A stretch of 51,809 bases of DNA from a virus. Where the stretch lies: the IMG/VR virus record IMGVR_UViG_3300044445_000085, positions 1 through 51,809 of that record. The stretch is one strand, 5' to 3'. Position numbers and translations under genes: made by a program. Shown piece by piece: positions 1 to 51,809 of this stretch. Below the pieces are notes generated by a model, which did no database searches, was not told the DNA's origin, and saw only the letters and a list, made by a program, of their open reading frames with translations. Every line of letters starts with the position of its first letter. The stretch's first letter is position 1.

Positions 1-127
1 GACCAGGGGCACCTCGGAGTCGTCGTCGGTGTTCCGGGTCAGCTGCTTGCAGTCGACGATCGCGACGACGACGTGCGCGGCCTTGGGGTCGTCGATGAAC
101 TGGGACACGATGCGCACCAGCCCGTTC
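1..127. repeat. Terminal direct repeat, copy 1 (identical to 51683..51809)
   Basis: The first 127 nt (gaccaggggcacctcgg...caccagcccgttc) recur base for base as the last 127 nt. This implies a circularly closed contig or a short terminal redundancy. Unique length is 51682 bp. Confidence 0.95.
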
Positions 128-174
128 CGGTCGCCGGCGGGCAGCTTGCCGCCGAGCTTGACGGTCTCGGTCAT
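1..174 (-). CDS. 5' end (58 codons) of the hypothetical-protein gene whose body is 51344..51809; the gene crosses the repeat junction
   Basis: ATG at 172-174 follows GAGGAG. MTETVKLGGKLPAGDRNGLVRIVSQFIDD... is in frame with ORF 51344..51799 through the repeat. The joined CDS is 513 nt (170 aa) with an acidic C-terminal tail. Confidence 0.7.
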   Translation of the reverse strand, partial: MTETVKLGGKLPAGDRNGLVRIVSQFIDDPKAAHVVVAIVDCKQLTRNTDDDSEVPLV

Positions 175-228
175 GTGGATCTCCTCGCGTGTGGGTGGTG
201 CCGGACGGTAGCCCCGTGGGGCGGTTCC

Positions 229-306
229 TCAGCGTGCGCGGAGGGGTCCGGCAGGCACCCGGCGGGGCCCGCGTGCGGGTCCGTCGAGGGTGTCGGTGGC
301 GTGCAT
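229..306 (-). CDS. Possible 25-aa small ORF or leader peptide
   Basis: ATG at 304-306 sits just downstream of GTGGAGGAGCCCACC. It reads MHATDTLDGPARGPRRVPAGPLRAR with mostly G/C third positions. It lies between an early-type promoter motif and the next gene, but is too short to be certain. Confidence 0.3.
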   Translation of the reverse strand: MHATDTLDGPARGPRRVPAGPLRAR

Positions 307-330
307 GGTGGGCTCCTCCACGAAGCTCAG

Positions 331-352
331 GTGTACAGGTGAACCCTACACC
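331..352 (-). promoter_or_regulatory. Early-type promoter/operator motif, copy 1
   Basis: The minus strand reads GGTGTAGGGTTCACCTGTACAC, a -10-like TAGGGT followed by TTCACCTGTAC, 25 nt upstream of ATG 306. The TAG stop of the HNH gene (346-348) lies inside the TAGGGT. Related copies sit at 22862, 36302 and 38750. Confidence 0.5.
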
Positions 353-717
353 GGGAGGGCTCCGGTGGAAGGGTCTGGGCCGTCGACCCACCGGTACATC
401 CCGTCGTCGTCGAGCAGGAACCAGCCGCGACCGTTCACGGTGTCGAGGTAGACGGGCACGGTGGCCGGGTCGGTGGGGCGGGGCACCAGCAGCCCGCGGG
501 ACTCGGCCCAGGTGCGGGAGGACTCGACGTCCTGGTGGCAGGTGAGGCAGAGGCGGACCAGCGCGGCCGGGCGGTTCACCGCGGCCGCGCCGGCCCGGTG
601 CACGCCGCCCATGCCGCGGGCCTGCCGGTGGTGGGTGTGGATGCCGTGCCCGCGGCAGGCCTCGCACAGGCCCAGGGATCGCGCGCGCACGATCTCCTGG
701 GCCTGGGCGAGGTTCAC
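346..717 (-). CDS. HNH endonuclease
   Basis: The GTG start overlaps the upstream stop (GTGA). The 123-aa product carries CEACRGHGIHTHHRQ...LVRLCLTCH, a Cys/His HNH nuclease signature. Confidence 0.8.
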   Translation of the reverse strand: MNLAQAQEIVRARSLGLCEACRGHGIHTHHRQARGMGGVHRAGAAAVNRPAALVRLCLTCHQDVESSRTWAESRGLLVPRPTDPATVPVYLDTVNGRGWFLLDDDGMYRWVDGPDPSTGALPV

Positions 718-1019
718 AGCCGCTCGCCGACCCGGCGCCGTGAGGCGGGGACGCCGGCGCCGAGTGCGGCCCGGGAGGGCCGGCGGACGTCGCGGAGCTT
801 GCGGGTGCTCGGCAGCTCGGTGGTGGCCGAGCAGACGGAGCAGCGCAGGGAGTACCACCGGACGCCGCCGACGACGGTGCTCTCGGGCTCGAGGGGGTGG
901 GTCATGGCCGGGCCGCCGCACGCGCACTTGGCGACCGGCAGGCGGTCGCGGTGCGCGGTGCGCCAGGCGTCGGCGTCGATGTGCCCGGTGTCGAGGACGA
1001 CCTCGGCGAGCAGCTTCAT
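714..1019 (-). CDS. Hypothetical small Cys-containing (zinc-ribbon-like) protein
   Basis: ATG at 1017-1019 follows GAGGAGGTGGAG, and the stop overlaps the HNH start. The 101-aa product starts MKLLAEVVLDTGHIDADAW and has CAC...CSVC cysteine pairs. Confidence 0.6.
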   Translation of the reverse strand: MKLLAEVVLDTGHIDADAWRTAHRDRLPVAKCACGGPAMTHPLEPESTVVGGVRWYSLRCSVCSATTELPSTRKLRDVRRPSRAALGAGVPASRRRVGERL

Positions 1020-1042
1020 GGACTCCACCTCCTCGGCCCCCG

Positions 1043-2137
1043 TCAGCCCTTGCCCTTGGGCTTCTGGCGTGTTACCCGGATTGTCCGGCCTCCACCGGTC
1101 CAGCGGGTAGGTACTTCTTCGCCGAGGTCGCGGAGGCGGGCGATCGCGGCGTCCCCGTCGGGCACCTCGGTCAGCACCTTCTCCGACCAGGACAGCTTCC
1201 ACTCCCCGTAGACGCCGACCGGGGCACCGTCGAGCTGGGCGCGGTGGCCGGCCTTGGCCTCCTTGGCGACCTTCTCCTCGTCGCGGCGGAGGGCGTAGCC
1301 GACCAGCGCGGCCTCGATGGTGGGGTCGTCGTGCACCTCGAGGGACTGGCGCATGGGCGCGCCGGGTCCTTCGATCGGCGGGCCCCAGCACTGGTCGAGG
1401 AAGGGGCAGTGGTCGCAGATCGCGGAGACGTCGGGGCCGTAGCCGTCGCGGGGTGCGGCCTCGGGCCCGTTCTCCTCGACGGTGCCCTGGACGTCGGCGA
1501 GCCAGGCGAGGGCCTGGACGGTGATCGCCGGGTCGTAGTCGGTCTCGACGACGTGCTGCCGTCCGGTGTCGCGGTCGACGAACCGGAGCGCGACCCGCTT
1601 GACGGGGAACGGGACGCCGGCGGGGAGCCGCCGGTCAACGACCTGCCCGGTCATGAGCAGCCAGGCGTAGATATGGATCTGGAACCACTCGGACAGGCGG
1701 GGGCCGTGCTCGACGACGGTCTCGTAGGTGAACCGGCCCTTCGTCTTGAGGTCCTCTACCAGCACCTCGGTCCCCTCAAGGTCGGCGGCGGTGAGCTGCC
1801 GCAGCTCGGCGGGTGACCAGACGGGGTCGGCGGCCCAGGGGTCGGCGGCGTGGAAGTACACGGCGTCGGCGTGGCCCTTGACCACCGGGGAGTCCAGGCG
1901 GATCTCGGTGACGGCGCCGTGCTCGCGCTTGGCGACGGCCAGGACGGCCTTGTGGATCGCGGTGCCGAGGAAGGCCTGGAGGCCGGTGGGCGGGTTGGTG
2001 GCCTTGGTGCCGGCGATGCGGTAGGCGGTGCGCCGGCGGCAGGTGCCGAGCTCGGAGGCGCCGATCTTCCGCTGCCGGGACCGGGTGCTCCGGGCCTCGA
2101 CGCGCAGGATCGCCGCAGCCAGGTCGGGGGCGGTCAC
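1043..2137 (-). CDS. Cas4/RecB-family PD-(D/E)xK exonuclease
   Basis: The GTG start overlaps the upstream stop (GTGA). The 364-aa product has GHADAV, EDLKTKG (D/ExK), QIHIYAWLL (QxxxY) and four Cys (ELGTC plus CDHCPFLDQC), which is typical of Cas4-like nucleases. Confidence 0.75.
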   Translation of the reverse strand: MTAPDLAAAILRVEARSTRSRQRKIGASELGTCRRRTAYRIAGTKATNPPTGLQAFLGTAIHKAVLAVAKREHGAVTEIRLDSPVVKGHADAVYFHAADPWAADPVWSPAELRQLTAADLEGTEVLVEDLKTKGRFTYETVVEHGPRLSEWFQIHIYAWLLMTGQVVDRRLPAGVPFPVKRVALRFVDRDTGRQHVVETDYDPAITVQALAWLADVQGTVEENGPEAAPRDGYGPDVSAICDHCPFLDQCWGPPIEGPGAPMRQSLEVHDDPTIEAALVGYALRRDEEKVAKEAKAGHRAQLDGAPVGVYGEWKLSWSEKVLTEVPDGDAAIARLRDLGEEVPTRWTGGGRTIRVTRQKPKGKG

Positions 2138-3678
2138 GCCGAGGCCCCGCGGTTCTCCCGGATGGTGGACTGCAGCCAGTCGCCGAGGCGCTGGGTGGAG
2201 ACGTTGGCGACGGTCTGCCGGAACTCCTGGACGGCCGCGGCGTCGAGGGTCTCGGCGTTGCCCCACTGCTCGGTCAGCGCGGTGATGGTGCCCTTCCGGC
2301 GGGCGGACTCCCGGCGGGACTGAATCGGGTCGGGCTCGGCCAGCTCCTCGCCGGCGTCGACCGCCGCGGTGTCGTCGTGGCCCTCGCCGCCCTGGCCGTC
2401 GGTGTCGTTGGTCGGCACGTCGGGCGCGACCGGCTCAGCGGCCGCAGGAGGTGCGGCGGGGGCCTGCTCGGCCTCCTGGGCCGGGACGGGCGCTGCCGGC
2501 GCCTCGGCGGGCGCGCTGGCGGGCTCGGCGGGCTCGGCGGGCTTGCCAGTCATCACGCCCTGGGCGGCCTTCCGCTCGGCGTCGCGGAGCTGCTCGCCCT
2601 TGCCCTGGATCCTGGCGGCCACGGTGTAGCCGTCCACGTCGACCTCGAGCTGTCCGGCCTCCTGGGCCTCCCGGTACAGCGCGCGGGCGGCCTCGTAGGT
2701 CGTCAGGCCGTCGATCGCCGGGCCCCACTGGGCCGCCGTCCGGCGGGTCGCCGCCGGGCGCTGCTGCCCGCGGGGGGCGGCCTGCTGGCCGGGCTGCTGG
2801 GCCGCGGCGGCCAGCTCGGCCTGCTCGGCGGCGTGCTCGGCCAGGTAGGCCTCGGTGTTCGGCGCGGTGTAGTGCCGGCGGCCGACCTCCTCGTCCAGCC
2901 CCAGGGCCCGGAGCATGGCGTCGATCGTGAACCCAGGCACCAGGCGCTTCTCCCCGGGGTCGAGCTGGAAGCGCAGGGACCGGATCCCGGTCACGTAGTG
3001 CTTCCGCGGCTCGGGGATCTCGATGATGCCGTCGACCTCGAACGGCAGGTTCTTCTCGGTGCGGATCTTCCACGCCTTCTGGCCTTCGATCGGGCGGCCG
3101 TTCCCGCCGATCACGGCGACCTCCTCGAACCGGGCCGTCCAGATCACCGGACCGTCGTGCGAGCGGAGCAGGTCCACCAGCGCCCGCCACCGCTTCTTCG
3201 CGGCGTTCCACTGGTCCATCGTGATCACGGCATCCTCGGCGCCGTCGGCGGTGGGCCGAGACGACTGGGCGTTCTTCCGGTCGCGGCGCTGGTTGCTCAG
3301 CTCCTGCTGCTCGCCGGACACCAGGTCCCAGACCTCGGTGGCGGAGTCGAGCACGATCGCGTGCGGCTTGCCGGACTCCCCGCGGGGGACCAGCGTCGCC
3401 GCCCACACCTGCCGGGCGATGCTCAGGAACGTGCCGTCGTGCTCGAGGATCTCGAACCGGGCGCCGGGGATCGCCCCGTACTGGTCGACCATGCCCTCGC
3501 CGACCTCGACGATGAACGTCCGGTCGACCAGGTCGGAGGCCGACAGCTCGGCGGCGGTGTAGGTCTTGCCGCACTTCTGGCCGCCGGCGACCAGCAGCAT
3601 CGGCCAGGCCGGCTGGCCGGTGGGCTTCCGGGCGTTGAGCGTCGGCGGGGTGCCGCGGGTGATCGCGTGCGTGGTCAT
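2134..3678 (-). CDS. RecA-like NTPase (Sak4-type recombinase candidate) with a long C-terminal extension
   Basis: ATG at 3676-3678 follows GGAGGAGAT. It has a Walker A (GGQKCGKT) and a Walker B-like segment (AIVLDSATE). A RecA-fold-sized core is followed by a Pro/Ala-rich linker and a C-terminal domain. It lies next to the Cas4-like exonuclease. Confidence 0.65.
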   Translation of the reverse strand: MTTHAITRGTPPTLNARKPTGQPAWPMLLVAGGQKCGKTYTAAELSASDLVDRTFIVEVGEGMVDQYGAIPGARFEILEHDGTFLSIARQVWAATLVPRGESGKPHAIVLDSATEVWDLVSGEQQELSNQRRDRKNAQSSRPTADGAEDAVITMDQWNAAKKRWRALVDLLRSHDGPVIWTARFEEVAVIGGNGRPIEGQKAWKIRTEKNLPFEVDGIIEIPEPRKHYVTGIRSLRFQLDPGEKRLVPGFTIDAMLRALGLDEEVGRRHYTAPNTEAYLAEHAAEQAELAAAAQQPGQQAAPRGQQRPAATRRTAAQWGPAIDGLTTYEAARALYREAQEAGQLEVDVDGYTVAARIQGKGEQLRDAERKAAQGVMTGKPAEPAEPASAPAEAPAAPVPAQEAEQAPAAPPAAAEPVAPDVPTNDTDGQGGEGHDDTAAVDAGEELAEPDPIQSRRESARRKGTITALTEQWGNAETLDAAAVQEFRQTVANVSTQRLGDWLQSTIRENRGASA

Positions 3679-3703
3679 CGGGGATCTCCTCCACAGAGAA
3701 CGG

Positions 3704-3729
3704 GTGTGCGGTTCGCCTAGACAGTAGGG
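3704..3729 (-). promoter_or_regulatory. Putative promoter of the RecA-like gene (degenerate early-type motif)
   Basis: The minus strand reads CCCTACTGTCTAGGCGAACCGCACAC with a -10-like TACTGT (3721-3726). It sits about 43 nt upstream of ATG 3678 and shares only ACAGTA/TACTGT with the stronger copies. Confidence 0.3.
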
Positions 3730-3823
3730 CATGGGTCCGACAGTTCCGCCAGACCTCCCCGCGTCGTGTCGTCCACAGGTCGCGCGCGGGTGGTGACGTA
3801 CCTCGGGAGCCCTTGGTCAGTGG

Positions 3824-3847
3824 TCGTGGTTGGTCTCGTGGTTGGTC
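3824..3847. repeat. Tandem 12-mer TCGTGGTTGGTC x2
   Basis: Two perfect adjacent copies (3824-3835 and 3836-3847) lie in the 320-bp non-coding gap between the wHTH gene and the RecA-like gene. Confidence 0.85.
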
Positions 3848-3868
3848 ATGTGTGGTGGGCGGACACCG

Positions 3869-3954
3869 GTGTCCGGTGATCCGGTCACCCGTGTCCGGTG
3901 ATCGGTCACGGGTGTCCGGTGATCCGGTCACCGGTGTCCGGTGATCCGGGTCCG
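3869..3954. repeat. Iteron-like array: four tandem 21-22 bp units GTGTCCGGTGATCCGGTCACC
   Basis: Units start at 3869, 3891, 3912 and 3934 (periods 22, 21 and 22 bp). Each contains the dyad GGTGA-N5-TCACC. A perfect 14-bp palindrome GGACACCGGTGTCC lies at 3861-3874. The array is non-coding. Confidence 0.9.
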
Positions 3955-3962
3955 GGAACGGG

Positions 3963-3999
3963 CCGGCTCCCCAGGGTTGTGCACAGCCTGGGGAGCCGG
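3963..3999 (-). terminator. Stem-loop immediately downstream of the wHTH gene
   Basis: A perfect 13-bp stem, CCGGCTCCCCAGG (3963-3975) pairing with CCTGGGGAGCCGG (3987-3999), has an 11-nt loop. It abuts the stop codon at 4000-4002. Confidence 0.6.
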
Positions 4000-4419
4000 T
4001 CAGCGGCCGAGCGCGGGGTGGTTCGGGATCAGGCCGATGGAGCGTGCGGGGTCGGGCGGCAGGGTCAGCTGCCAGACGTCGGCCAGCTGCCGGCGCCCGG
4101 CCGTCGACCCGGAGAAGGTCCGCACGATCAGGCCCAGCTCAAGCAGCCGGGCCAGGTGCCGGCGGACCGTGCGGTCGGTGACCTCGCAGTCAGCGGCCAG
4201 CACGTCCTGGCCGGGGTGGGCGTTGCTGCCGTCCCGGTCGGCGTAGGTAGCTAGGACCAGCGCGACGTAGCGCGTGTCCTTGCTCAGGGTGAGGCGTCGC
4301 AGGGCGCGCTCCCACGCGAACCGGTCGACGGGCACGGGGGCGCCGTCGACCACCGCCAGGAGAGGCGGTGTGTGGGTCCGGGCAGTCGCGGGGCCCTCGG
4401 ATCGGGCCCCGCGCGTCAC
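4000..4419 (-). CDS. Winged helix-turn-helix DNA-binding protein (candidate iteron-binding/initiator or regulator)
   Basis: The GTG start overlaps the upstream stop (GTGA). The 139-aa product has YVALVLATYADRDGSNAHPGQDVLAADCEVTDRTVRRHLARLLELGLIV, which looks like a wHTH. Confidence 0.6.
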   Translation of the reverse strand: MTRGARSEGPATARTHTPPLLAVVDGAPVPVDRFAWERALRRLTLSKDTRYVALVLATYADRDGSNAHPGQDVLAADCEVTDRTVRRHLARLLELGLIVRTFSGSTAGRRQLADVWQLTLPPDPARSIGLIPNHPALGR

Positions 4420-4676
4420 GGCGTGGCGGGCTGCTCGACTGCCTCGGCCGCGGCGGGCTCGATCTTGATCCGGCCCGTGCGGGTGGCCCAGGCCATGATG
4501 CGCTCGCGCGCCCAGGCCGGCGTCCGTTCGGACACCAGGAAGTCGGGGGCGGGCAGCACGCCGCGCTGCTGCCAGCGCCAGGCGGTGCCCTTCTCGGCGC
4601 CGCAGAGGTCGGCGATCTCGGACAGGCCGAGGTAGGGCTGGCGGTCGGGTCCGAGCAGGGGCGGGGCGGTGGGCAT
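4416..4676 (-). CDS. Helix-turn-helix DNA-binding protein (MerR/excisionase-like fold)
   Basis: ATG at 4674-4676 follows GTGGAGGAGACACC. The 86-aa product has YLGLSEIADLCGAEKGTAWRWQQRGVLPAPDF, an HTH followed by a conserved Trp. Confidence 0.6.
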   Translation of the reverse strand: MPTAPPLLGPDRQPYLGLSEIADLCGAEKGTAWRWQQRGVLPAPDFLVSERTPAWARERIMAWATRTGRIKIEPAAAEAVEQPATP

Positions 4677-4704
4677 GGTGTCTCCTCCACGGTGACGGGG
4701 TCGA

Positions 4705-4745
4705 GCCTCCACCGTAGCCCAGGCGTACAGGCCACCACGACAGGC
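4705..4745 (-). promoter_or_regulatory. Putative promoter of the HTH/recombination operon
   Basis: The minus strand reads ...CCTGTACGCCTGGGCTACGGTGGAGG. It has a -10-like TACGGT (4711-4716) about 34 nt upstream of ATG 4676. The decamer GCTACGGTGG recurs at 31250-31259. Confidence 0.35.
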
Positions 4746-4837
4746 GGACCTCACCCGATCCGGGAGGTTCGGGCGCCGGGCTCGGCGGCTACGCTGGGGG
4801 CCTCGCCGGGCGTGTCGGTTGGGCGAGGTCTCCTCCA

Positions 4838-4886
4838 CGAGACGGGAGCTCCTCGGCCAGGTGGCCGGGGGGCTCCCCCCGTCTCG
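4838..4886 (-). terminator. Compound stem-loop after the last late gene
   Basis: CGAGACGGG (4838-4846) pairs with CCCGTCTCG (4878-4886) and encloses an inner CGGCCA..TGGCCG hairpin. It starts 4 nt downstream of the TAG stop at 4890-4892. Confidence 0.5.
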
Positions 4887-4889
4887 GGT

Positions 4890-5288
4890 CTACTCGGGGG
4901 CCGCGTGGTCCGGGTGGTCCGGGGTCTGGGGCTCGACCACCCACGGCGCCGGCTTCTCGGCGACGACCACCTGGGCCTCGTCGATCGGCACCAGCGGCAC
5001 GCCGTCGGCCGTCTGGGGCGCCTCGAGCGGGGTCACCTGCCGGCGAGCTCGGCGCGCGCGCCACACCGGGGCGAGCAGAGCGACCGCGGCCGCGCCGGTG
5101 GACAGGACGGCCTCGACGGCCAGCTGCAGCGCGGTGAGGTCGGCGGCCTGCCCGCGGATCACCAGCAGCACCAGGGCCACGACGGCGACAACGACCGCGG
5201 AGACGGTGCCGGCGACCTTGGCCTCGTCGAGGACGGGCTCGGGCCGCTGCTGCTCGCCGGCCGGCTCGAGCTGGGTGGGGGGGGTCAT
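4890..5288 (-). CDS. Membrane protein with two predicted TM helices (holin-like candidate)
   Basis: The ATG follows TGAGGAGACCCG. The 132-aa product has hydrophobic helices VAGTVSAVVVAVVALVLLVI and LQLAVEAVLSTGAAAVALLAPVW and a charged C-terminus. It is the last gene of the structural/lysis block. Confidence 0.45.
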   Translation of the reverse strand: MTPPTQLEPAGEQQRPEPVLDEAKVAGTVSAVVVAVVALVLLVIRGQAADLTALQLAVEAVLSTGAAAVALLAPVWRARRARRQVTPLEAPQTADGVPLVPIDEAQVVVAEKPAPWVVEPQTPDHPDHAAPE

Positions 5289-5297
5289 CGGGTCTCC

Positions 5298-5915
5298 TCA
5301 GTAGGGGGTGGCCGCCACGCGGCGGTTCTGCACGGACCCGTAGGGCCCGCCGGTCGTGCCGGAGAAGGCCAGCGCGTAGCGGAGGTCGACGGTGTACCAC
5401 CCGGGGGTCAACCCGGTGTGGAGGCCGAAGGTGCCCATGGCCGCGCGCTGGTCCATCCCGGAGCCGTTGTGCTGGATCTCGATCGCCCGGTCCTGGGCGG
5501 GCTCGACCAGCAGCTCCCCGCGGGTCGTCCACGTGCCGGGCCCGGGGGGCACGTCGGTCGGGCCGGGGCCGAGGAGGGCGTAGCTCACGAACGTCGAGCA
5601 CTTGTTGCCCTGGGCGGTGAGCGCCGCCGCCAGGTCGACCCGGAGCTTCCCGCCCATCACCAGCACGTTGACGTAGGGCCCGCCGGAGTACCAACCGAGG
5701 AACCCGGGCCCGGTGCTGGTGGTGCCCATCTCGAGGCGGGCGGGATCGACCGCGGTGGCCTGCCCGAAGGCGAGGGAGGACAGCGGCACGTAGAGCCCGG
5801 AGGCGTTCTGGACGGCGCCCCGGTTGAGCGGGTTGCCCACGGCCAGGTCCCGGATCTGGCGTTGCATGCGCTGGATCTCGGCGGCCAGGGAGTCGACGGT
5901 GGGGATGATGCTCAC
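5298..5915 (-). CDS. Minor tail protein (fibre-like) candidate
   Basis: The GTG start overlaps the upstream stop (GTGA). The 205-aa product has an N-terminal coiled segment DSLAAEIQRMQRQIRDLA followed by a Gly-rich beta-type domain. Only the 3' part of track ORF 5298..6359 is used. Confidence 0.4.
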   Translation of the reverse strand: MSIIPTVDSLAAEIQRMQRQIRDLAVGNPLNRGAVQNASGLYVPLSSLAFGQATAVDPARLEMGTTSTGPGFLGWYSGGPYVNVLVMGGKLRVDLAAALTAQGNKCSTFVSYALLGPGPTDVPPGPGTWTTRGELLVEPAQDRAIEIQHNGSGMDQRAAMGTFGLHTGLTPGWYTVDLRYALAFSGTTGGPYGSVQNRRVAATPY

Positions 5916-7042
5916 GGTGCTGCTCCCACGGCCAGAGACACGTCGGTGATGCCGCCCTCGGTGTTCGGGGTGACGGTCATGCCGAGCAGGCGGGCGACGA
6001 CGGTGAGCGCGGCCGGGTACTCGGGGAAGCTCTCCTGGGTGATCTCGAACCCGAGGTCGTCGCCGGGCCAGTAGGACCCCAGGCGCGGCGGGCCGGTGGG
6101 CAGCACCTTGAGCCCGGACAGCACCAGCGCGCCGGAGCGAGCGCGCCGGAACCCGGTCTCCCCGCGATCGACCAGCACCAGCGGGTCCTCCTCCTGGGAC
6201 TCCTGCTGGGTGCCGAAGCTGGCCGGGTAGCCGCTGGCGATCTCGTCGAGGCCGAGGTCGATGTCGGACAGCTGGACGAACGGCTGGACGGGCCCGGAGC
6301 CGGAGCCGACGACCTGCCACCGGTTCGGGACCGCGGCCTCGTCCTCGGTGTACTTCCACTTCCGGAGCCCGCCGTTCGGGTAGGCGAACGTGACCGGGGT
6401 GGCCTCGTAGCGCCGGCCGATGCGGGGCTCCCCGACCACGAGCTCCCGGCGGAGGCGGCCGGAGCCGGCCTCGCGGTAGGCGTGCACCCGGTACTCCGAC
6501 GGCGTGCCGGTGTCGGTCAGCTGGTCGAGCAGCTCGAGGACGTCGCGCAGCTCGCGGGGTTCGTAGATCCGGGGCACCAGGGGGGCGGTGGGCCCGGGTC
6601 CGTCGTTGCGCACGCCGAACCCGCCCTCGAGCGCGCCGGGCTGGGCGGCGATGCGGCCCATGAGGTGCGTCGCGTTGCCGACCGCGGTGCTGGTGGTGCT
6701 GCTGGTCGCGGTGAGCTGCTGGCGGGCCAGCCAGGACTCCCAGGACGCGCCGGACAGCACCAGGCCCACGCGGTCGTCCGAGCGGTCACGGCCGTAGATC
6801 GGCCCCGACCAGACGACGTCGGTCTGCCCGTTGTCCTCGAACTCGACCCACAGCCCGCACCGGCGGGGCCGGGTGGCGGCCCACGGGTTGTTCTTGAGCG
6901 CGACGGCGTTGCGCAGGGACAGGAAGGCGTCGACCGGGCCGGCGCCGGAGAGCGCCAGCCCGTACTTGACCTCGGTCAGGGGCAGGGTGGCCAGCTCGAG
7001 GCCGGTGCCCAGGTCGGTCAGGGTGTACTGCCACTCGGCCAC
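5912..7042 (-). CDS. Minor tail protein, tail-tip (Tal-like N-terminus) candidate
   Basis: The start is ATG at 7040-7042. The 376-aa product MAEWQYTLTDLGTGLELATLPLTEVKYGLAL... resembles the N-terminal pattern of siphovirus tail-tip proteins as I recall them. I could not verify this here. Confidence 0.45.
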   Translation of the reverse strand: MAEWQYTLTDLGTGLELATLPLTEVKYGLALSGAGPVDAFLSLRNAVALKNNPWAATRPRRCGLWVEFEDNGQTDVVWSGPIYGRDRSDDRVGLVLSGASWESWLARQQLTATSSTTSTAVGNATHLMGRIAAQPGALEGGFGVRNDGPGPTAPLVPRIYEPRELRDVLELLDQLTDTGTPSEYRVHAYREAGSGRLRRELVVGEPRIGRRYEATPVTFAYPNGGLRKWKYTEDEAAVPNRWQVVGSGSGPVQPFVQLSDIDLGLDEIASGYPASFGTQQESQEEDPLVLVDRGETGFRRARSGALVLSGLKVLPTGPPRLGSYWPGDDLGFEITQESFPEYPAALTVVARLLGMTVTPNTEGGITDVSLAVGAAP

Positions 7043-7050
7043 GGCGAGCC

Positions 7051-7248
7051 CTACCGGAGCAGGTGGCGGACGCCGGCGACGACCGCGGTCAGGCCGGCCA
7101 GCACGACGACGACCGGGACGGCGAGCACCAGCAGATCCCGGTTGCGCACGGGCTCGGCGAGGCCGTCGTCCCAGACGGGGGCCGGCTCGTCGAGCAGCCG
7201 GCGGGCCACGCGCAGGGCGCGGCCCGCCGACCGGTCAAGGTTGATCAC
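7051..7248 (-). CDS. Small membrane protein coupled to the endolysin (holin or lysis-accessory candidate)
   Basis: The GTG start overlaps the endolysin stop (GTGA). The 65-aa product has a single C-terminal hydrophobic helix, LLVLAVPVVVVLAGLTAVVAGV. Confidence 0.5.
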   Translation of the reverse strand: MINLDRSAGRALRVARRLLDEPAPVWDDGLAEPVRNRDLLVLAVPVVVVLAGLTAVVAGVRHLLR

Positions 7249-8183
7249 AGCGAGCGGGTCCACAGGGCCGTCCACGTCATCGGCCCGGGCTTGCCGTCGG
7301 GGCTCAGCCCCTTCTCCTGCTGGAACGCCCGCAGGGTGCGCTCGGTGACCGGGCCCGGGATGCCGTCCACGGCCAGCTTCCACCCGCGGTCGCGGAGCTT
7401 CTGCTGGTAGGGCCGGATCCCGGTGCCGGGGTAGCTCGGCACCTTCCGGAGCATCGCCCGCGTCTGGTCGCCGCACTTCCCGTCGGCGGTGATCCCCGCC
7501 GCCCGCTGGAACAGCGTGAAGCCGTCGACCGACGCCTGCCCGCAGTACCCGTCGGCGCCGGTCGCGCCCATTCCGAACCCGGTGTCGATCATGTTCGCCT
7601 GGTCCTGGCGGACCTGCTCGCCGCGGGTGCCGAGCTCGGACACCTGGCCCATGGCGATCTCGCGCCACGTGCCGACGCTGGGCGTGGTGACGACCGGCGG
7701 GGCGATGACGTGCCCGTCGCCCTTGATCGGGGAGGGGTCGCCGAGCACGCGGATCCACAGGGCCACGGTCTCCTCGAGGGAGCGGGACGCGGCCTCGGGG
7801 GTCAGCTCGAGGTGGATGTGGTCGAAGTGCGCGGCGACGCCGTTGTAGACCGTCCAGCCGTCGTTGCACCGGTTGGACCACCACTGCCGCCGGCGGTGGA
7901 TGATCCCCTGGATGCCCAGCTCCTCGGAGTGGATCCGGAGCAGCTCGACCAGGTTCCACGACCAGTCGTTCGTGACCGGCGTGCCGAAGTCGTCCGCGCG
8001 GCCGACGCCGTGGATCGACGTGCTCGAGCCGCCGCGCACCGCGCGGCAGTTGAAGATCCCGAGGTTCTTCCCGCCCTCCTCCTTGTAGGCCCCGGTGAAC
8101 CAGGCCATGGCGCCGCGCGCGCCGGGGGTGGGCCCGCTCGAGCACTTGGTGGCGCCGTAGTAGGTGCCGCACCGCATGGGCAT
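7245..8183 (-). CDS. Endolysin: LAS/M15-type peptidase domain plus two PG_binding_1-like repeats
   Basis: SIHGVGRADD fits SxHxxGxAxD, and a downstream HFDHIH supplies the other zinc ligands. The C-terminus has ADGKCGDQTRAMLRKV and VDGIPGPVTERTLRAFQQEKGLSPDGKPGPMTWTALW peptidoglycan-binding repeats. Confidence 0.85.
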   Translation of the reverse strand: MPMRCGTYYGATKCSSGPTPGARGAMAWFTGAYKEEGGKNLGIFNCRAVRGGSSTSIHGVGRADDFGTPVTNDWSWNLVELLRIHSEELGIQGIIHRRRQWWSNRCNDGWTVYNGVAAHFDHIHLELTPEAASRSLEETVALWIRVLGDPSPIKGDGHVIAPPVVTTPSVGTWREIAMGQVSELGTRGEQVRQDQANMIDTGFGMGATGADGYCGQASVDGFTLFQRAAGITADGKCGDQTRAMLRKVPSYPGTGIRPYQQKLRDRGWKLAVDGIPGPVTERTLRAFQQEKGLSPDGKPGPMTWTALWTRSL

Positions 8184-8186
8184 GGG

Positions 8187-8402
8187 TCAGGCCTCCGGGG
8201 TGACGGTGGAGTCGCCGGCGCCGTCGGTCACCGGGGTGACGACGACGGTGGGGCGGGTGGCGTTCGCGGCGGGCTCGACGTAGGACGGGTCGCCGGGCTG
8301 GACCTCGGCCGGCGTCGGGTCGGGCTCGGTGCGGTCGTACTCGGGCGAGGCGGCGACGTCGCGGGGGGTGGGGGCGTCGGGGACGGCGGTGGGGTCGGAC
8401 AC
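8187..8402 (-). CDS. Hypothetical protein (Pro/Thr/Asp-rich)
   Basis: The GTG start follows AGGAGGAAC. The product is 71 aa with no recognisable domain. Confidence 0.45.
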   Translation of the reverse strand: MSDPTAVPDAPTPRDVAASPEYDRTEPDPTPAEVQPGDPSYVEPAANATRPTVVVTPVTDGAGDSTVTPEA

Positions 8403-8438
8403 GGGTTCCTCCTGGCGTGGCGGTTGGCGGGGCAGACG

Positions 8439-9560
8439 CTACGCGGCAGCGGCGATGTAGGTGCCCTCGATCAGCACGTTGGCCCCGTTCTTGATCGGGT
8501 AGTCGCCGCCGATGAGGTTCATCTGGGGCCGGGCGGTGTTGATGTCCGCGCTTCCGGCGGCGAGGTTCTGGATCGGCTCCTTGCGGGTGTCGTTGTAGGC
8601 CTTGTCGAAGTAGGGGATGGTGCCAGCGGTACCCACCGCGGAGAACCCGGAGAAGTTGCCGGCCCCGGGGGTGAACAGCTTGCACACCACCGCCTGCTCG
8701 AAGGCGGCCGCGGCGACCGGCAGGCTGAACGTCATCGGCCCCGAGGCGCCGTTGGTGGTGCTGCCGGCGCTGAGGAAGATCCGGAAGAACACGAGCAGCC
8801 CGGCCAGGCGGACGAAGTCGCCGGCCAGGGACCCGTTGCCCACCGTCGGGGTGCCCCCGGAGGCCGTCCAGGTGACGGAGTAGGGGGTGGTGGAGCCGGG
8901 CGCTCCGATGGTCACCCACTTGTTCGAGGCGTCCCACCGCTGCAGGCCGAGGGTGGGGTGGTCGCGGTAGGCGCCCAGGTAGGGGCCGGGCTCGACGTCG
9001 TCGGAGTAGACCGGGGTGATGCCGCCGCGCCCAACCGTGCGCGGCACGGTGCCCAGAATCGTGATCACGCCGGTGTTGGAGACGGCGAACTCGGCGAACT
9101 GCAACGAGTTGGCCGGCAGGGCGGGCAGGGTGGCGGCGCCGGCGCTGGCCGCGTTCGGGCCGTAGACCACGAGCAGCTGGGGGCCGTCGGTGGCGTCGCC
9201 GGCGCCCTTGTCGAAGATCCGGAGCACCAGGCGCCCGCGGCGGAACTCGGTGGAGCTGGCGGCGGTGACCGCCCGGTCCTCGACGGCGTCGCTCACCACC
9301 TCGTAGGGGCCCTGGGTGGTGGTGATGGTGCCCTGGACGACGGCCTGGAACGGCTGGACGCGGAGACCGCCGGAGATCACGGACACCTGGCCGGGGTTGC
9401 CTGGGCCGGGCAGCACGCCGTTCCGGACGGCCAGCGCGGGCGCTCCGGCGAGCCCGGAGGGCACCCACAGGCCGGCGTGGTTGAGCCGGTGGTCCTCGGC
9501 GGGCAGCTGGTAGCGCGCGTCGCTGGTGCCCTGGAGGTAGGAGATCTTGCGAATGGTCAT
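8439..9560 (-). CDS. Minor tail protein (possible receptor-binding/fibre protein)
   Basis: The start is ATG at 9558-9560. The 373-aa product is Gly/Thr/Ala-rich with beta-type composition. It lies directly downstream of the Dit-like gene. Confidence 0.5.
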   Translation of the reverse strand: MTIRKISYLQGTSDARYQLPAEDHRLNHAGLWVPSGLAGAPALAVRNGVLPGPGNPGQVSVISGGLRVQPFQAVVQGTITTTQGPYEVVSDAVEDRAVTAASSTEFRRGRLVLRIFDKGAGDATDGPQLLVVYGPNAASAGAATLPALPANSLQFAEFAVSNTGVITILGTVPRTVGRGGITPVYSDDVEPGPYLGAYRDHPTLGLQRWDASNKWVTIGAPGSTTPYSVTWTASGGTPTVGNGSLAGDFVRLAGLLVFFRIFLSAGSTTNGASGPMTFSLPVAAAAFEQAVVCKLFTPGAGNFSGFSAVGTAGTIPYFDKAYNDTRKEPIQNLAAGSADINTARPQMNLIGGDYPIKNGANVLIEGTYIAAAA

Positions 9561-9570
9561 GGGTCGGGGC

Positions 9571-10476
9571 TCACTTCCACGCGGGGCGGTGCTTGACGAT
9601 GACGTAGGCCGCGGCGTTGTAGGCCGCCGCGGTGAACCGGAGGTCGTTGGACCCGGGCCGCAGCCGGAAGAAGGTCGACCCGGGCTCCTTGAGGGCGTAC
9701 TGGCTGGCCCCTCCCACCATGATCATGCGGGCTCCGAAGTCGACCACGGCGGTCTCGCCGGCGACCAGGGCGCGGGTGAGGCCGAACCACTCCCCGGTGG
9801 TGGCGTTGGTCAGCCGCGGGGCGGGGCACGGGCCGTAGAACTCAACGACGGGGGCGACGGAGACGCGGCCCAGGTTGTAGACGGTGAGCTGGCCGCCCTG
9901 GTCGGCGGCGCCGCCGCCGTGGTCGAGGGGGTGCTCGAGGGGGTGGATGAACCCGGGGGTGGTGCCGACGTCGCGGAGTCGGAGGGTGCTGGTCACCAGG
10001 CCGGCGGCTCCGGCGGCGTACTTGAGCGGGTCGCCGGCGGTGAGCACGAACGAGAAGGTCCGGATCCGGGGGTTGCGGTAGTGCACGTCGATGATCGGGG
10101 CGCCGGAGCAGCGGACCGCCATCTGCTTGGCCGGGCTCTCGGTGACGCTCACGAAGGTGTCGCGGTGGAGCACCTCGACGGCGTCCTGCAGGGCGAGCTC
10201 GGCGGCGTCGAGGAGAGCCGCGGAGCAGGCCCGGAAGGCGCCGTTGAACTCGAGCACGCGGGCCTGCCGGCGGCCGCGGCCGAGCCAGGCGCCGTCGCCG
10301 GGGTTCGGGTCCTGGGGCAGGTCGACGGGGGCGCCGCCGCGCCACCCGCGGGGCTCGGCGACGATCCACTCGACGCCGGTTGCGTCGATGCCGCCGAAGC
10401 GGAGGTCGGGGGCGTCGGGGTCGCCGAGCGCCCAGATTCGGGTGGTGCGCGGGGTGAAGCCGGTGGGGGCGGTCAT
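9571..10476 (-). CDS. Distal tail protein (Dit / siphovirus tail-component family)
   Basis: The ATG overlaps the tape measure stop (ATGA). The product is 301 aa. Its position directly after the tape measure gene and its RVLEFNGAF...FSFVLTAGDPLKY pattern are typical of Dit proteins. Confidence 0.6.
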   Translation of the reverse strand: MTAPTGFTPRTTRIWALGDPDAPDLRFGGIDATGVEWIVAEPRGWRGGAPVDLPQDPNPGDGAWLGRGRRQARVLEFNGAFRACSAALLDAAELALQDAVEVLHRDTFVSVTESPAKQMAVRCSGAPIIDVHYRNPRIRTFSFVLTAGDPLKYAAGAAGLVTSTLRLRDVGTTPGFIHPLEHPLDHGGGAADQGGQLTVYNLGRVSVAPVVEFYGPCPAPRLTNATTGEWFGLTRALVAGETAVVDFGARMIMVGGASQYALKEPGSTFFRLRPGSNDLRFTAAAYNAAAYVIVKHRPAWK

Positions 10477-13178
10477 GCGGTGGCTCCGGCGTAGGGGCTG
10501 GTGATGCCGTTGCGGAGGTCGCGGACGACGCGCTGGCCGACGACGGCGCCGACCTCCTGGGCGGTCTGGGTGTCCTGGACGGTGTAGTACTGCCGGGCGT
10601 CGATCGTCATGCCGCTCCCTCCACCGGTGAGCCCGGCGTCGTCCATGAGCTGGTTCCGGCGGTTCCGGCGTCGCTGGGACAGGGGCACGACGACCTCGGG
10701 CCCGTCCTCGCCGATGACGGCCAGGGTGGGGCGGTTGACGATCGCGCCGTCGGCGAGCTGGGGGATCCGCGGGATGTCTGGGGGGTTGATCGTGATCCCG
10801 GCGATGGTGAACTCGAGCAGGTCGTTGACCCGGTCGATCACGTTGGAGTTGATGAACCGGATGACGGAGTTGACGATGTTCTTGCCGACGTTGCCGACGA
10901 ACCCGGCCGCGTTGGCGATGCCGTTCACCAGGCCTTGCATGAGGTCTCGGCCGGCGCCGAGCAGCAGCGAGCCCAGGGAGCCTAGGGCCGAGAGGATCCG
11001 GCCCGGCAGGCTGGACACGAACCCGACCACGGTGTTGAAGCCGTTGACCACCGCGTTGTAGGCCCCGGACACCGCGCCGGTGATGAACCCGACGACGGCG
11101 TTCCACGCGGCGGCGGTGGCGTTCTTGATCGTCTCCCAGTTGGCGACGATCACCGCGATGACGGCGACGACGGCGGCGATCACCAGCGCGATCGGGCCCA
11201 TGGCGATCAGCCACGCGGCCGCCACCTTGGCCGCGCCGAGGAGGGACTGGGCGCCCATGACGATCCACCCGCCGACGACGCCGGCGACGGTGGCGGCCAT
11301 GCTGGCCAGCATCACGGCGCCCTGGACGGCGAACCCGGCGGCCATGGCGACCAGCGACGCGACGGTGCGGATCTGGGCGCCGACCCACGCCGCGGCGGTG
11401 GCGGCGGCGGAGGCGACGGCGCCGGCGGCCATGGCGACGTACTGGGCGCCGATCACCGCGGCGGAGATCACGGCCTGGGCGGCGAGGGCGATCCACCGGG
11501 CGATCATCTGCACGACGGCGAGGGAGTGCGCGGCCGCGCCGGCGATCGCCTGGGCCTTCTGCACGGTCCACGCGGCGACGGCCTGCACCTTGGTGGTGAC
11601 GTAGGCCGCGGCCAGCGCGATCAGGTGCGGCAGGAAGATCGCGGCGATGACGCCGACGACGACGCCGATCGCCGTGGCGTTGTCGCGGATCCATGTGCCG
11701 GCGTCGATCAGGGCGGGCACCAGGGTGCCGGCGATGAACCCGCCGACCAGCTGGAGGGTCGGGCCGAACTGTGTGGCCAGGGTGCTGGCCAGGTTGGAGA
11801 CGAACGGCAACACCCGGTTGCCGATGAGGTCGACGAACGTCTGGGAGAGCTGCCGCTTGAAGGACTCGATGTTGCTGGCGGCGTTGTCGTTCAGGGTGGT
11901 GCCCAGCGCGGCCGCGGCGCCGTCGATCTGGCCGAGGGAGCGCGTGGCCTCGGAGGGGTCGAGGGACAGGATCGCGTCGCCGAGGTCTTCGTACTGCGTG
12001 CCGATCAGCGCGGTGGCGGCCGCCGATCGGGCGGCCGGGTCCTCGGTGTTCCGGAGGGCGTCGAACACCTTGTCCATGGCCGCGGCCGCGGCTGGTCCGC
12101 CGGCCTGGAAGTCGGCGAAGATCTGGGCGGAGTCGAGGCCGAGGTTGTTGAGCGCGCTGGCGGCGTCCTCGCCTCCCTCGCGCATGATGATGCCCATCTC
12201 GCGCACGGCGTCGGCGGCGAAGTCGGCGTTCGGGATGCCCGCGGCGAGGGCCTGGTTGATGAGGCCGATCGCGGAGCCGCCGTCGAGGCCGACCTCCTGG
12301 AAGGTCGTGCCGTACTCGCCGATGACGTCGAGGAAGTCGCCGCCGCGGTCGGCGCCCTGCTGGAACCCGCGGGTGATGAGGTCGAGGGCCTCGCCGGCGT
12401 CCTTGGCCATGCCGGTCTGGATCAGCCGGCCGACGGCCTGGGAGGTCTCGCCGACGTCCTTGTCGAAGGCGGTGGAGAGGTCGAGCACGGAGGCGGTGAC
12501 CGACTGGAGCTGCTCGTTCGTGGCGTCCTCGAACACGGCGCCGGACTGGATGACGGTCCGGAGGGCGTCGGACACCTCGCCGAGGTTCTCGCCGTAGTTG
12601 CTCACGTAGAGCTGGCCGGCGATCTTCCCCAGGTCGGCCGCGTAGGCCCCGGAGGCGCCGAGCTGGGCGTTGAGCTTGTCGAGGGCGACCTCGGTGTCTA
12701 TGGAGCCGGCGATCGAGGTGCCGATGATCGCGCCGACAGCTGTGGCGGCGCCGGCGATCGCCAGCTTGGCCTTGGTCCCGAAGCCCTCGCCGGCGGCGTC
12801 GCCGGCCTTCTCCCCGGCCTTCTTGGCGTTGTCGACGATCGGCTCGAGGGCCTGGTCGGTGCGGTTGGCTCCGTCTCGGAGGGCGTCGGTGATGCCGGCG
12901 GCCGCGTCCTGGGCGCCGGCGACGACGCGGCCGCCGGCGTCGGTCATGGCGTCGCCGAGCTGGCCGAGGGAGCGGGCGGCGTCCTGGCCCTGCTCCTCGA
13001 AGGCCTCGCCGATCAGGCGGGCCGCGGTGCTGCTCTCGTCGCCGACGTCGTCGAAGGTGTCCGCGGCCGCGTCGGCGATGGTGGCCAGCGCCGCCCCGAA
13101 CCGGCGCTCGAGTTCGGGCCCGACCTTCTCGGCGTTGGCCTCGACCTCGACGTAGGCCTTGCCGACGGACGACGCCAC
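10473..13178 (-). CDS. Tape measure protein
   Basis: GTG at 13176-13178 follows GAGGAGCACC. At 901 aa it is the largest tail ORF and lies between the chaperone pair and Dit. It is Ala/Gly-rich with a long hydrophobic central segment (...AIGVVVGVIAAIFLPHLIALAAAYV...). Confidence 0.9.
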   Translation of the reverse strand: MASSVGKAYVEVEANAEKVGPELERRFGAALATIADAAADTFDDVGDESSTAARLIGEAFEEQGQDAARSLGQLGDAMTDAGGRVVAGAQDAAAGITDALRDGANRTDQALEPIVDNAKKAGEKAGDAAGEGFGTKAKLAIAGAATAVGAIIGTSIAGSIDTEVALDKLNAQLGASGAYAADLGKIAGQLYVSNYGENLGEVSDALRTVIQSGAVFEDATNEQLQSVTASVLDLSTAFDKDVGETSQAVGRLIQTGMAKDAGEALDLITRGFQQGADRGGDFLDVIGEYGTTFQEVGLDGGSAIGLINQALAAGIPNADFAADAVREMGIIMREGGEDAASALNNLGLDSAQIFADFQAGGPAAAAAMDKVFDALRNTEDPAARSAAATALIGTQYEDLGDAILSLDPSEATRSLGQIDGAAAALGTTLNDNAASNIESFKRQLSQTFVDLIGNRVLPFVSNLASTLATQFGPTLQLVGGFIAGTLVPALIDAGTWIRDNATAIGVVVGVIAAIFLPHLIALAAAYVTTKVQAVAAWTVQKAQAIAGAAAHSLAVVQMIARWIALAAQAVISAAVIGAQYVAMAAGAVASAAATAAAWVGAQIRTVASLVAMAAGFAVQGAVMLASMAATVAGVVGGWIVMGAQSLLGAAKVAAAWLIAMGPIALVIAAVVAVIAVIVANWETIKNATAAAWNAVVGFITGAVSGAYNAVVNGFNTVVGFVSSLPGRILSALGSLGSLLLGAGRDLMQGLVNGIANAAGFVGNVGKNIVNSVIRFINSNVIDRVNDLLEFTIAGITINPPDIPRIPQLADGAIVNRPTLAVIGEDGPEVVVPLSQRRRNRRNQLMDDAGLTGGGSGMTIDARQYYTVQDTQTAQEVGAVVGQRVVRDLRNGITSPYAGATA

Positions 13179-13201
13179 GGTGCTCCTCGGGAGAGGGGGT
13201 G

Positions 13202-13239
13202 GCGCCCGGCCCGAAGCCAGCGGTCGCAGAGGCAGCGTA
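13202..13239 (-). promoter_or_regulatory. Late-type promoter/leader motif, copy upstream of the tape measure gene
   Basis: The minus strand has TACGCT (a -10-like TAnnnT) then GCGACCGCTGGCTTCGGGCCGGGCGC. The core matches the copies at 17095, 21810 and 30327. Confidence 0.5.
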
Positions 13240-13243
13240 GCCG

Positions 13244-13855
13244 TCAGCCGCCGCCGAACGCTCCGAGCTGGCCGGCGACGGCGAGGAAGCTCTCGGCCTC
13301 GTGCTCGAGGGCGTCGGGGTCCTCGGCGTCGTAGGCGGTCAGCGGGGGCGCCTCGAGCCAGCGGAGGAACTCCTCCCGGTCCTCCTTGGTGGCGTTCTCG
13401 ATGCGCCAGGCGTAGACGGCGGCGAGGAACCGGTCGAGGGGGAGGGCGAGGAGGTCGACGCCGCGGCGTGCGGTGCCGCCGTCGAGCATGGCCCAGTTGG
13501 CGGCGGCGACGGCGACCAGCCGGTCGGCTTCCCACCAGCGCCACCCGCCGGAGGCCTGGGAGAGCACGGCGAGGCCGACGTCGATGCACCGCTGGTGGGT
13601 CAGGGTGTCCTCGTCGTCGTCGATCGCGTCGAGCAGGGCGTCCTCGTCGTCGTCCGGGAGCAGCCCGGGGAACACGGCGAGGGGGTCGTCGTCGAGGTGG
13701 GCGACGACCCACGCTCGAGCTGGCAGGGCCGGGATCGTGTACTCCTCCCCGTCGAGGAGAACGGACACGACCCCGGCCCGCTCGAGCTGGTCGCGCCAGT
13801 CGGTGAGACGGCGCGGGCTGGTCACCGCCGACCGCGGCGGCCCTCGGGCTTCCAC
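13244..13855 (-). CDS. Tail assembly chaperone, -1-frame extension (T-like part of a G-T product)
   Basis: It is open in the -1 frame relative to 13822..14187, overlaps the end of that gene and has no RBS of its own. The motifs LLDGEEYTIPALPARAWV...RWWEADRLV...FLRWLEAPP fit actinophage chaperone T regions as I recall them. I found no canonical slippery heptamer. Confidence 0.5.
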   Translation of the reverse strand: MEARGPPRSAVTSPRRLTDWRDQLERAGVVSVLLDGEEYTIPALPARAWVVAHLDDDPLAVFPGLLPDDDEDALLDAIDDDEDTLTHQRCIDVGLAVLSQASGGWRWWEADRLVAVAAANWAMLDGGTARRGVDLLALPLDRFLAAVYAWRIENATKEDREEFLRWLEAPPLTAYDAEDPDALEHEAESFLAVAGQLGAFGGG

Positions 13856-14187
13856 TGCTCGGCGATCGCCTCGAGGATCTCGAGGGCGTGGTCGACGTCG
13901 AAGTCGTCGTTCTCGTCCTCGAGGCGGGCGATCAGCGCGGAGCGGCCGGGCTCGAGGAGGGCGTCGGCGAGGAAGTCGATCGCCAGCTGGACCTTGAGCA
14001 GCGGGTTGGTGCGGCGTTGGGTGGCCACGCCTAGGCGCGCCATGAGCGCGTCCTTGGGCTTGCGCACCAGGTACTCCCGGCCGTCGACCTCGATCGCGAT
14101 CGTGCGTTCGATCGCCGGGGCGTTCGGGTTCTCCGGCGCGCGCTCCTTGGGGGTGGTGGTGAAGCTCAGGGCGGCCGAGTCAGCCAT
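13822..14187 (-). CDS. Tail assembly chaperone (G-like)
   Basis: The ATG follows AAGGAGACCCCC. The 121-aa product has an acidic C-terminus (LEDENDDFDVDHALEILEAIAEQW). It lies immediately upstream of the tape measure region, with an overlapping -1-frame ORF. Confidence 0.55.
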   Translation of the reverse strand: MADSAALSFTTTPKERAPENPNAPAIERTIAIEVDGREYLVRKPKDALMARLGVATQRRTNPLLKVQLAIDFLADALLEPGRSALIARLEDENDDFDVDHALEILEAIAEQWKPEGRRGRR

Positions 14188-14239
14188 GGGGGTCTCCTTG
14201 GGTCCACGAGTCGGGCACCCCGGAGCCTACGACCAGCGC

Positions 14240-14668
14240 CTACCGGACCACGTCCTCCATGGCCCGGCGCAGGAACGGCCGGCCGCGGGTGCCCTTCGTG
14301 CGGCGGGTGTAGGTGCCCACGGTGGCGTTGCCCACCCGGTAGGCCTTCCGGCCAGCCGAGCCGCGCACCGAGTGCCCGCGGCGCTGGTGCCCGCGGACGG
14401 TGACCGTGCCCGCCTGCTGGCCGTCGTGCACGGCCAGCGCGTACTCCACCGGGCTGCCCACCTGCCCGACGACGCGGAGGCCCTGGACGTCGATCGCCGA
14501 GGTGATCGATGCGCGGAGGTTGCCGGTGTCGACGGGGGCGTAGAGCTTGGCCCGGTTCTCGATCTGCCGGGTCGTCCGGATCACGTACTGGGTGACCATG
14601 CCCGCCGGGCCGGTCAGGGCGGTCTGCAGCTTCTGCTGGGACAGCTCGATCCGTGCGACGGCGGGCAC
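14240..14668 (-). CDS. HK97 gp10-family tail/neck component
   Basis: The 142-aa product has AKLYAPVDTGNLRASI and YALAVHDG, a pattern characteristic of the HK97 gp10 family. Confidence 0.65.
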   Translation of the reverse strand: MPAVARIELSQQKLQTALTGPAGMVTQYVIRTTRQIENRAKLYAPVDTGNLRASITSAIDVQGLRVVGQVGSPVEYALAVHDGQQAGTVTVRGHQRRGHSVRGSAGRKAYRVGNATVGTYTRRTKGTRGRPFLRRAMEDVVR

Positions 14669-14685
14669 TGGTCAGCTCCGGTCGG

Positions 14686-15075
14686 TCAGCTGGTCGTCCG
14701 GGCGGTGCCCGGCGCGGTGGTGGTGGCCGGCGCCGGCGCCGGGGTGGAGGCGGCCCCGGGCACGGCGCCGCCGGCGGCGGTGCCCTCCGGGTCGAGCCCG
14801 GCGACGGCCGGGGCCGGCGGGTTCTCGGCCAGCCGGGCGCGCTTCTCGGCCGCGGTGCCCGACGTCGACAGCTGCCGATCGCGGAGCGCCTGGTCGAGGG
14901 CCTCGCCCTTGAGCTCGGGCATCTCGCCGGTGGGCTGGTCGTCGGCGGGCACGGGGGTGAGTCGGCCGTCGTCGATCGCGGCCTGGGTGAGGGGCGTCAG
15001 CTCGACGGTGACGATCTCGCCGACGGTGGCGCCCATCATCGTGGTCTCGACGCGGACACGGATGCTGCTGGTCAT
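14686..15075 (-). CDS. Structural-module protein with HeH/SAP-like motif
   Basis: The ATG follows GAGGAGCAACC. The 129-aa product has LKGEALDQALRDRQLSTSGTAAEKRARLAE followed by a Pro/Ala/Thr-rich tail. The motif is paralogous to the one in 18471..19031. Confidence 0.55.
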   Translation of the reverse strand: MTSSIRVRVETTMMGATVGEIVTVELTPLTQAAIDDGRLTPVPADDQPTGEMPELKGEALDQALRDRQLSTSGTAAEKRARLAENPPAPAVAGLDPEGTAAGGAVPGAASTPAPAPATTTAPGTARTTS

Positions 15076-15089
15076 GGTTGCTCCTCGGG

Positions 15090-15641
15090 TCAGGGGACGA
15101 ACACGCTGCACAGGGTTGCACCGCCGACGACGTCGCCCTCGGGGCCGATCGGTCCGTAGGACCCCAGGGATACGCCGGCGTCGTCGTTGTCGGCCGGGAA
15201 CCGGTCGAGGATGGTGTGCCGCACCAGGGCGGCGTCCACGGAGGCCTGGTCAGCCGCGGCGCGCTGCTCCTCGACGGTGGGCGGGTAGTAGTTCCCGCCG
15301 TCCTCGGTGCCCACCGGGGCGCACCGGGCGACGCCGACCTCAAGGGTGACGGAGTACGACATCTCGGAGCGGGACGCGCGCGCCAGGGGGGCGGGGAAGG
15401 TGTCCCAGTCCGTCGGGGACACGTCGACCAGCCGGACCCAGGCCATGCCCTCGCAGCCGTCGCCGCAGTCGAGGCCGTGGTCGAGGACTGGGAGCGCGCC
15501 GGGGAGCACCTCGAAGGTGCACGGGGGCACCAGCGTCTCGTCGTGCTCGCCTTGCTCGGCGTAGACGACCTCGAGCGCGGCCAGCACGCCGGTGAGGACG
15601 GGCCAGGCGACGGGGTCGGTGCACCGCGGTGGGGTCGTCAC
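15090..15641 (-). CDS. Head-tail connector component candidate
   Basis: The GTG start overlaps the upstream stop (GTGA). The product is 183 aa (…CEGMAWVRLVDVSP…LEVGVARCAP…). The call rests on position within the connector block only. Confidence 0.4.
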   Translation of the reverse strand: MTTPPRCTDPVAWPVLTGVLAALEVVYAEQGEHDETLVPPCTFEVLPGALPVLDHGLDCGDGCEGMAWVRLVDVSPTDWDTFPAPLARASRSEMSYSVTLEVGVARCAPVGTEDGGNYYPPTVEEQRAAADQASVDAALVRHTILDRFPADNDDAGVSLGSYGPIGPEGDVVGGATLCSVFVP

Positions 15642-16366
15642 GTGAGGAACCGGTGTCGGTGCAGGTCGGGGGTGCTCACGGTGGCGGCCTCGGGGTAGCC
15701 GGCGGGGTTCACGGTGGCCAGCCAGCGGTCGACGGCGGCGGATCCGGTGCGGCCCTGCTCGGTCAGGGTCGCCGGGTCGGGCGGCTCGATGGTCAGCCCA
15801 GGGCGGGCGATGGACCGCGCTCGAGCTGGCACCGCGCACGGCTGGCCCTTGGAGGCGCGGAGCAGCTCGCCGGCGTAGCGGCCGGCGGCGATGTTGCCGG
15901 CCGCTGGAGGCGGGGTGCCGATCACAGCGTCGACCACCCACACCGGGTCGGGCGCGTAGACGTCCTGCCCGACAGGCCACCCGGAGCCGTCGGTGCGGAC
16001 CAGCGCGCCGTCGGGGTCGAGGACGTAGGCGGAGGTGGGGAGCACCTCCCCGGCGATCTCGACGCGGGTGACGGCGGCGATCTGGGGGATGCGGACCAGC
16101 GTGCTGCCCTCGCCGCACACGCTGGCCCAGGGCCGGGGGGTGGCGTAGCGGTTGCGCTGGGCGTAGGCGTTCGGCCGCCGCGCCGCCAGGAACGGGGCGA
16201 CGCGGCGGGCGGCCAGGTGGAACCGGCGACCGGACAGAGCCCAGAGGGTGTGCACCGACCAGACCAGCGCGGCCGCGCGCTGGTCTGCGGTGGCCTCGGC
16301 CCAGCCGGCCCCCGACACCGAGGTGTCGGGGGACCAGCCGAGGAGGTCCGGCGCCGGGCTGGTCAC
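15638..16366 (-). CDS. Head-to-tail adaptor candidate
   Basis: The GTG start overlaps the upstream stop (GTGA). In the 242-aa product, ALVWSVHTLWALSGRRF...VTRVEIAGEVLPTSAYVLD...LVRTDGSGWP resembles gp6-like adaptor patterns as I recall them. Confidence 0.4.
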   Translation of the reverse strand: MTSPAPDLLGWSPDTSVSGAGWAEATADQRAAALVWSVHTLWALSGRRFHLAARRVAPFLAARRPNAYAQRNRYATPRPWASVCGEGSTLVRIPQIAAVTRVEIAGEVLPTSAYVLDPDGALVRTDGSGWPVGQDVYAPDPVWVVDAVIGTPPPAAGNIAAGRYAGELLRASKGQPCAVPARARSIARPGLTIEPPDPATLTEQGRTGSAAVDRWLATVNPAGYPEAATVSTPDLHRHRFLT

Positions 16367-17064
16367 GCGGCCAGCGCGGCCAGGCCGTCGAACACGGCGG
16401 GCGGAGCGATGCGGGTCTGGAAGAGCTTGAAGTGGTTCCGGGAGCCGACGGCCTCGAGCAGCTTGCCCGCGGGGTAGACGCCGTTGACGGCGGCGCCGGA
16501 CTCCTGCACGTTGTACGGCCCCTTGCCCCAGAGCGAGCCCTCGCGGGAGGTGGAGACGACGCCGAAGCTGGCGGCGCCGTTCTCGATGGTGAAGTCCTGG
16601 ATCTTGCCGCCGCGGAGGTAGGGCAGCAGCAGGTAGCCGTAGGACCGGCCACCGCCGGCGCACGCCCCGGCGCCGGCCAGGTCGGTCCACACCTCGAGGC
16701 CGTACCCGCCGACGACGGGCACGCCGCCGTCCGCGGAGAGGCCGACCGCGGCGGCCTGGAAGTCCAGCACGGTGGGCAGGTTGGTGATCATCGCGGCGTA
16801 GTCGGGCTGCACGCCGGTGAACGCGATCGTGGCCTCCACGCCGACCAGCTGGGCGTCGGGCAGCTCGTTGACCTCGTACTCCCCGCCCGCGTTCGTCACA
16901 CGGATGGTCTCGCCGTCCTCGTACTGGAGGGCCATGCCGACGGACACGAAGCCCTTGGAGACGCCGGTGGTGGCCGGGCCGACGACGGGGGCGCCGCACT
17001 CGTCGGTGCGCGTCAGGCGCATCCGGCGGCCGCGGATCGGGGCGAACATCTTGGAGGTGGGCAC
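16363..17064 (-). CDS. Major tail (tube) protein candidate
   Basis: The GTG start follows AAGGAGACCACCCC. The 233-aa product has RMRLTRTDECGAPV...KGFVSVGMALQYEDGE, a tail-tube-like pattern. It is preceded by the late-type motif. Unusually, it lies upstream of the connector genes. Confidence 0.5.
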   Translation of the reverse strand: MPTSKMFAPIRGRRMRLTRTDECGAPVVGPATTGVSKGFVSVGMALQYEDGETIRVTNAGGEYEVNELPDAQLVGVEATIAFTGVQPDYAAMITNLPTVLDFQAAAVGLSADGGVPVVGGYGLEVWTDLAGAGACAGGGRSYGYLLLPYLRGGKIQDFTIENGAASFGVVSTSREGSLWGKGPYNVQESGAAVNGVYPAGKLLEAVGSRNHFKLFQTRIAPPAVFDGLAALAA

Positions 17065-17094
17065 GGGGTGGTCTCCTTGGCGAGGCGGGTCCGC

Positions 17095-17136
17095 GCGCCC
17101 GGCCCACAGCCAGCGGTCGCTACGCGGGGGAGACTA
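17095..17136 (-). promoter_or_regulatory. Late-type promoter/leader motif, copy upstream of the major tail candidate
   Basis: The minus strand has TAGTCT-N10-GCGACCGCTGGCTGTGGGCCGGGCGC. The 26-nt core is identical to the copy at 21810-21835. Confidence 0.55.
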
Positions 17137-17158
17137 CCGCCCGGTGCGGGCCAGCGGG

Positions 17159-17809
17159 TCAGCGTCGCCGGTCGGACAGCCGCCCTGGGTACCGGCGGCC
17201 GTCGTCGATCGCCTCGGGGTCCGGCTCGAGGTCGGCCTGGGCGTCCTCCTCGGCCCACTCCCGCTCGAGCTGCTCCCGGCGGGAGCGCACCGTGGCCGGC
17301 CGCAGACGCGGGCGCACGCCCTCGGGGACGTCGTCGCCGACCACCAGCAGGTCGGCGAGGCCCTGGGGCGGCCGGGGCGGGTCCGGCAGCTGGGCCCCGG
17401 GGGCGACCGCCCGCACGGTGGCGATGACGTCCTGGAACCAGGTGACCAGCTCGGAGTCGAAGTGCACGCGCGCGCGGTCGCGGCGCCGCTGGTCGTCGCG
17501 GTCCTTGAGCAGCCAGTCGACGGTGGTCTCGAGTTCTTCGATCTCGTCGTAGGCCTCGCCCAGGCGCCGGCGGTACCGGGCCAGCGCACGGCCCTCGGTG
17601 GCCGCGGCCTGCCGCTGCCGCTCGGCCTCGAGCTCGCCGCGACGCCGGAGGTTGTTCAGCTCGCGGTTGGTGAAGTAGCCGATCAGCCGGGTGATCGGTC
17701 CGTCGCGCTGGCCGAGCTTCTCCACCAGGTAGACCAGCGCGGCCACGATCAGCAGGAAGGCGAACAGCCACGGCGACTGGTCCTTGGCCGCCGTCAGCAG
17801 GTCGGTCAC
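17159..17809 (-). CDS. Membrane-anchored coiled-coil protein
   Basis: The GTG start overlaps the upstream stop (GTGA). The 216-aa product has an N-terminal TM helix (SPWLFAFLLIVAALVYLV) followed by Arg/Glu-rich helical segments. Confidence 0.6.
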   Translation of the reverse strand: MTDLLTAAKDQSPWLFAFLLIVAALVYLVEKLGQRDGPITRLIGYFTNRELNNLRRRGELEAERQRQAAATEGRALARYRRRLGEAYDEIEELETTVDWLLKDRDDQRRRDRARVHFDSELVTWFQDVIATVRAVAPGAQLPDPPRPPQGLADLLVVGDDVPEGVRPRLRPATVRSRREQLEREWAEEDAQADLEPDPEAIDDGRRYPGRLSDRRR

Positions 17810-18474
17810 CGGGGGAGCCGTACGCCGAACTCACCCTCGACCTGGGTGCGGAGACGCTCGCGCTTGGCCAGCAGCCACGTCCCGACGGCCAGCGTCGCGT
17901 GGATCGCCCCTGCCCCCATGAGTCCCGTCCCCGATCGGTAGTCCTGGCCGAGCCCCGTGCTCATAAGCTCCTGCCCGACCAGCATGGCCGGGACGCCGAT
18001 CAGCAGCCGAACGGGGGCTCCTGGTGCGTTCCGGCGGAAGATCACCCACAGGCCGAGGGTGGCCAGCATGGCGCCGCCGATCAGCCGCCAGGTGAGGGTG
18101 ATGCCCTGGTCGGCCAGCACGCCGTAGCCGATGCCGGAGTACCAAGCCCACAGCAGCGCGTGGCCGGCGATGACGACCGGCGCCCACCGGCCGGCCAGGC
18201 CGACCACGGCCAGCACGGTGGACAGGTAGAACAGCCAGCCCCACACCGGCAGCGCGGCGGCGGCCTCGACGATGCCGAGGCCCTGGGCGTCGATCGCGCC
18301 GGTGGTCCGGGGAATCAGGTAGTCGCGCCCGCGGAGGCCGGCCTGGTAGAGCGTGATGAGCTGGACGACCAGCAGCGCGACGTTGTGCGCGCCGGGCCGC
18401 CACTCCCCGTGGGCGAACTCGCCGAGCAGCCGCCGGCCGAGGGCTCGGGCGGCCCCCGGCCGGCGGGGGCTCAC
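17806..18474 (-). CDS. Polytopic membrane protein (about 6 TM)
   Basis: The GTG start overlaps the upstream stop (GTGA). The 222-aa product has repeated hydrophobic helices, for example LPVWGWLFYLSTVLAVVGLAG, VVIAGHALLWAWYSGIGYGVLA and LIGGAMLATLGLWVIF. Confidence 0.65.
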   Translation of the reverse strand: MSPRRPGAARALGRRLLGEFAHGEWRPGAHNVALLVVQLITLYQAGLRGRDYLIPRTTGAIDAQGLGIVEAAAALPVWGWLFYLSTVLAVVGLAGRWAPVVIAGHALLWAWYSGIGYGVLADQGITLTWRLIGGAMLATLGLWVIFRRNAPGAPVRLLIGVPAMLVGQELMSTGLGQDYRSGTGLMGAGAIHATLAVGTWLLAKRERLRTQVEGEFGVRLPR

Positions 18475-19031
18475 TGCTGGGCCGCGTCGTGCTCGGCGAC
18501 CCGGGCGCGCTTCTCGTCGGCGGTGCCCGACGTCGGCAGGTCGCGGTCCTTGAGCGCCTGGTCGAGGGCGTCCCCGCGGAGCACCTCGGCCTGCTCGGTC
18601 TGGTCCTTGGTGCCCTCGGCGGCGGTGGCGGTGGTCGCGGCCTCGCCCTCGGTGGTGAGGTCGACCGGCTGCTCGGCGACGCCGTCGGTCGGCGGCCCGG
18701 CCGGGGTGTCCGCCGGGTCGACGTCGTCCGGGTCCGCCGCGGTGGTCGCGGTCGGGGTGCTCGGCCCGCCGGCGAACGGGGTGCGCTCGCCCTCGAGCTG
18801 CTCGGCGTCCTCGGACGGCTCGGGGTGCTGGTCGATCTCGGCGTCGAGCGCGCCGGCCTTCTCGGCGACGTCGCGCGGCACGACGAACCCGCCGCCGATC
18901 GTCTCGACGACCTCGGGGGCGTGGCCCAGGTCGGCGGCCGCGTCGAGCAGCAGCCGGGCCGCCTCGGCCATGTCGGCGCCGAGCACGTGCACCTCGACGG
19001 GCTCGGGGGTCTGGGGGGTGGTCTCGGTCAT
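18471..19031 (-). CDS. Acidic head-module protein with C-terminal HeH/SAP-like motif
   Basis: The ATG follows GAGGAGATCCAC. The 186-aa product has LRGDALDQALKDRDLPTSGTADEKRARVAEH at its C-terminus, paralogous to the motif in 14686..15075. Confidence 0.6.
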   Translation of the reverse strand: MTETTPQTPEPVEVHVLGADMAEAARLLLDAAADLGHAPEVVETIGGGFVVPRDVAEKAGALDAEIDQHPEPSEDAEQLEGERTPFAGGPSTPTATTAADPDDVDPADTPAGPPTDGVAEQPVDLTTEGEAATTATAAEGTKDQTEQAEVLRGDALDQALKDRDLPTSGTADEKRARVAEHDAAQQ

Positions 19032-19041
19032 GTGGATCTCC

Positions 19042-19911
19042 TCAGCTCAGGGCGACGCGCACGCCGACCAGCGCGCACTCGTAGGTGACGGTGACCAGCC
19101 GGCCGGTGAGGACCGTCAGGTCGTTGGTGGTGCGGTTGAGCAGCCGGGCAGCGTCGCCGCCGCCGACATCGAACGTCTCACCGCGGGTGACCTTGACCGA
19201 TCCGGTCCCGTACACCCACGCCGAGTCTGCGGCCCGCGTCGACCCGTCGGGCCCGCTGCCGGTGTACCCACGGCCCACGACGACGTCGGTGTGGGCCTCG
19301 GTCTGCATCCGGGTGCCCACGGCCTCCGTGCCGGGCAGGAAGGGGAACGCGACGGCGGGGCAGTGGATGACGCCGCGGCCCAGCAGCCGGTTGCCCAGCG
19401 CCTCCTCAAGGAGGCCCACGGCCAGCTTCCCGGGCACCGGGTCGGCGGCGAGCACCTCGACGCCGTGCGGGTTCGTGTTCGCGTCGTAGGTGCCGGCGTT
19501 CAGCTTGAGCGCGTCGGGGTCGTCGGTGAGCGGGTCGCCGGTCCAGAACCCGCGCTCCACGGCGGCCTCCTCGCCGAGGGCGAACCAGCTCCGGGCCTTG
19601 TCGACCAGCTGGTCGGGCCGGTAAGCGATCGCCTTGCCGGCGGGCCCGGTGTAGACGGCGAACGGGCTCGAGCGGACCCACCGGTCGACGTCGAGCTGGA
19701 CGGTGCCGGGCATCGGCGGGCCGCCGGGCGTGCCGCACGCGGCGGACACGGCCTCCACCGCGGCGCAGCCGAGGGGGTCGTACTGGATGCCGCCCTGGGC
19801 GTGCGCGTCGTTGGAGTCGACGACCTGGGCGATCGAGTAGAGCCCGAACTCTCGGGCCTGGGGGATCGGGGCGGCCACCTCGGCCGGCGGGGCGAACACG
19901 GGCGAGCTCAC
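19042..19911 (-). CDS. Head structural protein, capsid-like (second capsid or vertex protein candidate)
   Basis: The GTG start follows GAGAGGA. The 289-aa product has EEAAVERGFWTG...VIHCP...GRGYTG...VYGTGSVKVTRGE...LVTVTYEC, which resembles actinophage capsid-family patterns as I recall them. I could not verify this here. Confidence 0.35.
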   Translation of the reverse strand: MSSPVFAPPAEVAAPIPQAREFGLYSIAQVVDSNDAHAQGGIQYDPLGCAAVEAVSAACGTPGGPPMPGTVQLDVDRWVRSSPFAVYTGPAGKAIAYRPDQLVDKARSWFALGEEAAVERGFWTGDPLTDDPDALKLNAGTYDANTNPHGVEVLAADPVPGKLAVGLLEEALGNRLLGRGVIHCPAVAFPFLPGTEAVGTRMQTEAHTDVVVGRGYTGSGPDGSTRAADSAWVYGTGSVKVTRGETFDVGGGDAARLLNRTTNDLTVLTGRLVTVTYECALVGVRVALS

Positions 19912-19944
19912 GGGCGGGGGTCCTCTCGAGGGGGTGGAGACAGG

Positions 19945-19983
19945 CCGAGGGCCGGGCGAGCCGGTAGCTCGCCCGGCCCTCGG
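19945..19983 (-). terminator. Strong stem-loop immediately after the capsid gene
   Basis: A 17-bp stem, CCGAGGGCCGGGCGAGC (19945-19961) pairing with GCTCGCCCGGCCCTCGG (19967-19983), has a 5-nt loop. It lies about 18 nt downstream of the stop at 20002. Confidence 0.7.
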
Positions 19984-20001
19984 GTGATGGTGCTGGGTCG
20001 G

Positions 20002-21774
20002 TCAGGCGGCGGGCAGGGCCACGCCGTCCCGGGTCGCGCCGTTCGCGGGGAACGGCGTGGTGTAGACCCGGGAGTCGTGGCCGGTCTTGGCCACCAGCAC
20101 GGCCTCCTCGGTGAACAGCCCGACGTAGTCGTTCTTCACCAGCCCGGCGGAGTCGTAGACGGTGTCGAGGTTGATGACCTCGTCGACACCGCGGACCCAC
20201 GTCCCGGCCGGGTAGGCCAGGAACTTGACCGTGGACGGCCAGGACGTCGCCGGGGTGGCGATGCCCATCGCGGAGTCCTGCCAGTCGTACACGAACTGGG
20301 GGGCCGCGCCCCGCTCGGCGAACCAGGTGCGGATCGTCGCGTTCGTGACGTTGAGCAGGTCCACGCCGAGCCGCTGGGACAGGTCGGCCCGGATGACGCC
20401 CCACGCCCACAGCGGCAGCGGGACCTCGACCGTCGCGGCGATCGGGAGGCGGTGCCGGTACCGGACGTCGGTGACGGCCAGCTCGACCGCGGACAGCAGC
20501 GACGCGGTCGCGCCGAGGGCCGCGCCGGTGGTGATGGTGACCCCGGTCGACCCAGCCTCCATCTTGGCGATGGTGCGCGCCGACAGCTTGTGGGCGTGCG
20601 CCACCAGGGCCCCGCGGGTGATCCGGGCGGTCAGCTCGGGGTACGCGTGGTTCTGGAGGATGCCGGAGGTGATGCACACGCCCATGGCCTCGGCCCGGAC
20701 CTCGGTGAAGTCCGGGCAGGGGACCCGGTAGCAGGTCTTGTCGGTGCCGGCGATCGCCTGGGCCTCGGTCTGGGTGAAGCCCACGCCGTCGTAGATCGTG
20801 CGGAAGTCCGGGCCGGGGGTGAACCGGATGCCGCCGCGGCGGGCGTTGACCTCGGGGAGGTCGATCAGGCCCTCGGCCGCCTCGAGCTCGGCGAGGTCGT
20901 ACAGCGTCTCCGACGGGGCGCACCAGCCACCGGCGGCGACCAGGGAGCCGCCGGGCAGGCGGGACTCCCGGGCGGCGAAGGTGAACACGTCGTCGTCGGT
21001 GAACTCGGCCGCGGTCAGGTCGTCGGCGAAGTCGCGCCGGATCCGGGCGACGCCGTGCTGCAGGCGGGTCGACTGGCCCGACCCGGACGGCAGGGGCCGC
21101 TGGGGGTAGGACGCGAACCGGCGGTTGGCGACCGCGGCCACCTCGGAGAAGGTCGAGAAGGTGTGGTTCGCCTGCACGCCCGGGACGTCGGCGGCCGCGG
21201 TGATCGTGGCGCGGCGCTGCTGGGCGGGGGGCTTGGGGCTCCCGGTCCGGCGGGCCGCCCGGGCCGCCCGGCCACCCTTGCCGGCGCTGGCCAGCACCGG
21301 CTCCTTCTTGTCGGCGTCCTTGTCGGCGTCGGCGTCCGCGTCGCCCTCGTCGCCCTCGTCGTCGCCGCCCTGGTCGCCGTCGCCGGCGTCGCCGCCCTCG
21401 TCGCCGTCGCCCTGGCCGGCGTCGTCGTCCTCCTCGGTGTCGACGGCGTCGAGACGGCGCCGGCGGTCCTCGTCGGCGGTCTCGCGGCGCTTCTCCTCGG
21501 CCTTGGCGCCCTTGATGACCTCGGCCAGGCGCTCGGCCTCGACGACGTCCTCGTCGGTGACGTCGTCCTTCTCCTTGATCTTCTCGACGGCGGCGCGGGC
21601 GCGCTTGCGGATCGCCTCGAGGTCGGCCACCGGGGTCTCCTCGAGGTTCTCGGGGAGCACGATCGGCGACTGGTCGTCCTTCTCGGCGAACACGACGGAC
21701 GCGCGGCCCGCCAGGTCGTCACGGACGCGGGGGATGCCGGTGGAGCGGTGACGGGGCAGGGTGCGGACGTTCAC
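20002..21774 (-). CDS. Major capsid protein with N-terminal scaffold-like (coiled, Asp/Gly-rich) region
   Basis: GTG at 21772-21774 sits 7 nt after AGGAGCC. In the 590-aa product the N-terminal ~200 aa are helical and acidic (DDDAGQGDGDEGGDAGDGDQGGDDEGDEGDADADADKD). The C-terminal ~390 aa (…GGWCAPSETLYDL…KTCYRVPCP…) are capsid-like. The gene is flanked by a late motif and a strong terminator. Confidence 0.6.
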   Translation of the reverse strand: MNVRTLPRHRSTGIPRVRDDLAGRASVVFAEKDDQSPIVLPENLEETPVADLEAIRKRARAAVEKIKEKDDVTDEDVVEAERLAEVIKGAKAEEKRRETADEDRRRRLDAVDTEEDDDAGQGDGDEGGDAGDGDQGGDDEGDEGDADADADKDADKKEPVLASAGKGGRAARAARRTGSPKPPAQQRRATITAAADVPGVQANHTFSTFSEVAAVANRRFASYPQRPLPSGSGQSTRLQHGVARIRRDFADDLTAAEFTDDDVFTFAARESRLPGGSLVAAGGWCAPSETLYDLAELEAAEGLIDLPEVNARRGGIRFTPGPDFRTIYDGVGFTQTEAQAIAGTDKTCYRVPCPDFTEVRAEAMGVCITSGILQNHAYPELTARITRGALVAHAHKLSARTIAKMEAGSTGVTITTGAALGATASLLSAVELAVTDVRYRHRLPIAATVEVPLPLWAWGVIRADLSQRLGVDLLNVTNATIRTWFAERGAAPQFVYDWQDSAMGIATPATSWPSTVKFLAYPAGTWVRGVDEVINLDTVYDSAGLVKNDYVGLFTEEAVLVAKTGHDSRVYTTPFPANGATRDGVALPAA

Positions 21775-21809
21775 GGCGGGAGGCTCCTGGGGGGTCTCGG
21801 GTGATCCGA

Positions 21810-21851
21810 GCGCCCGGCCCACAGCCAGCGGTCGCTACAGCGGGGAGGGTA
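21810..21851 (-). promoter_or_regulatory. Late-type promoter/leader motif, copy upstream of the capsid gene
   Basis: The minus strand has TACCCT-N10-GCGACCGCTGGCTGTGGGCCGGGCGC, about 35 nt upstream of the capsid start. Confidence 0.55.
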
Positions 21852-21891
21852 TCCCACTCCACGCCGGGGAGGCGCGGGTCAGCCGAGCCCG

Positions 21892-22074
21892 TCAGCGTCG
21901 CCGCCCGGAGTGATCGGGACACAGGACGCGCCCGCCGCCGGTCTGCACCCATCCTTCGCGCTCCCACAACTGCCAGGCAGCGACGACGTCGGTGGACCGC
22001 GCGGGCAGGGTGCGGTTCGGACAGGTGCCGTAGAGCACCTGGTGGTCGCACAGGGCGACCAGCACGACGGTCAC
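21892..22074 (-). CDS. Hypothetical small Cys-containing protein
   Basis: The GTG start overlaps the lipoprotein stop (GTGA). The 60-aa product reads VTVVLVALCDHQVLYGTCPNRT...RVLCPDH. Confidence 0.5.
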   Translation of the reverse strand: MTVVLVALCDHQVLYGTCPNRTLPARSTDVVAAWQLWEREGWVQTGGGRVLCPDHSGRRR

Positions 22075-22523
22075 AAGATCGCGGCGGAGTCGAGGCCGAG
22101 CAGCTCGGGGCAGTACGCGGCCGCGGCGGCGTCGAGGAAGTGCTCGGCCTGGCCCTCGGTCCACCCGTCGGCGGTGAACGTCTCGACCATGGACTCCCGG
22201 GTGGGGACCTCAGCGCCGGGCGGCACGCTGGCCGGGTCGGTCAGCAGCGTGCACACGCGGTGCGCGGTGTAGATCAGGCCGGCGGACTGCTCGGGGGTGA
22301 CGTCGGCGCCGGGGCCGTAGAGGTCGGCGAGGAACGCGGCGTCGAGCGGGGCGAGGCCGTCGAGGGGCTCGGGCTCGGTGATCTCGACGGGGGCGACGGC
22401 GACCGGGTCAGCCGCGGGGGTGGTGGTGGCGGGCAGGCAGGCGCCGAGGGACAGCACGACGGCGAGCAGCACCAGGACCAGGGCCCAGGTGGGGATGGAG
22501 CGCAGGGCGTGGGGGGTGTTCAT
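22071..22523 (-). CDS. Secreted lipoprotein (DUF732-like)
   Basis: The ATG follows CAGGAGACCCACCGCC. The 150-aa product has a signal peptide with a lipobox (ALVLVLLAVVLSLGAC). The mature part has FLADL...AHRVCTLL...FLDAAAAAYCPE, which resembles DUF732. Confidence 0.7.
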   Translation of the reverse strand: MNTPHALRSIPTWALVLVLLAVVLSLGACLPATTTPAADPVAVAPVEITEPEPLDGLAPLDAAFLADLYGPGADVTPEQSAGLIYTAHRVCTLLTDPASVPPGAEVPTRESMVETFTADGWTEGQAEHFLDAAAAAYCPELLGLDSAAIL

Positions 22524-22540
22524 GGCGGTGGGTCTCCTGG

Positions 22541-22843
22541 TCAGGGCAGGTAGCGGGCGAGGATCAGCGCGGCCTGGTGGCGGGCGCCGGAGGGGGCGAG
22601 GTCGAGCGGGGGGACACCGGCGAGCACCGCGTACTGCTGGAAGCGGGCGAGGACCGGGCCGAGGTGGTGCCGGAGGCTGGCGTCGCCGGTTGCGTCGGCG
22701 ATCGCGGACAACACGACCAGGTCCCGGGCGGCCTTGACCAGCACCTCGGCGCGCTTCCCGCCGACGGCGAGCGCGGCCCGCTGGACGTCCATCTCGAGGC
22801 TGGTCGGCCGGGCGGACAGCTGGTGCTGGGGGGGCTCGGGCAT
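22541..22843 (-). CDS. Hypothetical protein
   Basis: The ATG follows CCGGAGGAACACC. The product is 100 aa. It is the first gene downstream of the early-type motif at 22862. Confidence 0.55.
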   Translation of the reverse strand: MPEPPQHQLSARPTSLEMDVQRAALAVGGKRAEVLVKAARDLVVLSAIADATGDASLRHHLGPVLARFQQYAVLAGVPPLDLAPSGARHQAALILARYLP

Positions 22844-22861
22844 GGTGTTCCTCCGGTGTCG

Positions 22862-22883
22862 GTGTGCGGGTGAACCGTACACC
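22862..22883 (-). promoter_or_regulatory. Early-type promoter/operator motif, copy 2 (inside the structural region)
   Basis: The minus strand reads GGTGTACGGTTCACCCGCACAC (-10-like TACGGT), 19 nt upstream of ATG 22843. A second partial copy (TGTGCAGGTGAGCG on the plus strand) lies at 22899-22912. Confidence 0.5.
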
Positions 22884-22931
22884 GGGAGGCGCCCGCGATG
22901 TGCAGGTGAGCGACACGACACGCTCGGCGTG

Positions 22932-23114
22932 TCAGCGGAGCGCGTAGGCCTCGGCGCAGTCGGCGCAGACGACCAGGGGCTCGACGTCGACCACGACGCC
23001 GGCGGCCAGCTCGACGACGGCGCGCCACCGGGTGCAGCCGCACCAGCACGCCGACACGACGACGTCCCGCCCCCCGGCCCCGGGTGGGGTGGGGAACGGG
23101 ACGACGTCGGCCAT
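22932..23114 (-). CDS. Hypothetical small Cys-rich protein
   Basis: The ATG sits 2 nt after the upstream stop. The 60-aa product has CWCGC...CADC cysteines. Confidence 0.5.
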   Translation of the reverse strand: MADVVPFPTPPGAGGRDVVVSACWCGCTRWRAVVELAAGVVVDVEPLVVCADCAEAYALR

Positions 23115-23116
23115 GC

Positions 23117-23269
23117 TCAGGACAGCGGGACGACGGTGCCGCGGCCGCCCTGCCGGGACACCTCGGCCAGCGCAGCGGCCTTGGAGTCGAAGGGGCCGAA
23201 CGTGCCGACGCCGGGCACGCGCACCTCGTAGGTGCTGGACTTCCCGCCGCCGCAGTTGCATCCCGCCAC
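23117..23269 (-). CDS. Hypothetical small protein (CNCGGG motif)
   Basis: The GTG start lies just after the upstream stop. The 50-aa product reads VAGCNCGGGKSSTYEVRVPGVGTFGPFDSKAAALAEV. Confidence 0.45.
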   Translation of the reverse strand: MAGCNCGGGKSSTYEVRVPGVGTFGPFDSKAAALAEVSRQGGRGTVVPLS

Positions 23270-23271
23270 GG

Positions 23272-23511
23272 TCAGCCCTTCGCCTTCTGGACGGCCGCGC
23301 GCACCAGGCAATCCTTCGCCTCGAGCAGCTTCCGGAGCCCGGTGGTCAGCTCCGGGCCGTCGGGCAGCTCGGCGACCATGGCACGGGCCAGGTCCCCGAC
23401 GGGGGCGGAGACGGCCGCCAGGTGCGGGGGCAGGTGGGCGTGCTCGAAGTGCTCGAGCAGCATGGTGGTGGACGGGTGGCGCCAGTGCTCCGGGGTCGGG
23501 GTATCGGTCAT
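23272..23511 (-). CDS. Hypothetical protein
   Basis: GGGAGG abuts a first ATG at 23520, so I prefer the second ATG (23509-23511), which has a 9-nt spacing. That gives 79 aa, MTDTPTPEHWRHPSTTMLLEHFEH.... Confidence 0.5.
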   Translation of the reverse strand: MTDTPTPEHWRHPSTTMLLEHFEHAHLPPHLAAVSAPVGDLARAMVAELPDGPELTTGLRKLLEAKDCLVRAAVQKAKG

Positions 23512-23528
23512 GGTGTCCATCCTCCCGC

Positions 23529-26500
23529 TCAGTCGTCGATGCCGTCGAGGACGTCGGCCAGCCGGGACCGGGTGTCGAGCCCGACCGCGGCCACGACGGC
23601 GTCCAGCCGGGCCTGGCGCTTGAGGTCGCGCCGGACGTCGGCGAGCACCTCCTTCCGGAGCCGGGCGCGGAGCTGCTCGAGGCCCTCCGACGTCCGCTTC
23701 CGCGCGGCCGGGCGCACGCCGGGCGCGGCGACCAGGGACAGGCGGTCGCCGGCCGGGCCGGTGGCGTAGCGGGGCACCGGAAACCCGCCGGAGTTGACGG
23801 CCAGCGCGCCGATCATGTCGAGTTCGCCGCCGATCTCCCGCCAGTCCCCGGACAGCGGCGACCGCTCGAGCTCGGCGATCTGCTCCGGGGTCGCGCCGGG
23901 GTTCAGCCAGCCGGCGACGGCGATGCCGTGGTCGTCCTCGTAGGCGCGCACGGTGGCGATGCCGAACCCGGTGCGGTCGTAGTGCGCCGCGGCCTGCCGC
24001 CAGGCCATCTTCGGGTCGGCGTGCCCGCCGCCGAGGGTGAGGTTGCCGACGGCGATGCGGGTGCCGTCGTCGAGCCGGACGGCGCCGACGTGGAAGAACC
24101 CGTACTCGGAGGGGCTCCGGGGCGGCTCGACGCACTGGCCGGGGTAGCCGACGTGGCAGGTGCCCCAGACGGCGACGTGGCCGAACACGCGGCCCTCGTC
24201 GGTCACGGTCAGCGCGGTGGGCCGCGTGAGGTTGGGGTTCTCGTAGGCCGAGGCCGGCGGGCGGAACATCGTGCCCGCCGCGGCGGTGAGGGACTCGACC
24301 TGCTGGGCGGCGGTCTCCTCCTCCCCGGTGTCGGGGTCAACGATGACGACGGTGCACGCGCTGGCCGGCACGGTGACCGGGTCGAGGGCGTCGTCCTCGG
24401 GGTCGACCACCACGGTCTCGGCGTCCTCGTCGACCTCGGTCACGGCGCCGCGTCCGGTGAACGTGACCGCCTCGACGTCGACCAGCAGGCCCACCTCGAG
24501 GTCGACACCCTCGGAGTCCTGCAGGGCCGCGGCCGCGGTGTCCCCGCCGGTGGGCTGCTCCTCCACCTCGACCGGGTCCAGCTCGATCGCGGCCTCAGCG
24601 AACGCCGGCGTGGCCACCTGGGTGACGCCGATCAGCCGGCCCTCGTCGACCTGCTCGAGGACGGTGGGGTTCTCGCCCTGCTCCCACTGCCCGATCAGCC
24701 ACTCCATGTCGACCGGCTCGCCGTCCTCGTCGACCAGGGAGCCGGTGACGGAGTCGAGGTCGACGGAGACGCCGCCCAGGCCGGCCTCGACCAGCGCGAT
24801 CGCCTTCCCGACGGGCTCGGCCAGCGCCGGGTCGTCGAGGTAGTCGCCGGTGGACACGATCCCCTCGGTGGTGAACTCCACGGTGAGGATGCGGCCGACC
24901 GTGGTGGAGCCGTCGTGGCCCATCCCGGTGGACTCCTGGTAGAGCAGCGGCAGCGGCAGGTCCCGGGACGTGAGGCCGCCGACCCGGAAGATCCGGCCGT
25001 CGCCGGTGGGCTTGGCGAAGGGGGCGAGGTAGGGCTTCGAGCGCCAGGTGCGGCGGGCCATGGTCGGGGTTCCTTCCGGGGTGGCGGAAGCGGTCACCGT
25101 GTTCGGGCCGCCGTAGGTGGGTGGTTCGTCGTCGATCGCGCCGTCATCGAACAGGGTCCACGCGATCGCCTCGTAGCGGGCCAGCACGAACCCGCGGACC
25201 CACAGCCGGAACTCGTCGGTGCCCGGCTCGTAGGGGCAGGCGGTCGAGGGCTCGCCCGCGGCCTGGGCGGCGCGCCCGGAGTCGTAGGCGAGCACCTGGA
25301 CGGCGGAGGGCTCGGGCTCGCCGTCGGCGGAGGCCCGCAGCACCGACCGGTCGCGGTCCATGAGGGCGTTCTGCTCGGCCTGCCGGGCCGCAGCTCGAGC
25401 CGACCCAGGCGATCCGGTGCGGGCGTAGTAGAACTCCGACCAGCCGGTGCGGCGGGTGCCCTCCCAGAACTCGAGCAGCTCCTCGGAGGCGTACCGGGCG
25501 GCGCGGGTGGCCTCGCCGGAGAACAACGAGCGGGGGTCGATGCCGGCTGCTCGGCCGGCGGCGTTGAGCATGTGGCCGCGGGTCGCGCCTTCCGCGGTCA
25601 CGTACTGCTCCTCGAGGAAGCTGGCGTACTCGAGCTGGACGTCCTGCCGCGTCGGGCTGGTGCGCTCGGCGCGGCCGCCGACCCGTTCGTGGGTGAGGCC
25701 GGGGGTGCCGTGCTCCCGCTGGAACTTCTCCACGGCGGCGGTGACCTGGGCGTCTGGGGCGTTCCCGGCGAGGAGGTCGTCGACCAGGCCCTCCTCCCGC
25801 TGCTTGTAGTCCATGAACTTCTCGTAGTCGTCCCAGCGCTGGCCCTCAAGCGGGTTGCCGTCGTCGAGGCGGGAGAGGAGGTGCACGGCGAGGTCGTCGA
25901 GCTGGTCCTCGCCGAGGTTGCCGAGGTAGTCGAAGGACAGGCGCAGCGGCACGCCGCCCTCGTCGGTCTCCTGCTCGAGCTTCCGCTCGGCGCGGCGCTG
26001 GGCGGCGCGTGCTCGCCGGGCCTCGGCGGCCTCGGCGCCGGCCTCGGCGGTGGTGGCCGGGCTGGTGGTGCGGGCGGCGCGGGCGACGGCGTCGACAGCG
26101 GCCCGCCGGCGGGTGTCCTGCTTCTCCTGCTCGGCGGGGTCGTCGTAGGCGCGGGTCTGCTCGGCGTCGGCCCGGCCCTTGATCTCCCCGGCGACGTCGT
26201 CGGCGTCACGCAGCTGCCGGCGGCTGGTGTTCGGGGTCTCCTCGGTGGCCTCGACCTCAAGCATCGTGCACCGGCAGTTCACGGTCTGCTTCGGCGGCGC
26301 GGTGGGATCGCCGGGGTGGTCGAGTTCGGAGGTGCCGATCTGGAACTGCTCGTCGAGGCGCACCCGCTGGCCGTCGGCCCGGTAGTGGTCCTTGCGGGTG
26401 CGGGAGTCGATCGTGGCCAGCCACACCTTGTCGAGGACGACGCCGGTGGCGGCCTCCCGCACCCGGGACGCTGCCAGCTGCCCGCCGTTGTAGGCGCCGA

Positions 26501-27062
26501 TGGTCTCGGTGCGCGCGATGGTCTGGGACCGCTTCCGCCACCCGTTCTCCGAGCCGCCCAGGCGCGCGGAGAGGGCACCGGCGATGCGGTCTCGGATCGC
26601 GGGGATGCCGTCGCCGTCGTCGATGCCGACCTGGATCGCGGCGCGCACGGCGTCGAAGGTGGACGCCGGGATGTCCTCCATGCGGTTCCGCACCTCGGCC
26701 AGGTACTTCTCCTGCCAGGGGCGGGCGGAGACCACGCCGTCCTGGTCGAGCAGCTCCCCGAACCGTGCGCCCAGCAACTTCTCGATGCCGGCCACGATGT
26801 GCTGCTCGACCAGCCGGCCCCACTCCTCGGACTTGGCCGGGATGCCGGAGGCGTCGGGGACGACGTCCTCGGGGCCGGCGGTCAGCGTGCCGCCCAGGGC
26901 CGCGGCGGCCGCGATGGTCAGCCACTCCCGGACGGCGGCCCAGCACGCCGCCTCCATCTGCTCCTCGAACCGGGCGAGGTCGGCGGCGGCCTTCTCCCGG
27001 TCCGGGAGCAGCGGGTCGGCGGCCTCCGCGGCAGCGCGGAGCGCCCGGGTGCGCGCGCTCAC
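23529..27062 (-). CDS. MuF-like head morphogenesis / capsid maturation protease fusion protein (1177 aa)
   Basis: The GTG start overlaps the portal stop (GTGA). The N-terminus has the MuF signature (IARTETIGAYNGG...WLATIDSRTRKDHYRADGQ...NCRC). The C-terminal ~480 aa has protease-like patterns (GDGRIF...GMGHDG; VFGHVAVWGTCHVG...GGGHAD). The central ~400 aa is uncharacterised. Confidence 0.8.
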   Translation of the reverse strand: MSARTRALRAAAEAADPLLPDREKAAADLARFEEQMEAACWAAVREWLTIAAAAALGGTLTAGPEDVVPDASGIPAKSEEWGRLVEQHIVAGIEKLLGARFGELLDQDGVVSARPWQEKYLAEVRNRMEDIPASTFDAVRAAIQVGIDDGDGIPAIRDRIAGALSARLGGSENGWRKRSQTIARTETIGAYNGGQLAASRVREAATGVVLDKVWLATIDSRTRKDHYRADGQRVRLDEQFQIGTSELDHPGDPTAPPKQTVNCRCTMLEVEATEETPNTSRRQLRDADDVAGEIKGRADAEQTRAYDDPAEQEKQDTRRRAAVDAVARAARTTSPATTAEAGAEAAEARRARAAQRRAERKLEQETDEGGVPLRLSFDYLGNLGEDQLDDLAVHLLSRLDDGNPLEGQRWDDYEKFMDYKQREEGLVDDLLAGNAPDAQVTAAVEKFQREHGTPGLTHERVGGRAERTSPTRQDVQLEYASFLEEQYVTAEGATRGHMLNAAGRAAGIDPRSLFSGEATRAARYASEELLEFWEGTRRTGWSEFYYARTGSPGSARAAARQAEQNALMDRDRSVLRASADGEPEPSAVQVLAYDSGRAAQAAGEPSTACPYEPGTDEFRLWVRGFVLARYEAIAWTLFDDGAIDDEPPTYGGPNTVTASATPEGTPTMARRTWRSKPYLAPFAKPTGDGRIFRVGGLTSRDLPLPLLYQESTGMGHDGSTTVGRILTVEFTTEGIVSTGDYLDDPALAEPVGKAIALVEAGLGGVSVDLDSVTGSLVDEDGEPVDMEWLIGQWEQGENPTVLEQVDEGRLIGVTQVATPAFAEAAIELDPVEVEEQPTGGDTAAAALQDSEGVDLEVGLLVDVEAVTFTGRGAVTEVDEDAETVVVDPEDDALDPVTVPASACTVVIVDPDTGEEETAAQQVESLTAAAGTMFRPPASAYENPNLTRPTALTVTDEGRVFGHVAVWGTCHVGYPGQCVEPPRSPSEYGFFHVGAVRLDDGTRIAVGNLTLGGGHADPKMAWRQAAAHYDRTGFGIATVRAYEDDHGIAVAGWLNPGATPEQIAELERSPLSGDWREIGGELDMIGALAVNSGGFPVPRYATGPAGDRLSLVAAPGVRPAARKRTSEGLEQLRARLRKEVLADVRRDLKRQARLDAVVAAVGLDTRSRLADVLDGIDD

Positions 27063-28870
27063 GCCGTCGCCCGGGCTCGGACGACGATGGTCCGGAGGTA
27101 CTCGACGCGGTGCGGTTCGCCGGAGGCCAGCAGCCCGCGGGTGTAGGCGTCCAGCTCGACGGCCAGCACCTCGGGGTCGAGGCCGACCAGGGGGGCGTCC
27201 TCCTCAAGGGAGGACCAGACGCCGGCCAGCTGCCGGTCCTGGTGGGCCACCTCGACCACGGGCCGCCGGAGGTAGCGGGCCGCGGCCGGAACGTCGTCGA
27301 GCTGGGCGCGGATCTCGCGGTTGACCAGCATCCGGTTGCCGGCCAGCTCGAGGGCGCGACGAACGGCCAGGTGCGCGGTCATGGTCGGCCCGTCGAGGGA
27401 GGCCGAGGCGTTGGAGCCGGCGGGCAGCGCGGGCGGGCCGTCCTCGGCGTCGGCGGGGTCGACGTCGTCCACCGGCGCGGTGGCCGGCTCAGAGGGCACC
27501 ACCAGCACCGGGAGGGCCGGGAGCGCCTCGCCCTTCCACAGTCGCATGAGGGGCTCGAGCAGCTGGGCCGCGGTCGCCGGCTGGGTCTCGATGATCTTCT
27601 GGAACAGGCGGGCGGCCTTCTCCTCCGGCTTGGCCCGGTCGTTCGCGTCGAGGCCCAGGTAGCGGAGGAGAGCGTCGCCGCCGAGTTCGCCGGCGGCGTG
27701 CGCGTCCTTGGCGTTGCCCGACTGGTCGGGGCGGGTGGTCAGCTCCGAGGTGTCGAACCACAGGCAGTACCGGTCCGGGTCGATGCCGTCGGCGATCAGG
27801 TTGGGCCGGTAGAAGTCCTTGTTGAGCCCGGCGACGACGGTGGTCAGCTTCGGCTCGATGTGGAGCTTGACCCCGGCCTCGTCGATCTGCCAGGCGCCCC
27901 AGTGGTTGATCCCGCCGAGGCCCAACAGCGCCTCGGGTTCCATGTCCATGCCCAGCGCCATGCGCCGGATCGCCTTCTCCCGCGCGGCCTGCACCTGCTC
28001 GGACAGCTCGGTGTAGAAGTTGAGCCAGTGGATCGCGTCCTGCATCCGTTCGCCGGGCAGCTCGAGGATGATCGGCACGATCGCGGAGGCGTCCGACCGG
28101 TCGCCCAGCGGGGTGATCATCGCGTCGGTGAGCATGGCGGCCAGCGGGGACAGGCCGGGGTAGCGGGCCTGCACCTCCTCGGGCACGGGGGGGAACGTGG
28201 CGCCCTTGGCGACGGCGAGGATCCCGGCGCCGGCGAGGCGGGAGTCGAGGTCGGCCGCGACGCGCTGGGACAGCTGCTCGAGTTCGGCGAGCACCGGCAG
28301 GACGGAGCGGGTCGGGGAGTAGGCCTCCCACCGCTTCCGGGGGTGGGACTGCCAGAGCCGGATGAGGATGGTGCGGTCGACGTCGAGGGTGCGGGCGCCC
28401 TCGCCCTGGTCGAGAGTCCAGCCCTTCGATCGGGAGTGCTTGAGCTCGGTGGTGGAGGCGGTCGTCCACTCGTCGGGGCCGCCGGTGGCCGGGGTCTCGC
28501 CGATCACGTAGAGGTCGCCGGGGACCGTGAGGTGCACGCCGATGCTCGAGAGGATCTGGGCGGCGTGTGCTGGCCCGCCGAGCAGCCCGTCGGCGGCGGC
28601 CAGTGCGCGGGCGTCGCTGGTGGGGCCCATCGGCACGCCGTTGGCGACGTCGGCGACGTAGAGGGTCGCCCGGCTCATGGAGTTGCCCTGCCAGAGCGCC
28701 GAGTACGACAGCTCCCCGCAGAGGTCGAAGTGCCGCCAGGCCTCCTCCTGCCAGTCCTGCTGGATCGCCGCCGCCGGCTTCTTCCGGAGGTCGATCCGGG
28801 CCGCGCTCGAGATCAGCCCGGTGGAAGTCTTGGGGGCCGCCGTCGGGGCGGGGGTGGTGGCGCGGGCCAT
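27059..28870 (-). CDS. Portal protein
   Basis: The ATG follows GAGGACTGACCAC. The product is 603 aa. The gene is translationally coupled to the MuF-like gene, and its size, position and sequence pattern fit siphovirus portals. Confidence 0.8.
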   Translation of the reverse strand: MARATTPAPTAAPKTSTGLISSAARIDLRKKPAAAIQQDWQEEAWRHFDLCGELSYSALWQGNSMSRATLYVADVANGVPMGPTSDARALAAADGLLGGPAHAAQILSSIGVHLTVPGDLYVIGETPATGGPDEWTTASTTELKHSRSKGWTLDQGEGARTLDVDRTILIRLWQSHPRKRWEAYSPTRSVLPVLAELEQLSQRVAADLDSRLAGAGILAVAKGATFPPVPEEVQARYPGLSPLAAMLTDAMITPLGDRSDASAIVPIILELPGERMQDAIHWLNFYTELSEQVQAAREKAIRRMALGMDMEPEALLGLGGINHWGAWQIDEAGVKLHIEPKLTTVVAGLNKDFYRPNLIADGIDPDRYCLWFDTSELTTRPDQSGNAKDAHAAGELGGDALLRYLGLDANDRAKPEEKAARLFQKIIETQPATAAQLLEPLMRLWKGEALPALPVLVVPSEPATAPVDDVDPADAEDGPPALPAGSNASASLDGPTMTAHLAVRRALELAGNRMLVNREIRAQLDDVPAAARYLRRPVVEVAHQDRQLAGVWSSLEEDAPLVGLDPEVLAVELDAYTRGLLASGEPHRVEYLRTIVVRARATA

Positions 28871-28874
28871 GTGG

Positions 28875-29246
28875 TCAGTCCTCGGGCTCGAGGGCCACGA
28901 GCAGGCCCGTCAGGTGGGAGAGGGAGAGGGCGAGGGGGAGCACCAGGGCGAGGGCGATCCACCCGTCGGCGAGCAGCACGGCGAGCACGGCGGCGACCGG
29001 GACGGCGAGCCAGAGGGAGGTGCACCAGCGGCAATGCACCAGGTAGGCCCAGGGGGACAGGCCGTCGGGCGCGTCCTCCTCGGCGGGGAACCGGTCGAGC
29101 ATGAACCGGCGGATCGGGAGCCCGACCCGGTCGGACACGACGGCGCGGGTCAGGCGGGCGACGGTGAGGAGGCCCAGCAGCAGGAGGCTGGCGGCCAGCA
29201 GAGGCGACACGGGCAGAGGGTATCCGCGCTGCTCCTGCCTGGGCAC
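28875..29246 (-). CDS. Membrane protein, DUF1360-like
   Basis: The 123-aa product has LTVARLTRAVVSDRVGLPIRRF...LVHCRWCTSLWLAV and several hydrophobic helices. The start codon (GTG 29246) is uncertain. Confidence 0.5.
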   Translation of the reverse strand: MPRQEQRGYPLPVSPLLAASLLLLGLLTVARLTRAVVSDRVGLPIRRFMLDRFPAEEDAPDGLSPWAYLVHCRWCTSLWLAVPVAAVLAVLLADGWIALALVLPLALSLSHLTGLLVALEPED

Positions 29247-29259
29247 GGTCCGGAGTCGG

Positions 29260-30303
29260 TCAGGTGGCCTGGACGGCGACGGTCAGCACGGTGCCGATGG
29301 AGAGGGTGGCGGTGGCGACGATCGTGACGTCGAGGGCGTTCTGGGTCGTGTTCCGGGTGAACGAGAGCACCGCGGCCGGGCCGCCGCTGATGGTGATCTG
29401 GGGGTCGTACCCGGCCGGCGGGGTGCCGTTCGTGAACGGGCAGGACACGACGGAGGTGGCGCCGAGGCCGAGCAGCGAGCCGAGGGTGCGGGAGCCCTTG
29501 GCCTTGTAGACGATCGTGCCTGCCGCCCCGTCCTTCCCTGGTGCGCCGTCCTTCCCCGGAGGGCCGGGCACGGTGGAGTCCTTCCCCGCGGTGCCGTCCT
29601 TGCCCGGAGGTCCCGGCACGGTCGAGTCCTTGCCAGGGGGCCCCGGGACGACGGAGTCCTTCCCGGGGGGCCCCGGCACGGTGGAGTCCTTGCCGGGCGG
29701 ACCGGGCACGGTCGAGTCCTTGCCCGGCGCGCCCGGTGCGCCCGGTGCGCCCGGCTCGCCGGGAGGGCCGGGCGTCAGCTCGATCGCGTCGACCTTCGCG
29801 TTGAGGTCGGCCACCTGCTCGAGCACCTCGGCGACGCGGCGGGCGAGCTCGGCGTCGTCGGCGTGGAGCGCGTCGTCCTCCTCCTGCAGCCGCTGGTGCA
29901 CCAGCTCCGACGCGGGGATCGCCTGGCCCAGGGTCTCGGCCAGCTCGGCCAGCTTCTCCTGGGACTCTTGGATCGCGGCCACCCGGCCGGCCTGGGTGGA
30001 GAGGTCCATCCGGACGCGGGTGGCCATGCCCTGCGCGTTCGCCGCGCGCGCGTCGGCGTCGGCCGCGGCCCGCAGAGCAGCGGCGGCCATGGTGCCGTCG
30101 CCGGCGGTGATGGTCGGGTAGTACGGCCACGGCCCGTACCCGGTGTCCGGGAGCGGGTCGGCGGTGCCGTCCTCGGGGGGGATGGTGCGGCGGGCCAGGC
30201 CGCCGTTGAGCAGCGCGGGGACGCGCGGGTCGTCGTCGTCGGCGGTGAGCACGGCGCCGACGTCGTGTCCGAACGCGGGGGCGGTGAGGCGGATCCACAG
30301 CAC
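29260..30303 (-). CDS. Collagen-like repeat protein (fibre or decoration candidate)
   Basis: GTG at 30301-30303 follows CCGGAAGG. The 347-aa product has an N-terminal coiled coil, then GPPGEPGAPGAPGAPG and repeats of GPPGKDSTVP, then an 85-aa C-terminal beta-type domain. Confidence 0.8.
   Translation of the reverse strand: MLWIRLTAPAFGHDVGAVLTADDDDPRVPALLNGGLARRTIPPEDGTADPLPDTGYGPWPYYPTITAGDGTMAAAALRAAADADARAANAQGMATRVRMDLSTQAGRVAAIQESQEKLAELAETLGQAIPASELVHQRLQEEDDALHADDAELARRVAEVLEQVADLNAKVDAIELTPGPPGEPGAPGAPGAPGKDSTVPGPPGKDSTVPGPPGKDSVVPGPPGKDSTVPGPPGKDGTAGKDSTVPGPPGKDGAPGKDGAAGTIVYKAKGSRTLGSLLGLGATSVVSCPFTNGTPPAGYDPQITISGGPAAVLSFTRNTTQNALDVTIVATATLSIGTVLTVAVQAT
29518..29769. repeat. 30-bp tandem coding repeats (GPPGKDSTVP units / Gly-X-Y)
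   Basis: The DNA repeats ...ggcacggtggagtccttcccgg... with 30-nt periodicity. These encode five or six decapeptide units plus GAP triplets. Confidence 0.9.
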
Positions 30304-30326
30304 GGCTGGGCCTTCCGGAGGGGGTG

Positions 30327-30368
30327 GCGCCCGGCCCAGGGCCAGCGGTCGCCCGCACCGGAACCCTA
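30327..30368 (-). promoter_or_regulatory. Late-type promoter/leader motif, copy upstream of the collagen-like gene
   Basis: The minus strand has TAGGGT-N10-GCGACCGCTGGCCCTGGGCCGGGCGC. The TAG stop of the upstream gene (30366-30368) is part of the TAGGGT. Confidence 0.5.
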
Positions 30369-30551
30369 TCGTCCGCGGAGCCACCAGAGCACGGCGACGA
30401 CCAGCAGCGGCAGCAGCACGGCGAGCCCGCCGTAGAAGATGCGGATCTGCCGGGGGGTGGGCTCGAAGCCGGCGCCGAGCAGCCACCACAGCATGAGCAC
30501 GCCGAGAGCACCGTCGGCGGCCAGCAGCGCCACGGTGCCCCCGACGTTCAC
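30366..30551 (-). CDS. Small membrane protein (2 TM)
   Basis: The GTG start overlaps the upstream stop (GTGA). The 61-aa product reads VNVGGTVALLAADGALGVLMLWWLLGAGF...GGLAVLLPLLVVAVLWWL. Confidence 0.55.
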   Translation of the reverse strand: MNVGGTVALLAADGALGVLMLWWLLGAGFEPTPRQIRIFYGGLAVLLPLLVVAVLWWLRGR

Positions 30552-30985
30552 GCGGTCGCCCGCCGGAGGGCGTCGGCCAGCTCGACCGCCGCCGAGCTGG
30601 TGCCGTGCCGCTGGCCCATGCCCTCGGCGCCGACCAGCCAGCCGCCGACGTGGCCCTCCCGCGCCCAGAGGTTGTAGGCGAACAGCACGTGGGCGGCGTG
30701 GGGGTCGCGGATTCCGGCGAGCCGGAGGACGTACTGCTCGCCGCGGACGACGTCGTGCAGGTGGGCCAGCTCGACCCGGGTGGGCCGCTCGAAGTCGGCG
30801 CGCACCTCGGCGGGCAGGAGGGCGAGCACCTCGGCGTGGGTGACCAGCCACCCGTCGTCCGGCGCGACGGTGTGCAGGCGGCGCGCCCGGGTGATCGGGC
30901 CCACCGGACCGAGGTGCTCCACCAGAGCGGTCACGGCCAGCAGAGCCAGCATCGCCAGCAGGACCCACGGCGGGACGGCGGTCAT
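30548..30985 (-). CDS. Hypothetical protein with N-terminal TM/signal anchor
   Basis: The ATG overlaps the upstream stop (ATGA). The 145-aa product starts MTAVPPWVLLAMLALLAVTALV.... Confidence 0.55.
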   Translation of the reverse strand: MTAVPPWVLLAMLALLAVTALVEHLGPVGPITRARRLHTVAPDDGWLVTHAEVLALLPAEVRADFERPTRVELAHLHDVVRGEQYVLRLAGIRDPHAAHVLFAYNLWAREGHVGGWLVGAEGMGQRHGTSSAAVELADALRRATA

Positions 30986-31242
30986 CGCCGGTACCACCGG
31001 AGGGTCAGCGCCGGCACCTCGTCGGCTGGCGGCTCGGCCAGCACGACGACGCGGAGGTGCTGGCGGCCGGTCCGCTTCCCGCGCTGCTGGACGCGGACGG
31101 CCACCACGCGGTAGGCGCGGCCGGTCTCGGTGAGCACCAGGTCGCCGGCCTCGAGCTGGCGGACGGCGTCCACGTACAGGCCGACCTCGGCGCCGGGCGG
31201 GGCCCCGGTCACCGGGTCTGCTCCGACGTCGTCCACGTCCAC
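30982..31242 (-). CDS. Hypothetical protein
   Basis: The start is GTG at 31240-31242 and the product is 86 aa. There is no Shine-Dalgarno sequence. A -10-like TACGGT lies 8 nt upstream, so the transcript may be leaderless or nearly so. Confidence 0.5.
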   Translation of the reverse strand: MDVDDVGADPVTGAPPGAEVGLYVDAVRQLEAGDLVLTETGRAYRVVAVRVQQRGKRTGRQHLRVVVLAEPPADEVPALTLRWYRR

Positions 31243-31262
31243 GAGACGCCACCGTAGCTGGC
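31243..31262 (-). promoter_or_regulatory. Putative promoter (-10 TACGGT) of the pre-portal gene block
   Basis: The minus strand reads CCAGCTACGGTGGCGTCTCGTG. It shares the decamer GCTACGGTGG with the 4705-4745 promoter region. Confidence 0.3.
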
Positions 31263-31365
31263 CTGGTGGACCGGGCCCTCGTCTCGGAACGGGTTGCCCC
31301 GCAGGTGCTCGCCGCTGCAGCGGAGCGTGAGCGCGGCGTCGACTTCGTACTCACTCAAGCAGGCC

Positions 31366-31965
31366 TCAGCCACGGGGCGCCCCGTAGACGCCGATGCCGG
31401 GCATGATCCGGCCGGTGTCGTGCTGGGCGGCCCGGAGCGCGCGGGCCAGCTGGTCGGCGGTGCCCGGCCAGGCCTGCACCAGCGCGCGGGCGTCGGCCTC
31501 GGCGTAGGACGCCCGGCGGGCCACCGCGACGTGCAGCACGCCGACGCCGTCCCGCTCGGCGTGCTGCCGCTCGATCGCCGCCTGCACGGTGAGGCCCCAC
31601 CGCGGCCGCCGCAGGGTGTGCACCCGCTGCCGGGCCGGCTGCTGCCCGGGCAGGGGCAGGCCGGGCCGGATCTCGGCCAGGCCCCACCCGTCGGGCAGCT
31701 CCTCCAGCTTGGCCACGCCGGGGACGGTGAGGATGGTCCATGCGTCGACCAGGTGGGTGCGGGCCTTCCCGGGCTTCCGCAGCTCGCGGAGCCAGTCGCC
31801 GCGGGACACCTTGACCTCGACGCCGAGGCGCCGGTGGCCGGTGGAGCGCCAGAGCCCGACGGCCAGCAGGTCGAGGCCCTCGACCTCCTCGACGCACGCC
31901 CACCCGGCGCCGAGGGAGCGGCGCATGGCGTCGAGGCAGAGCCGGGTGGCGGGGGAGGCGCTCAC
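31366..31965 (-). CDS. PD-(D/E)xK-fold nuclease candidate (MmcB-like)
   Basis: The GTG start overlaps the upstream stop (GTGA). In the 199-aa product, GWACVEEVEGLDLLAVG...LGVEVKVSRGDWLRELRKPGK resembles the D...E-x-K core of MmcB-like proteins. Confidence 0.45.
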   Translation of the reverse strand: MSASPATRLCLDAMRRSLGAGWACVEEVEGLDLLAVGLWRSTGHRRLGVEVKVSRGDWLRELRKPGKARTHLVDAWTILTVPGVAKLEELPDGWGLAEIRPGLPLPGQQPARQRVHTLRRPRWGLTVQAAIERQHAERDGVGVLHVAVARRASYAEADARALVQAWPGTADQLARALRAAQHDTGRIMPGIGVYGAPRG

Positions 31966-32177
31966 CGGAGCGCCTCGGGCCAGACGACGTCGACGCTCTC
32001 GCCGTGGGTGGGGCAGGTGCCTCGGTAGTCGTGCTCGTCCGCCTCGCCTGGTGCGGGCGGCAGCTTCCGCACGGAGGCCTGGGGGACGAAGCGGCCACAC
32101 CGGGAGCAGTGCCACCGGTGCCGAGAGGGCGCCGGTTCGGGGTCGTTGTCGAAGCAGACCAGGGTGGACAGGCTCAC
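31962..32177 (-). CDS. Hypothetical zinc-ribbon-like protein
   Basis: The GTG start overlaps the upstream stop (GTGA). The 71-aa product has WHCSRCGRF...GTCPTHG. Confidence 0.5.
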   Translation of the reverse strand: MSLSTLVCFDNDPEPAPSRHRWHCSRCGRFVPQASVRKLPPAPGEADEHDYRGTCPTHGESVDVVWPEALR

Positions 32178-32356
32178 CGGAGCCACCCGGCCAGGGCGAG
32201 GACCGCGGCGCCGGAGCCGGCGAGCGCGACGCCGAGCACCAGGGCCAGCACGGCGATCAGCTCGCCGGCGGAGTGCCGGGCCGACCCCAGCTTCCCCAGC
32301 GCGCCGAGGCCGGCGGCCACCGCGCCGACCACGACGGCGATCTCGGCCGGGCTCAC
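32174..32356 (-). CDS. Small membrane protein
   Basis: The GTG start overlaps the methyltransferase stop (GTGA). The 60-aa product has two hydrophobic Ala/Gly/Val/Leu-rich helices. Confidence 0.5.
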   Translation of the reverse strand: MSPAEIAVVVGAVAAGLGALGKLGSARHSAGELIAVLALVLGVALAGSGAAVLALAGWLR

Positions 32357-33600
32357 AGCAGCACGCCCTGGATCGGCTTGGCCAGCCGGCCGACGATCAG
32401 CGGCAGGTACGGGGCGTGCCGCTCGACCAGCGTGCACCGGAAGCCCTCGACCAGGCAGGCCTCCCCCGTCGTCCCGGATCCGCCGAACGGGTCGAGCACC
32501 ATGCCGCCGGGCGGGGTGACCAGCCGCACCAGCCACCGCATGAGGTCCAGCGGCTTGACCGTGGGGTGGGTCGTCTCGCCGTCCCGCGGGCGCTCCGACG
32601 TCGGGGCCTTGGCCTCCCACCGGAAGGTCGGGAAGTACCGGGAAGCGCCGCCGGGCTCGAGGTCGACGCGGTCGCCGGTGGTGCCGGTCTGCTCCCCGCC
32701 GTAGCCGATGCCCTCCCGGTGGGCGGGGTGCGCGCCGCCGCGGCGGACGCCGGTCTGCAGGTCGAGGTCGGCGGCGGTGCCGTCGTCGAGCACGACGTTG
32801 GTAGGCCACCGGCCGAGCTGGTGCGCGCGGGCAGCGACCCGGGGGATCGGGTCGACGGACAGGCCCAGCGACGTGCCGGGCGCGCGGGCGGCCAGCTTCT
32901 CCGGGGTCATGCCGGCGTGCTTGGCGTCGATCGCCGCGGCGTCGGCGGCCGAGGTGGCCGTGCGGGCCGCGTCGATGTGCAGCGCGCCGGTGCCGTGGGC
33001 CAGCACGGTGGCGGCGACGGTGCCGGCCAGCGGCTTCCGGCCCACCACCATGGGCTCGAACGCGGGCTTCAGCGCCGTGCCCCAGCCGTCCCAGTCGAGG
33101 GAGCCAGTGGCCTGGGCGACGTCGAGGGACTTGGGGAAGCCCTGCCCGTAGAGCCAGGCGATGGAGTCGCGGATCTCGAACCCGGCGTCCTCGACGCCGG
33201 AGGCGAGGCGGTGCCAGGTGCGGGAGCCGCCGAACGACACCAGGTGCCCGCCGGGCTTGAGCAGCCGGAGGCACTCACGGGCCCAGGCCTCGCACCAGTC
33301 CTGGAAGCGGGCGTTCGCCGGCCGGGAGAGGTCGTACCGGCCGGCTTCCATGGCTCCGGCGCGGGCCCGGCTGGTGCGGTGGTCCCAGGCGGCCTCGCGC
33401 TGGTGCACGCCGGGGGCGCCGTTGGACCGGAGCGGGCCGTAGCGGCCGGGCTGGTCCCAGGCGTGGCCCATGAACCCGATGCCGTAGGGCGGGTCGGTGA
33501 CCACGGCGTCGATCGAAGCGTCGGGCAGCAGCGGCAGCACGTCGAGGAGATCCCCGTGCCAGAGGGTCGCGGTCCCGTCCGACCAGTGCGGGCCGGTCAC
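32353..33600 (-). CDS. DNA methyltransferase, N6-adenine/N4-cytosine type (beta class)
   Basis: The 415-aa product has motif IV (VVTDPPYG) near the N-terminus and the AdoMet motif I (VLDPFGGSGTTGEA) near the C-terminus. Confidence 0.85.
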   Translation of the reverse strand: MTGPHWSDGTATLWHGDLLDVLPLLPDASIDAVVTDPPYGIGFMGHAWDQPGRYGPLRSNGAPGVHQREAAWDHRTSRARAGAMEAGRYDLSRPANARFQDWCEAWARECLRLLKPGGHLVSFGGSRTWHRLASGVEDAGFEIRDSIAWLYGQGFPKSLDVAQATGSLDWDGWGTALKPAFEPMVVGRKPLAGTVAATVLAHGTGALHIDAARTATSAADAAAIDAKHAGMTPEKLAARAPGTSLGLSVDPIPRVAARAHQLGRWPTNVVLDDGTAADLDLQTGVRRGGAHPAHREGIGYGGEQTGTTGDRVDLEPGGASRYFPTFRWEAKAPTSERPRDGETTHPTVKPLDLMRWLVRLVTPPGGMVLDPFGGSGTTGEACLVEGFRCTLVERHAPYLPLIVGRLAKPIQGVLL

Positions 33601-34016
33601 GACGTCGGCCCGTAGGGGTTGGCGGTCAGCTCAAGGTGGTCGGTGGAGTTCCCGACCTGCCGCTCCCGGGCAAACGCGGTGGCGTCGGCGTCACCGGCCT
33701 CCCAGCCCTCCTGCCAGGCCACGACGCGCGCCGCGGCCAGCTGCTCGCGGAGCCGGTTCCGCTCCTCGAGGAGGGCGTCGTAGGCGGCGTCGTGCCGACG
33801 GTCGGACTCCCGCTGGCCCTCCCGGTAGCCGGCCCGCTCGCCCTCGCAGATCCCGCGCCGGAGGTACTCGAGCAGGGCGTCGGCGATGCGCTCGACCTGG
33901 TCGGCGGAGGCGCACCCGCCCCAGTCCTCGTCGCGGCCCGTGAGCGCGGTCCACGCGGCCCGGTACGGCGAGGGCGGGGCGGGGACGACGTCGCGGAACA
34001 CGCCGAGGTCAGCCAC
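33597..34016 (-). CDS. Hypothetical protein
   Basis: The start is GTG and the product is 139 aa. It has an 8-nt overlap with the upstream gene and a helical, charged composition. Confidence 0.55.
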   Translation of the reverse strand: MADLGVFRDVVPAPPSPYRAAWTALTGRDEDWGGCASADQVERIADALLEYLRRGICEGERAGYREGQRESDRRHDAAYDALLEERNRLREQLAAARVVAWQEGWEAGDADATAFARERQVGNSTDHLELTANPYGPTS

Positions 34017-34332
34017 GGGACACCGCCGGGCGGCCGACCGCGGTGCTCCGGTGGTCCTCGACCAGAATCCACCCGGCCATGACGTCGGGGTCGCCGAGCT
34101 GGTGCTCGAACACGATGCCGAGGGCGCCGATGCCGGCGTGCCGGACCAGCAGCCCGCCGGCGCGGCGGGCGTTCGCCCGGTCGAGCACGGTCACGATCTC
34201 CTGCCCGTCGGCGGCCAGCATGGCGGCCTGGGCCTTGATCTGGTCGGGGGTGTGGGTGGCGGCGAGCTCGGCGCGGGCCTGGGCCCACGTCTTGCTGGCC
34301 AGCACCTCGAAGGGGTCGGTCAGGTCGGGCAT
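34009..34332 (-). CDS. Hypothetical protein
   Basis: The ATG follows GTGGAGGAGACACC. The product is 107 aa. Confidence 0.55.
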   Translation of the reverse strand: MPDLTDPFEVLASKTWAQARAELAATHTPDQIKAQAAMLAADGQEIVTVLDRANARRAGGLLVRHAGIGALGIVFEHQLGDPDVMAGWILVEDHRSTAVGRPAVSRG

Positions 34333-35849
34333 GGTGTCTCCTCCACGGTGACGATCGGGCAGTGCGGCAGCAGGCGGCGGAGCCCTTCCGCGGCCTGCTG
34401 GGGTACGACGCCGTTCCCGAGGAGGCGGAGGGCCTCACGGTCACGGACGGCGAGCAGCTCGAGGGGCTCGAGCAGGTCGGGCGGGAACAGGTCGAGCTGG
34501 TCCAGCTCGAGGGGGATGCCGGTGACGTGGCCCTCGGGGAGGCCCATCATCCACTCGACGGCGGCCGGGTTCAGCCCGTCGGATCCGGATCGTCGTCGGG
34601 CCAGAGGAGGAGGGGCGGGTCGTCCGAGGACGGCGGCCCACCGCGCGACGGCCGCGGCGTACTTGCCCCAGGCGTCTGATCCATCGGGCCCTTGACCAGC
34701 TGCTCGAGGGAGGGGCGCACCGCGGCGCCAGGTGAGGGCGACCGGTTTGTGCCGGCGGGGCTGGCCGAGGGCGTCGGCAGCAGCGGCACCAGGGCGTCGG
34801 TCAGCGTCGTCCCGGTGTGCGACGTCCCGGTGGTGGTGGTGTGCCGGCGTGCGCTCTCGGCGTCCGTGGCCACCGGGGTGGGCAGCAGCCGCCCGACCGC
34901 GTCCGGCAGGGAGTCGTCGCCCGTCGTCCGCGGCCGCCCGCTCCGGAGCCGTCCCGGGTCGGTGTTCATCCGGCCCTTGTGGTCCCGCGCGGTGGGCGTC
35001 GGCAGGATTGCCCCGGCCAGCGTCGGGTTCCCCCGCGGGTAGGCCGGCGTCGACCGGTCCCCGTCCGCGCGCACCGGCGTCGGCAGCATGTGCGCCACGG
35101 TCGTCAAGTCGTCCCCTCCCCCGCCGCCGCCGTGGTCCCTGCTCGCCCTCGCGTAATCCGGACCCGACTGGCCCAGCTTGGCCTCCGGAGTTGGCAGCAG
35201 GTCGAGCCGCAGGTCCCGCTTCCCCCGGGAGTCCTGGGGCGGTCCGCCCGTGTGGATCGAGCGGGTCGGCGTGGCCAGCAGACGGCCAGGCGAGGATGAA
35301 CACGCGGAACCGTCCGTGGGGGGCTCCGACGTCGGCAGCGCGTAGGCCGACCCACGCCGCGTCGTACCCGAGGTCGGCCAGGTCCCCGAGAACAGCGCCG
35401 AGGGCCCGGAGCTGGACGGGACCCGCCACGTCTGCGTCGTCGGATCCCAGGTTGCGGTGGGCTCGGGCACTGAGCAGACCCCTCACGTTCTCGATGACGA
35501 CCAGCGACGGTCGGAGGTTGGCGACCGCGGCGGCCACCATGGCCCAGAGGCCGGAGCGGGTGCCGGCGGCCAGGCCGGCTTGCTTCCCGGCCAGCGACAA
35601 GTCCTGGCAGGGGAAGCCCGCGGTGATGATGTCGACGGGCTCGACGGTGGACCAGTCGATCGCCGAGACGTCGCCCAGGTTGGGGACGTCGGGCCAGTGG
35701 TGGTCGAGCACCCGGAGGGCGGCCGCGTCGATCTCGGCGTGCCACGCCGGGGTGCCGCCGAGCACCTCGGCGACGGCCAGGTCGAGGGCGCCCGTGCCGG
35801 TGAACATGCTCCCCACGCGGGGAGCGCGGGGCAGGGTGCCCAGCGTCAC
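34320..35849 (-). CDS. DNA (cytosine-5) methyltransferase whose coding signal changes frame twice
   Basis: The GTG start overlaps the upstream stop (GTGA). Frame A carries FTGTGALD (motif I), GFPCQDLS (IV), ENV (VI), HGRFRVFILA (VIII) and, at the 3' end, EWMMGLP and GNGVVPQQ (X). The middle ~590 nt carry coding signal only in the frame of ORF 34571..35470 (LLPTP repeats). Confidence 0.8.
   Translation of the reverse strand: MTLGTLPRAPRVGSMFTGTGALDLAVAEVLGGTPAWHAEIDAAALRVLDHHWPDVPNLGDVSAIDWSTVEPVDIITAGFPCQDLSLAGKQAGLAAGTRSGLWAMVAAAVANLRPSLVVIENVRGLLSARAHRNLGSDDADVAGPVQLRALGAVLGDLADLGYDAAWVGLRAADVGAPHGRFRVFILAWPSAGHADPLDPHGRTAPGLPGEAGPAARPAANSGGQAGPVGSGLREGEQGPRRRRGRGRLDDRGAHAADAGARGRGPVDAGLPAGEPDAGRGNPADAHRAGPQGPDEHRPGTAPERAAADDGRRLPAGRGRAAAAHPGGHGRRERTPAHHHHRDVAHRDDADRRPGAAAADALGQPRRHKPVALTWRRGAPLPRAAGQGPDGSDAWGKYAAAVARWAAVLGRPAPPPLARRRSGSDGLNPAAVEWMMGLPEGHVTGIPLELDQLDLFPPDLLEPLELLAVRDREALRLLGNGVVPQQAAEGLRRLLPHCPIVTVEETPCPT
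34685..34691 (-). other. G_GGC_CCG heptamer at the point where the methyltransferase coding signal returns to the outer frame
   Basis: The minus strand reads gtc aaG GGC CCG atg in the middle frame. A -1 shift here yields ...VKGP-DGSDAWGKYAAAV..., which continues the C-terminal methyltransferase motifs. The site fits X_XXY_YYZ formally. Confidence 0.4.
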
Positions 35850-36274
35850 CGGGCGATGAGGGCCGGGGAGGCGGCGCGGGCCGCGGCGGCCGCGGTGTCG
35901 GCGATCGTCATGTAGTCGATGCCGAGGCCGCGGACCACGATGCCCAGCTCGAGCGCGGAGATGCGGGCGTTCGCGGCGTCCCGCTCGAGGGCGGTGGAGC
36001 CGGGGCCGTGCACGGTGGCGGTGGCGTCGACCAGCAGGGCGTGCACCTGGTCGACGGTGGCCAGCGCGGTCCGCTGGTCGAGGCGGACGGTCCGGCCCTG
36101 GTGCTCGCCGGCGACGACGGTCGCGGTGGCGTAGCCGTCGCGGCGCTCGCCGGTGGCGGAGACGGTGACGCGGGTGCCGTCGGCCAGCTGGTGCACCAGC
36201 AGCGTGCCGGTGAGGTCGTCGAGCTGGGCGTCGGACAGGAAGCCGGTGCGGACGGTGAGGGCGGTGCGGGCCAT
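35846..36274 (-). CDS. Hypothetical protein
   Basis: The ATG follows CTCTCTGTGGAGGAGAACACC. The 142-aa product starts MARTALTVRTGF, similar to the MARTATTTRT start of 38369..38725. Confidence 0.55.
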   Translation of the reverse strand: MARTALTVRTGFLSDAQLDDLTGTLLVHQLADGTRVTVSATGERRDGYATATVVAGEHQGRTVRLDQRTALATVDQVHALLVDATATVHGPGSTALERDAANARISALELGIVVRGLGIDYMTIADTAAAAARAASPALIAR

Positions 36275-36301
36275 GGTGTTCTCCTCCACAGAGAGCGTGC
36301 G

Positions 36302-36325
36302 GTGCGTACAGGTGAACAGTACACC
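36302..36325 (-). promoter_or_regulatory. Early-type promoter/operator motif, copy 3
   Basis: The minus strand reads GGTGTACTGTTCACCTGTACGCAC (-10-like TACTGT), 28 nt upstream of ATG 36274 and directly after a terminator hairpin. Confidence 0.55.
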
Positions 36326-36326
36326 A

Positions 36327-36361
36327 GCGGGCCCCGTCCACCAGTGGCAGACGGGGCCCGC
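36327..36361 (-). terminator. Stem-loop terminator
   Basis: A perfect 12-bp stem, GCGGGCCCCGTC (36327-36338) pairing with GACGGGGCCCGC (36350-36361), has an 11-nt loop. It lies 18 nt downstream of the stop at 36379. Confidence 0.65.
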
Positions 36362-36378
36362 GTGTCGAGCAGCAGCGG

Positions 36379-37065
36379 TCAGGCGCCGCGGAGCGTCCGC
36401 CACCGCGGGTACTCGTCGACCGTGGTGGCGGTGTTCTGGCCGATCACCAGCAGCCGGCCCACCACGCGGCACGGGTACTCGCGGCCGCGGTCGTCCTCGC
36501 CGCCACCCGGGCAGGGCGCCGACCGGGCGGCCTCCGGGTCCTCAAGCAGCTCGGTGTAGCCGCAGGACGGGCAGACGGCCAGCCAGTGCTCATCGGCGTC
36601 GCGGTCGAGGGCCCAGGCGTCGGGGGTGAGGCCGCCGCGGAGGGACGGGTCGAGCACCTCGAGCGCGTCGGCCTCGGCGGCGCCGTCGGGGTCGATGACG
36701 ACGCCGACGGCGGCCAGGGCCTCAAGCATGAACGGGGTGGCGGTGGTGTTGTCGCCGTCCTCGTCGGCGGGGCCGACCAGCACGGCGTTGCCGAACAGGG
36801 GCACGTGGGTGCCGGAGGCGTGGGCCCAGTAGGCGATCGCGCCGGGGTTGAGCGGGTCGTCGGACCGGGCCTCGTCGGGGAGGTAGAACATGCCGTAGTG
36901 GGCGAACCCGAGGCCGGTGACCAGCCCGCCGGCGTGGCCCTGCAGCTGGTCGAGGGTGGGGAGGCCGGCGACCAGGAGGCCGAGGGGGTGGGCCTCGTGG
37001 TCGGGGCCGATCTCGGCGCGGGCCTCGGCCAGCAGCACGACGTGGAAGGCGGGGGGCAGGGTCAT
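36379..37065 (-). CDS. Hypothetical protein (DUF3846-like N-terminus, C-terminal Cys cluster)
   Basis: The ATG follows GAGGAGCACCCG. The 228-aa product has FHVVLLAEA...LDQLQGHAGGLV...GNAVLVG and CPSCGYTE...PCPGG...YPC. Confidence 0.5.
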   Translation of the reverse strand: MTLPPAFHVVLLAEARAEIGPDHEAHPLGLLVAGLPTLDQLQGHAGGLVTGLGFAHYGMFYLPDEARSDDPLNPGAIAYWAHASGTHVPLFGNAVLVGPADEDGDNTTATPFMLEALAAVGVVIDPDGAAEADALEVLDPSLRGGLTPDAWALDRDADEHWLAVCPSCGYTELLEDPEAARSAPCPGGGEDDRGREYPCRVVGRLLVIGQNTATTVDEYPRWRTLRGA

Positions 37066-37166
37066 CGGGTGCTCCTCGGTCGGGTGGTGATCCGGTAAGT
37101 GACGGCGCTGGCGTGCTGGTGCCGACGGAAGGCGGCGACGTGCTCGGGGCACAGGGCCGCGTGCAC
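37062..37166 (-). CDS. Possible 34-aa ORF, or the downstream half of a TAG-interrupted gene
   Basis: The sequence stays coding-like (G/C third positions) in the same frame as 37191..37379, right after that gene's TAG stop. The ORF ends in a TGA that overlaps the next ATG (ATGA). The first in-frame start is GTG at 37164-37166. Confidence 0.35.
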   Translation of the reverse strand: MHAALCPEHVAAFRRHQHASAVTYRITTRPRSTR

Positions 37167-37190
37167 GGTGTCGGTGGTGAGGTGGTGGTC

Positions 37191-37379
37191 CTAGGCGTGC
37201 AGCTCGAGCAGGTAGGGGGCGGGCTGCCCGCAGCACCGGCGCGGGTCGGCGACCCAGGACGGGTCGACGGGGTCCACCGCGGTGCACGTCGACCAGTCGA
37301 GCAGGGGCCGGTCCTGCACCAGCATGGCGGTCTCGTGCCCGCCTGGCGTCCAGCCGTCGGGCCAGGGGCCGACGGTCAC
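37191..37379 (-). CDS. Hypothetical small Cys-containing protein ending at an in-frame TAG
   Basis: The GTG start overlaps the upstream stop (GTGA). The 62-aa product has ...DWSTCTAVDPVDPSWVADPRRCCGQPAPYLLELHA followed by TAG. Confidence 0.5.
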   Translation of the reverse strand: MTVGPWPDGWTPGGHETAMLVQDRPLLDWSTCTAVDPVDPSWVADPRRCCGQPAPYLLELHA

Positions 37380-38080
37380 CGGCTCATCCGGTGCACGACC
37401 TCGGCCGAGCCCAGGCCGGTGATGACGTAGGCCGCGCGGTTGCGGCGGAACGTCTCCGTGCGGACGACCCACCCGCGGCGCTCGAGGCGGGACAGGTTCC
37501 CGGTGGCGGTGCCCATGGCCCACCCGGTCTCGTGGTCCAGCTCGATCGACGTGAGTCCGCGGTCGCCCTGGGCGGCGACGCGGGCCGCCGCCTCGGTGTA
37601 CCTCGAGAGGCCGGCGTAGTCCGGGGGCAGGGTGAGCACCCGGGACCGGGACGGGCGGCTCGAGCCGTCGGAGGCCTCGACGGTGTCGGGCTCGCCCTTC
37701 CACCCGGCCTGCCGGAGGCGGGCGACGTCGCCGGCGACGGTGCCCGCGGACACGCCGAGCGCCGCGGCGATCGGCCGGTTCGGCATCCGGGCGGACTTCA
37801 TGCTGGCCACCAGGTGCGCCCGCTCGGTCGAGGGCAGGGCGAGGTCCCGGAGGTCCCCGAACCGGTCGGTGCAGTAGTCGTGCCAGGTGGGGTAGCCGAG
37901 CACCTCCCACGCGCGGCCCTCGCGGGCCTGCACCAGCTTCCGGATGCCGGAGCCGAGGTCGCGGCGGATCTCGGCGGTCAGCTTCTCGGCGCCGACGCGG
38001 GTGAGGTAGTGGCCGGTGGGGGACGCGGCGCCGGGCTCGACGGTGGCGGGGAACAGCTCGACCACGGCGGCGGCGCTCAC
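37376..38080 (-). CDS. DNA-binding protein (ParB/KorB-type HTH plus C-terminal winged-helix-like domain)
   Basis: The 234-aa product has AWEVLGYPTWHDYCTDRFG, RPIAAALGVSAGTVAGDVARLRQAG (HTH) and GNLSRLERRGWVVR (wHTH-like). Confidence 0.6.
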   Translation of the reverse strand: MSAAAVVELFPATVEPGAASPTGHYLTRVGAEKLTAEIRRDLGSGIRKLVQAREGRAWEVLGYPTWHDYCTDRFGDLRDLALPSTERAHLVASMKSARMPNRPIAAALGVSAGTVAGDVARLRQAGWKGEPDTVEASDGSSRPSRSRVLTLPPDYAGLSRYTEAAARVAAQGDRGLTSIELDHETGWAMGTATGNLSRLERRGWVVRTETFRRNRAAYVITGLGSAEVVHRMSR

Positions 38081-38322
38081 CGGGCGGGCCAGGTGGCGCG
38101 GACCTGGGCGGGGAGGACGGTGACGCCGTGCTGGCGGACGGCCTGGTCGGCCAGCACGGCGGCGCGGGCGACGCCGAGGCGGTGGGCGGCCGCGGCCACC
38201 TCGACCCGGGGCGGGTAGTTCGGGGCGGTGATCTTCCGGGGGCCGAGCTGGTCGAGCACGACGTCGAGCCCGGAGTCGCTGGCGGTGCGCTGGCCGCGTC
38301 GTGCGGCGTGGGCGGCGGTCAT
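38077..38322 (-). CDS. Hypothetical protein
   Basis: The ATG follows CTCTCTGTGGAGGAGACCACC. The product is 81 aa. Confidence 0.55.
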   Translation of the reverse strand: MTAAHAARRGQRTASDSGLDVVLDQLGPRKITAPNYPPRVEVAAAAHRLGVARAAVLADQAVRQHGVTVLPAQVRATWPAR

Positions 38323-38368
38323 GGTGGTCTCCTCCACAGAGAGCGGGTGGTGCGGGGCGGGTCTGGGG

Positions 38369-38725
38369 TCAGGCCGAGACGCGGGCGGCGGCGCCGGCGA
38401 TGCGGTCGAGGTCGTCGCCGTCGTACACCTCGACGGTGCCGTCGGCGATGTAGCCGAGCGCCCACGCCTCGACCTCGGCCAGCTCGGCGTCGGTCTCGGC
38501 CGGGCGACCGACGTAGTCGGCCCAGTTCTCGGTGGCGTCCTCAAGCGCGCAGAGGAAGGTCACGGACTGCGCGGCCTGGTGGTCCTGGGGGGTGGCGGTG
38601 GCGGCCTCGGCGACGGCGGCGAACACGTCGAGCTGGTCGCCGTTCTCGTCGGGGTCGATCCCGAGGCCGGGGAGCACCAGCGCGGTCTGGCCGGCGGTGC
38701 GGGTGGTGGTGGCGGTGCGGGCCAT
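38369..38725 (-). CDS. Hypothetical acidic protein
   Basis: The ATG follows CCGAGGAGCACCCG. The 118-aa product starts MARTATTTRTAGQ.... Confidence 0.55.
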   Translation of the reverse strand: MARTATTTRTAGQTALVLPGLGIDPDENGDQLDVFAAVAEAATATPQDHQAAQSVTFLCALEDATENWADYVGRPAETDAELAEVEAWALGYIADGTVEVYDGDDLDRIAGAAARVSA

Positions 38726-38749
38726 CGGGTGCTCCTCGGTGCGGTGTCG

Positions 38750-38770
38750 GCGTGCAGGTGAACAGTACGA
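38750..38770 (-). promoter_or_regulatory. Early-type promoter/operator motif, copy 4
   Basis: The minus strand reads TCGTACTGTTCACCTGCACGC (-10-like TACTGT), 25 nt upstream of ATG 38725. Confidence 0.5.
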
Positions 38771-38825
38771 TCGGAACCGGCCGGGTGTCCAGTCCACCGG
38801 CACACCGGCGCGTCGCGTGTCGCGG

Positions 38826-39155
38826 TCAGGCGGGGAGCAGCTCGGCCAGCTCGGCGGCGTGCTGCTCGGCGGCCGGGATCTCCCCGCGGGCGTGCAGCGC
38901 GTACAGGTCGAGGTTCAGCACCCGCACCGCGCGGCCGAGCGGGTCGCGCTGCCCGGCGGCCTGGGCGTCGCCGTGGTGGCCGACGGCGTCGGCGTGGGTG
39001 ACCAGCACCAGCCGGCCCGGCACGGACCAGGGGTCGCCGAGGCCGGCGTCGGGGGCGACGTGGCCGGTGGCCAGGTCGAGGACGATCACGGCGTCGGGGC
39101 GGTCGAGGACGTAGGCGACGTCGTCGCGGGTGAGCTTCGGGGCGGTGTGCGTCAT
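38826..39155 (-). CDS. Hypothetical protein
   Basis: The ATG follows GGGGAGGC. The product is 109 aa. It is the first gene after the strong terminator at 39210-39246. Confidence 0.55.
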   Translation of the reverse strand: MTHTAPKLTRDDVAYVLDRPDAVIVLDLATGHVAPDAGLGDPWSVPGRLVLVTHADAVGHHGDAQAAGQRDPLGRAVRVLNLDLYALHARGEIPAAEQHAAELAELLPA

Positions 39156-39209
39156 GCCTCCCCAACGGCATGCTGCTGGCCGACCTTGAGCCGGCCCCCT
39201 CGGACGGGT

Positions 39210-39246
39210 GAGGCCCCGCCCCCAGTGATGGTGGGGGCGGGGCCTC
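39210..39246 (-). terminator. Strong stem-loop terminator downstream of the terminase block
   Basis: A perfect 15-bp stem, GAGGCCCCGCCCCCA (39210-39224) pairing with TGGGGGCGGGGCCTC (39232-39246), has a 7-nt loop. Confidence 0.75.
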
Positions 39247-39292
39247 GGTGGGCCATACGGCCCGCCCCGTCAGGCCCTACGGCCAGGGGCAG

Positions 39293-39553
39293 TCAACGGC
39301 GGCGGCCGCCGCGCGGGTTGTCGGTGAGGCACCAGCGCCCGCCGCGGTGGGACTCCGAACAGCGGGCGAGGCACTGGCTCCCCCGGAACCAGCCGCGGAC
39401 CTTCCGGACGGACAGCCCGGCCCAGTCGATCCCTCGGTCGTCGCGGACGACGCGGAGGTGCGGGGGCTGCTCGGTGCGCGGGCGAGCGCCGGCAACGGCC
39501 GCCGGCGGCCGCGGAGCGCGCGGAGCGCGCGGCCCAGGTCGGCGGCCGGTCAT
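39293..39553 (-). CDS. Hypothetical basic protein
   Basis: The ATG overlaps the upstream stop (ATGA). The 86-aa product has G/C-ending codons throughout and a C-terminal CLARC...WC. Confidence 0.45.
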   Translation of the reverse strand: MTGRRPGPRAPRAPRPPAAVAGARPRTEQPPHLRVVRDDRGIDWAGLSVRKVRGWFRGSQCLARCSESHRGGRWCLTDNPRGGRRR

Positions 39554-39912
39554 GCCGTCAGCACCGCAGACAGCTCGGGGTCGGCCGAGCCGCGGACCAG
39601 GGTCAGCTGCCCGCCCGGCCGCTTCGCCCACCAGTACCGGCGACCGAACAGCACGGTGGTGCGCACGGGCTGGAGGCCGTCGTCCCGGATCCGGCGGGCC
39701 TCACGGTCCTCGACCGCGGCCCGGAGGCCCTCAAGGTCGGTGAGGATGCGGCGGTGGTCGAGGTGCTGGGCGACGCGCTGCTCGACGACGACCTCGGGGC
39801 CGTGCTCGCCGCGGATCTCCCGCAGGGTCGGGCCGTCGAGCACGGCAGTCGGGACGTCGAGGCCGCGGGCCAGGAAGTCGCGGTCGACGGGCGGCCGCTC
39901 GCCGGTGCTCAC
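39550..39912 (-). CDS. Hypothetical protein
   Basis: The GTG start overlaps the upstream stop (GTGA). The product is 120 aa. Confidence 0.5.
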   Translation of the reverse strand: MSTGERPPVDRDFLARGLDVPTAVLDGPTLREIRGEHGPEVVVEQRVAQHLDHRRILTDLEGLRAAVEDREARRIRDDGLQPVRTTVLFGRRYWWAKRPGGQLTLVRGSADPELSAVLTA

Positions 39913-40160
39913 TGGTCGCCGTCCGTGGACAGGCCGGCGTCCGGGGTCGCCGCCGCGGGGATCGGGTGCTGGCCGTCGTCGAGGCCGATCGCGGTCACCT
40001 TCCGGATCCGGTGCGCGCGGTTCGTCCGGACGTCGAGCTGGGTGGCGTCGGTGCCGCCGTTCGCGCGGAGCCGGGCGCACGTGCGCTCCAGCTCGCCGAG
40101 CGGCATGCCGTCGGCCTCGTCGCTCCCGTCCTTCTGGGCGGTGATGGTCAGGTCGATCAT
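39909..40160 (-). CDS. Hypothetical protein
   Basis: The ATG follows GTGGAGGAGTCCCC and overlaps the upstream stop (ATGA). The 83-aa product starts MIDLTITAQKDGSDEADG.... Confidence 0.55.
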   Translation of the reverse strand: MIDLTITAQKDGSDEADGMPLGELERTCARLRANGGTDATQLDVRTNRAHRIRKVTAIGLDDGQHPIPAAATPDAGLSTDGDQ

Positions 40161-40438
40161 GGGGACTCCTCCACAAGTCGCACCCGCACCCGGACGACCG
40201 TCGCCTCGGGCCATGGTGCTCCCACGAACCTACCCGGACCGGGCCGCCCGGTGTGCAGGTGACCCGCCACGATGCCGATCGTCTCCCGCGCCTCGGCGGG
40301 CTCCCGGCCGAGCAGCTCGGCCAGGTCCCGCAGGGCGACGCGGCGGGCGATCTCCACGCCGACGTGCTCGAGCTGCCGGCGGCCCCACTCGTCGGCGGAC
40401 ACGTAGACGGAGACGACGGCCTCGGGCTGGTCGGTCAT
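40157..40438 (-). CDS. Hypothetical protein
   Basis: The ATG overlaps the large terminase stop (ATGA). The product is 93 aa. The 3' third has more A/T-ending codons and contains a degenerate early-motif-like sequence (40248-40270). Confidence 0.45.
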   Translation of the reverse strand: MTDQPEAVVSVYVSADEWGRRQLEHVGVEIARRVALRDLAELLGREPAEARETIGIVAGHLHTGRPGPGRFVGAPWPEATVVRVRVRLVEESP

Positions 40439-42000
40439 CGCCCGCGGCCTGGCCGTCCCAGGCCGCCGAGGCGGGCCGTCGTCGGCCGCCGGATGCCGGT
40501 CGAGGTGGCCACGGTGGCCGGGCCCTTGTCGTTGCCGAGGAAGTGCCGCACGCCGTACACCAGGGCGTCCATGCGGTTCGGGGACCAGGTGCTCACGGCC
40601 TCGTAGGTGGTCTGCTCCTCCTCGAGCTCGGCCAGGCCGTCCACGTGCCACACGCCGGTCGTCGGGCGCCCGTCGGAGGGGTAGAGGGCGGCGACGGGCT
40701 GGGCGCGGTCGATCTTCGTGCCCTTCGCGGTCATCGGCAGCAGCGCCGGCAACGGCTCCGACGCCGGGATCTCGCCCTGCCGCTGCAGCTCGGCCCAGGT
40801 CTGCCGGATGCCGAGGGCGACGTTGTCGCCGCCGTACAGCGACTCGTAGCCGATGGTGCCGACGCCGTGCCGGTGCGCGGTGCGGCAGATCGTCGCGTAC
40901 CGGTGCTCGGGGGTGCCTTGGGTGGAGTCGTCGCCGAGCACGACGATCGGGCCGACGTCGTCGAGCACGGCCGCCTGGGCGCGGAGCCGTTCGGCCTCGA
41001 CCTCGGCGGCGGTCTCCGGCGCCGGCCGGTCAGCCGCCGGCGTGCGGGTCCCGGGTCGAGCGCGGCCCACGGTGACGATGCCGGTGGCGTCGCCCTCGCT
41101 CGAGCCGGACGGGTCGACCACGGTGATCTTCTCGACGAACTCCGGCAGCGGCCCGACCCACCGGGCACGGGCCAGGCCGGCGATGGTCCACAGGGCGCCC
41201 TCGACCTCGTCGAGCATGATGCCTCCCAGCTCCTGCTGCCCCAGCGCTCCGGAGCCGTACCGCCGCTCGAGGCGGGCCAGCTGGATCGGGGACAGGTTGT
41301 CGCGGTTCTCGTAGGTGGAGCCGTGGGTGACCCGGATGCCCTCGGCGGGGTCCTTCGCGCGGTCGAGCAGCTCACGGACGTGCCGCACCCGGCGGGGGGT
41401 GGTGGTGATGATCCCGAACGGGTCCTCGGCCTCGCGGAGGCAGAAGTCCAGCTGCTCGAGGGTGGCCGTCGGCTTGGACTTCTTCGAGTTCCGGCCCCAG
41501 GCGGCGAACTCCTCGCACCAGTAGCCGTCGAAGGCGAACCCGCGGAGCCGGTCGGGGTCGTTGCTCGAGAACGCCCGGAAGATCGTGCCGTTGACCAGGG
41601 TCAGGGTGGTGTCGCCGGAGGACTCGACGTAGGCCCGCCGGCCACCGCGGCCGCGCCGGATCATCTCCGGGGGGATGACGGCCAGCAGCCCCGAGGTGGG
41701 GTGCTCGAAGCAGATCTCGCGGACGTCGCGGTCGCCCTCGTGCACGACGGCGATGTGGAGGGGCCGGGCCTCGCCGCGGCGGCGGACCTCCTCGGCGGCG
41801 GTGCGGGTCTTGCCGAACCCGCGGCCGGCGAGCAGCAGCCACATGTAGGCCTCGGCCGGGTAGACCTGGGAGGGGCGGCGCTTGCTGGCCCAGTCGTACC
41901 GGCGGGCGTCCTGGTCGCGCTCGACCGCGGCGGTGAGCTGGATGATCGCCTCCTCCAGCTCCTCGTCGGTGAGGGTGTCGAGGGCCCGGTCGAGGTTCAC
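40435..42000 (-). CDS. Terminase large subunit
   Basis: It has a Walker A (LLLAGRGFGKTRTAAEE), a Walker B-like segment (FDGYWCEEFAAW) and nuclease-domain patterns (ITVVDPSGS..GDATGIV; RMDALVYGV). I chose the GTG at 42000 (GTGA overlap); GTG at 42009 is an alternative start. Confidence 0.9.
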   Translation of the reverse strand: MNLDRALDTLTDEELEEAIIQLTAAVERDQDARRYDWASKRRPSQVYPAEAYMWLLLAGRGFGKTRTAAEEVRRRGEARPLHIAVVHEGDRDVREICFEHPTSGLLAVIPPEMIRRGRGGRRAYVESSGDTTLTLVNGTIFRAFSSNDPDRLRGFAFDGYWCEEFAAWGRNSKKSKPTATLEQLDFCLREAEDPFGIITTTPRRVRHVRELLDRAKDPAEGIRVTHGSTYENRDNLSPIQLARLERRYGSGALGQQELGGIMLDEVEGALWTIAGLARARWVGPLPEFVEKITVVDPSGSSEGDATGIVTVGRARPGTRTPAADRPAPETAAEVEAERLRAQAAVLDDVGPIVVLGDDSTQGTPEHRYATICRTAHRHGVGTIGYESLYGGDNVALGIRQTWAELQRQGEIPASEPLPALLPMTAKGTKIDRAQPVAALYPSDGRPTTGVWHVDGLAELEEEQTTYEAVSTWSPNRMDALVYGVRHFLGNDKGPATVATSTGIRRPTTARLGGLGRPGRGR

Positions 42001-42185
42001 CCGCTCCACGCTTCCACGACCAGGAGGACCAGGCCGAGGGCGACCAGCCACGGGCCGACGATCATGCCGAGGACGTCGGTCCACGTCATGCGGTCCTCGC
42101 CGTGGCGGATCAGCGCCCACCAGTGGGGGGCGACGACGGCGAGCACGCCGAGGCCGAGGCCGATGAGGACGGCGGAGGTGCTCAC
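41997..42185 (-). CDS. Small membrane protein (2 TM)
   Basis: The GTG start overlaps the upstream stop (GTGA). The 62-aa product reads VSTSAVLIGLGLGVLAVVAPHWW...MIVGPWLVALGLVLLVV. Confidence 0.5.
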   Translation of the reverse strand: MSTSAVLIGLGLGVLAVVAPHWWALIRHGEDRMTWTDVLGMIVGPWLVALGLVLLVVEAWSG

Positions 42186-42415
42186 CGGGTGCTCACCGTG
42201 CGGCCGTCCTTGAGCTGGCAGTGGCGGCCGGCGTCGGTGGTGGTGCCGGCCAGCACGGTGCACGCGGCCTCGGCGTTGCGGTCGCGGACCCACAGCACGC
42301 CGAGGCCGACGACCAGGGCGACGGACAGCACGCCGACCAGGAACCACACCAGGGCCTCCCCGGCGCCCTGCTGCTCGAGGCCGGCGAACGGGTCGGCGGG
42401 GTCGACCTCGGTCAC
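42182..42415 (-). CDS. Small membrane protein (1 TM)
   Basis: The GTG start overlaps the upstream stop (GTGA). The 77-aa product has the helix ALVWFLVGVLSVALVVGLGVLWV. Confidence 0.5.
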   Translation of the reverse strand: MTEVDPADPFAGLEQQGAGEALVWFLVGVLSVALVVGLGVLWVRDRNAEAACTVLAGTTTDAGRHCQLKDGRTVSTR

Positions 42416-42963
42416 GTCCCGGGGTCCTTCGGCTTGGCCAGGACCCACCCGCGGTCGAGCAGCTCGCCGAACAGGGCGGCGAGGGTGGCGTCCACGCCGG
42501 CGGTGTAGGCGTTCGGGTGCGCCAAGGGTGGGCGGTTGAGCAGCGCGCGGGCGCGGACGATCTCGGGGAAGCCCTCGACGTCGGGCAGCGGGACGGGCGC
42601 GGCCGGGCGGGTGGGCCGCGGGGGGTCTGCCGGATTCGGCCCCGGGATGCCGGTGAGGGTTGCAGGATTCGTCACCTCGGATGAGGGGCCGACCTGCCGC
42701 CACGGGCCCCAGCCGTAGCGCACGCCGCCGCGGGGGTGGGGCACCTCAGAGGACCAGGCCCGGCACTGGCCGCCGCACCCGCCGGCGTCGGTGGGCACGG
42801 TGCACTGGTCGAGGGTGTAGTGCTCGAGGTCGGGGCCCCAGGCGACGCACCGGAGGGAGTCGTGGGGGCAGCGGGTGTGGGGGCAGTCGCCGAGGACGGG
42901 GGCGGGGCGCTGGCCGGGGAACCAGGTGACGTCGCCGGGGTGGTCGAGGTGCGGTTCAGCCAT
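42412..42963 (-). CDS. Hypothetical Cys-rich protein
   Basis: The start is ATG at 42961-42963, with an 8-nt overlap on the upstream gene. The 183-aa product has CPHTRCPHDSLRC...CTVPTDAGGCGGQC. Confidence 0.5.
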   Translation of the reverse strand: MAEPHLDHPGDVTWFPGQRPAPVLGDCPHTRCPHDSLRCVAWGPDLEHYTLDQCTVPTDAGGCGGQCRAWSSEVPHPRGGVRYGWGPWRQVGPSSEVTNPATLTGIPGPNPADPPRPTRPAAPVPLPDVEGFPEIVRARALLNRPPLAHPNAYTAGVDATLAALFGELLDRGWVLAKPKDPGT

Positions 42964-43315
42964 GGATGGTGTGCTCCTCGCGGGGGTACTGGGCGCGCCG
43001 GATGAACCGGCGCAGGATGCGGGCGGCCTTCCGGTCGGCGCGCTCGCGGGAGCCCCAGGAGGTCCAGCCCCAGCCGTCCTGGCCTTCCTCGCGTTCGATC
43101 GGGCGGACGCCGTCCATGGTGGGCTGCTCGGTGTAGCGGATGACGATGCGCCAGGACCGGGGGCCGACCTGGTCGACGACGGCGACCGGTTCGCCACCCG
43201 CCGCCCACGGCGAGGGCTCGCCGAGCGGGGTGGTCAACTGCTCGATCATGTGGGCCACGAACGGGTCGGGCTCGGTGATGCCAGCCCAGCCCAGCAGTCC
43301 GCGGCCCTCAGCCAC
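42956..43315 (-). CDS. Hypothetical protein
   Basis: The start is GTG and the product is 119 aa. An internal ATG at 43249 is an alternative start. Confidence 0.45.
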   Translation of the reverse strand: MAEGRGLLGWAGITEPDPFVAHMIEQLTTPLGEPSPWAAGGEPVAVVDQVGPRSWRIVIRYTEQPTMDGVRPIEREEGQDGWGWTSWGSRERADRKAARILRRFIRRAQYPREEHTIHG

Positions 43316-43598
43316 GGCGGAGCCGGACCAGGGCGAGGGTGCCGGACCGGAGCCGGCGGGCGAGCAGCACGCCGCGGGAGGGCGGCACCTCGGGCGGAGG
43401 GATGGCCTCCCACCGCGCGGTCAGCACGAGGCCACCGAGGCGGTCCTCGACGGCGACCGCGGCGTAGACGGGCACGCCGAGGCGGAAGAGCTCGGCGGTG
43501 GCGCCGGTCAGGTCGGCCAAGTCGCCGACCTTGAGGGGGGCCTGGGTGGTGTGGGCGACGGCGCCCTGGACGGGGGGGAACGTGCGGGATCGGGTCAT
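43308..43598 (-). CDS. Hypothetical protein
   Basis: The ATG follows GGAGGACTGACCC. The product is 96 aa. Confidence 0.5.
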   Translation of the reverse strand: MTRSRTFPPVQGAVAHTTQAPLKVGDLADLTGATAELFRLGVPVYAAVAVEDRLGGLVLTARWEAIPPPEVPPSRGVLLARRLRSGTLALVRLRRG

Positions 43599-43601
43599 GG
43601 G

Positions 43602-44135
43602 TCAGTCCTCCGAGGTGGTGGTGACGCGGGCGAGCCGGACGACGGCCCGGTCGGGGTCGGTTTCGAGGCCGTAGACGGCGTGGGGGACGCCGTCGAGCAG
43701 GACGCGCTGGCCGGGCATCGGGATGGAGTCGGGGACGGCGAGCCAGGCGCGGGGCAGCTCGACCGCCGTCCGATCGGGGTTGACCGGTGTGGAGATCTCC
43801 TCAACGATCTGGGCGGCCAAAGTGGCGGCCACCTCAGGAATCGCGGTGTACGACAGGTTGATCCGGTCCTCATGCTCAAGCAGGTCGGCGAGCCTCGCGA
43901 TCAGGTAGCGCGACGGGGGGCCGCCGACGGGCGGGTGGTGGCGCATGGCCGCGGCTCGGGCGTTGCGCCGGCGGGTGTGGCCCTGGCCCTGGCCGACGAT
44001 CTCCCCGTTCGCGGCATGGACGTGCCACCGCCAGTTCAGCAGCCGCCCGGGCGGGGCGGCCTGCCACACGGTGACGGTGTCGCCGTGCGCCGTCGTCCAC
44101 GTCTGCTCGCCGGTCTGGGGGTTCGTCTCGATCAT
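43602..44135 (-). CDS. Hypothetical protein (YegP/DUF1508-like N-terminal segment)
   Basis: The ATG follows GTGGAGGAGACCAGC. In the 177-aa product, WRWHVHAANGEIVGQGQGH resembles the DUF1508 repeat. Confidence 0.45.
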   Translation of the reverse strand: MIETNPQTGEQTWTTAHGDTVTVWQAAPPGRLLNWRWHVHAANGEIVGQGQGHTRRRNARAAAMRHHPPVGGPPSRYLIARLADLLEHEDRINLSYTAIPEVAATLAAQIVEEISTPVNPDRTAVELPRAWLAVPDSIPMPGQRVLLDGVPHAVYGLETDPDRAVVRLARVTTTSED

Positions 44136-44155
44136 GCTGGTCTCCTCCACGTGGG

Positions 44156-44686
44156 TCAGCTTCCCGTGCCGGGGGCCGCGCCGTCGACCGGATCCGCCGG
44201 CCCGTCCTTCCGGAGCCGGCGGCTCGCCTCCTGCACCAGCTGCTCGAGCTGTGCCCGCTTCTCCTCCGGGGTCATGCCGGTGACGTCGACCTCGACCGGG
44301 CCGCCGTCGGGGCCGGAGACGGTGACGGCCTGGGCCGCGTCGAGGCCCAGCAGCCGGGCGCGGCGCTCGGCGACGCGGAGGGCCCGGTCGATCGCGCCGA
44401 GCTGCCCGCGGGCCACCGACGGCCAGAGGGCGCGGAGCATGAGGTCGAGGCGGGCGGTCTCGAGTTCGATCAGCTCCCGCACGGGCTCGCGCACGGCGTT
44501 GCGCAGCTCGGTCTCGACGGCCCGGTAGGCGGCGCCCTTGCTGCCGTAGCCGACGGCCTGGGCGATCTCCTCGAACGTGGCGCCGGCCTTCCGCAGCTCG
44601 ACGGCCTGCCGGCGCTTCTCGGCCGCGGCCACGGTCTTGCGGCCGGTGGGGTTGTTGCTCGGCCGGGGCGTGCTGGGCTCGGTCAT
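44156..44686 (-). CDS. Terminase small subunit candidate (HTH DNA-binding)
   Basis: The 176-aa product has an N-terminal HTH (RKAGATFEEIAQAVGYGSKGAAYRAV). This is followed by ETARLDLMLRALWPSVARGQLGAIDRALRVAERRARLLGLDA, a pattern I associate with actinophage small terminase proteins. Confidence 0.6.
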   Translation of the reverse strand: MTEPSTPRPSNNPTGRKTVAAAEKRRQAVELRKAGATFEEIAQAVGYGSKGAAYRAVETELRNAVREPVRELIELETARLDLMLRALWPSVARGQLGAIDRALRVAERRARLLGLDAAQAVTVSGPDGGPVEVDVTGMTPEEKRAQLEQLVQEASRRLRKDGPADPVDGAAPGTGS

Positions 44687-44847
44687 CGTCCGGCCGCCCG
44701 GCACCGGGCGCACTTGCCCGCGTGCGGCCACGACTCGTCGCGGGGCACGGTGGCCACGAACTCGACGCACCGGGGGTCGTGCACGAAGTGCCCGGACCGG
44801 CGCTTCCGCTTCCGGGCCACCTGCCGCGGGTGACGGCCGGCGATCAC
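44683..44847 (-). CDS. Small Cys/His protein (54 aa), below the ORF-track cutoff
   Basis: The GTG start overlaps the upstream stop (GTGA), and its TGA overlaps the small terminase ATG (ATGA). It reads VIAGRHPRQVARKRKRRSGHFVHDPRCVEFVATVPRDESWPHAGKCARCRAAGR with G/C third positions. Confidence 0.55.
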   Translation of the reverse strand: MIAGRHPRQVARKRKRRSGHFVHDPRCVEFVATVPRDESWPHAGKCARCRAAGR

Positions 44848-45080
44848 CGGAGGCTCCCGGCGAGGGAGTCGCTCACGGCCTTCTTCGCCGCCTCGAGCCG
44901 CTCGACCGCCTTCCGTCGCCGGTTGTCGGCCCGGTGGAAGTCGACGTGCGCGGCCTTGTGCTCGGCCTCGGCCTCGACCAGCTCGAGGACGGCGGTGACG
45001 CGGTGGTCGGCGGGGTCGGGGTTCGTGTCGGGGGTTGCCTGCTCAGGGGTGTCGGGGCTTCCGGTGCTTCCGGTGTTCAT
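44844..45080 (-). CDS. Hypothetical coiled-coil protein
   Basis: The ATG overlaps the upstream stop (ATGA). The 78-aa product has ...VLELVEAEAEHKAAHVDFHRADNRRRKAVERLEAAKKAV.... Confidence 0.6.
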   Translation of the reverse strand: MNTGSTGSPDTPEQATPDTNPDPADHRVTAVLELVEAEAEHKAAHVDFHRADNRRRKAVERLEAAKKAVSDSLAGSLR

Positions 45081-45251
45081 GGGGTGGCCTTCCGGGGGTG
45101 GTGGGTGGTGGGGTTCGGGAAGGCTTCCGTGGCCTTCCGACGTGCGTGTTTGTGGCCGGTGGCGTGTTGGCCGGGGGGCTTCCGGTGCTTGCCGCGTTGG
45201 CGGGGTGGGTCCTTCCGGGGTTGCGTGGTTCCTTCCGGGGTGGGCTTCCGG
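45058..45251. repeat. Dense cluster of nine CTTCCG(G) heptamers (CCGGAAG on the coding strand)
   Basis: Copies start at 45058, 45067, 45089, 45124, 45134, 45179, 45212, 45232 and 45245, with a degenerate CTTGCCG at 45188. All are in the same orientation and irregularly spaced. The cluster spans the junction of two small ORFs about 400 bp upstream of the small terminase candidate. Confidence 0.85.
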
Positions 45252-45349
45252 GTGGGGAGGAGGGCGGGGAGGGTCCACCCGAGGATGCCCAGGTAGACGG
45301 CGGCCACCGGGGTGAGCAGGAGGGCGCCGGCTACCTGGGCGGTGGTCAC
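45077..45349 (-). CDS. Small membrane protein with basic Pro/Lys/Arg-rich tail
   Basis: The GTG start overlaps the upstream stop (GTGA). The 90-aa product has an N-terminal TM (AGALLLTPVAAVYLGILGWTLPALL). The tail is encoded by the CCGGAAG-rich DNA and has weaker codon bias. Confidence 0.5.
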   Translation of the reverse strand: MTTAQVAGALLLTPVAAVYLGILGWTLPALLPTRKPTPEGTTQPRKDPPRQRGKHRKPPGQHATGHKHARRKATEAFPNPTTHHPRKATP

Positions 45350-45843
45350 AGCTTCTCGGCCAGCACCAGGAGGACGGCGACGGGCTGGCCGCCGCGGAGC
45401 AGTGGGCGGACGGCCCGGATGCCGCGGTCGGCGGTGTACTCGCCGTAGGCGTCGACCCACACCGGGGTGTCTCGGTTCATGGTGAAGGTGCCGCCCTTGT
45501 AGCCCTGGAACTCGTCGCCGTCGGCGCCGTGCAGGAGGGCGAGCAGCTCGTTGACGGTGTGCCGGATGCCCTCGGCGGGCTCGAGGGCGAGGTCGGCGTA
45601 GTTGCCGCGCCAGGAGTCGATCGCGTGCGGGGCGTGGCCGTCGAGGCCGCAGCCGCGGAACTCCACCGGGAGGTCGAGCGACCCGGGGGCCTGCTCGAGG
45701 TGGTCGGCGAGCTGGCCGAGGGTCATGGTCAGCCCGGAAGCCTCGGCGAGGTGCATGCGGTCGGCATGGGCGCGGAGGGCGGCCAACCACGGGGGGTCGA
45801 CGTAGCCGCCGATGTCGCGGCCGAGGGTGTCGCGGCCGGTCAC
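45346..45843 (-). CDS. Hypothetical protein
   Basis: The GTG start overlaps the upstream stop (GTGA). The product is 165 aa. Confidence 0.55.
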   Translation of the reverse strand: MTGRDTLGRDIGGYVDPPWLAALRAHADRMHLAEASGLTMTLGQLADHLEQAPGSLDLPVEFRGCGLDGHAPHAIDSWRGNYADLALEPAEGIRHTVNELLALLHGADGDEFQGYKGGTFTMNRDTPVWVDAYGEYTADRGIRAVRPLLRGGQPVAVLLVLAEKL

Positions 45844-46283
45844 CGGGAGGCCTCGACGTCGGCGAGGAGGTCGAGGATCAGGCCGTTGAGGTAGTCGATG
45901 TGGGCGGCCTGGTCGTCGGTGGCGATCGCGAACTCCCGGCAGTAGGTGCGGAGCTGCTCGGTGAGCGCGGGGGGTGGTCCGTCGGTGGGTCGGGCGGTCG
46001 TCCGGTCGACGGTGGACAGGCGGCCGACCGGAGTGCCGGCGGGGTGTTCGGGGCTCGTCGCCCAGAGGTGCGCGCCTGCCTGGACGGGCTCGTAGGCCTC
46101 GATCGCGTCGATGATGAGCTGCCCAGCGCCGTTGGCCACCTCGGCGGCGGTGGCGAGCTCGTAGCCGCGGGCGGTGACGTCCACGGAGATCCGGGCGTGG
46201 TGCTCGACCAGCTCGGCGTTGGTGCGCTCGCCGTAGGGGTCGTCGCCGTCGGCGCGGTCGGTGGTGGGGGTGGTGTCGGTCAT
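45840..46283 (-). CDS. Hypothetical protein
   Basis: The ATG overlaps the methyltransferase stop (ATGA). The product is 147 aa. Confidence 0.55.
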   Translation of the reverse strand: MTDTTPTTDRADGDDPYGERTNAELVEHHARISVDVTARGYELATAAEVANGAGQLIIDAIEAYEPVQAGAHLWATSPEHPAGTPVGRLSTVDRTTARPTDGPPPALTEQLRTYCREFAIATDDQAAHIDYLNGLILDLLADVEASR

Positions 46284-47890
46284 CGGGTCAACTCCGGGGC
46301 GGGGATGCGGTTGGTCGTTCCGGCGGGCTGCCGGACGGGTGTGGTGCCGGTGTGCTGGGCGTACCGGCGGGCGACGGTGTCGCAGTAGGCGGGCTCGAGC
46401 TCGAGGCCGTAGACGATGCGGCCGGTGCGGTGGCCGGCGATGAACTCGGGGCCGGTGCCGGCGAACGGGACGCCGACGCCGCCGCCGTCGGGGCAGCTGG
46501 TGAGCAGGGCCCGCTCGACCATGGCGACGGGCTTGGGGGTGGCGTGGTCGTGGCGGTCGGCGCCGGCGACCAGGCCGTAGGCCCAGACGTCGCGCATGGC
46601 GTCGTGCACGTTGTCGAAGTAGGACCGCCCCTCGCGCAGGGCCGCGGCGAGCTCGCGGGGGCCGTTGCCGTCGCCGCCGTGCTCGGGGAACAGCTGGGCG
46701 AACAGCTCCTCGTAGTCGCGGGTGAAGGCCTTGCCGTCGGCGGCCTGGGTGAGGGCGTCGTAGTGGTTGGCGGAAATCGGCATGAACTGGGAGCGGGTGA
46801 ACCAGTGCCCGGCCATCTGGGTGCCGGTGATCGCGTTGACGTCGCGGTTGGACCAGCCGGCCCGGTTGCGCTCGGCCTCGAGGTGCGCGCGGAGCGGCTC
46901 GTAGCCCTCCCAGTAGTCGGCCTTGTTCTGGTTGCCGAGGAACTGCTGGCCGCGCATGAGGAACAGGCAGCGCTCGGAGCCGGTGGGGTACTGGTGACGG
47001 CCGGCGAGGCGCTGGCCCTGGGCCACGCCCTTGTCCCAGACGATCTCGTTGCGGAGCACCAGGCCGGGGTCGGAGCCGAGGCCGCCGACGTACCACCAGC
47101 GCCAGAGGTCGGGGGCGGTGCCCCAGACGTAGGCCGAGCCGTTGTCGGCCAGCGCGGGCAGCCAGGCCGACCACCAGGCGGTCTGGAAGGCGTCGAGCTT
47201 GGGGCCGTAGAGGTTGTCGTTGGCGATGCCGTCGGCTTCCTTGCCCATGCCGTAGGGGGGGTCGGAGTGCAGGAGGTGCACGGTCTCGCCGCCGAGGAGG
47301 TGGTCGACGTCGTCGCGGCGGGTGGAGTCGCCGCAGAGGAGGCGGTGGGGGCCGAGGAACCAGAGGTCCCCGGGCTGGGTGATGGTGGGGCCGGTGCCGA
47401 CGTCGGGGATCGCGTCGGCGTCGGTGAGGGCGACGGGGCCGGGGGCGTCGGGGGCGAGGAGGCGCTGCAGGTCTGCGACGTCGGAGGGGCCGTAGCCGGC
47501 GACGGCGTCGAGGCTGGGGAGCTGGCCGAGGACGTCGAGGAGGGCCTGGGAGTCGTAGCCGCCGACGTCGCTGGTGCGGTTGTCGTCGAGGAGGATCGCG
47601 CGGGCCTCGTCGTCGGTGAGGTCCCGGACGACAGTGTAGAGGTGCTCCCAGCGGGAGTTGGTGAGCCCGTCGGCGCGGTCCTCCTCAAGGAGGCGGAGCG
47701 CGGCGAGGCGGGTGTGGTTGCCGGCGATCAGGTACCCGGTGGAGGCCTGGACGATCACAGGCTTGAACTGGCCGTGGAGGCGGAGGGAGTCGGCGATCAG
47801 GCCGACGTCGCCGCGGCGCGGGTTCTCCGGGTGGGGCTTGAGGTCGACGGCGCGCTGGCGGGTAATGCTCAGGGGGCTGGTGTCAGGCAC
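46280..47890 (-). CDS. ParB-like nuclease domain / DNA methyltransferase fusion
   Basis: In the 536-aa product the N-terminus has LKPHPENPRRGD...LIAGNHTRLAA (ParB/Srx fold). The C-terminal part has LLHSDPPYG (motif IV) and GVPFAGTGPE (AdoMet motif), indicating an N6A/N4C-type enzyme. Confidence 0.85.
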   Translation of the reverse strand: MPDTSPLSITRQRAVDLKPHPENPRRGDVGLIADSLRLHGQFKPVIVQASTGYLIAGNHTRLAALRLLEEDRADGLTNSRWEHLYTVVRDLTDDEARAILLDDNRTSDVGGYDSQALLDVLGQLPSLDAVAGYGPSDVADLQRLLAPDAPGPVALTDADAIPDVGTGPTITQPGDLWFLGPHRLLCGDSTRRDDVDHLLGGETVHLLHSDPPYGMGKEADGIANDNLYGPKLDAFQTAWWSAWLPALADNGSAYVWGTAPDLWRWWYVGGLGSDPGLVLRNEIVWDKGVAQGQRLAGRHQYPTGSERCLFLMRGQQFLGNQNKADYWEGYEPLRAHLEAERNRAGWSNRDVNAITGTQMAGHWFTRSQFMPISANHYDALTQAADGKAFTRDYEELFAQLFPEHGGDGNGPRELAAALREGRSYFDNVHDAMRDVWAYGLVAGADRHDHATPKPVAMVERALLTSCPDGGGVGVPFAGTGPEFIAGHRTGRIVYGLELEPAYCDTVARRYAQHTGTTPVRQPAGTTNRIPAPELTR

Positions 47891-48398
47891 GGGAGGTCTC
47901 CTGGGTGGGGGCGGTGAGCACGCGGTGCACGGCGTCGAGCACCTCGGGGGCGGGGGTCCAGAGGCCGAGCTGGCCGCGGGCGGTGACGGGGAAGGCGAGG
48001 GGGCGGACGTCCTCGAGCACCAGGTGGTGCACGGTGGTGACGGCCTTGCCGCCGGCCTCGGCGTAGGACTGCTCGCCCCAGGGGGCGCAGCAGCCGGAGG
48101 CGGGGTGGGAGTCGACCAGCTCGGCGACGGCGATGACGCGGCCGCGGTAGAAGGCGGGGCCCTCCTCGCGGACGTAGGGGCCGGTGTGGTCCTCCGGGTA
48201 GGTGAGGCCCCAGGCGACGCCGAACGCCGCGCCGAGGCGGGCGTCGGAGGCGCCGCGGGTGGACCAGCCGACGCCGGCGTGGATGAGCAGGGGGCCGCGG
48301 TGGCGGGTGCCGCGGCTCCGGTTCTCGACCAGCTTCCCGCCCTCGGCGATCGCCCACGCCCAGGGCTGGCGGACGGTGATCGCCCGGGTGGTGGTCAC
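47883..48398 (-). CDS. ASCH domain protein
   Basis: The GTG start overlaps the upstream stop (GTGA). In the 171-aa product, AITVRQPWAWAIAEGGKLVENRS matches the ASCH N-terminal signature. Confidence 0.6.
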   Translation of the reverse strand: MTTTRAITVRQPWAWAIAEGGKLVENRSRGTRHRGPLLIHAGVGWSTRGASDARLGAAFGVAWGLTYPEDHTGPYVREEGPAFYRGRVIAVAELVDSHPASGCCAPWGEQSYAEAGGKAVTTVHHLVLEDVRPLAFPVTARGQLGLWTPAPEVLDAVHRVLTAPTQETSRA

Positions 48399-49318
48399 CG
48401 GCTCGAGCCCGGCAGGTTGCGGAGCTGCTCGAGGCCGGCCTGGGAGGTGGCCGACACCTCGTCGAGGGGGACGACGGTGCCGACGTCGTCGCGGGCGAAC
48501 TGGTCGTCGAGCTGCCAGGGGCCGTCCCACCAGCCGGCGCCGCGGACGTAGATCCACGCGCGCACCTCGGAGCGCGCCTCGACGACGTCGGTGGCCTTGG
48601 ACTCGGTGGCCGCCTCGGGCGCCCAGTGCGCGCCGTCCCACACCAGGCAGCCGTCGTCGGCCCGCACGGGGGCGGGGGAGCAGGAGGACCCGGCCGGGTG
48701 CCGGCGCTCCCAGGCGTCGATGACGTCGACCTGGTTGCGGTTGAGGTACTCGGTGGCCGCGACCTGGGCGCGGGCGGCGGCGAGCTGGCCGCGGAGGTTC
48801 TCGCGCTCGCCGACCCACGCGGCCTTCTCGTTGAGGGCGCAGTCGCGCTCTTCCTCGGCCGCGGTGGCCCGCGCGGTGCTGGCGTCGGCGCGGGCGTTCG
48901 CGGCCTGGAGGGCCTGCTCGAGCTGGTCGATCCGGTCGTGCAGATCCATCTCGGTGGTCAGCGACACGGCCGCGGCCGGGGGCTCGGCGTCCCACCCGGG
49001 CCACCAGCCGCGGGGGGTCAGCCAGCGCACGGACAGGCCGGGGTTCTGCTCCTGGATGCGGGCGACGAACCGTTCGCCCTCCTCGGCCTTCCGGACGGCG
49101 TCGGAGACGTAGAGCGGGGTGCCCTCGGCGACGCGGGCTTCCCACTGGCGGCCGTTGCGGCGGGCCTCGCGGTAGGTGACCAGGGCGTAGCCGATGACCG
49201 TGGGCTCGGACCGGCCAGCGGTGACGTCGGGGTGGGAGGCGCGCAGCAGCGCGGACGTGCTGGCGACGTCGTCGAGGTTGACGCCGGCGAGGAACAGGGT
49301 GGCCATGGTGTCGGGCAT
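48395..49318 (-). CDS. Hypothetical protein with central coiled coil
   Basis: The start is ATG at 49316-49318 and the product is 307 aa. A central helical segment reads DRIDQLEQALQAANARADAS...NLRGQLAAARAQVAA. Confidence 0.55.
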   Translation of the reverse strand: MPDTMATLFLAGVNLDDVASTSALLRASHPDVTAGRSEPTVIGYALVTYREARRNGRQWEARVAEGTPLYVSDAVRKAEEGERFVARIQEQNPGLSVRWLTPRGWWPGWDAEPPAAAVSLTTEMDLHDRIDQLEQALQAANARADASTARATAAEEERDCALNEKAAWVGERENLRGQLAAARAQVAATEYLNRNQVDVIDAWERRHPAGSSCSPAPVRADDGCLVWDGAHWAPEAATESKATDVVEARSEVRAWIYVRGAGWWDGPWQLDDQFARDDVGTVVPLDEVSATSQAGLEQLRNLPGSSR

Positions 49319-49328
49319 GGTGGGTCTC

Positions 49329-49583
49329 CTACTCGGGGGTGGTGGGGGTGTGCTTGCGGACGGTGTCGAGGGCGCCGAGCAGCCGGCCGGTGAGCACGGT
49401 GGCGTCCTGGGGTTGCAGCAGCAGGCCGCGGGTCTCGGTGTCGTTGCCGTGGTTGAGGTGGCCGGTGACCTGGAGCAGCACGGCCAGCTCGTTGGCCATG
49501 CCGTCGGGGTTGAGGGAGACGGCGTGGATCGCGTGCACCTCGAACGAGTCGACGACGAACACGCCGTCGGTGGGCAGGGTCAT
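49329..49583 (-). CDS. Hypothetical protein
   Basis: The ATG overlaps the upstream stop (ATGA). The product is 84 aa and ends at a TAG stop. Confidence 0.55.
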   Translation of the reverse strand: MTLPTDGVFVVDSFEVHAIHAVSLNPDGMANELAVLLQVTGHLNHGNDTETRGLLLQPQDATVLTGRLLGALDTVRKHTPTTPE

Positions 49584-50218
49584 CGGGGTGCGTCGAGCAG
49601 CTCGCGGGCGGTCTGCAGCTTGAGCCAGCGGGCGACGTCGCCGCCGTGGTCGGGGTGGCACCGGGCGGCCGCCTTCCGGTGCAGGGCTCGGCGGAGGTCG
49701 GCGTTGCCGAGCACCTCAAGCTGGTCGACGTCGGCGACGCCGGAGGCGCTCACCAGCACGACGGCGGCCTCGTCGAGGGTCATGGCCGGGGCTGGTGCAC
49801 CGCCGGCGCCGATCGCGCGGTAGCCGGCGTACTGGGCGCCCTGCTGGACGCCGTACCGGTCGACCATGCGGAGCGCCTCGAGCGTGCGGGCGATCGCGCG
49901 GACGTTGGAGTGCCAGCCGACGTCGCCGGGCCCGCCGAACTCTCCGGTGGCGAGGGCGAGGGCGCCGTGGCGGGTCTGGGCGCGGAGCCGGACGGCGGGG
50001 GTGCTCGGCCGGGCGCCGGCGCGGAGCTGGCCGTCGATGCGGATCCGGTCGTCGGGGACGTCCAGCTCAAGGACGACCGCGGTGGCGCGGAGCGCGGTGA
50101 GCTCGCGGCGGAGGTCGTCGAGGGTGCGGCGCCACGGTGCGGCGAACGGGGTGGGGCGGCCCTTGCCGGCGAGCGCGGCCGCGTCGGGCAGCGGCCGCAC
50201 GGTGTAGAGGGCGCTCAC
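49580..50218 (-). CDS. J-domain (DnaJ-like) protein
   Basis: The 212-aa product has a C-terminal LRRALHRKAAARCHPDHGGD...LKLQTARELL with the HPD tripeptide. The N-terminal ~140 aa is uncharacterised. Confidence 0.7.
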   Translation of the reverse strand: MSALYTVRPLPDAAALAGKGRPTPFAAPWRRTLDDLRRELTALRATAVVLELDVPDDRIRIDGQLRAGARPSTPAVRLRAQTRHGALALATGEFGGPGDVGWHSNVRAIARTLEALRMVDRYGVQQGAQYAGYRAIGAGGAPAPAMTLDEAAVVLVSASGVADVDQLEVLGNADLRRALHRKAAARCHPDHGGDVARWLKLQTARELLDAPR

Positions 50219-50316
50219 CGGGTGCGCCGGGAGAGGGTCCAGAGGTCCGCCGAGGCGGCCAGCGGGTAGCGGCGCCGGAAGTACCGGAAGCGGCGCCAGG
50301 TGGTCAGGAAGCGCAT
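50215..50316 (-). CDS. Small basic protein (33 aa), below the ORF-track cutoff
   Basis: The ATG follows TGAGGAGACCCCC, and the stop overlaps the J-domain gene start (GTGA). It reads MRFLTTWRRFRYFRRRYPLAASADLWTLSRRTR, with every third position G or C. Confidence 0.55.
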   Translation of the reverse strand: MRFLTTWRRFRYFRRRYPLAASADLWTLSRRTR

Positions 50317-50326
50317 GGGGGTCTCC

Positions 50327-50875
50327 TCAGCGGATCAAGTCGCGGGACGGCCAGAGGCAGCCGTCGATCGCGGTGGCGTGGCGGGGTGGGACGGCGGCCA
50401 GCGGGGCGCCGAGCCAGTGCTGGCCCATGGCGGTCAGCACGACGGCGTCGGCCTCGTTGTCGTTGTGGATCACGGCCTGGGTGTAGGTCCGCATGGCGGC
50501 GGCCATGACGGTGACCTTGTTCGCGCCGCCCTTGCCGGTGGCGTACTGGGCGCGGTTCGCCGGCGGAACCAGGGCGATGGGGTGGCCGAGGTCCCGGATG
50601 CCCATGACGGTGGCCCACCAGACGCCGGCGCGGTCCCAGGCGCCGGGCAGGTTGGCCGCGTAGGCCGGGGCCTCGATCACGACTAGGTCGACGTCGAAGG
50701 GGACGGAGCTGGCCACCAGGCTCAGGACGCGGCGCATGCGCTGCTCGCGCACCGGGTAGCCGTCGCCCTTCTTCCCGGTGGTCTCGATGGTCTCGGTGAC
50801 GATCGGGCCGGCGCCGCGGGAGACGGCGACGCCGGTGGCGGCGAGGGACAGGTCGAGGCCCAGGACGACGCTCAC
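50327..50875 (-). CDS. RuvC-like Holliday junction resolvase
   Basis: The 182-aa product has VLGLDLSLAATG (catalytic Asp), LVVIEAP (Glu) and HNDNEADAVVL (His/Asp), matching RuvC-fold motifs. Confidence 0.8.
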   Translation of the reverse strand: MSVVLGLDLSLAATGVAVSRGAGPIVTETIETTGKKGDGYPVREQRMRRVLSLVASSVPFDVDLVVIEAPAYAANLPGAWDRAGVWWATVMGIRDLGHPIALVPPANRAQYATGKGGANKVTVMAAAMRTYTQAVIHNDNEADAVVLTAMGQHWLGAPLAAVPPRHATAIDGCLWPSRDLIR

Positions 50876-51354
50876 AGGTCGGGCACCTCCTCCGGGTTGT
50901 CGAGACCTGCCCGGTCATGGATCACCTGGTCGCCGAACCCGCGGCCGCGGGCGTCGAAGTTGCGGGTGAGGCGGGCGACTGTGGTGCGGGCGTCGAGCGC
51001 GATGCCCTCAAACCCGGCGGCGAGGCCGGCCAGGGTGGCGGCCAGCTGGGCGTTGAGCGTGTCGAAGTCGGCACGGAAGCGGGCCCGCTTCTGCTCGCGG
51101 TCGCGGACGGCGTCGAGCACCACCCACACCTCGGGGCGGTCCCAGCGTGCGGTGCGGGCTCGCCAGTAGGCGTTGCGGCGGGCCCGGATGATGCGGGCCA
51201 GGGCGACGCCGAGCAGCACGGCGCCGAGCACGGCGGGCACCAGCTCGGGGCGGCCGCGGAGCAGGACGGCGAGGGTGCCGCCGGTGGCCACCGCCGTGCC
51301 CGGGTGTCCGAGCACGGCGGTGACGCGGGCCGCCCTGGTGCGGCTACTGGCCAC
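50872..51354 (-). CDS. Membrane protein
   Basis: The start is GTG, with an 11-nt overlap on the upstream gene. The 160-aa product has helices TAVATGGTLAVLL and LVPAVLGAVLLGVALARII. The exact start is uncertain. Confidence 0.5.
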   Translation of the reverse strand: MASSRTRAARVTAVLGHPGTAVATGGTLAVLLRGRPELVPAVLGAVLLGVALARIIRARRNAYWRARTARWDRPEVWVVLDAVRDREQKRARFRADFDTLNAQLAATLAGLAAGFEGIALDARTTVARLTRNFDARGRGFGDQVIHDRAGLDNPEEVPDL

Positions 51355-51809
51355 CGGCGGCGAACGGGGACCGGAAGGCGGTGACGGTGCCGCCGGGCTT
51401 CTCGTCGACGCCGTCGTCGCCGGCGGGGCCCTCGGGGTAGCCCTCCTCCCACGGCGGCTGCTCGGCGTCGTCGTCGGTGGTGGGGCTCGAGCCCTGGTCG
51501 CCGGCGACGTCGCCGGCGTCGGGCAGGTCGGGCCGCTCGTCGATCGTCACCCGGGTGTCGTCCTGGGTGAGGTCGAAGGGCAGGGCCACCTTGCCGGTGC
51601 GCTCCTCGTGGGCGGCCCGCAGCAGCCCGGAGGCGACGGCGATCGCCTCGGCGCCGAGGAGGGGCTCGATCGCCTGGAGCCGGACCAGGGGCACCTCGGA
51701 GTCGTCGTCGGTGTTCCGGGTCAGCTGCTTGCAGTCGACGATCGCGACGACGACGTGCGCGGCCTTGGGGTCGTCGATGAACTGGGACACGATGCGCACC
51801 AGCCCGTTC
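51344..51809 (-). CDS. Hypothetical protein, 3' body of the junction-spanning gene (5' end continues at 128..174 through the repeat)
   Basis: The frame is open to the window edge. It reads ...VRIVSQFIDDPKAAHVVVAIVDCKQLTRNTDDDSEVPLVRLQAIEPLLG..., has an acidic C-terminus and ends at a TAG stop (51344-51346). Confidence 0.7.
   Translation of the reverse strand, partial: NGLVRIVSQFIDDPKAAHVVVAIVDCKQLTRNTDDDSEVPLVRLQAIEPLLGAEAIAVASGLLRAAHEERTGKVALPFDLTQDDTRVTIDERPDLPDAGDVAGDQGSSPTTDDDAEQPPWEEGYPEGPAGDDGVDEKPGGTVTAFRSPFAAGGQ
51683..51809. repeat. Terminal direct repeat, copy 2 (identical to 1..127)
   Basis: Base-for-base identical to positions 1-127. Confidence 0.95.

Follow-up and report, generated by a model that had tools for sequence, protein, structure and literature searches.

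The described layout closest to the one reported here is that of M.EcoHK31I from E. coli HK31 (Lee, Kam and Shaw 1995), in which, according to PMC2836561, the beta gene lies entirely within the alpha gene in another reading frame. That account, together with PMC3404938, states that both chains are required for activity and assigns motifs I-VIII, the target-recognition domain and motif X to alpha and motif IX only to beta. In M.AquI (Karreman and de Waard 1990), as outlined in PMC3404938, the alpha/beta split falls within the variable region, and the small chain consists of the distal variable region and motifs IX-X. A related question was raised by genes 6 and 7 of Mycobacterium phage Corndog (Cluster O), where the strongest ribosome-binding site was found inside gene 7 and coding potential was seen in the overlap; that study did not decide between two products, frameshifting, ribosome hopping and an intron, and neither gene's product was seen by mass spectrometry (Cresawn et al. 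2015, PMC4351075).

The window analysed here is the whole 51,809-nucleotide stretch of IMG/VR virus record IMGVR_UViG_3300044445_000085, and its cytosine-5 DNA methyltransferase locus contains the following features.

34320..35849, minus strand: alpha gene (frame A), with motifs I-VIII, about 200 codons of filler, a helix preceding motif IX, and motifs IX and X
35849, minus strand: likely GTG start of alpha, overlapping the TGA of the upstream gene as GTGA
35816 and 35807, minus strand: alternative alpha starts, GTG and ATG, respectively
35804-35781, minus strand: motif I, FTGTGALD, frame A
35618-35595, minus strand: motif IV, GFPCQDLS, frame A
35492-35484, minus strand: motif VI, ENV, frame A
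35479..35484, minus strand: predicted beta Shine-Dalgarno sequence GAGGGG, with an 8-base spacer to GTG 35470
34571..35470, minus strand: beta gene in frame B (+1 to alpha), its 299 codons contained entirely within alpha; an N-terminal module is followed by six LLPTP-type units and then by an acidic tail
35470-35468, minus strand: predicted beta start GTG, directly after motif VI; N-terminal peptide PEPTATWDPTTQTWR
35285..35470, minus strand: dual-coding stretch, read as the beta N-module MPEPTATWDPTTQTW...FSGTWPTSGTTRRGSAYALPTSEPPTDGS in frame B and as motifs VI-VIII of alpha in frame A
35318-35289, minus strand: motif VIII, HGRFRVFILA, frame A
34683..35282, minus strand: filler segment of alpha, where the beta coding region is read in frame A; Arg, Gly, Pro and Ala abound and there are no stops
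34769..35281, minus strand: the six LLPTP-type units of beta, at the variable position of the family
35281-35267, minus strand: unit 1, LLATP, frame B
35200-35186, minus strand: unit 2, LLPTP, frame B
35089-35075, minus strand: unit 3, MLPTP, frame B
35008-34994, minus strand: unit 4, ILPTP, frame B
34888-34874, minus strand: unit 5, LLPTP, frame B
34783-34769, minus strand: unit 6, LLPTP, frame B
34685..34691, minus strand: G_GGC_CCG heptamer, at the switch of homology from frame B back to frame A (bracket 34697-34691)
34323..34682, minus strand: alpha C-terminal domain, with helix, GRPAP and motifs IX and X
34670-34638, minus strand: WGKYAAAVARW helix before motif IX, alpha C-terminal domain
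34625-34611, minus strand: GRPAP, alpha C-terminal domain
34574-34536, minus strand: motif IX, LNPAAVEWMMGLP, frame A
34573-34571, minus strand: beta stop TGA, embedded in alpha Leu-Asn codons at the start of motif IX
34418-34395, minus strand: motif X, GNGVVPQQ, frame A
34322-34320, minus strand: alpha stop TGA

As in M.EcoHK31I, the smaller ORF (34571-35470) lies inside the larger (34320-35849) at an offset of +1 and has its own predicted start, a likeness of described layout and not of compared sequences. The window differs in that motif IX is carried by alpha along with motifs I-VIII and motif X, and in that beta, which is much longer (299 residues), holds the variable repeats; the locus appears to work like the M.EcoHK31I family with a different split. 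Essentially the split of M.AquI is seen in 117 two-ORF relatives, Corndog among them, but alpha of the window has no stop before motif X, and its beta stops at 34571, where motif IX starts. Motifs IX-X have moved back into the frame of alpha, and the beta of the window is therefore fully nested. Corndog gp7 and gp6, the two-ORF form of the family, are homologous to the two window ORFs, as are their counterparts in other Cluster O phages and PHROG 1008. They share the dual-coded N-module and, after motif VI, an internal start with its ribosome-binding site; however, in Corndog alpha stops right after motif VIII, beta runs through motifs IX-X and both genes are annotated, whereas the alpha of the window never stops and recaptures motifs IX-X. 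Single-chain enzymes with the same order of N-domain, LLPTP units and C-domain are found in Mycobacterium phages Akhila and Madiba, Gordonia phage Stultus and a Mycobacteroides abscessus prophage, but as annotated they have all domains in one frame, in contrast to the two frames of the window. No earlier description of the nested form was found in the literature searched.

Homology in two reading frames

The product of frame A begins as a cytosine-5 DNA methyltransferase: its N-terminal catalytic domain has motifs I, IV, VI and VIII, the fold, and a match to Pfam PF00145, which covers residues 12-187 only (E = 5e-30). Profile matches to phrog_363 (E = 9e-60) and phrog_116 (E = 3e-58), both labelled 'DNA methyltransferase', were also seen. 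An AlphaFold2 model gave pLDDT values mostly above 90 for residues 1-180 and 377-482, and the top Foldseek matches were M.HhaI (2z6q, E = 1e-10) and M.HaeIII (1dct). GTG 35849 is the likely start, chosen from the N-termini of homologues and the sequence itself. At the other end of alpha, residues in motifs IX and X are invariant in 39 homologues. Both motifs stand in the open frame of alpha, and the homologous variable region stands in the other frame.

Ungapped tblastn with four intact homologues gave frame A matches at 35822-35268 and 34691-34356 and frame B matches at 35224-34697. Across the middle, homologues match frame B and are not colinear with frame A; the corresponding A-B-A mosaic protein is colinear with more than 100 single-ORF methyltransferases (95-99% coverage, 41-45% identity). 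Third-position G+C follows the same switch: between 35260 and 34700 it is 0.40-0.73 over most of frame A, with short rises to about 0.9, and 0.73-1.00 in frame B, mostly at least 0.87. An earlier, first-pass annotation of this DNA had proposed a methyltransferase signal split over two frames, and these results bear it out: motifs I, IV, VI, VIII and X were located in frame A where it had placed them, the overlapping +1 ORF has the G/C-ending codons it described, the LLPTP-type series in frame B resolves into six units, and the G_GGC_CCG heptamer falls inside the 7-base bracket between the frame B and frame A matches, as it had said of the return point. One further pair of shifts, suggested by a dip in frame A third-position G+C at 34645-34600, was rejected because the frame A match of P0006 is ungapped across 34691-34512.

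The beta units align with the in-frame LLPTP units that single-ORF homologues carry between motifs VIII and IX. Beyond its N-module, beta was predicted with low confidence (pLDDT 50-60). It had no structural match in the PDB by Foldseek and no match among PDB sequences by profile search, so that a role in target recognition is suggested by the position of the units. The profile of phrog_1008, another 'DNA methyltransferase', is divided between the two frames and is not matched as a whole by either protein: beta residues 2-143 correspond to its positions 70-213 (E = 1e-31), alpha residues 333-482 to its positions 194-320.

No close DNA relatives suitable for base-by-base comparison were found in phage records, IMG/VR, GTDB genomes or JGI metagenomes, the N-domain of the closest relative being 72% identical; a look-up of the window's own gene calls returned no records. 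More distant relatives are abundant. Of 206 loci with both domains, 125 have the C-domain in frame +1, 72 have it in frame 0 and nine in frame +2. The A-B-A pattern was seen in 42 of the 204 loci in which the ENV motif could be located and which were classified further, by simple motif counts, and these 42 form 18 groups at 70% N-domain identity. They include the chromosomes of Lentzea sp. HUAS TT2 and Streptomyces sp. S186, isolates of Amycolatopsis, Nonomuraea and Kibdelosporangium, and the cultured Streptomyces phage Raleigh (gp38). The locus L219 has the same architecture even though identity is just 47% in alpha and likewise in beta. When ordered by nearest-neighbour N-domain identity, single-ORF, two-ORF and fully nested forms coexist and are mixed.

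Because the layout recurs, it is not an artefact. The contig is of metagenomic origin (JGI), and two single-base assembly errors, one of three explanations offered by the first-pass annotation, would be a natural suspicion. Yet the pattern is repeated in independent assemblies, including finished isolate chromosomes and SEA-PHAGES genomes, genes tile cleanly over the rest of the window, and an internal start with a dual-coded module cannot be the product of such errors, which makes this explanation extremely unlikely.

Recurrence also bears on a second explanation, a recently inactivated gene in which two compensating one-base indels garbled the middle, both frames being open by chance in DNA of 75% G+C. 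A return point in a G/C run, a typical indel site, would fit such decay, and so would the NCBI annotation of one relative, in which beta is called as a protein and alpha is not listed, possibly because alpha was handled as a frameshifted pseudogene. However, the layout is maintained in 18 diverged groups and in L219, third-position G+C in frame B is 0.87-1.00 over a repeat span whose repeats are intact, and the alpha C-domain retains the invariant motif IX and X residues. Random indels would place the C-domain in frame 0 and in frame +2 alike, whereas in high-GC loci it is found in frame 0 and never in +2. We consider decay improbable.

Gene callers often report such loci as one intact ORF, as the first-pass annotation had warned; Raleigh gp38, gp5 of Gordonia phage Phinally and gp68 of Mycobacterium phage Ritam007 are examples. 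The latter two and a metagenomic locus (L138) are annotated as single ORFs that hide a +1 beta ORF with the N-module and one or two units, and the linker 'PADAARDGRDERRPE...GRPDAAVGG' of ORFs of this type is an off-frame reading of an LLPTP unit. Conversely, beta has matches in 859 database proteins (E <= 1e-3), most of which are 'hypothetical proteins' that stand alone and have no Pfam match, and the JGI gene call P0121, on the same contig, is a 172-residue piece of frame B. Many actinobacterial phages and prophages share this layout, and its mis-annotation is routine.

The predicted start of beta and its dual-coded module

The first-pass annotation placed the beginning of the frame B signal near 35285 and its end at the return point, and accordingly called for a +1 shift followed by a -1 shift. 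Neither boundary held: frame B opens at GTG 35470, overlapping motifs VI-VIII, and runs past the return point to its own stop. The GAGGGG sequence upstream of this GTG is made from the last base of the ENV Val codon, the whole of AGG, which is a rare codon for Arg, and the GG of a Gly codon (GGT), and an ENV-AGR-GGN...AGT-G arrangement is common to related loci. In high-GC loci the Arg position after ENV is AGR in 17 of 35, compared with 18 of 315 Arg codons upstream, and the Ser position at the beta start is AGT in 20 of 37, compared with 11 of 229 upstream; rare codons that form the start signals are thus about tenfold enriched where those signals lie. Of 96 two-ORF loci, 92 have a Shine-Dalgarno sequence and a start, either at ENV+22 (GTG from AGT-G) or at ENV+4 (ATG from AAT), with the +1 frame open, as do 29 of 39 A-B-A loci, and every start at ENV+22 has a Shine-Dalgarno-like sequence. 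The nested ORF, therefore, has its own predicted translation start, conserved among relatives.

What follows this start is a conserved module of about 60 residues, with homologues at the N-terminus of Corndog gp6 and in the +1 frame of loci of every class; PHROG 1008 includes it as well. Exactly over the overlap, identity of synonymous codons in alpha rises to 1.7-1.94 times expectation, compared with 1.0-1.15 times upstream, and the W-x6-W motif of the module is kept where alpha is not conserved. AlphaFold2 predicted four strands in residues 1-50 (pLDDT 86-93). A search of 1.84 billion representative proteins matched 528 clusters, the match beginning at residues 1-18 in about 146 of the best 150, and tblastn found the module in 156 actinophage records. 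Together, these observations indicate that the start and the N-module of beta are under selection. No synonymous constraint was detected under the overlap of the beta tail with the alpha C-domain, whether all A-B-A loci were taken or those with a long tail.

The open frame A and the return point

If beta is read from its own start, the long frame A ORF across the same DNA still needs an account. The frame A filler was predicted to be disordered, with pLDDT 32-45 and no secondary structure at residues 191-365. An insert of about 200 disordered residues is unusual for an enzyme, and this counts against a two-chain reading. Nevertheless, 38 non-identical A-B-A loci have no frame A stop across the middle, where codon shuffles predict about 60; in control two-ORF loci, 42 stops were observed compared with 33.7 expected. 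Taking one locus from each of the 18 groups at 70% N-domain identity, and multiplying the per-locus shuffle values by hand, gives P ~1e-14. Taken by itself, the window does not make an open frame A significant (P = 0.34, a value that decay would equally accommodate), and the argument rests on the family. The counts show selection that keeps frame A open in A-B-A loci, and translation of frame A would therefore continue into motifs IX-X. That motifs IX-X are made as a third polypeptide with its own start was rejected for the window because its sequence has no frame A start codon near the junction.

One observation in favor of recoding is the heptamer itself. In-frame X_XXY_YYZ heptamers occupy 0.19% of codon positions in the genes of the window, and the chance of one falling in the 4-codon return bracket is about 1%, an improbable coincidence that counts against a two-gene model. 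On a double programmed frameshift, one chain would be made by a +1 shift after motif VIII (35285-35224) and a -1 shift at G_GGC_CCG (34691-34685). The colinearity of the A-B-A mosaic with intact single-chain homologues would then be explained, and a rare TCT codon does follow CCG at the first switch. Nevertheless, across 40 A-B-A loci the return point has no conserved slippery heptamer, and at the junction of the other A-B-A loci none was seen. Nor was a conserved shift-prone site found after motif VIII in 38 A-B-A loci, where sequences vary freely and the only pattern kept is the dual-coded FxxA(W)PAADA / SSSxLLPTP. GGC_CCG is, moreover, a weak re-pairing site for -1 frameshifting. In pseudoknot-free folding, no stimulatory RNA structure was seen downstream of the heptamer, the minimum free energy of -38.4 kcal/mol being no more stable than the shuffle mean of -39.7 (z = +0.34). 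Because motif VIII at its end shares bases with the first LLPTP unit, a shift that included this unit would cut into the motif. A fused chain would also skip the beta N-module, which is under selection, and would leave unexplained both the conserved internal Shine-Dalgarno sequence and start and the selection that keeps frame A open. We therefore regard the twice-recoded gene of the first-pass annotation as unnecessary and very unlikely.

A more economical form of recoding would use a single -1 shift: alpha would supply the N-domain only, and some ribosomes that began beta at GTG 35470 would slip at 34691-34685 to make a long beta resembling Corndog gp6. It would accord with the 117 related loci in which motifs IX-X are in the frame of beta itself, with a PHROG 1008 profile that covers both parts, and with the position of the heptamer at the junction. 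An open frame A would not be needed, however, yet it is open in all A-B-A loci, unlike in two-ORF loci. This scheme meets the same unconserved heptamer and the same absence of a downstream stimulatory structure in folding, and we judge it only slightly less doubtful than the double shift.

In L219 the return point lies at a GGTGGGGGG run. Most probably, the heptamer of the window is what an ancestral one-base indel left behind in a G/C run and not a working slip site. It is plausible that such an indel at the GGGCCC run was the evolutionary origin of the return point, re-wiring the locus without inactivating it.

Two probable overlapping genes for one enzyme

We suggest that the region probably consists of two overlapping genes for one cytosine-5 DNA methyltransferase, with no recoding needed. 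Alpha would be translated in frame A from about 35849 to 34320, giving a chain of about 53 kDa with motifs I-VIII, a disordered filler and motifs IX-X. Beta, of about 31 kDa, would start at GTG 35470 behind a ribosome-binding site of its own and be read in the +1 frame to the TGA at 34571, giving a small folded N-module, dual-coded with motifs VI-VIII of alpha, and then the six LLPTP units. The two chains would assemble into an active enzyme, like those of M.AquI and M.EcoHK31I; we infer that both are made in the phage and associate, and, from the position of its units, that beta provides target recognition. What stands of the earlier interpretation is its two-frame homology and its warning about annotation; the three explanations that it offered are not the best ones.

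More tentatively, and with somewhat less than even confidence, we suggest that the family as a whole uses a frame-tolerant two-chain design, in which both frames of the variable region are translated and one-base indels move modules between chains. Alpha would read through, beta would initiate internally at the overprinted, dual-coded module, and indels between LLPTP units could reassign recognition modules to the other chain, with even motifs IX-X changing place, without destroying the enzyme. Such a design would account for the coexistence and mixing of single-ORF, two-ORF and nested forms.

These findings offer a sequence-based answer to the question raised by Corndog genes 6 and 7, the evidence favoring two products and a truly dual-coded overlap. 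They also show that many database entries are mis-described, as one ORF with a junk linker, as apparent pseudogenes or as 'hypothetical proteins', Raleigh gp38, Phinally gp5 and PGAP and JGI gene calls being examples. The locus adds to the double-stranded DNA phages a long, statistically supported case of overlapping genes, with at least 186 bases dual-coded under constraint in both frames and 900 bases nested. Natural two-chain cytosine methyltransferases serve as scaffolds for targeted methylation tools, and if its members are indeed two-chain enzymes, this family would open up a large new supply of such scaffolds.

Two reading frames at one methyltransferase locus

The locus on the minus strand at 34320-35849 carries a long ORF (frame A, product alpha) and, offset by +1, a nested ORF at 34571-35470 (frame B, product beta). 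Every methyltransferase motif that the first-pass annotation had assigned to frame A was found there, and six LLPTP-type units were found in frame B; the Pfam match to PF00145 is limited to residues 12-187 of the frame A product. In ungapped tblastn, four intact homologues aligned with frame A at 35822-35268, with frame B at 35224-34697, and again with frame A at 34691-34356 (hereafter A-B-A). Homologues are therefore not colinear with frame A, and the original observation of two frames is correct. The GC3 signal changes frame at the same places as the homology, and an A-B-A mosaic protein can be aligned over its full length to more than 100 single-ORF methyltransferases, including those of Mycobacterium phages Akhila and Madiba and Gordonia phage Stultus.

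At the equivalent spot, two overlapping "DNA methylase" genes are annotated in Corndog and other Cluster O mycobacteriophages, and in several Arthrobacter phages. Among 206 fetched loci having both an N-domain and a C-domain, the C-domain is offset by +1 from the N-domain in 125, shares its frame in 72 and is offset by +2 in nine. Finer classes were assigned by simple criteria to the 204 loci with a locatable ENV motif (motif VI).

Classes of related loci
Two-ORF loci, Corndog-like: 117 of 204; alpha ends after motif VIII; the repeats and motifs IX-X are on beta
A-B-A loci, exactly the pattern of the window: 42 of 204
Loci with the repeats in the N-domain frame: 21 of 204

The A-B-A pattern is present in the chromosomes of Lentzea sp. 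HUAS TT2 and Streptomyces sp. S186, in isolates of Amycolatopsis, Prauserella, Actinokineospora, Nonomuraea, Saccharothrix, Streptosporangium and Kibdelosporangium, and in the cultured Streptomyces phage Raleigh, whose gp38 is annotated as a single 519-residue "DNA methylase". These loci form 18 groups at 70% N-domain identity, and the locus classes are interleaved in a nearest-neighbour analysis of N-domains. Given this recurrence, neither a pair of assembly errors nor recent inactivation with compensating indels, both offered in the first-pass annotation beside a twice-recoded gene, is a credible general explanation. The two-frame homology is real, but its interpretation needs to change: the locus most likely encodes a two-chain methyltransferase by means of nested overlapping genes.

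The nested layout is also concealed in some loci whose annotation shows a single ORF. Three examples, Phinally gp5, Ritam007 gp68 and a metagenomic locus (L138), have LLPTP units in the alpha frame and retain a +1 ORF with a start, the N-terminal module described below and one or two units. The linker "PADAARDGRDERRPESAWLVGRPDAAVGG" of many annotated proteins is an off-frame reading of "ILPTPRATDGTKGGPNQRGSSGDLMLPSAV". In Streptomyces inhibens (GCA_042741115.1, L218, 2380-4010), beta alone is annotated, as a "hypothetical protein" with a downstream start, and no alpha protein is annotated although the alpha frame is open from motif I to X. The nine +2 loci (L007, L009, L013, L037, L065, L147, L156, L158 and L176) are of low GC (0.45-0.54), and their domains are separated by a gap of 450-880 bases with stops in all frames, suggesting an inserted element between the N- and C-domains.

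The start of frame B and its dual-coded module

Directly after motif VI, most relatives read GAG AAC GTG AGR GGN CTG CTC AGT G, so that a Shine-Dalgarno sequence precedes a +1-frame GTG by 8 bases (35484-35479 and 35470, respectively, in the window). In a second subgroup the Asn of ENV is encoded by AAT, and this creates an ATG at ENV+4. The codons responsible for these signals are strongly over-represented in high-GC loci, compared with upstream codons for the same residue.

Codons creating the beta start signals in high-GC loci
Arg after ENV: AGR in 17 of 35; the same codon upstream, 18 of 315
Ser in ENVRGLL-S: AGT in 20 of 37; the same codon upstream, 11 of 229

Of 96 two-ORF loci, 92 had an open +1 start at one of the two positions, as did 29 of 39 A-B-A loci. 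These signals indicate that frame B is a gene that starts independently.

The roughly 60 residues after the internal start form a conserved N-module, [V/M]PEP.A.W(N/D)P...W......(F/Y)S.TWP(T/A)SG..R.G.AY.LPT...PT, which occurs in the window, in Corndog gp6 and in every class of locus despite being encoded over alpha motifs VI-VIII. In 71 sequences of less than 85% identity, synonymous-codon identity in alpha was 1.0-1.15 times expectation at residues 1-110, versus 1.7-1.94 times at about 117-157; because it is elevated exactly in the overlap, conservation of the N-module is no by-product of that of alpha. The W-x6-W motif is retained in the window and in one related locus (L014) where the alpha sequence is unconserved, and AlphaFold2 folds the module as a four-stranded unit (pLDDT 86-93). 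A phmmer search of 1.84 billion representative proteins found it in 528 clusters; in about 146 of the best 150, the match begins no later than residue 18 of a protein that was called independently and is 80-420 residues long. It is also present in 156 actinophage records (tblastn) and in PHROG 1008, whose profile positions 70-213 match the window's beta and 194-320 its alpha. On this sequence evidence the alpha/beta overlap is dual-coded.

Several database proteins vary the arrangement. A metagenomic protein of 381 aa (P0365) has motifs I-VI and CPWC in frame and then runs straight into the beta N-module; its frame change inside the overlap may be either natural variation or an error in sequencing. 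In a 342-aa metagenomic beta-type protein (P0263), about 150 preceding residues of the same ORF resemble, by eye, a LAGLIDADG homing endonuclease, which may have been inserted at the alpha/beta boundary. Two more distant proteins (P0310 and P0363) have N-module-like YDPDTSSWRTS...FSETWPRSGxMRNG.AY.LP deep in the protein interior, not at the N-terminus, and also a motif IX-like LNP.FVEWLMG, and so the module exists outside the overlapping context too.

Read-through of frame A and the return point

Motifs IX-X of A-B-A loci are translatable in frame A only, and reading of the window sequence found no frame A start codon near the return point. Frame A stops numbered zero in 38 non-identical A-B-A loci, versus about 60 expected from shuffled frame B codons, in a class whose definition required an open frame A; only one locus with PTP units in +1 and the C-domain in frame 0 has such stops (L046). 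Taking one locus per 70% group, the only correction for phylogeny in these family statistics, the chance of no stops was about 1e-14 (per-locus values multiplied by hand). As a control, nine two-ORF loci with G+C of at least 0.58 had 42 frame A stops versus 33.7 expected, and one of the nine was stop-free. The C-domain of high-GC loci is never in the +2 frame. AlphaFold2 predicts the N- and C-domains of alpha mostly at pLDDT >90, joined by a structureless link (the filler, residues 191-365; pLDDT 32-45), and the model matches M.HhaI and M.HaeIII. These observations indicate that frame A is read through in A-B-A loci.

The first-pass annotation had pointed to the heptamer G_GGC_CCG at the return point (34691-34685). 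Its position is improbable by chance because in-frame X_XXY_YYZ heptamers occupy only 0.19% of codons, but signals of recoding are absent: no such heptamer at the return point is common to the other A-B-A loci, and the 90 bases downstream fold no better than shuffles (z = +0.34). After motif VIII no conserved shift site was found, only the dual-coded pair FxxA(W)PAADA (alpha) and SSSxLLPTP (beta). The simplest reading of the position is mutational, with a one-base indel in a G/C run that would once have shifted motifs IX-X from the beta frame into alpha's open frame. An analogous locus with 47% identity in both chains (L219) has its return point at a GGTGGGGGG run.

At 34600-34645 (minus strand), the conserved LGRPAPPPLARRRSGSDG stretch of alpha has 9 of about 20 codons ending in A or T (GGA, CGA, CCT), and the frame B reading is an acidic tail, SSDDPPLLLWPDDDPDPTG. 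Some relatives have tails resembling it (SSDD.P..LW.D or GQLTIE.A), but synonymous constraint was not detected across the family.

Genome context and known two-chain enzymes

The window (G+C 74.6%), a viral contig from a JGI metagenome, is probably a complete phage genome of about 51.7 kb, circular or terminally redundant, since its first 127 bases recur exactly at its end (51683-51809). Its strong coding segments are all on the minus strand. No close relative was found in phage records, IMG/VR, GTDB genomes or JGI metagenomes; one gene product in the JGI data (P0121) matches part of frame B at 100% identity. A second DNA methyltransferase, of N6/N4 type (32353-33612, minus; PF01555, E = 6e-28; phrog_67), is encoded two genes downstream of the cytosine-5 enzyme. 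Two adjoining segments at 13265-14181 (minus), with 13843-13265 in the -1 frame of 14181-13834, resemble a tail assembly chaperone pair and lie immediately upstream of a gene of 902 codons (10488-13193) that likely encodes the tape measure protein; this would be the canonical programmed frameshift of tailed phages. The region 15629-16366 (minus) has no strong coding segment in a crude GC3 scan, yet lies inside a 1.7-kb ORF (15090-16787).

Two natural two-chain cytosine-5 methyltransferases have been described, M.AquI and M.EcoHK31I (PMC3404938, PMC2836561). The large chain of M.AquI has motifs I-VIII together with a portion of the variable region, and the small chain the remainder with motifs IX-X (PMC3404938); Corndog-type relatives resemble it. 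In M.EcoHK31I, the small chain, which has motif IX, is encoded wholly in another frame inside the gene of the large chain (PMC2836561, PMC3404938). The window is similar in gene layout but differs in how the protein is split, beta holding the variable region and alpha holding motifs IX and X. By the position of the repeats in single-chain relatives, beta would supply target recognition; beyond the N-module it is poorly predicted and has no PDB match. For Corndog genes 6 and 7, Cresawn et al. reported that the genes overlap, that a strong ribosome-binding site lies internally and that the overlap has coding potential, and left the mechanism open (PMC4351075). Our literature searches found no prior description of the fully nested form. 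The nested two-chain layout would be a variation on an arrangement that is rare but already known, and one widespread among the phages and prophages of actinobacteria.
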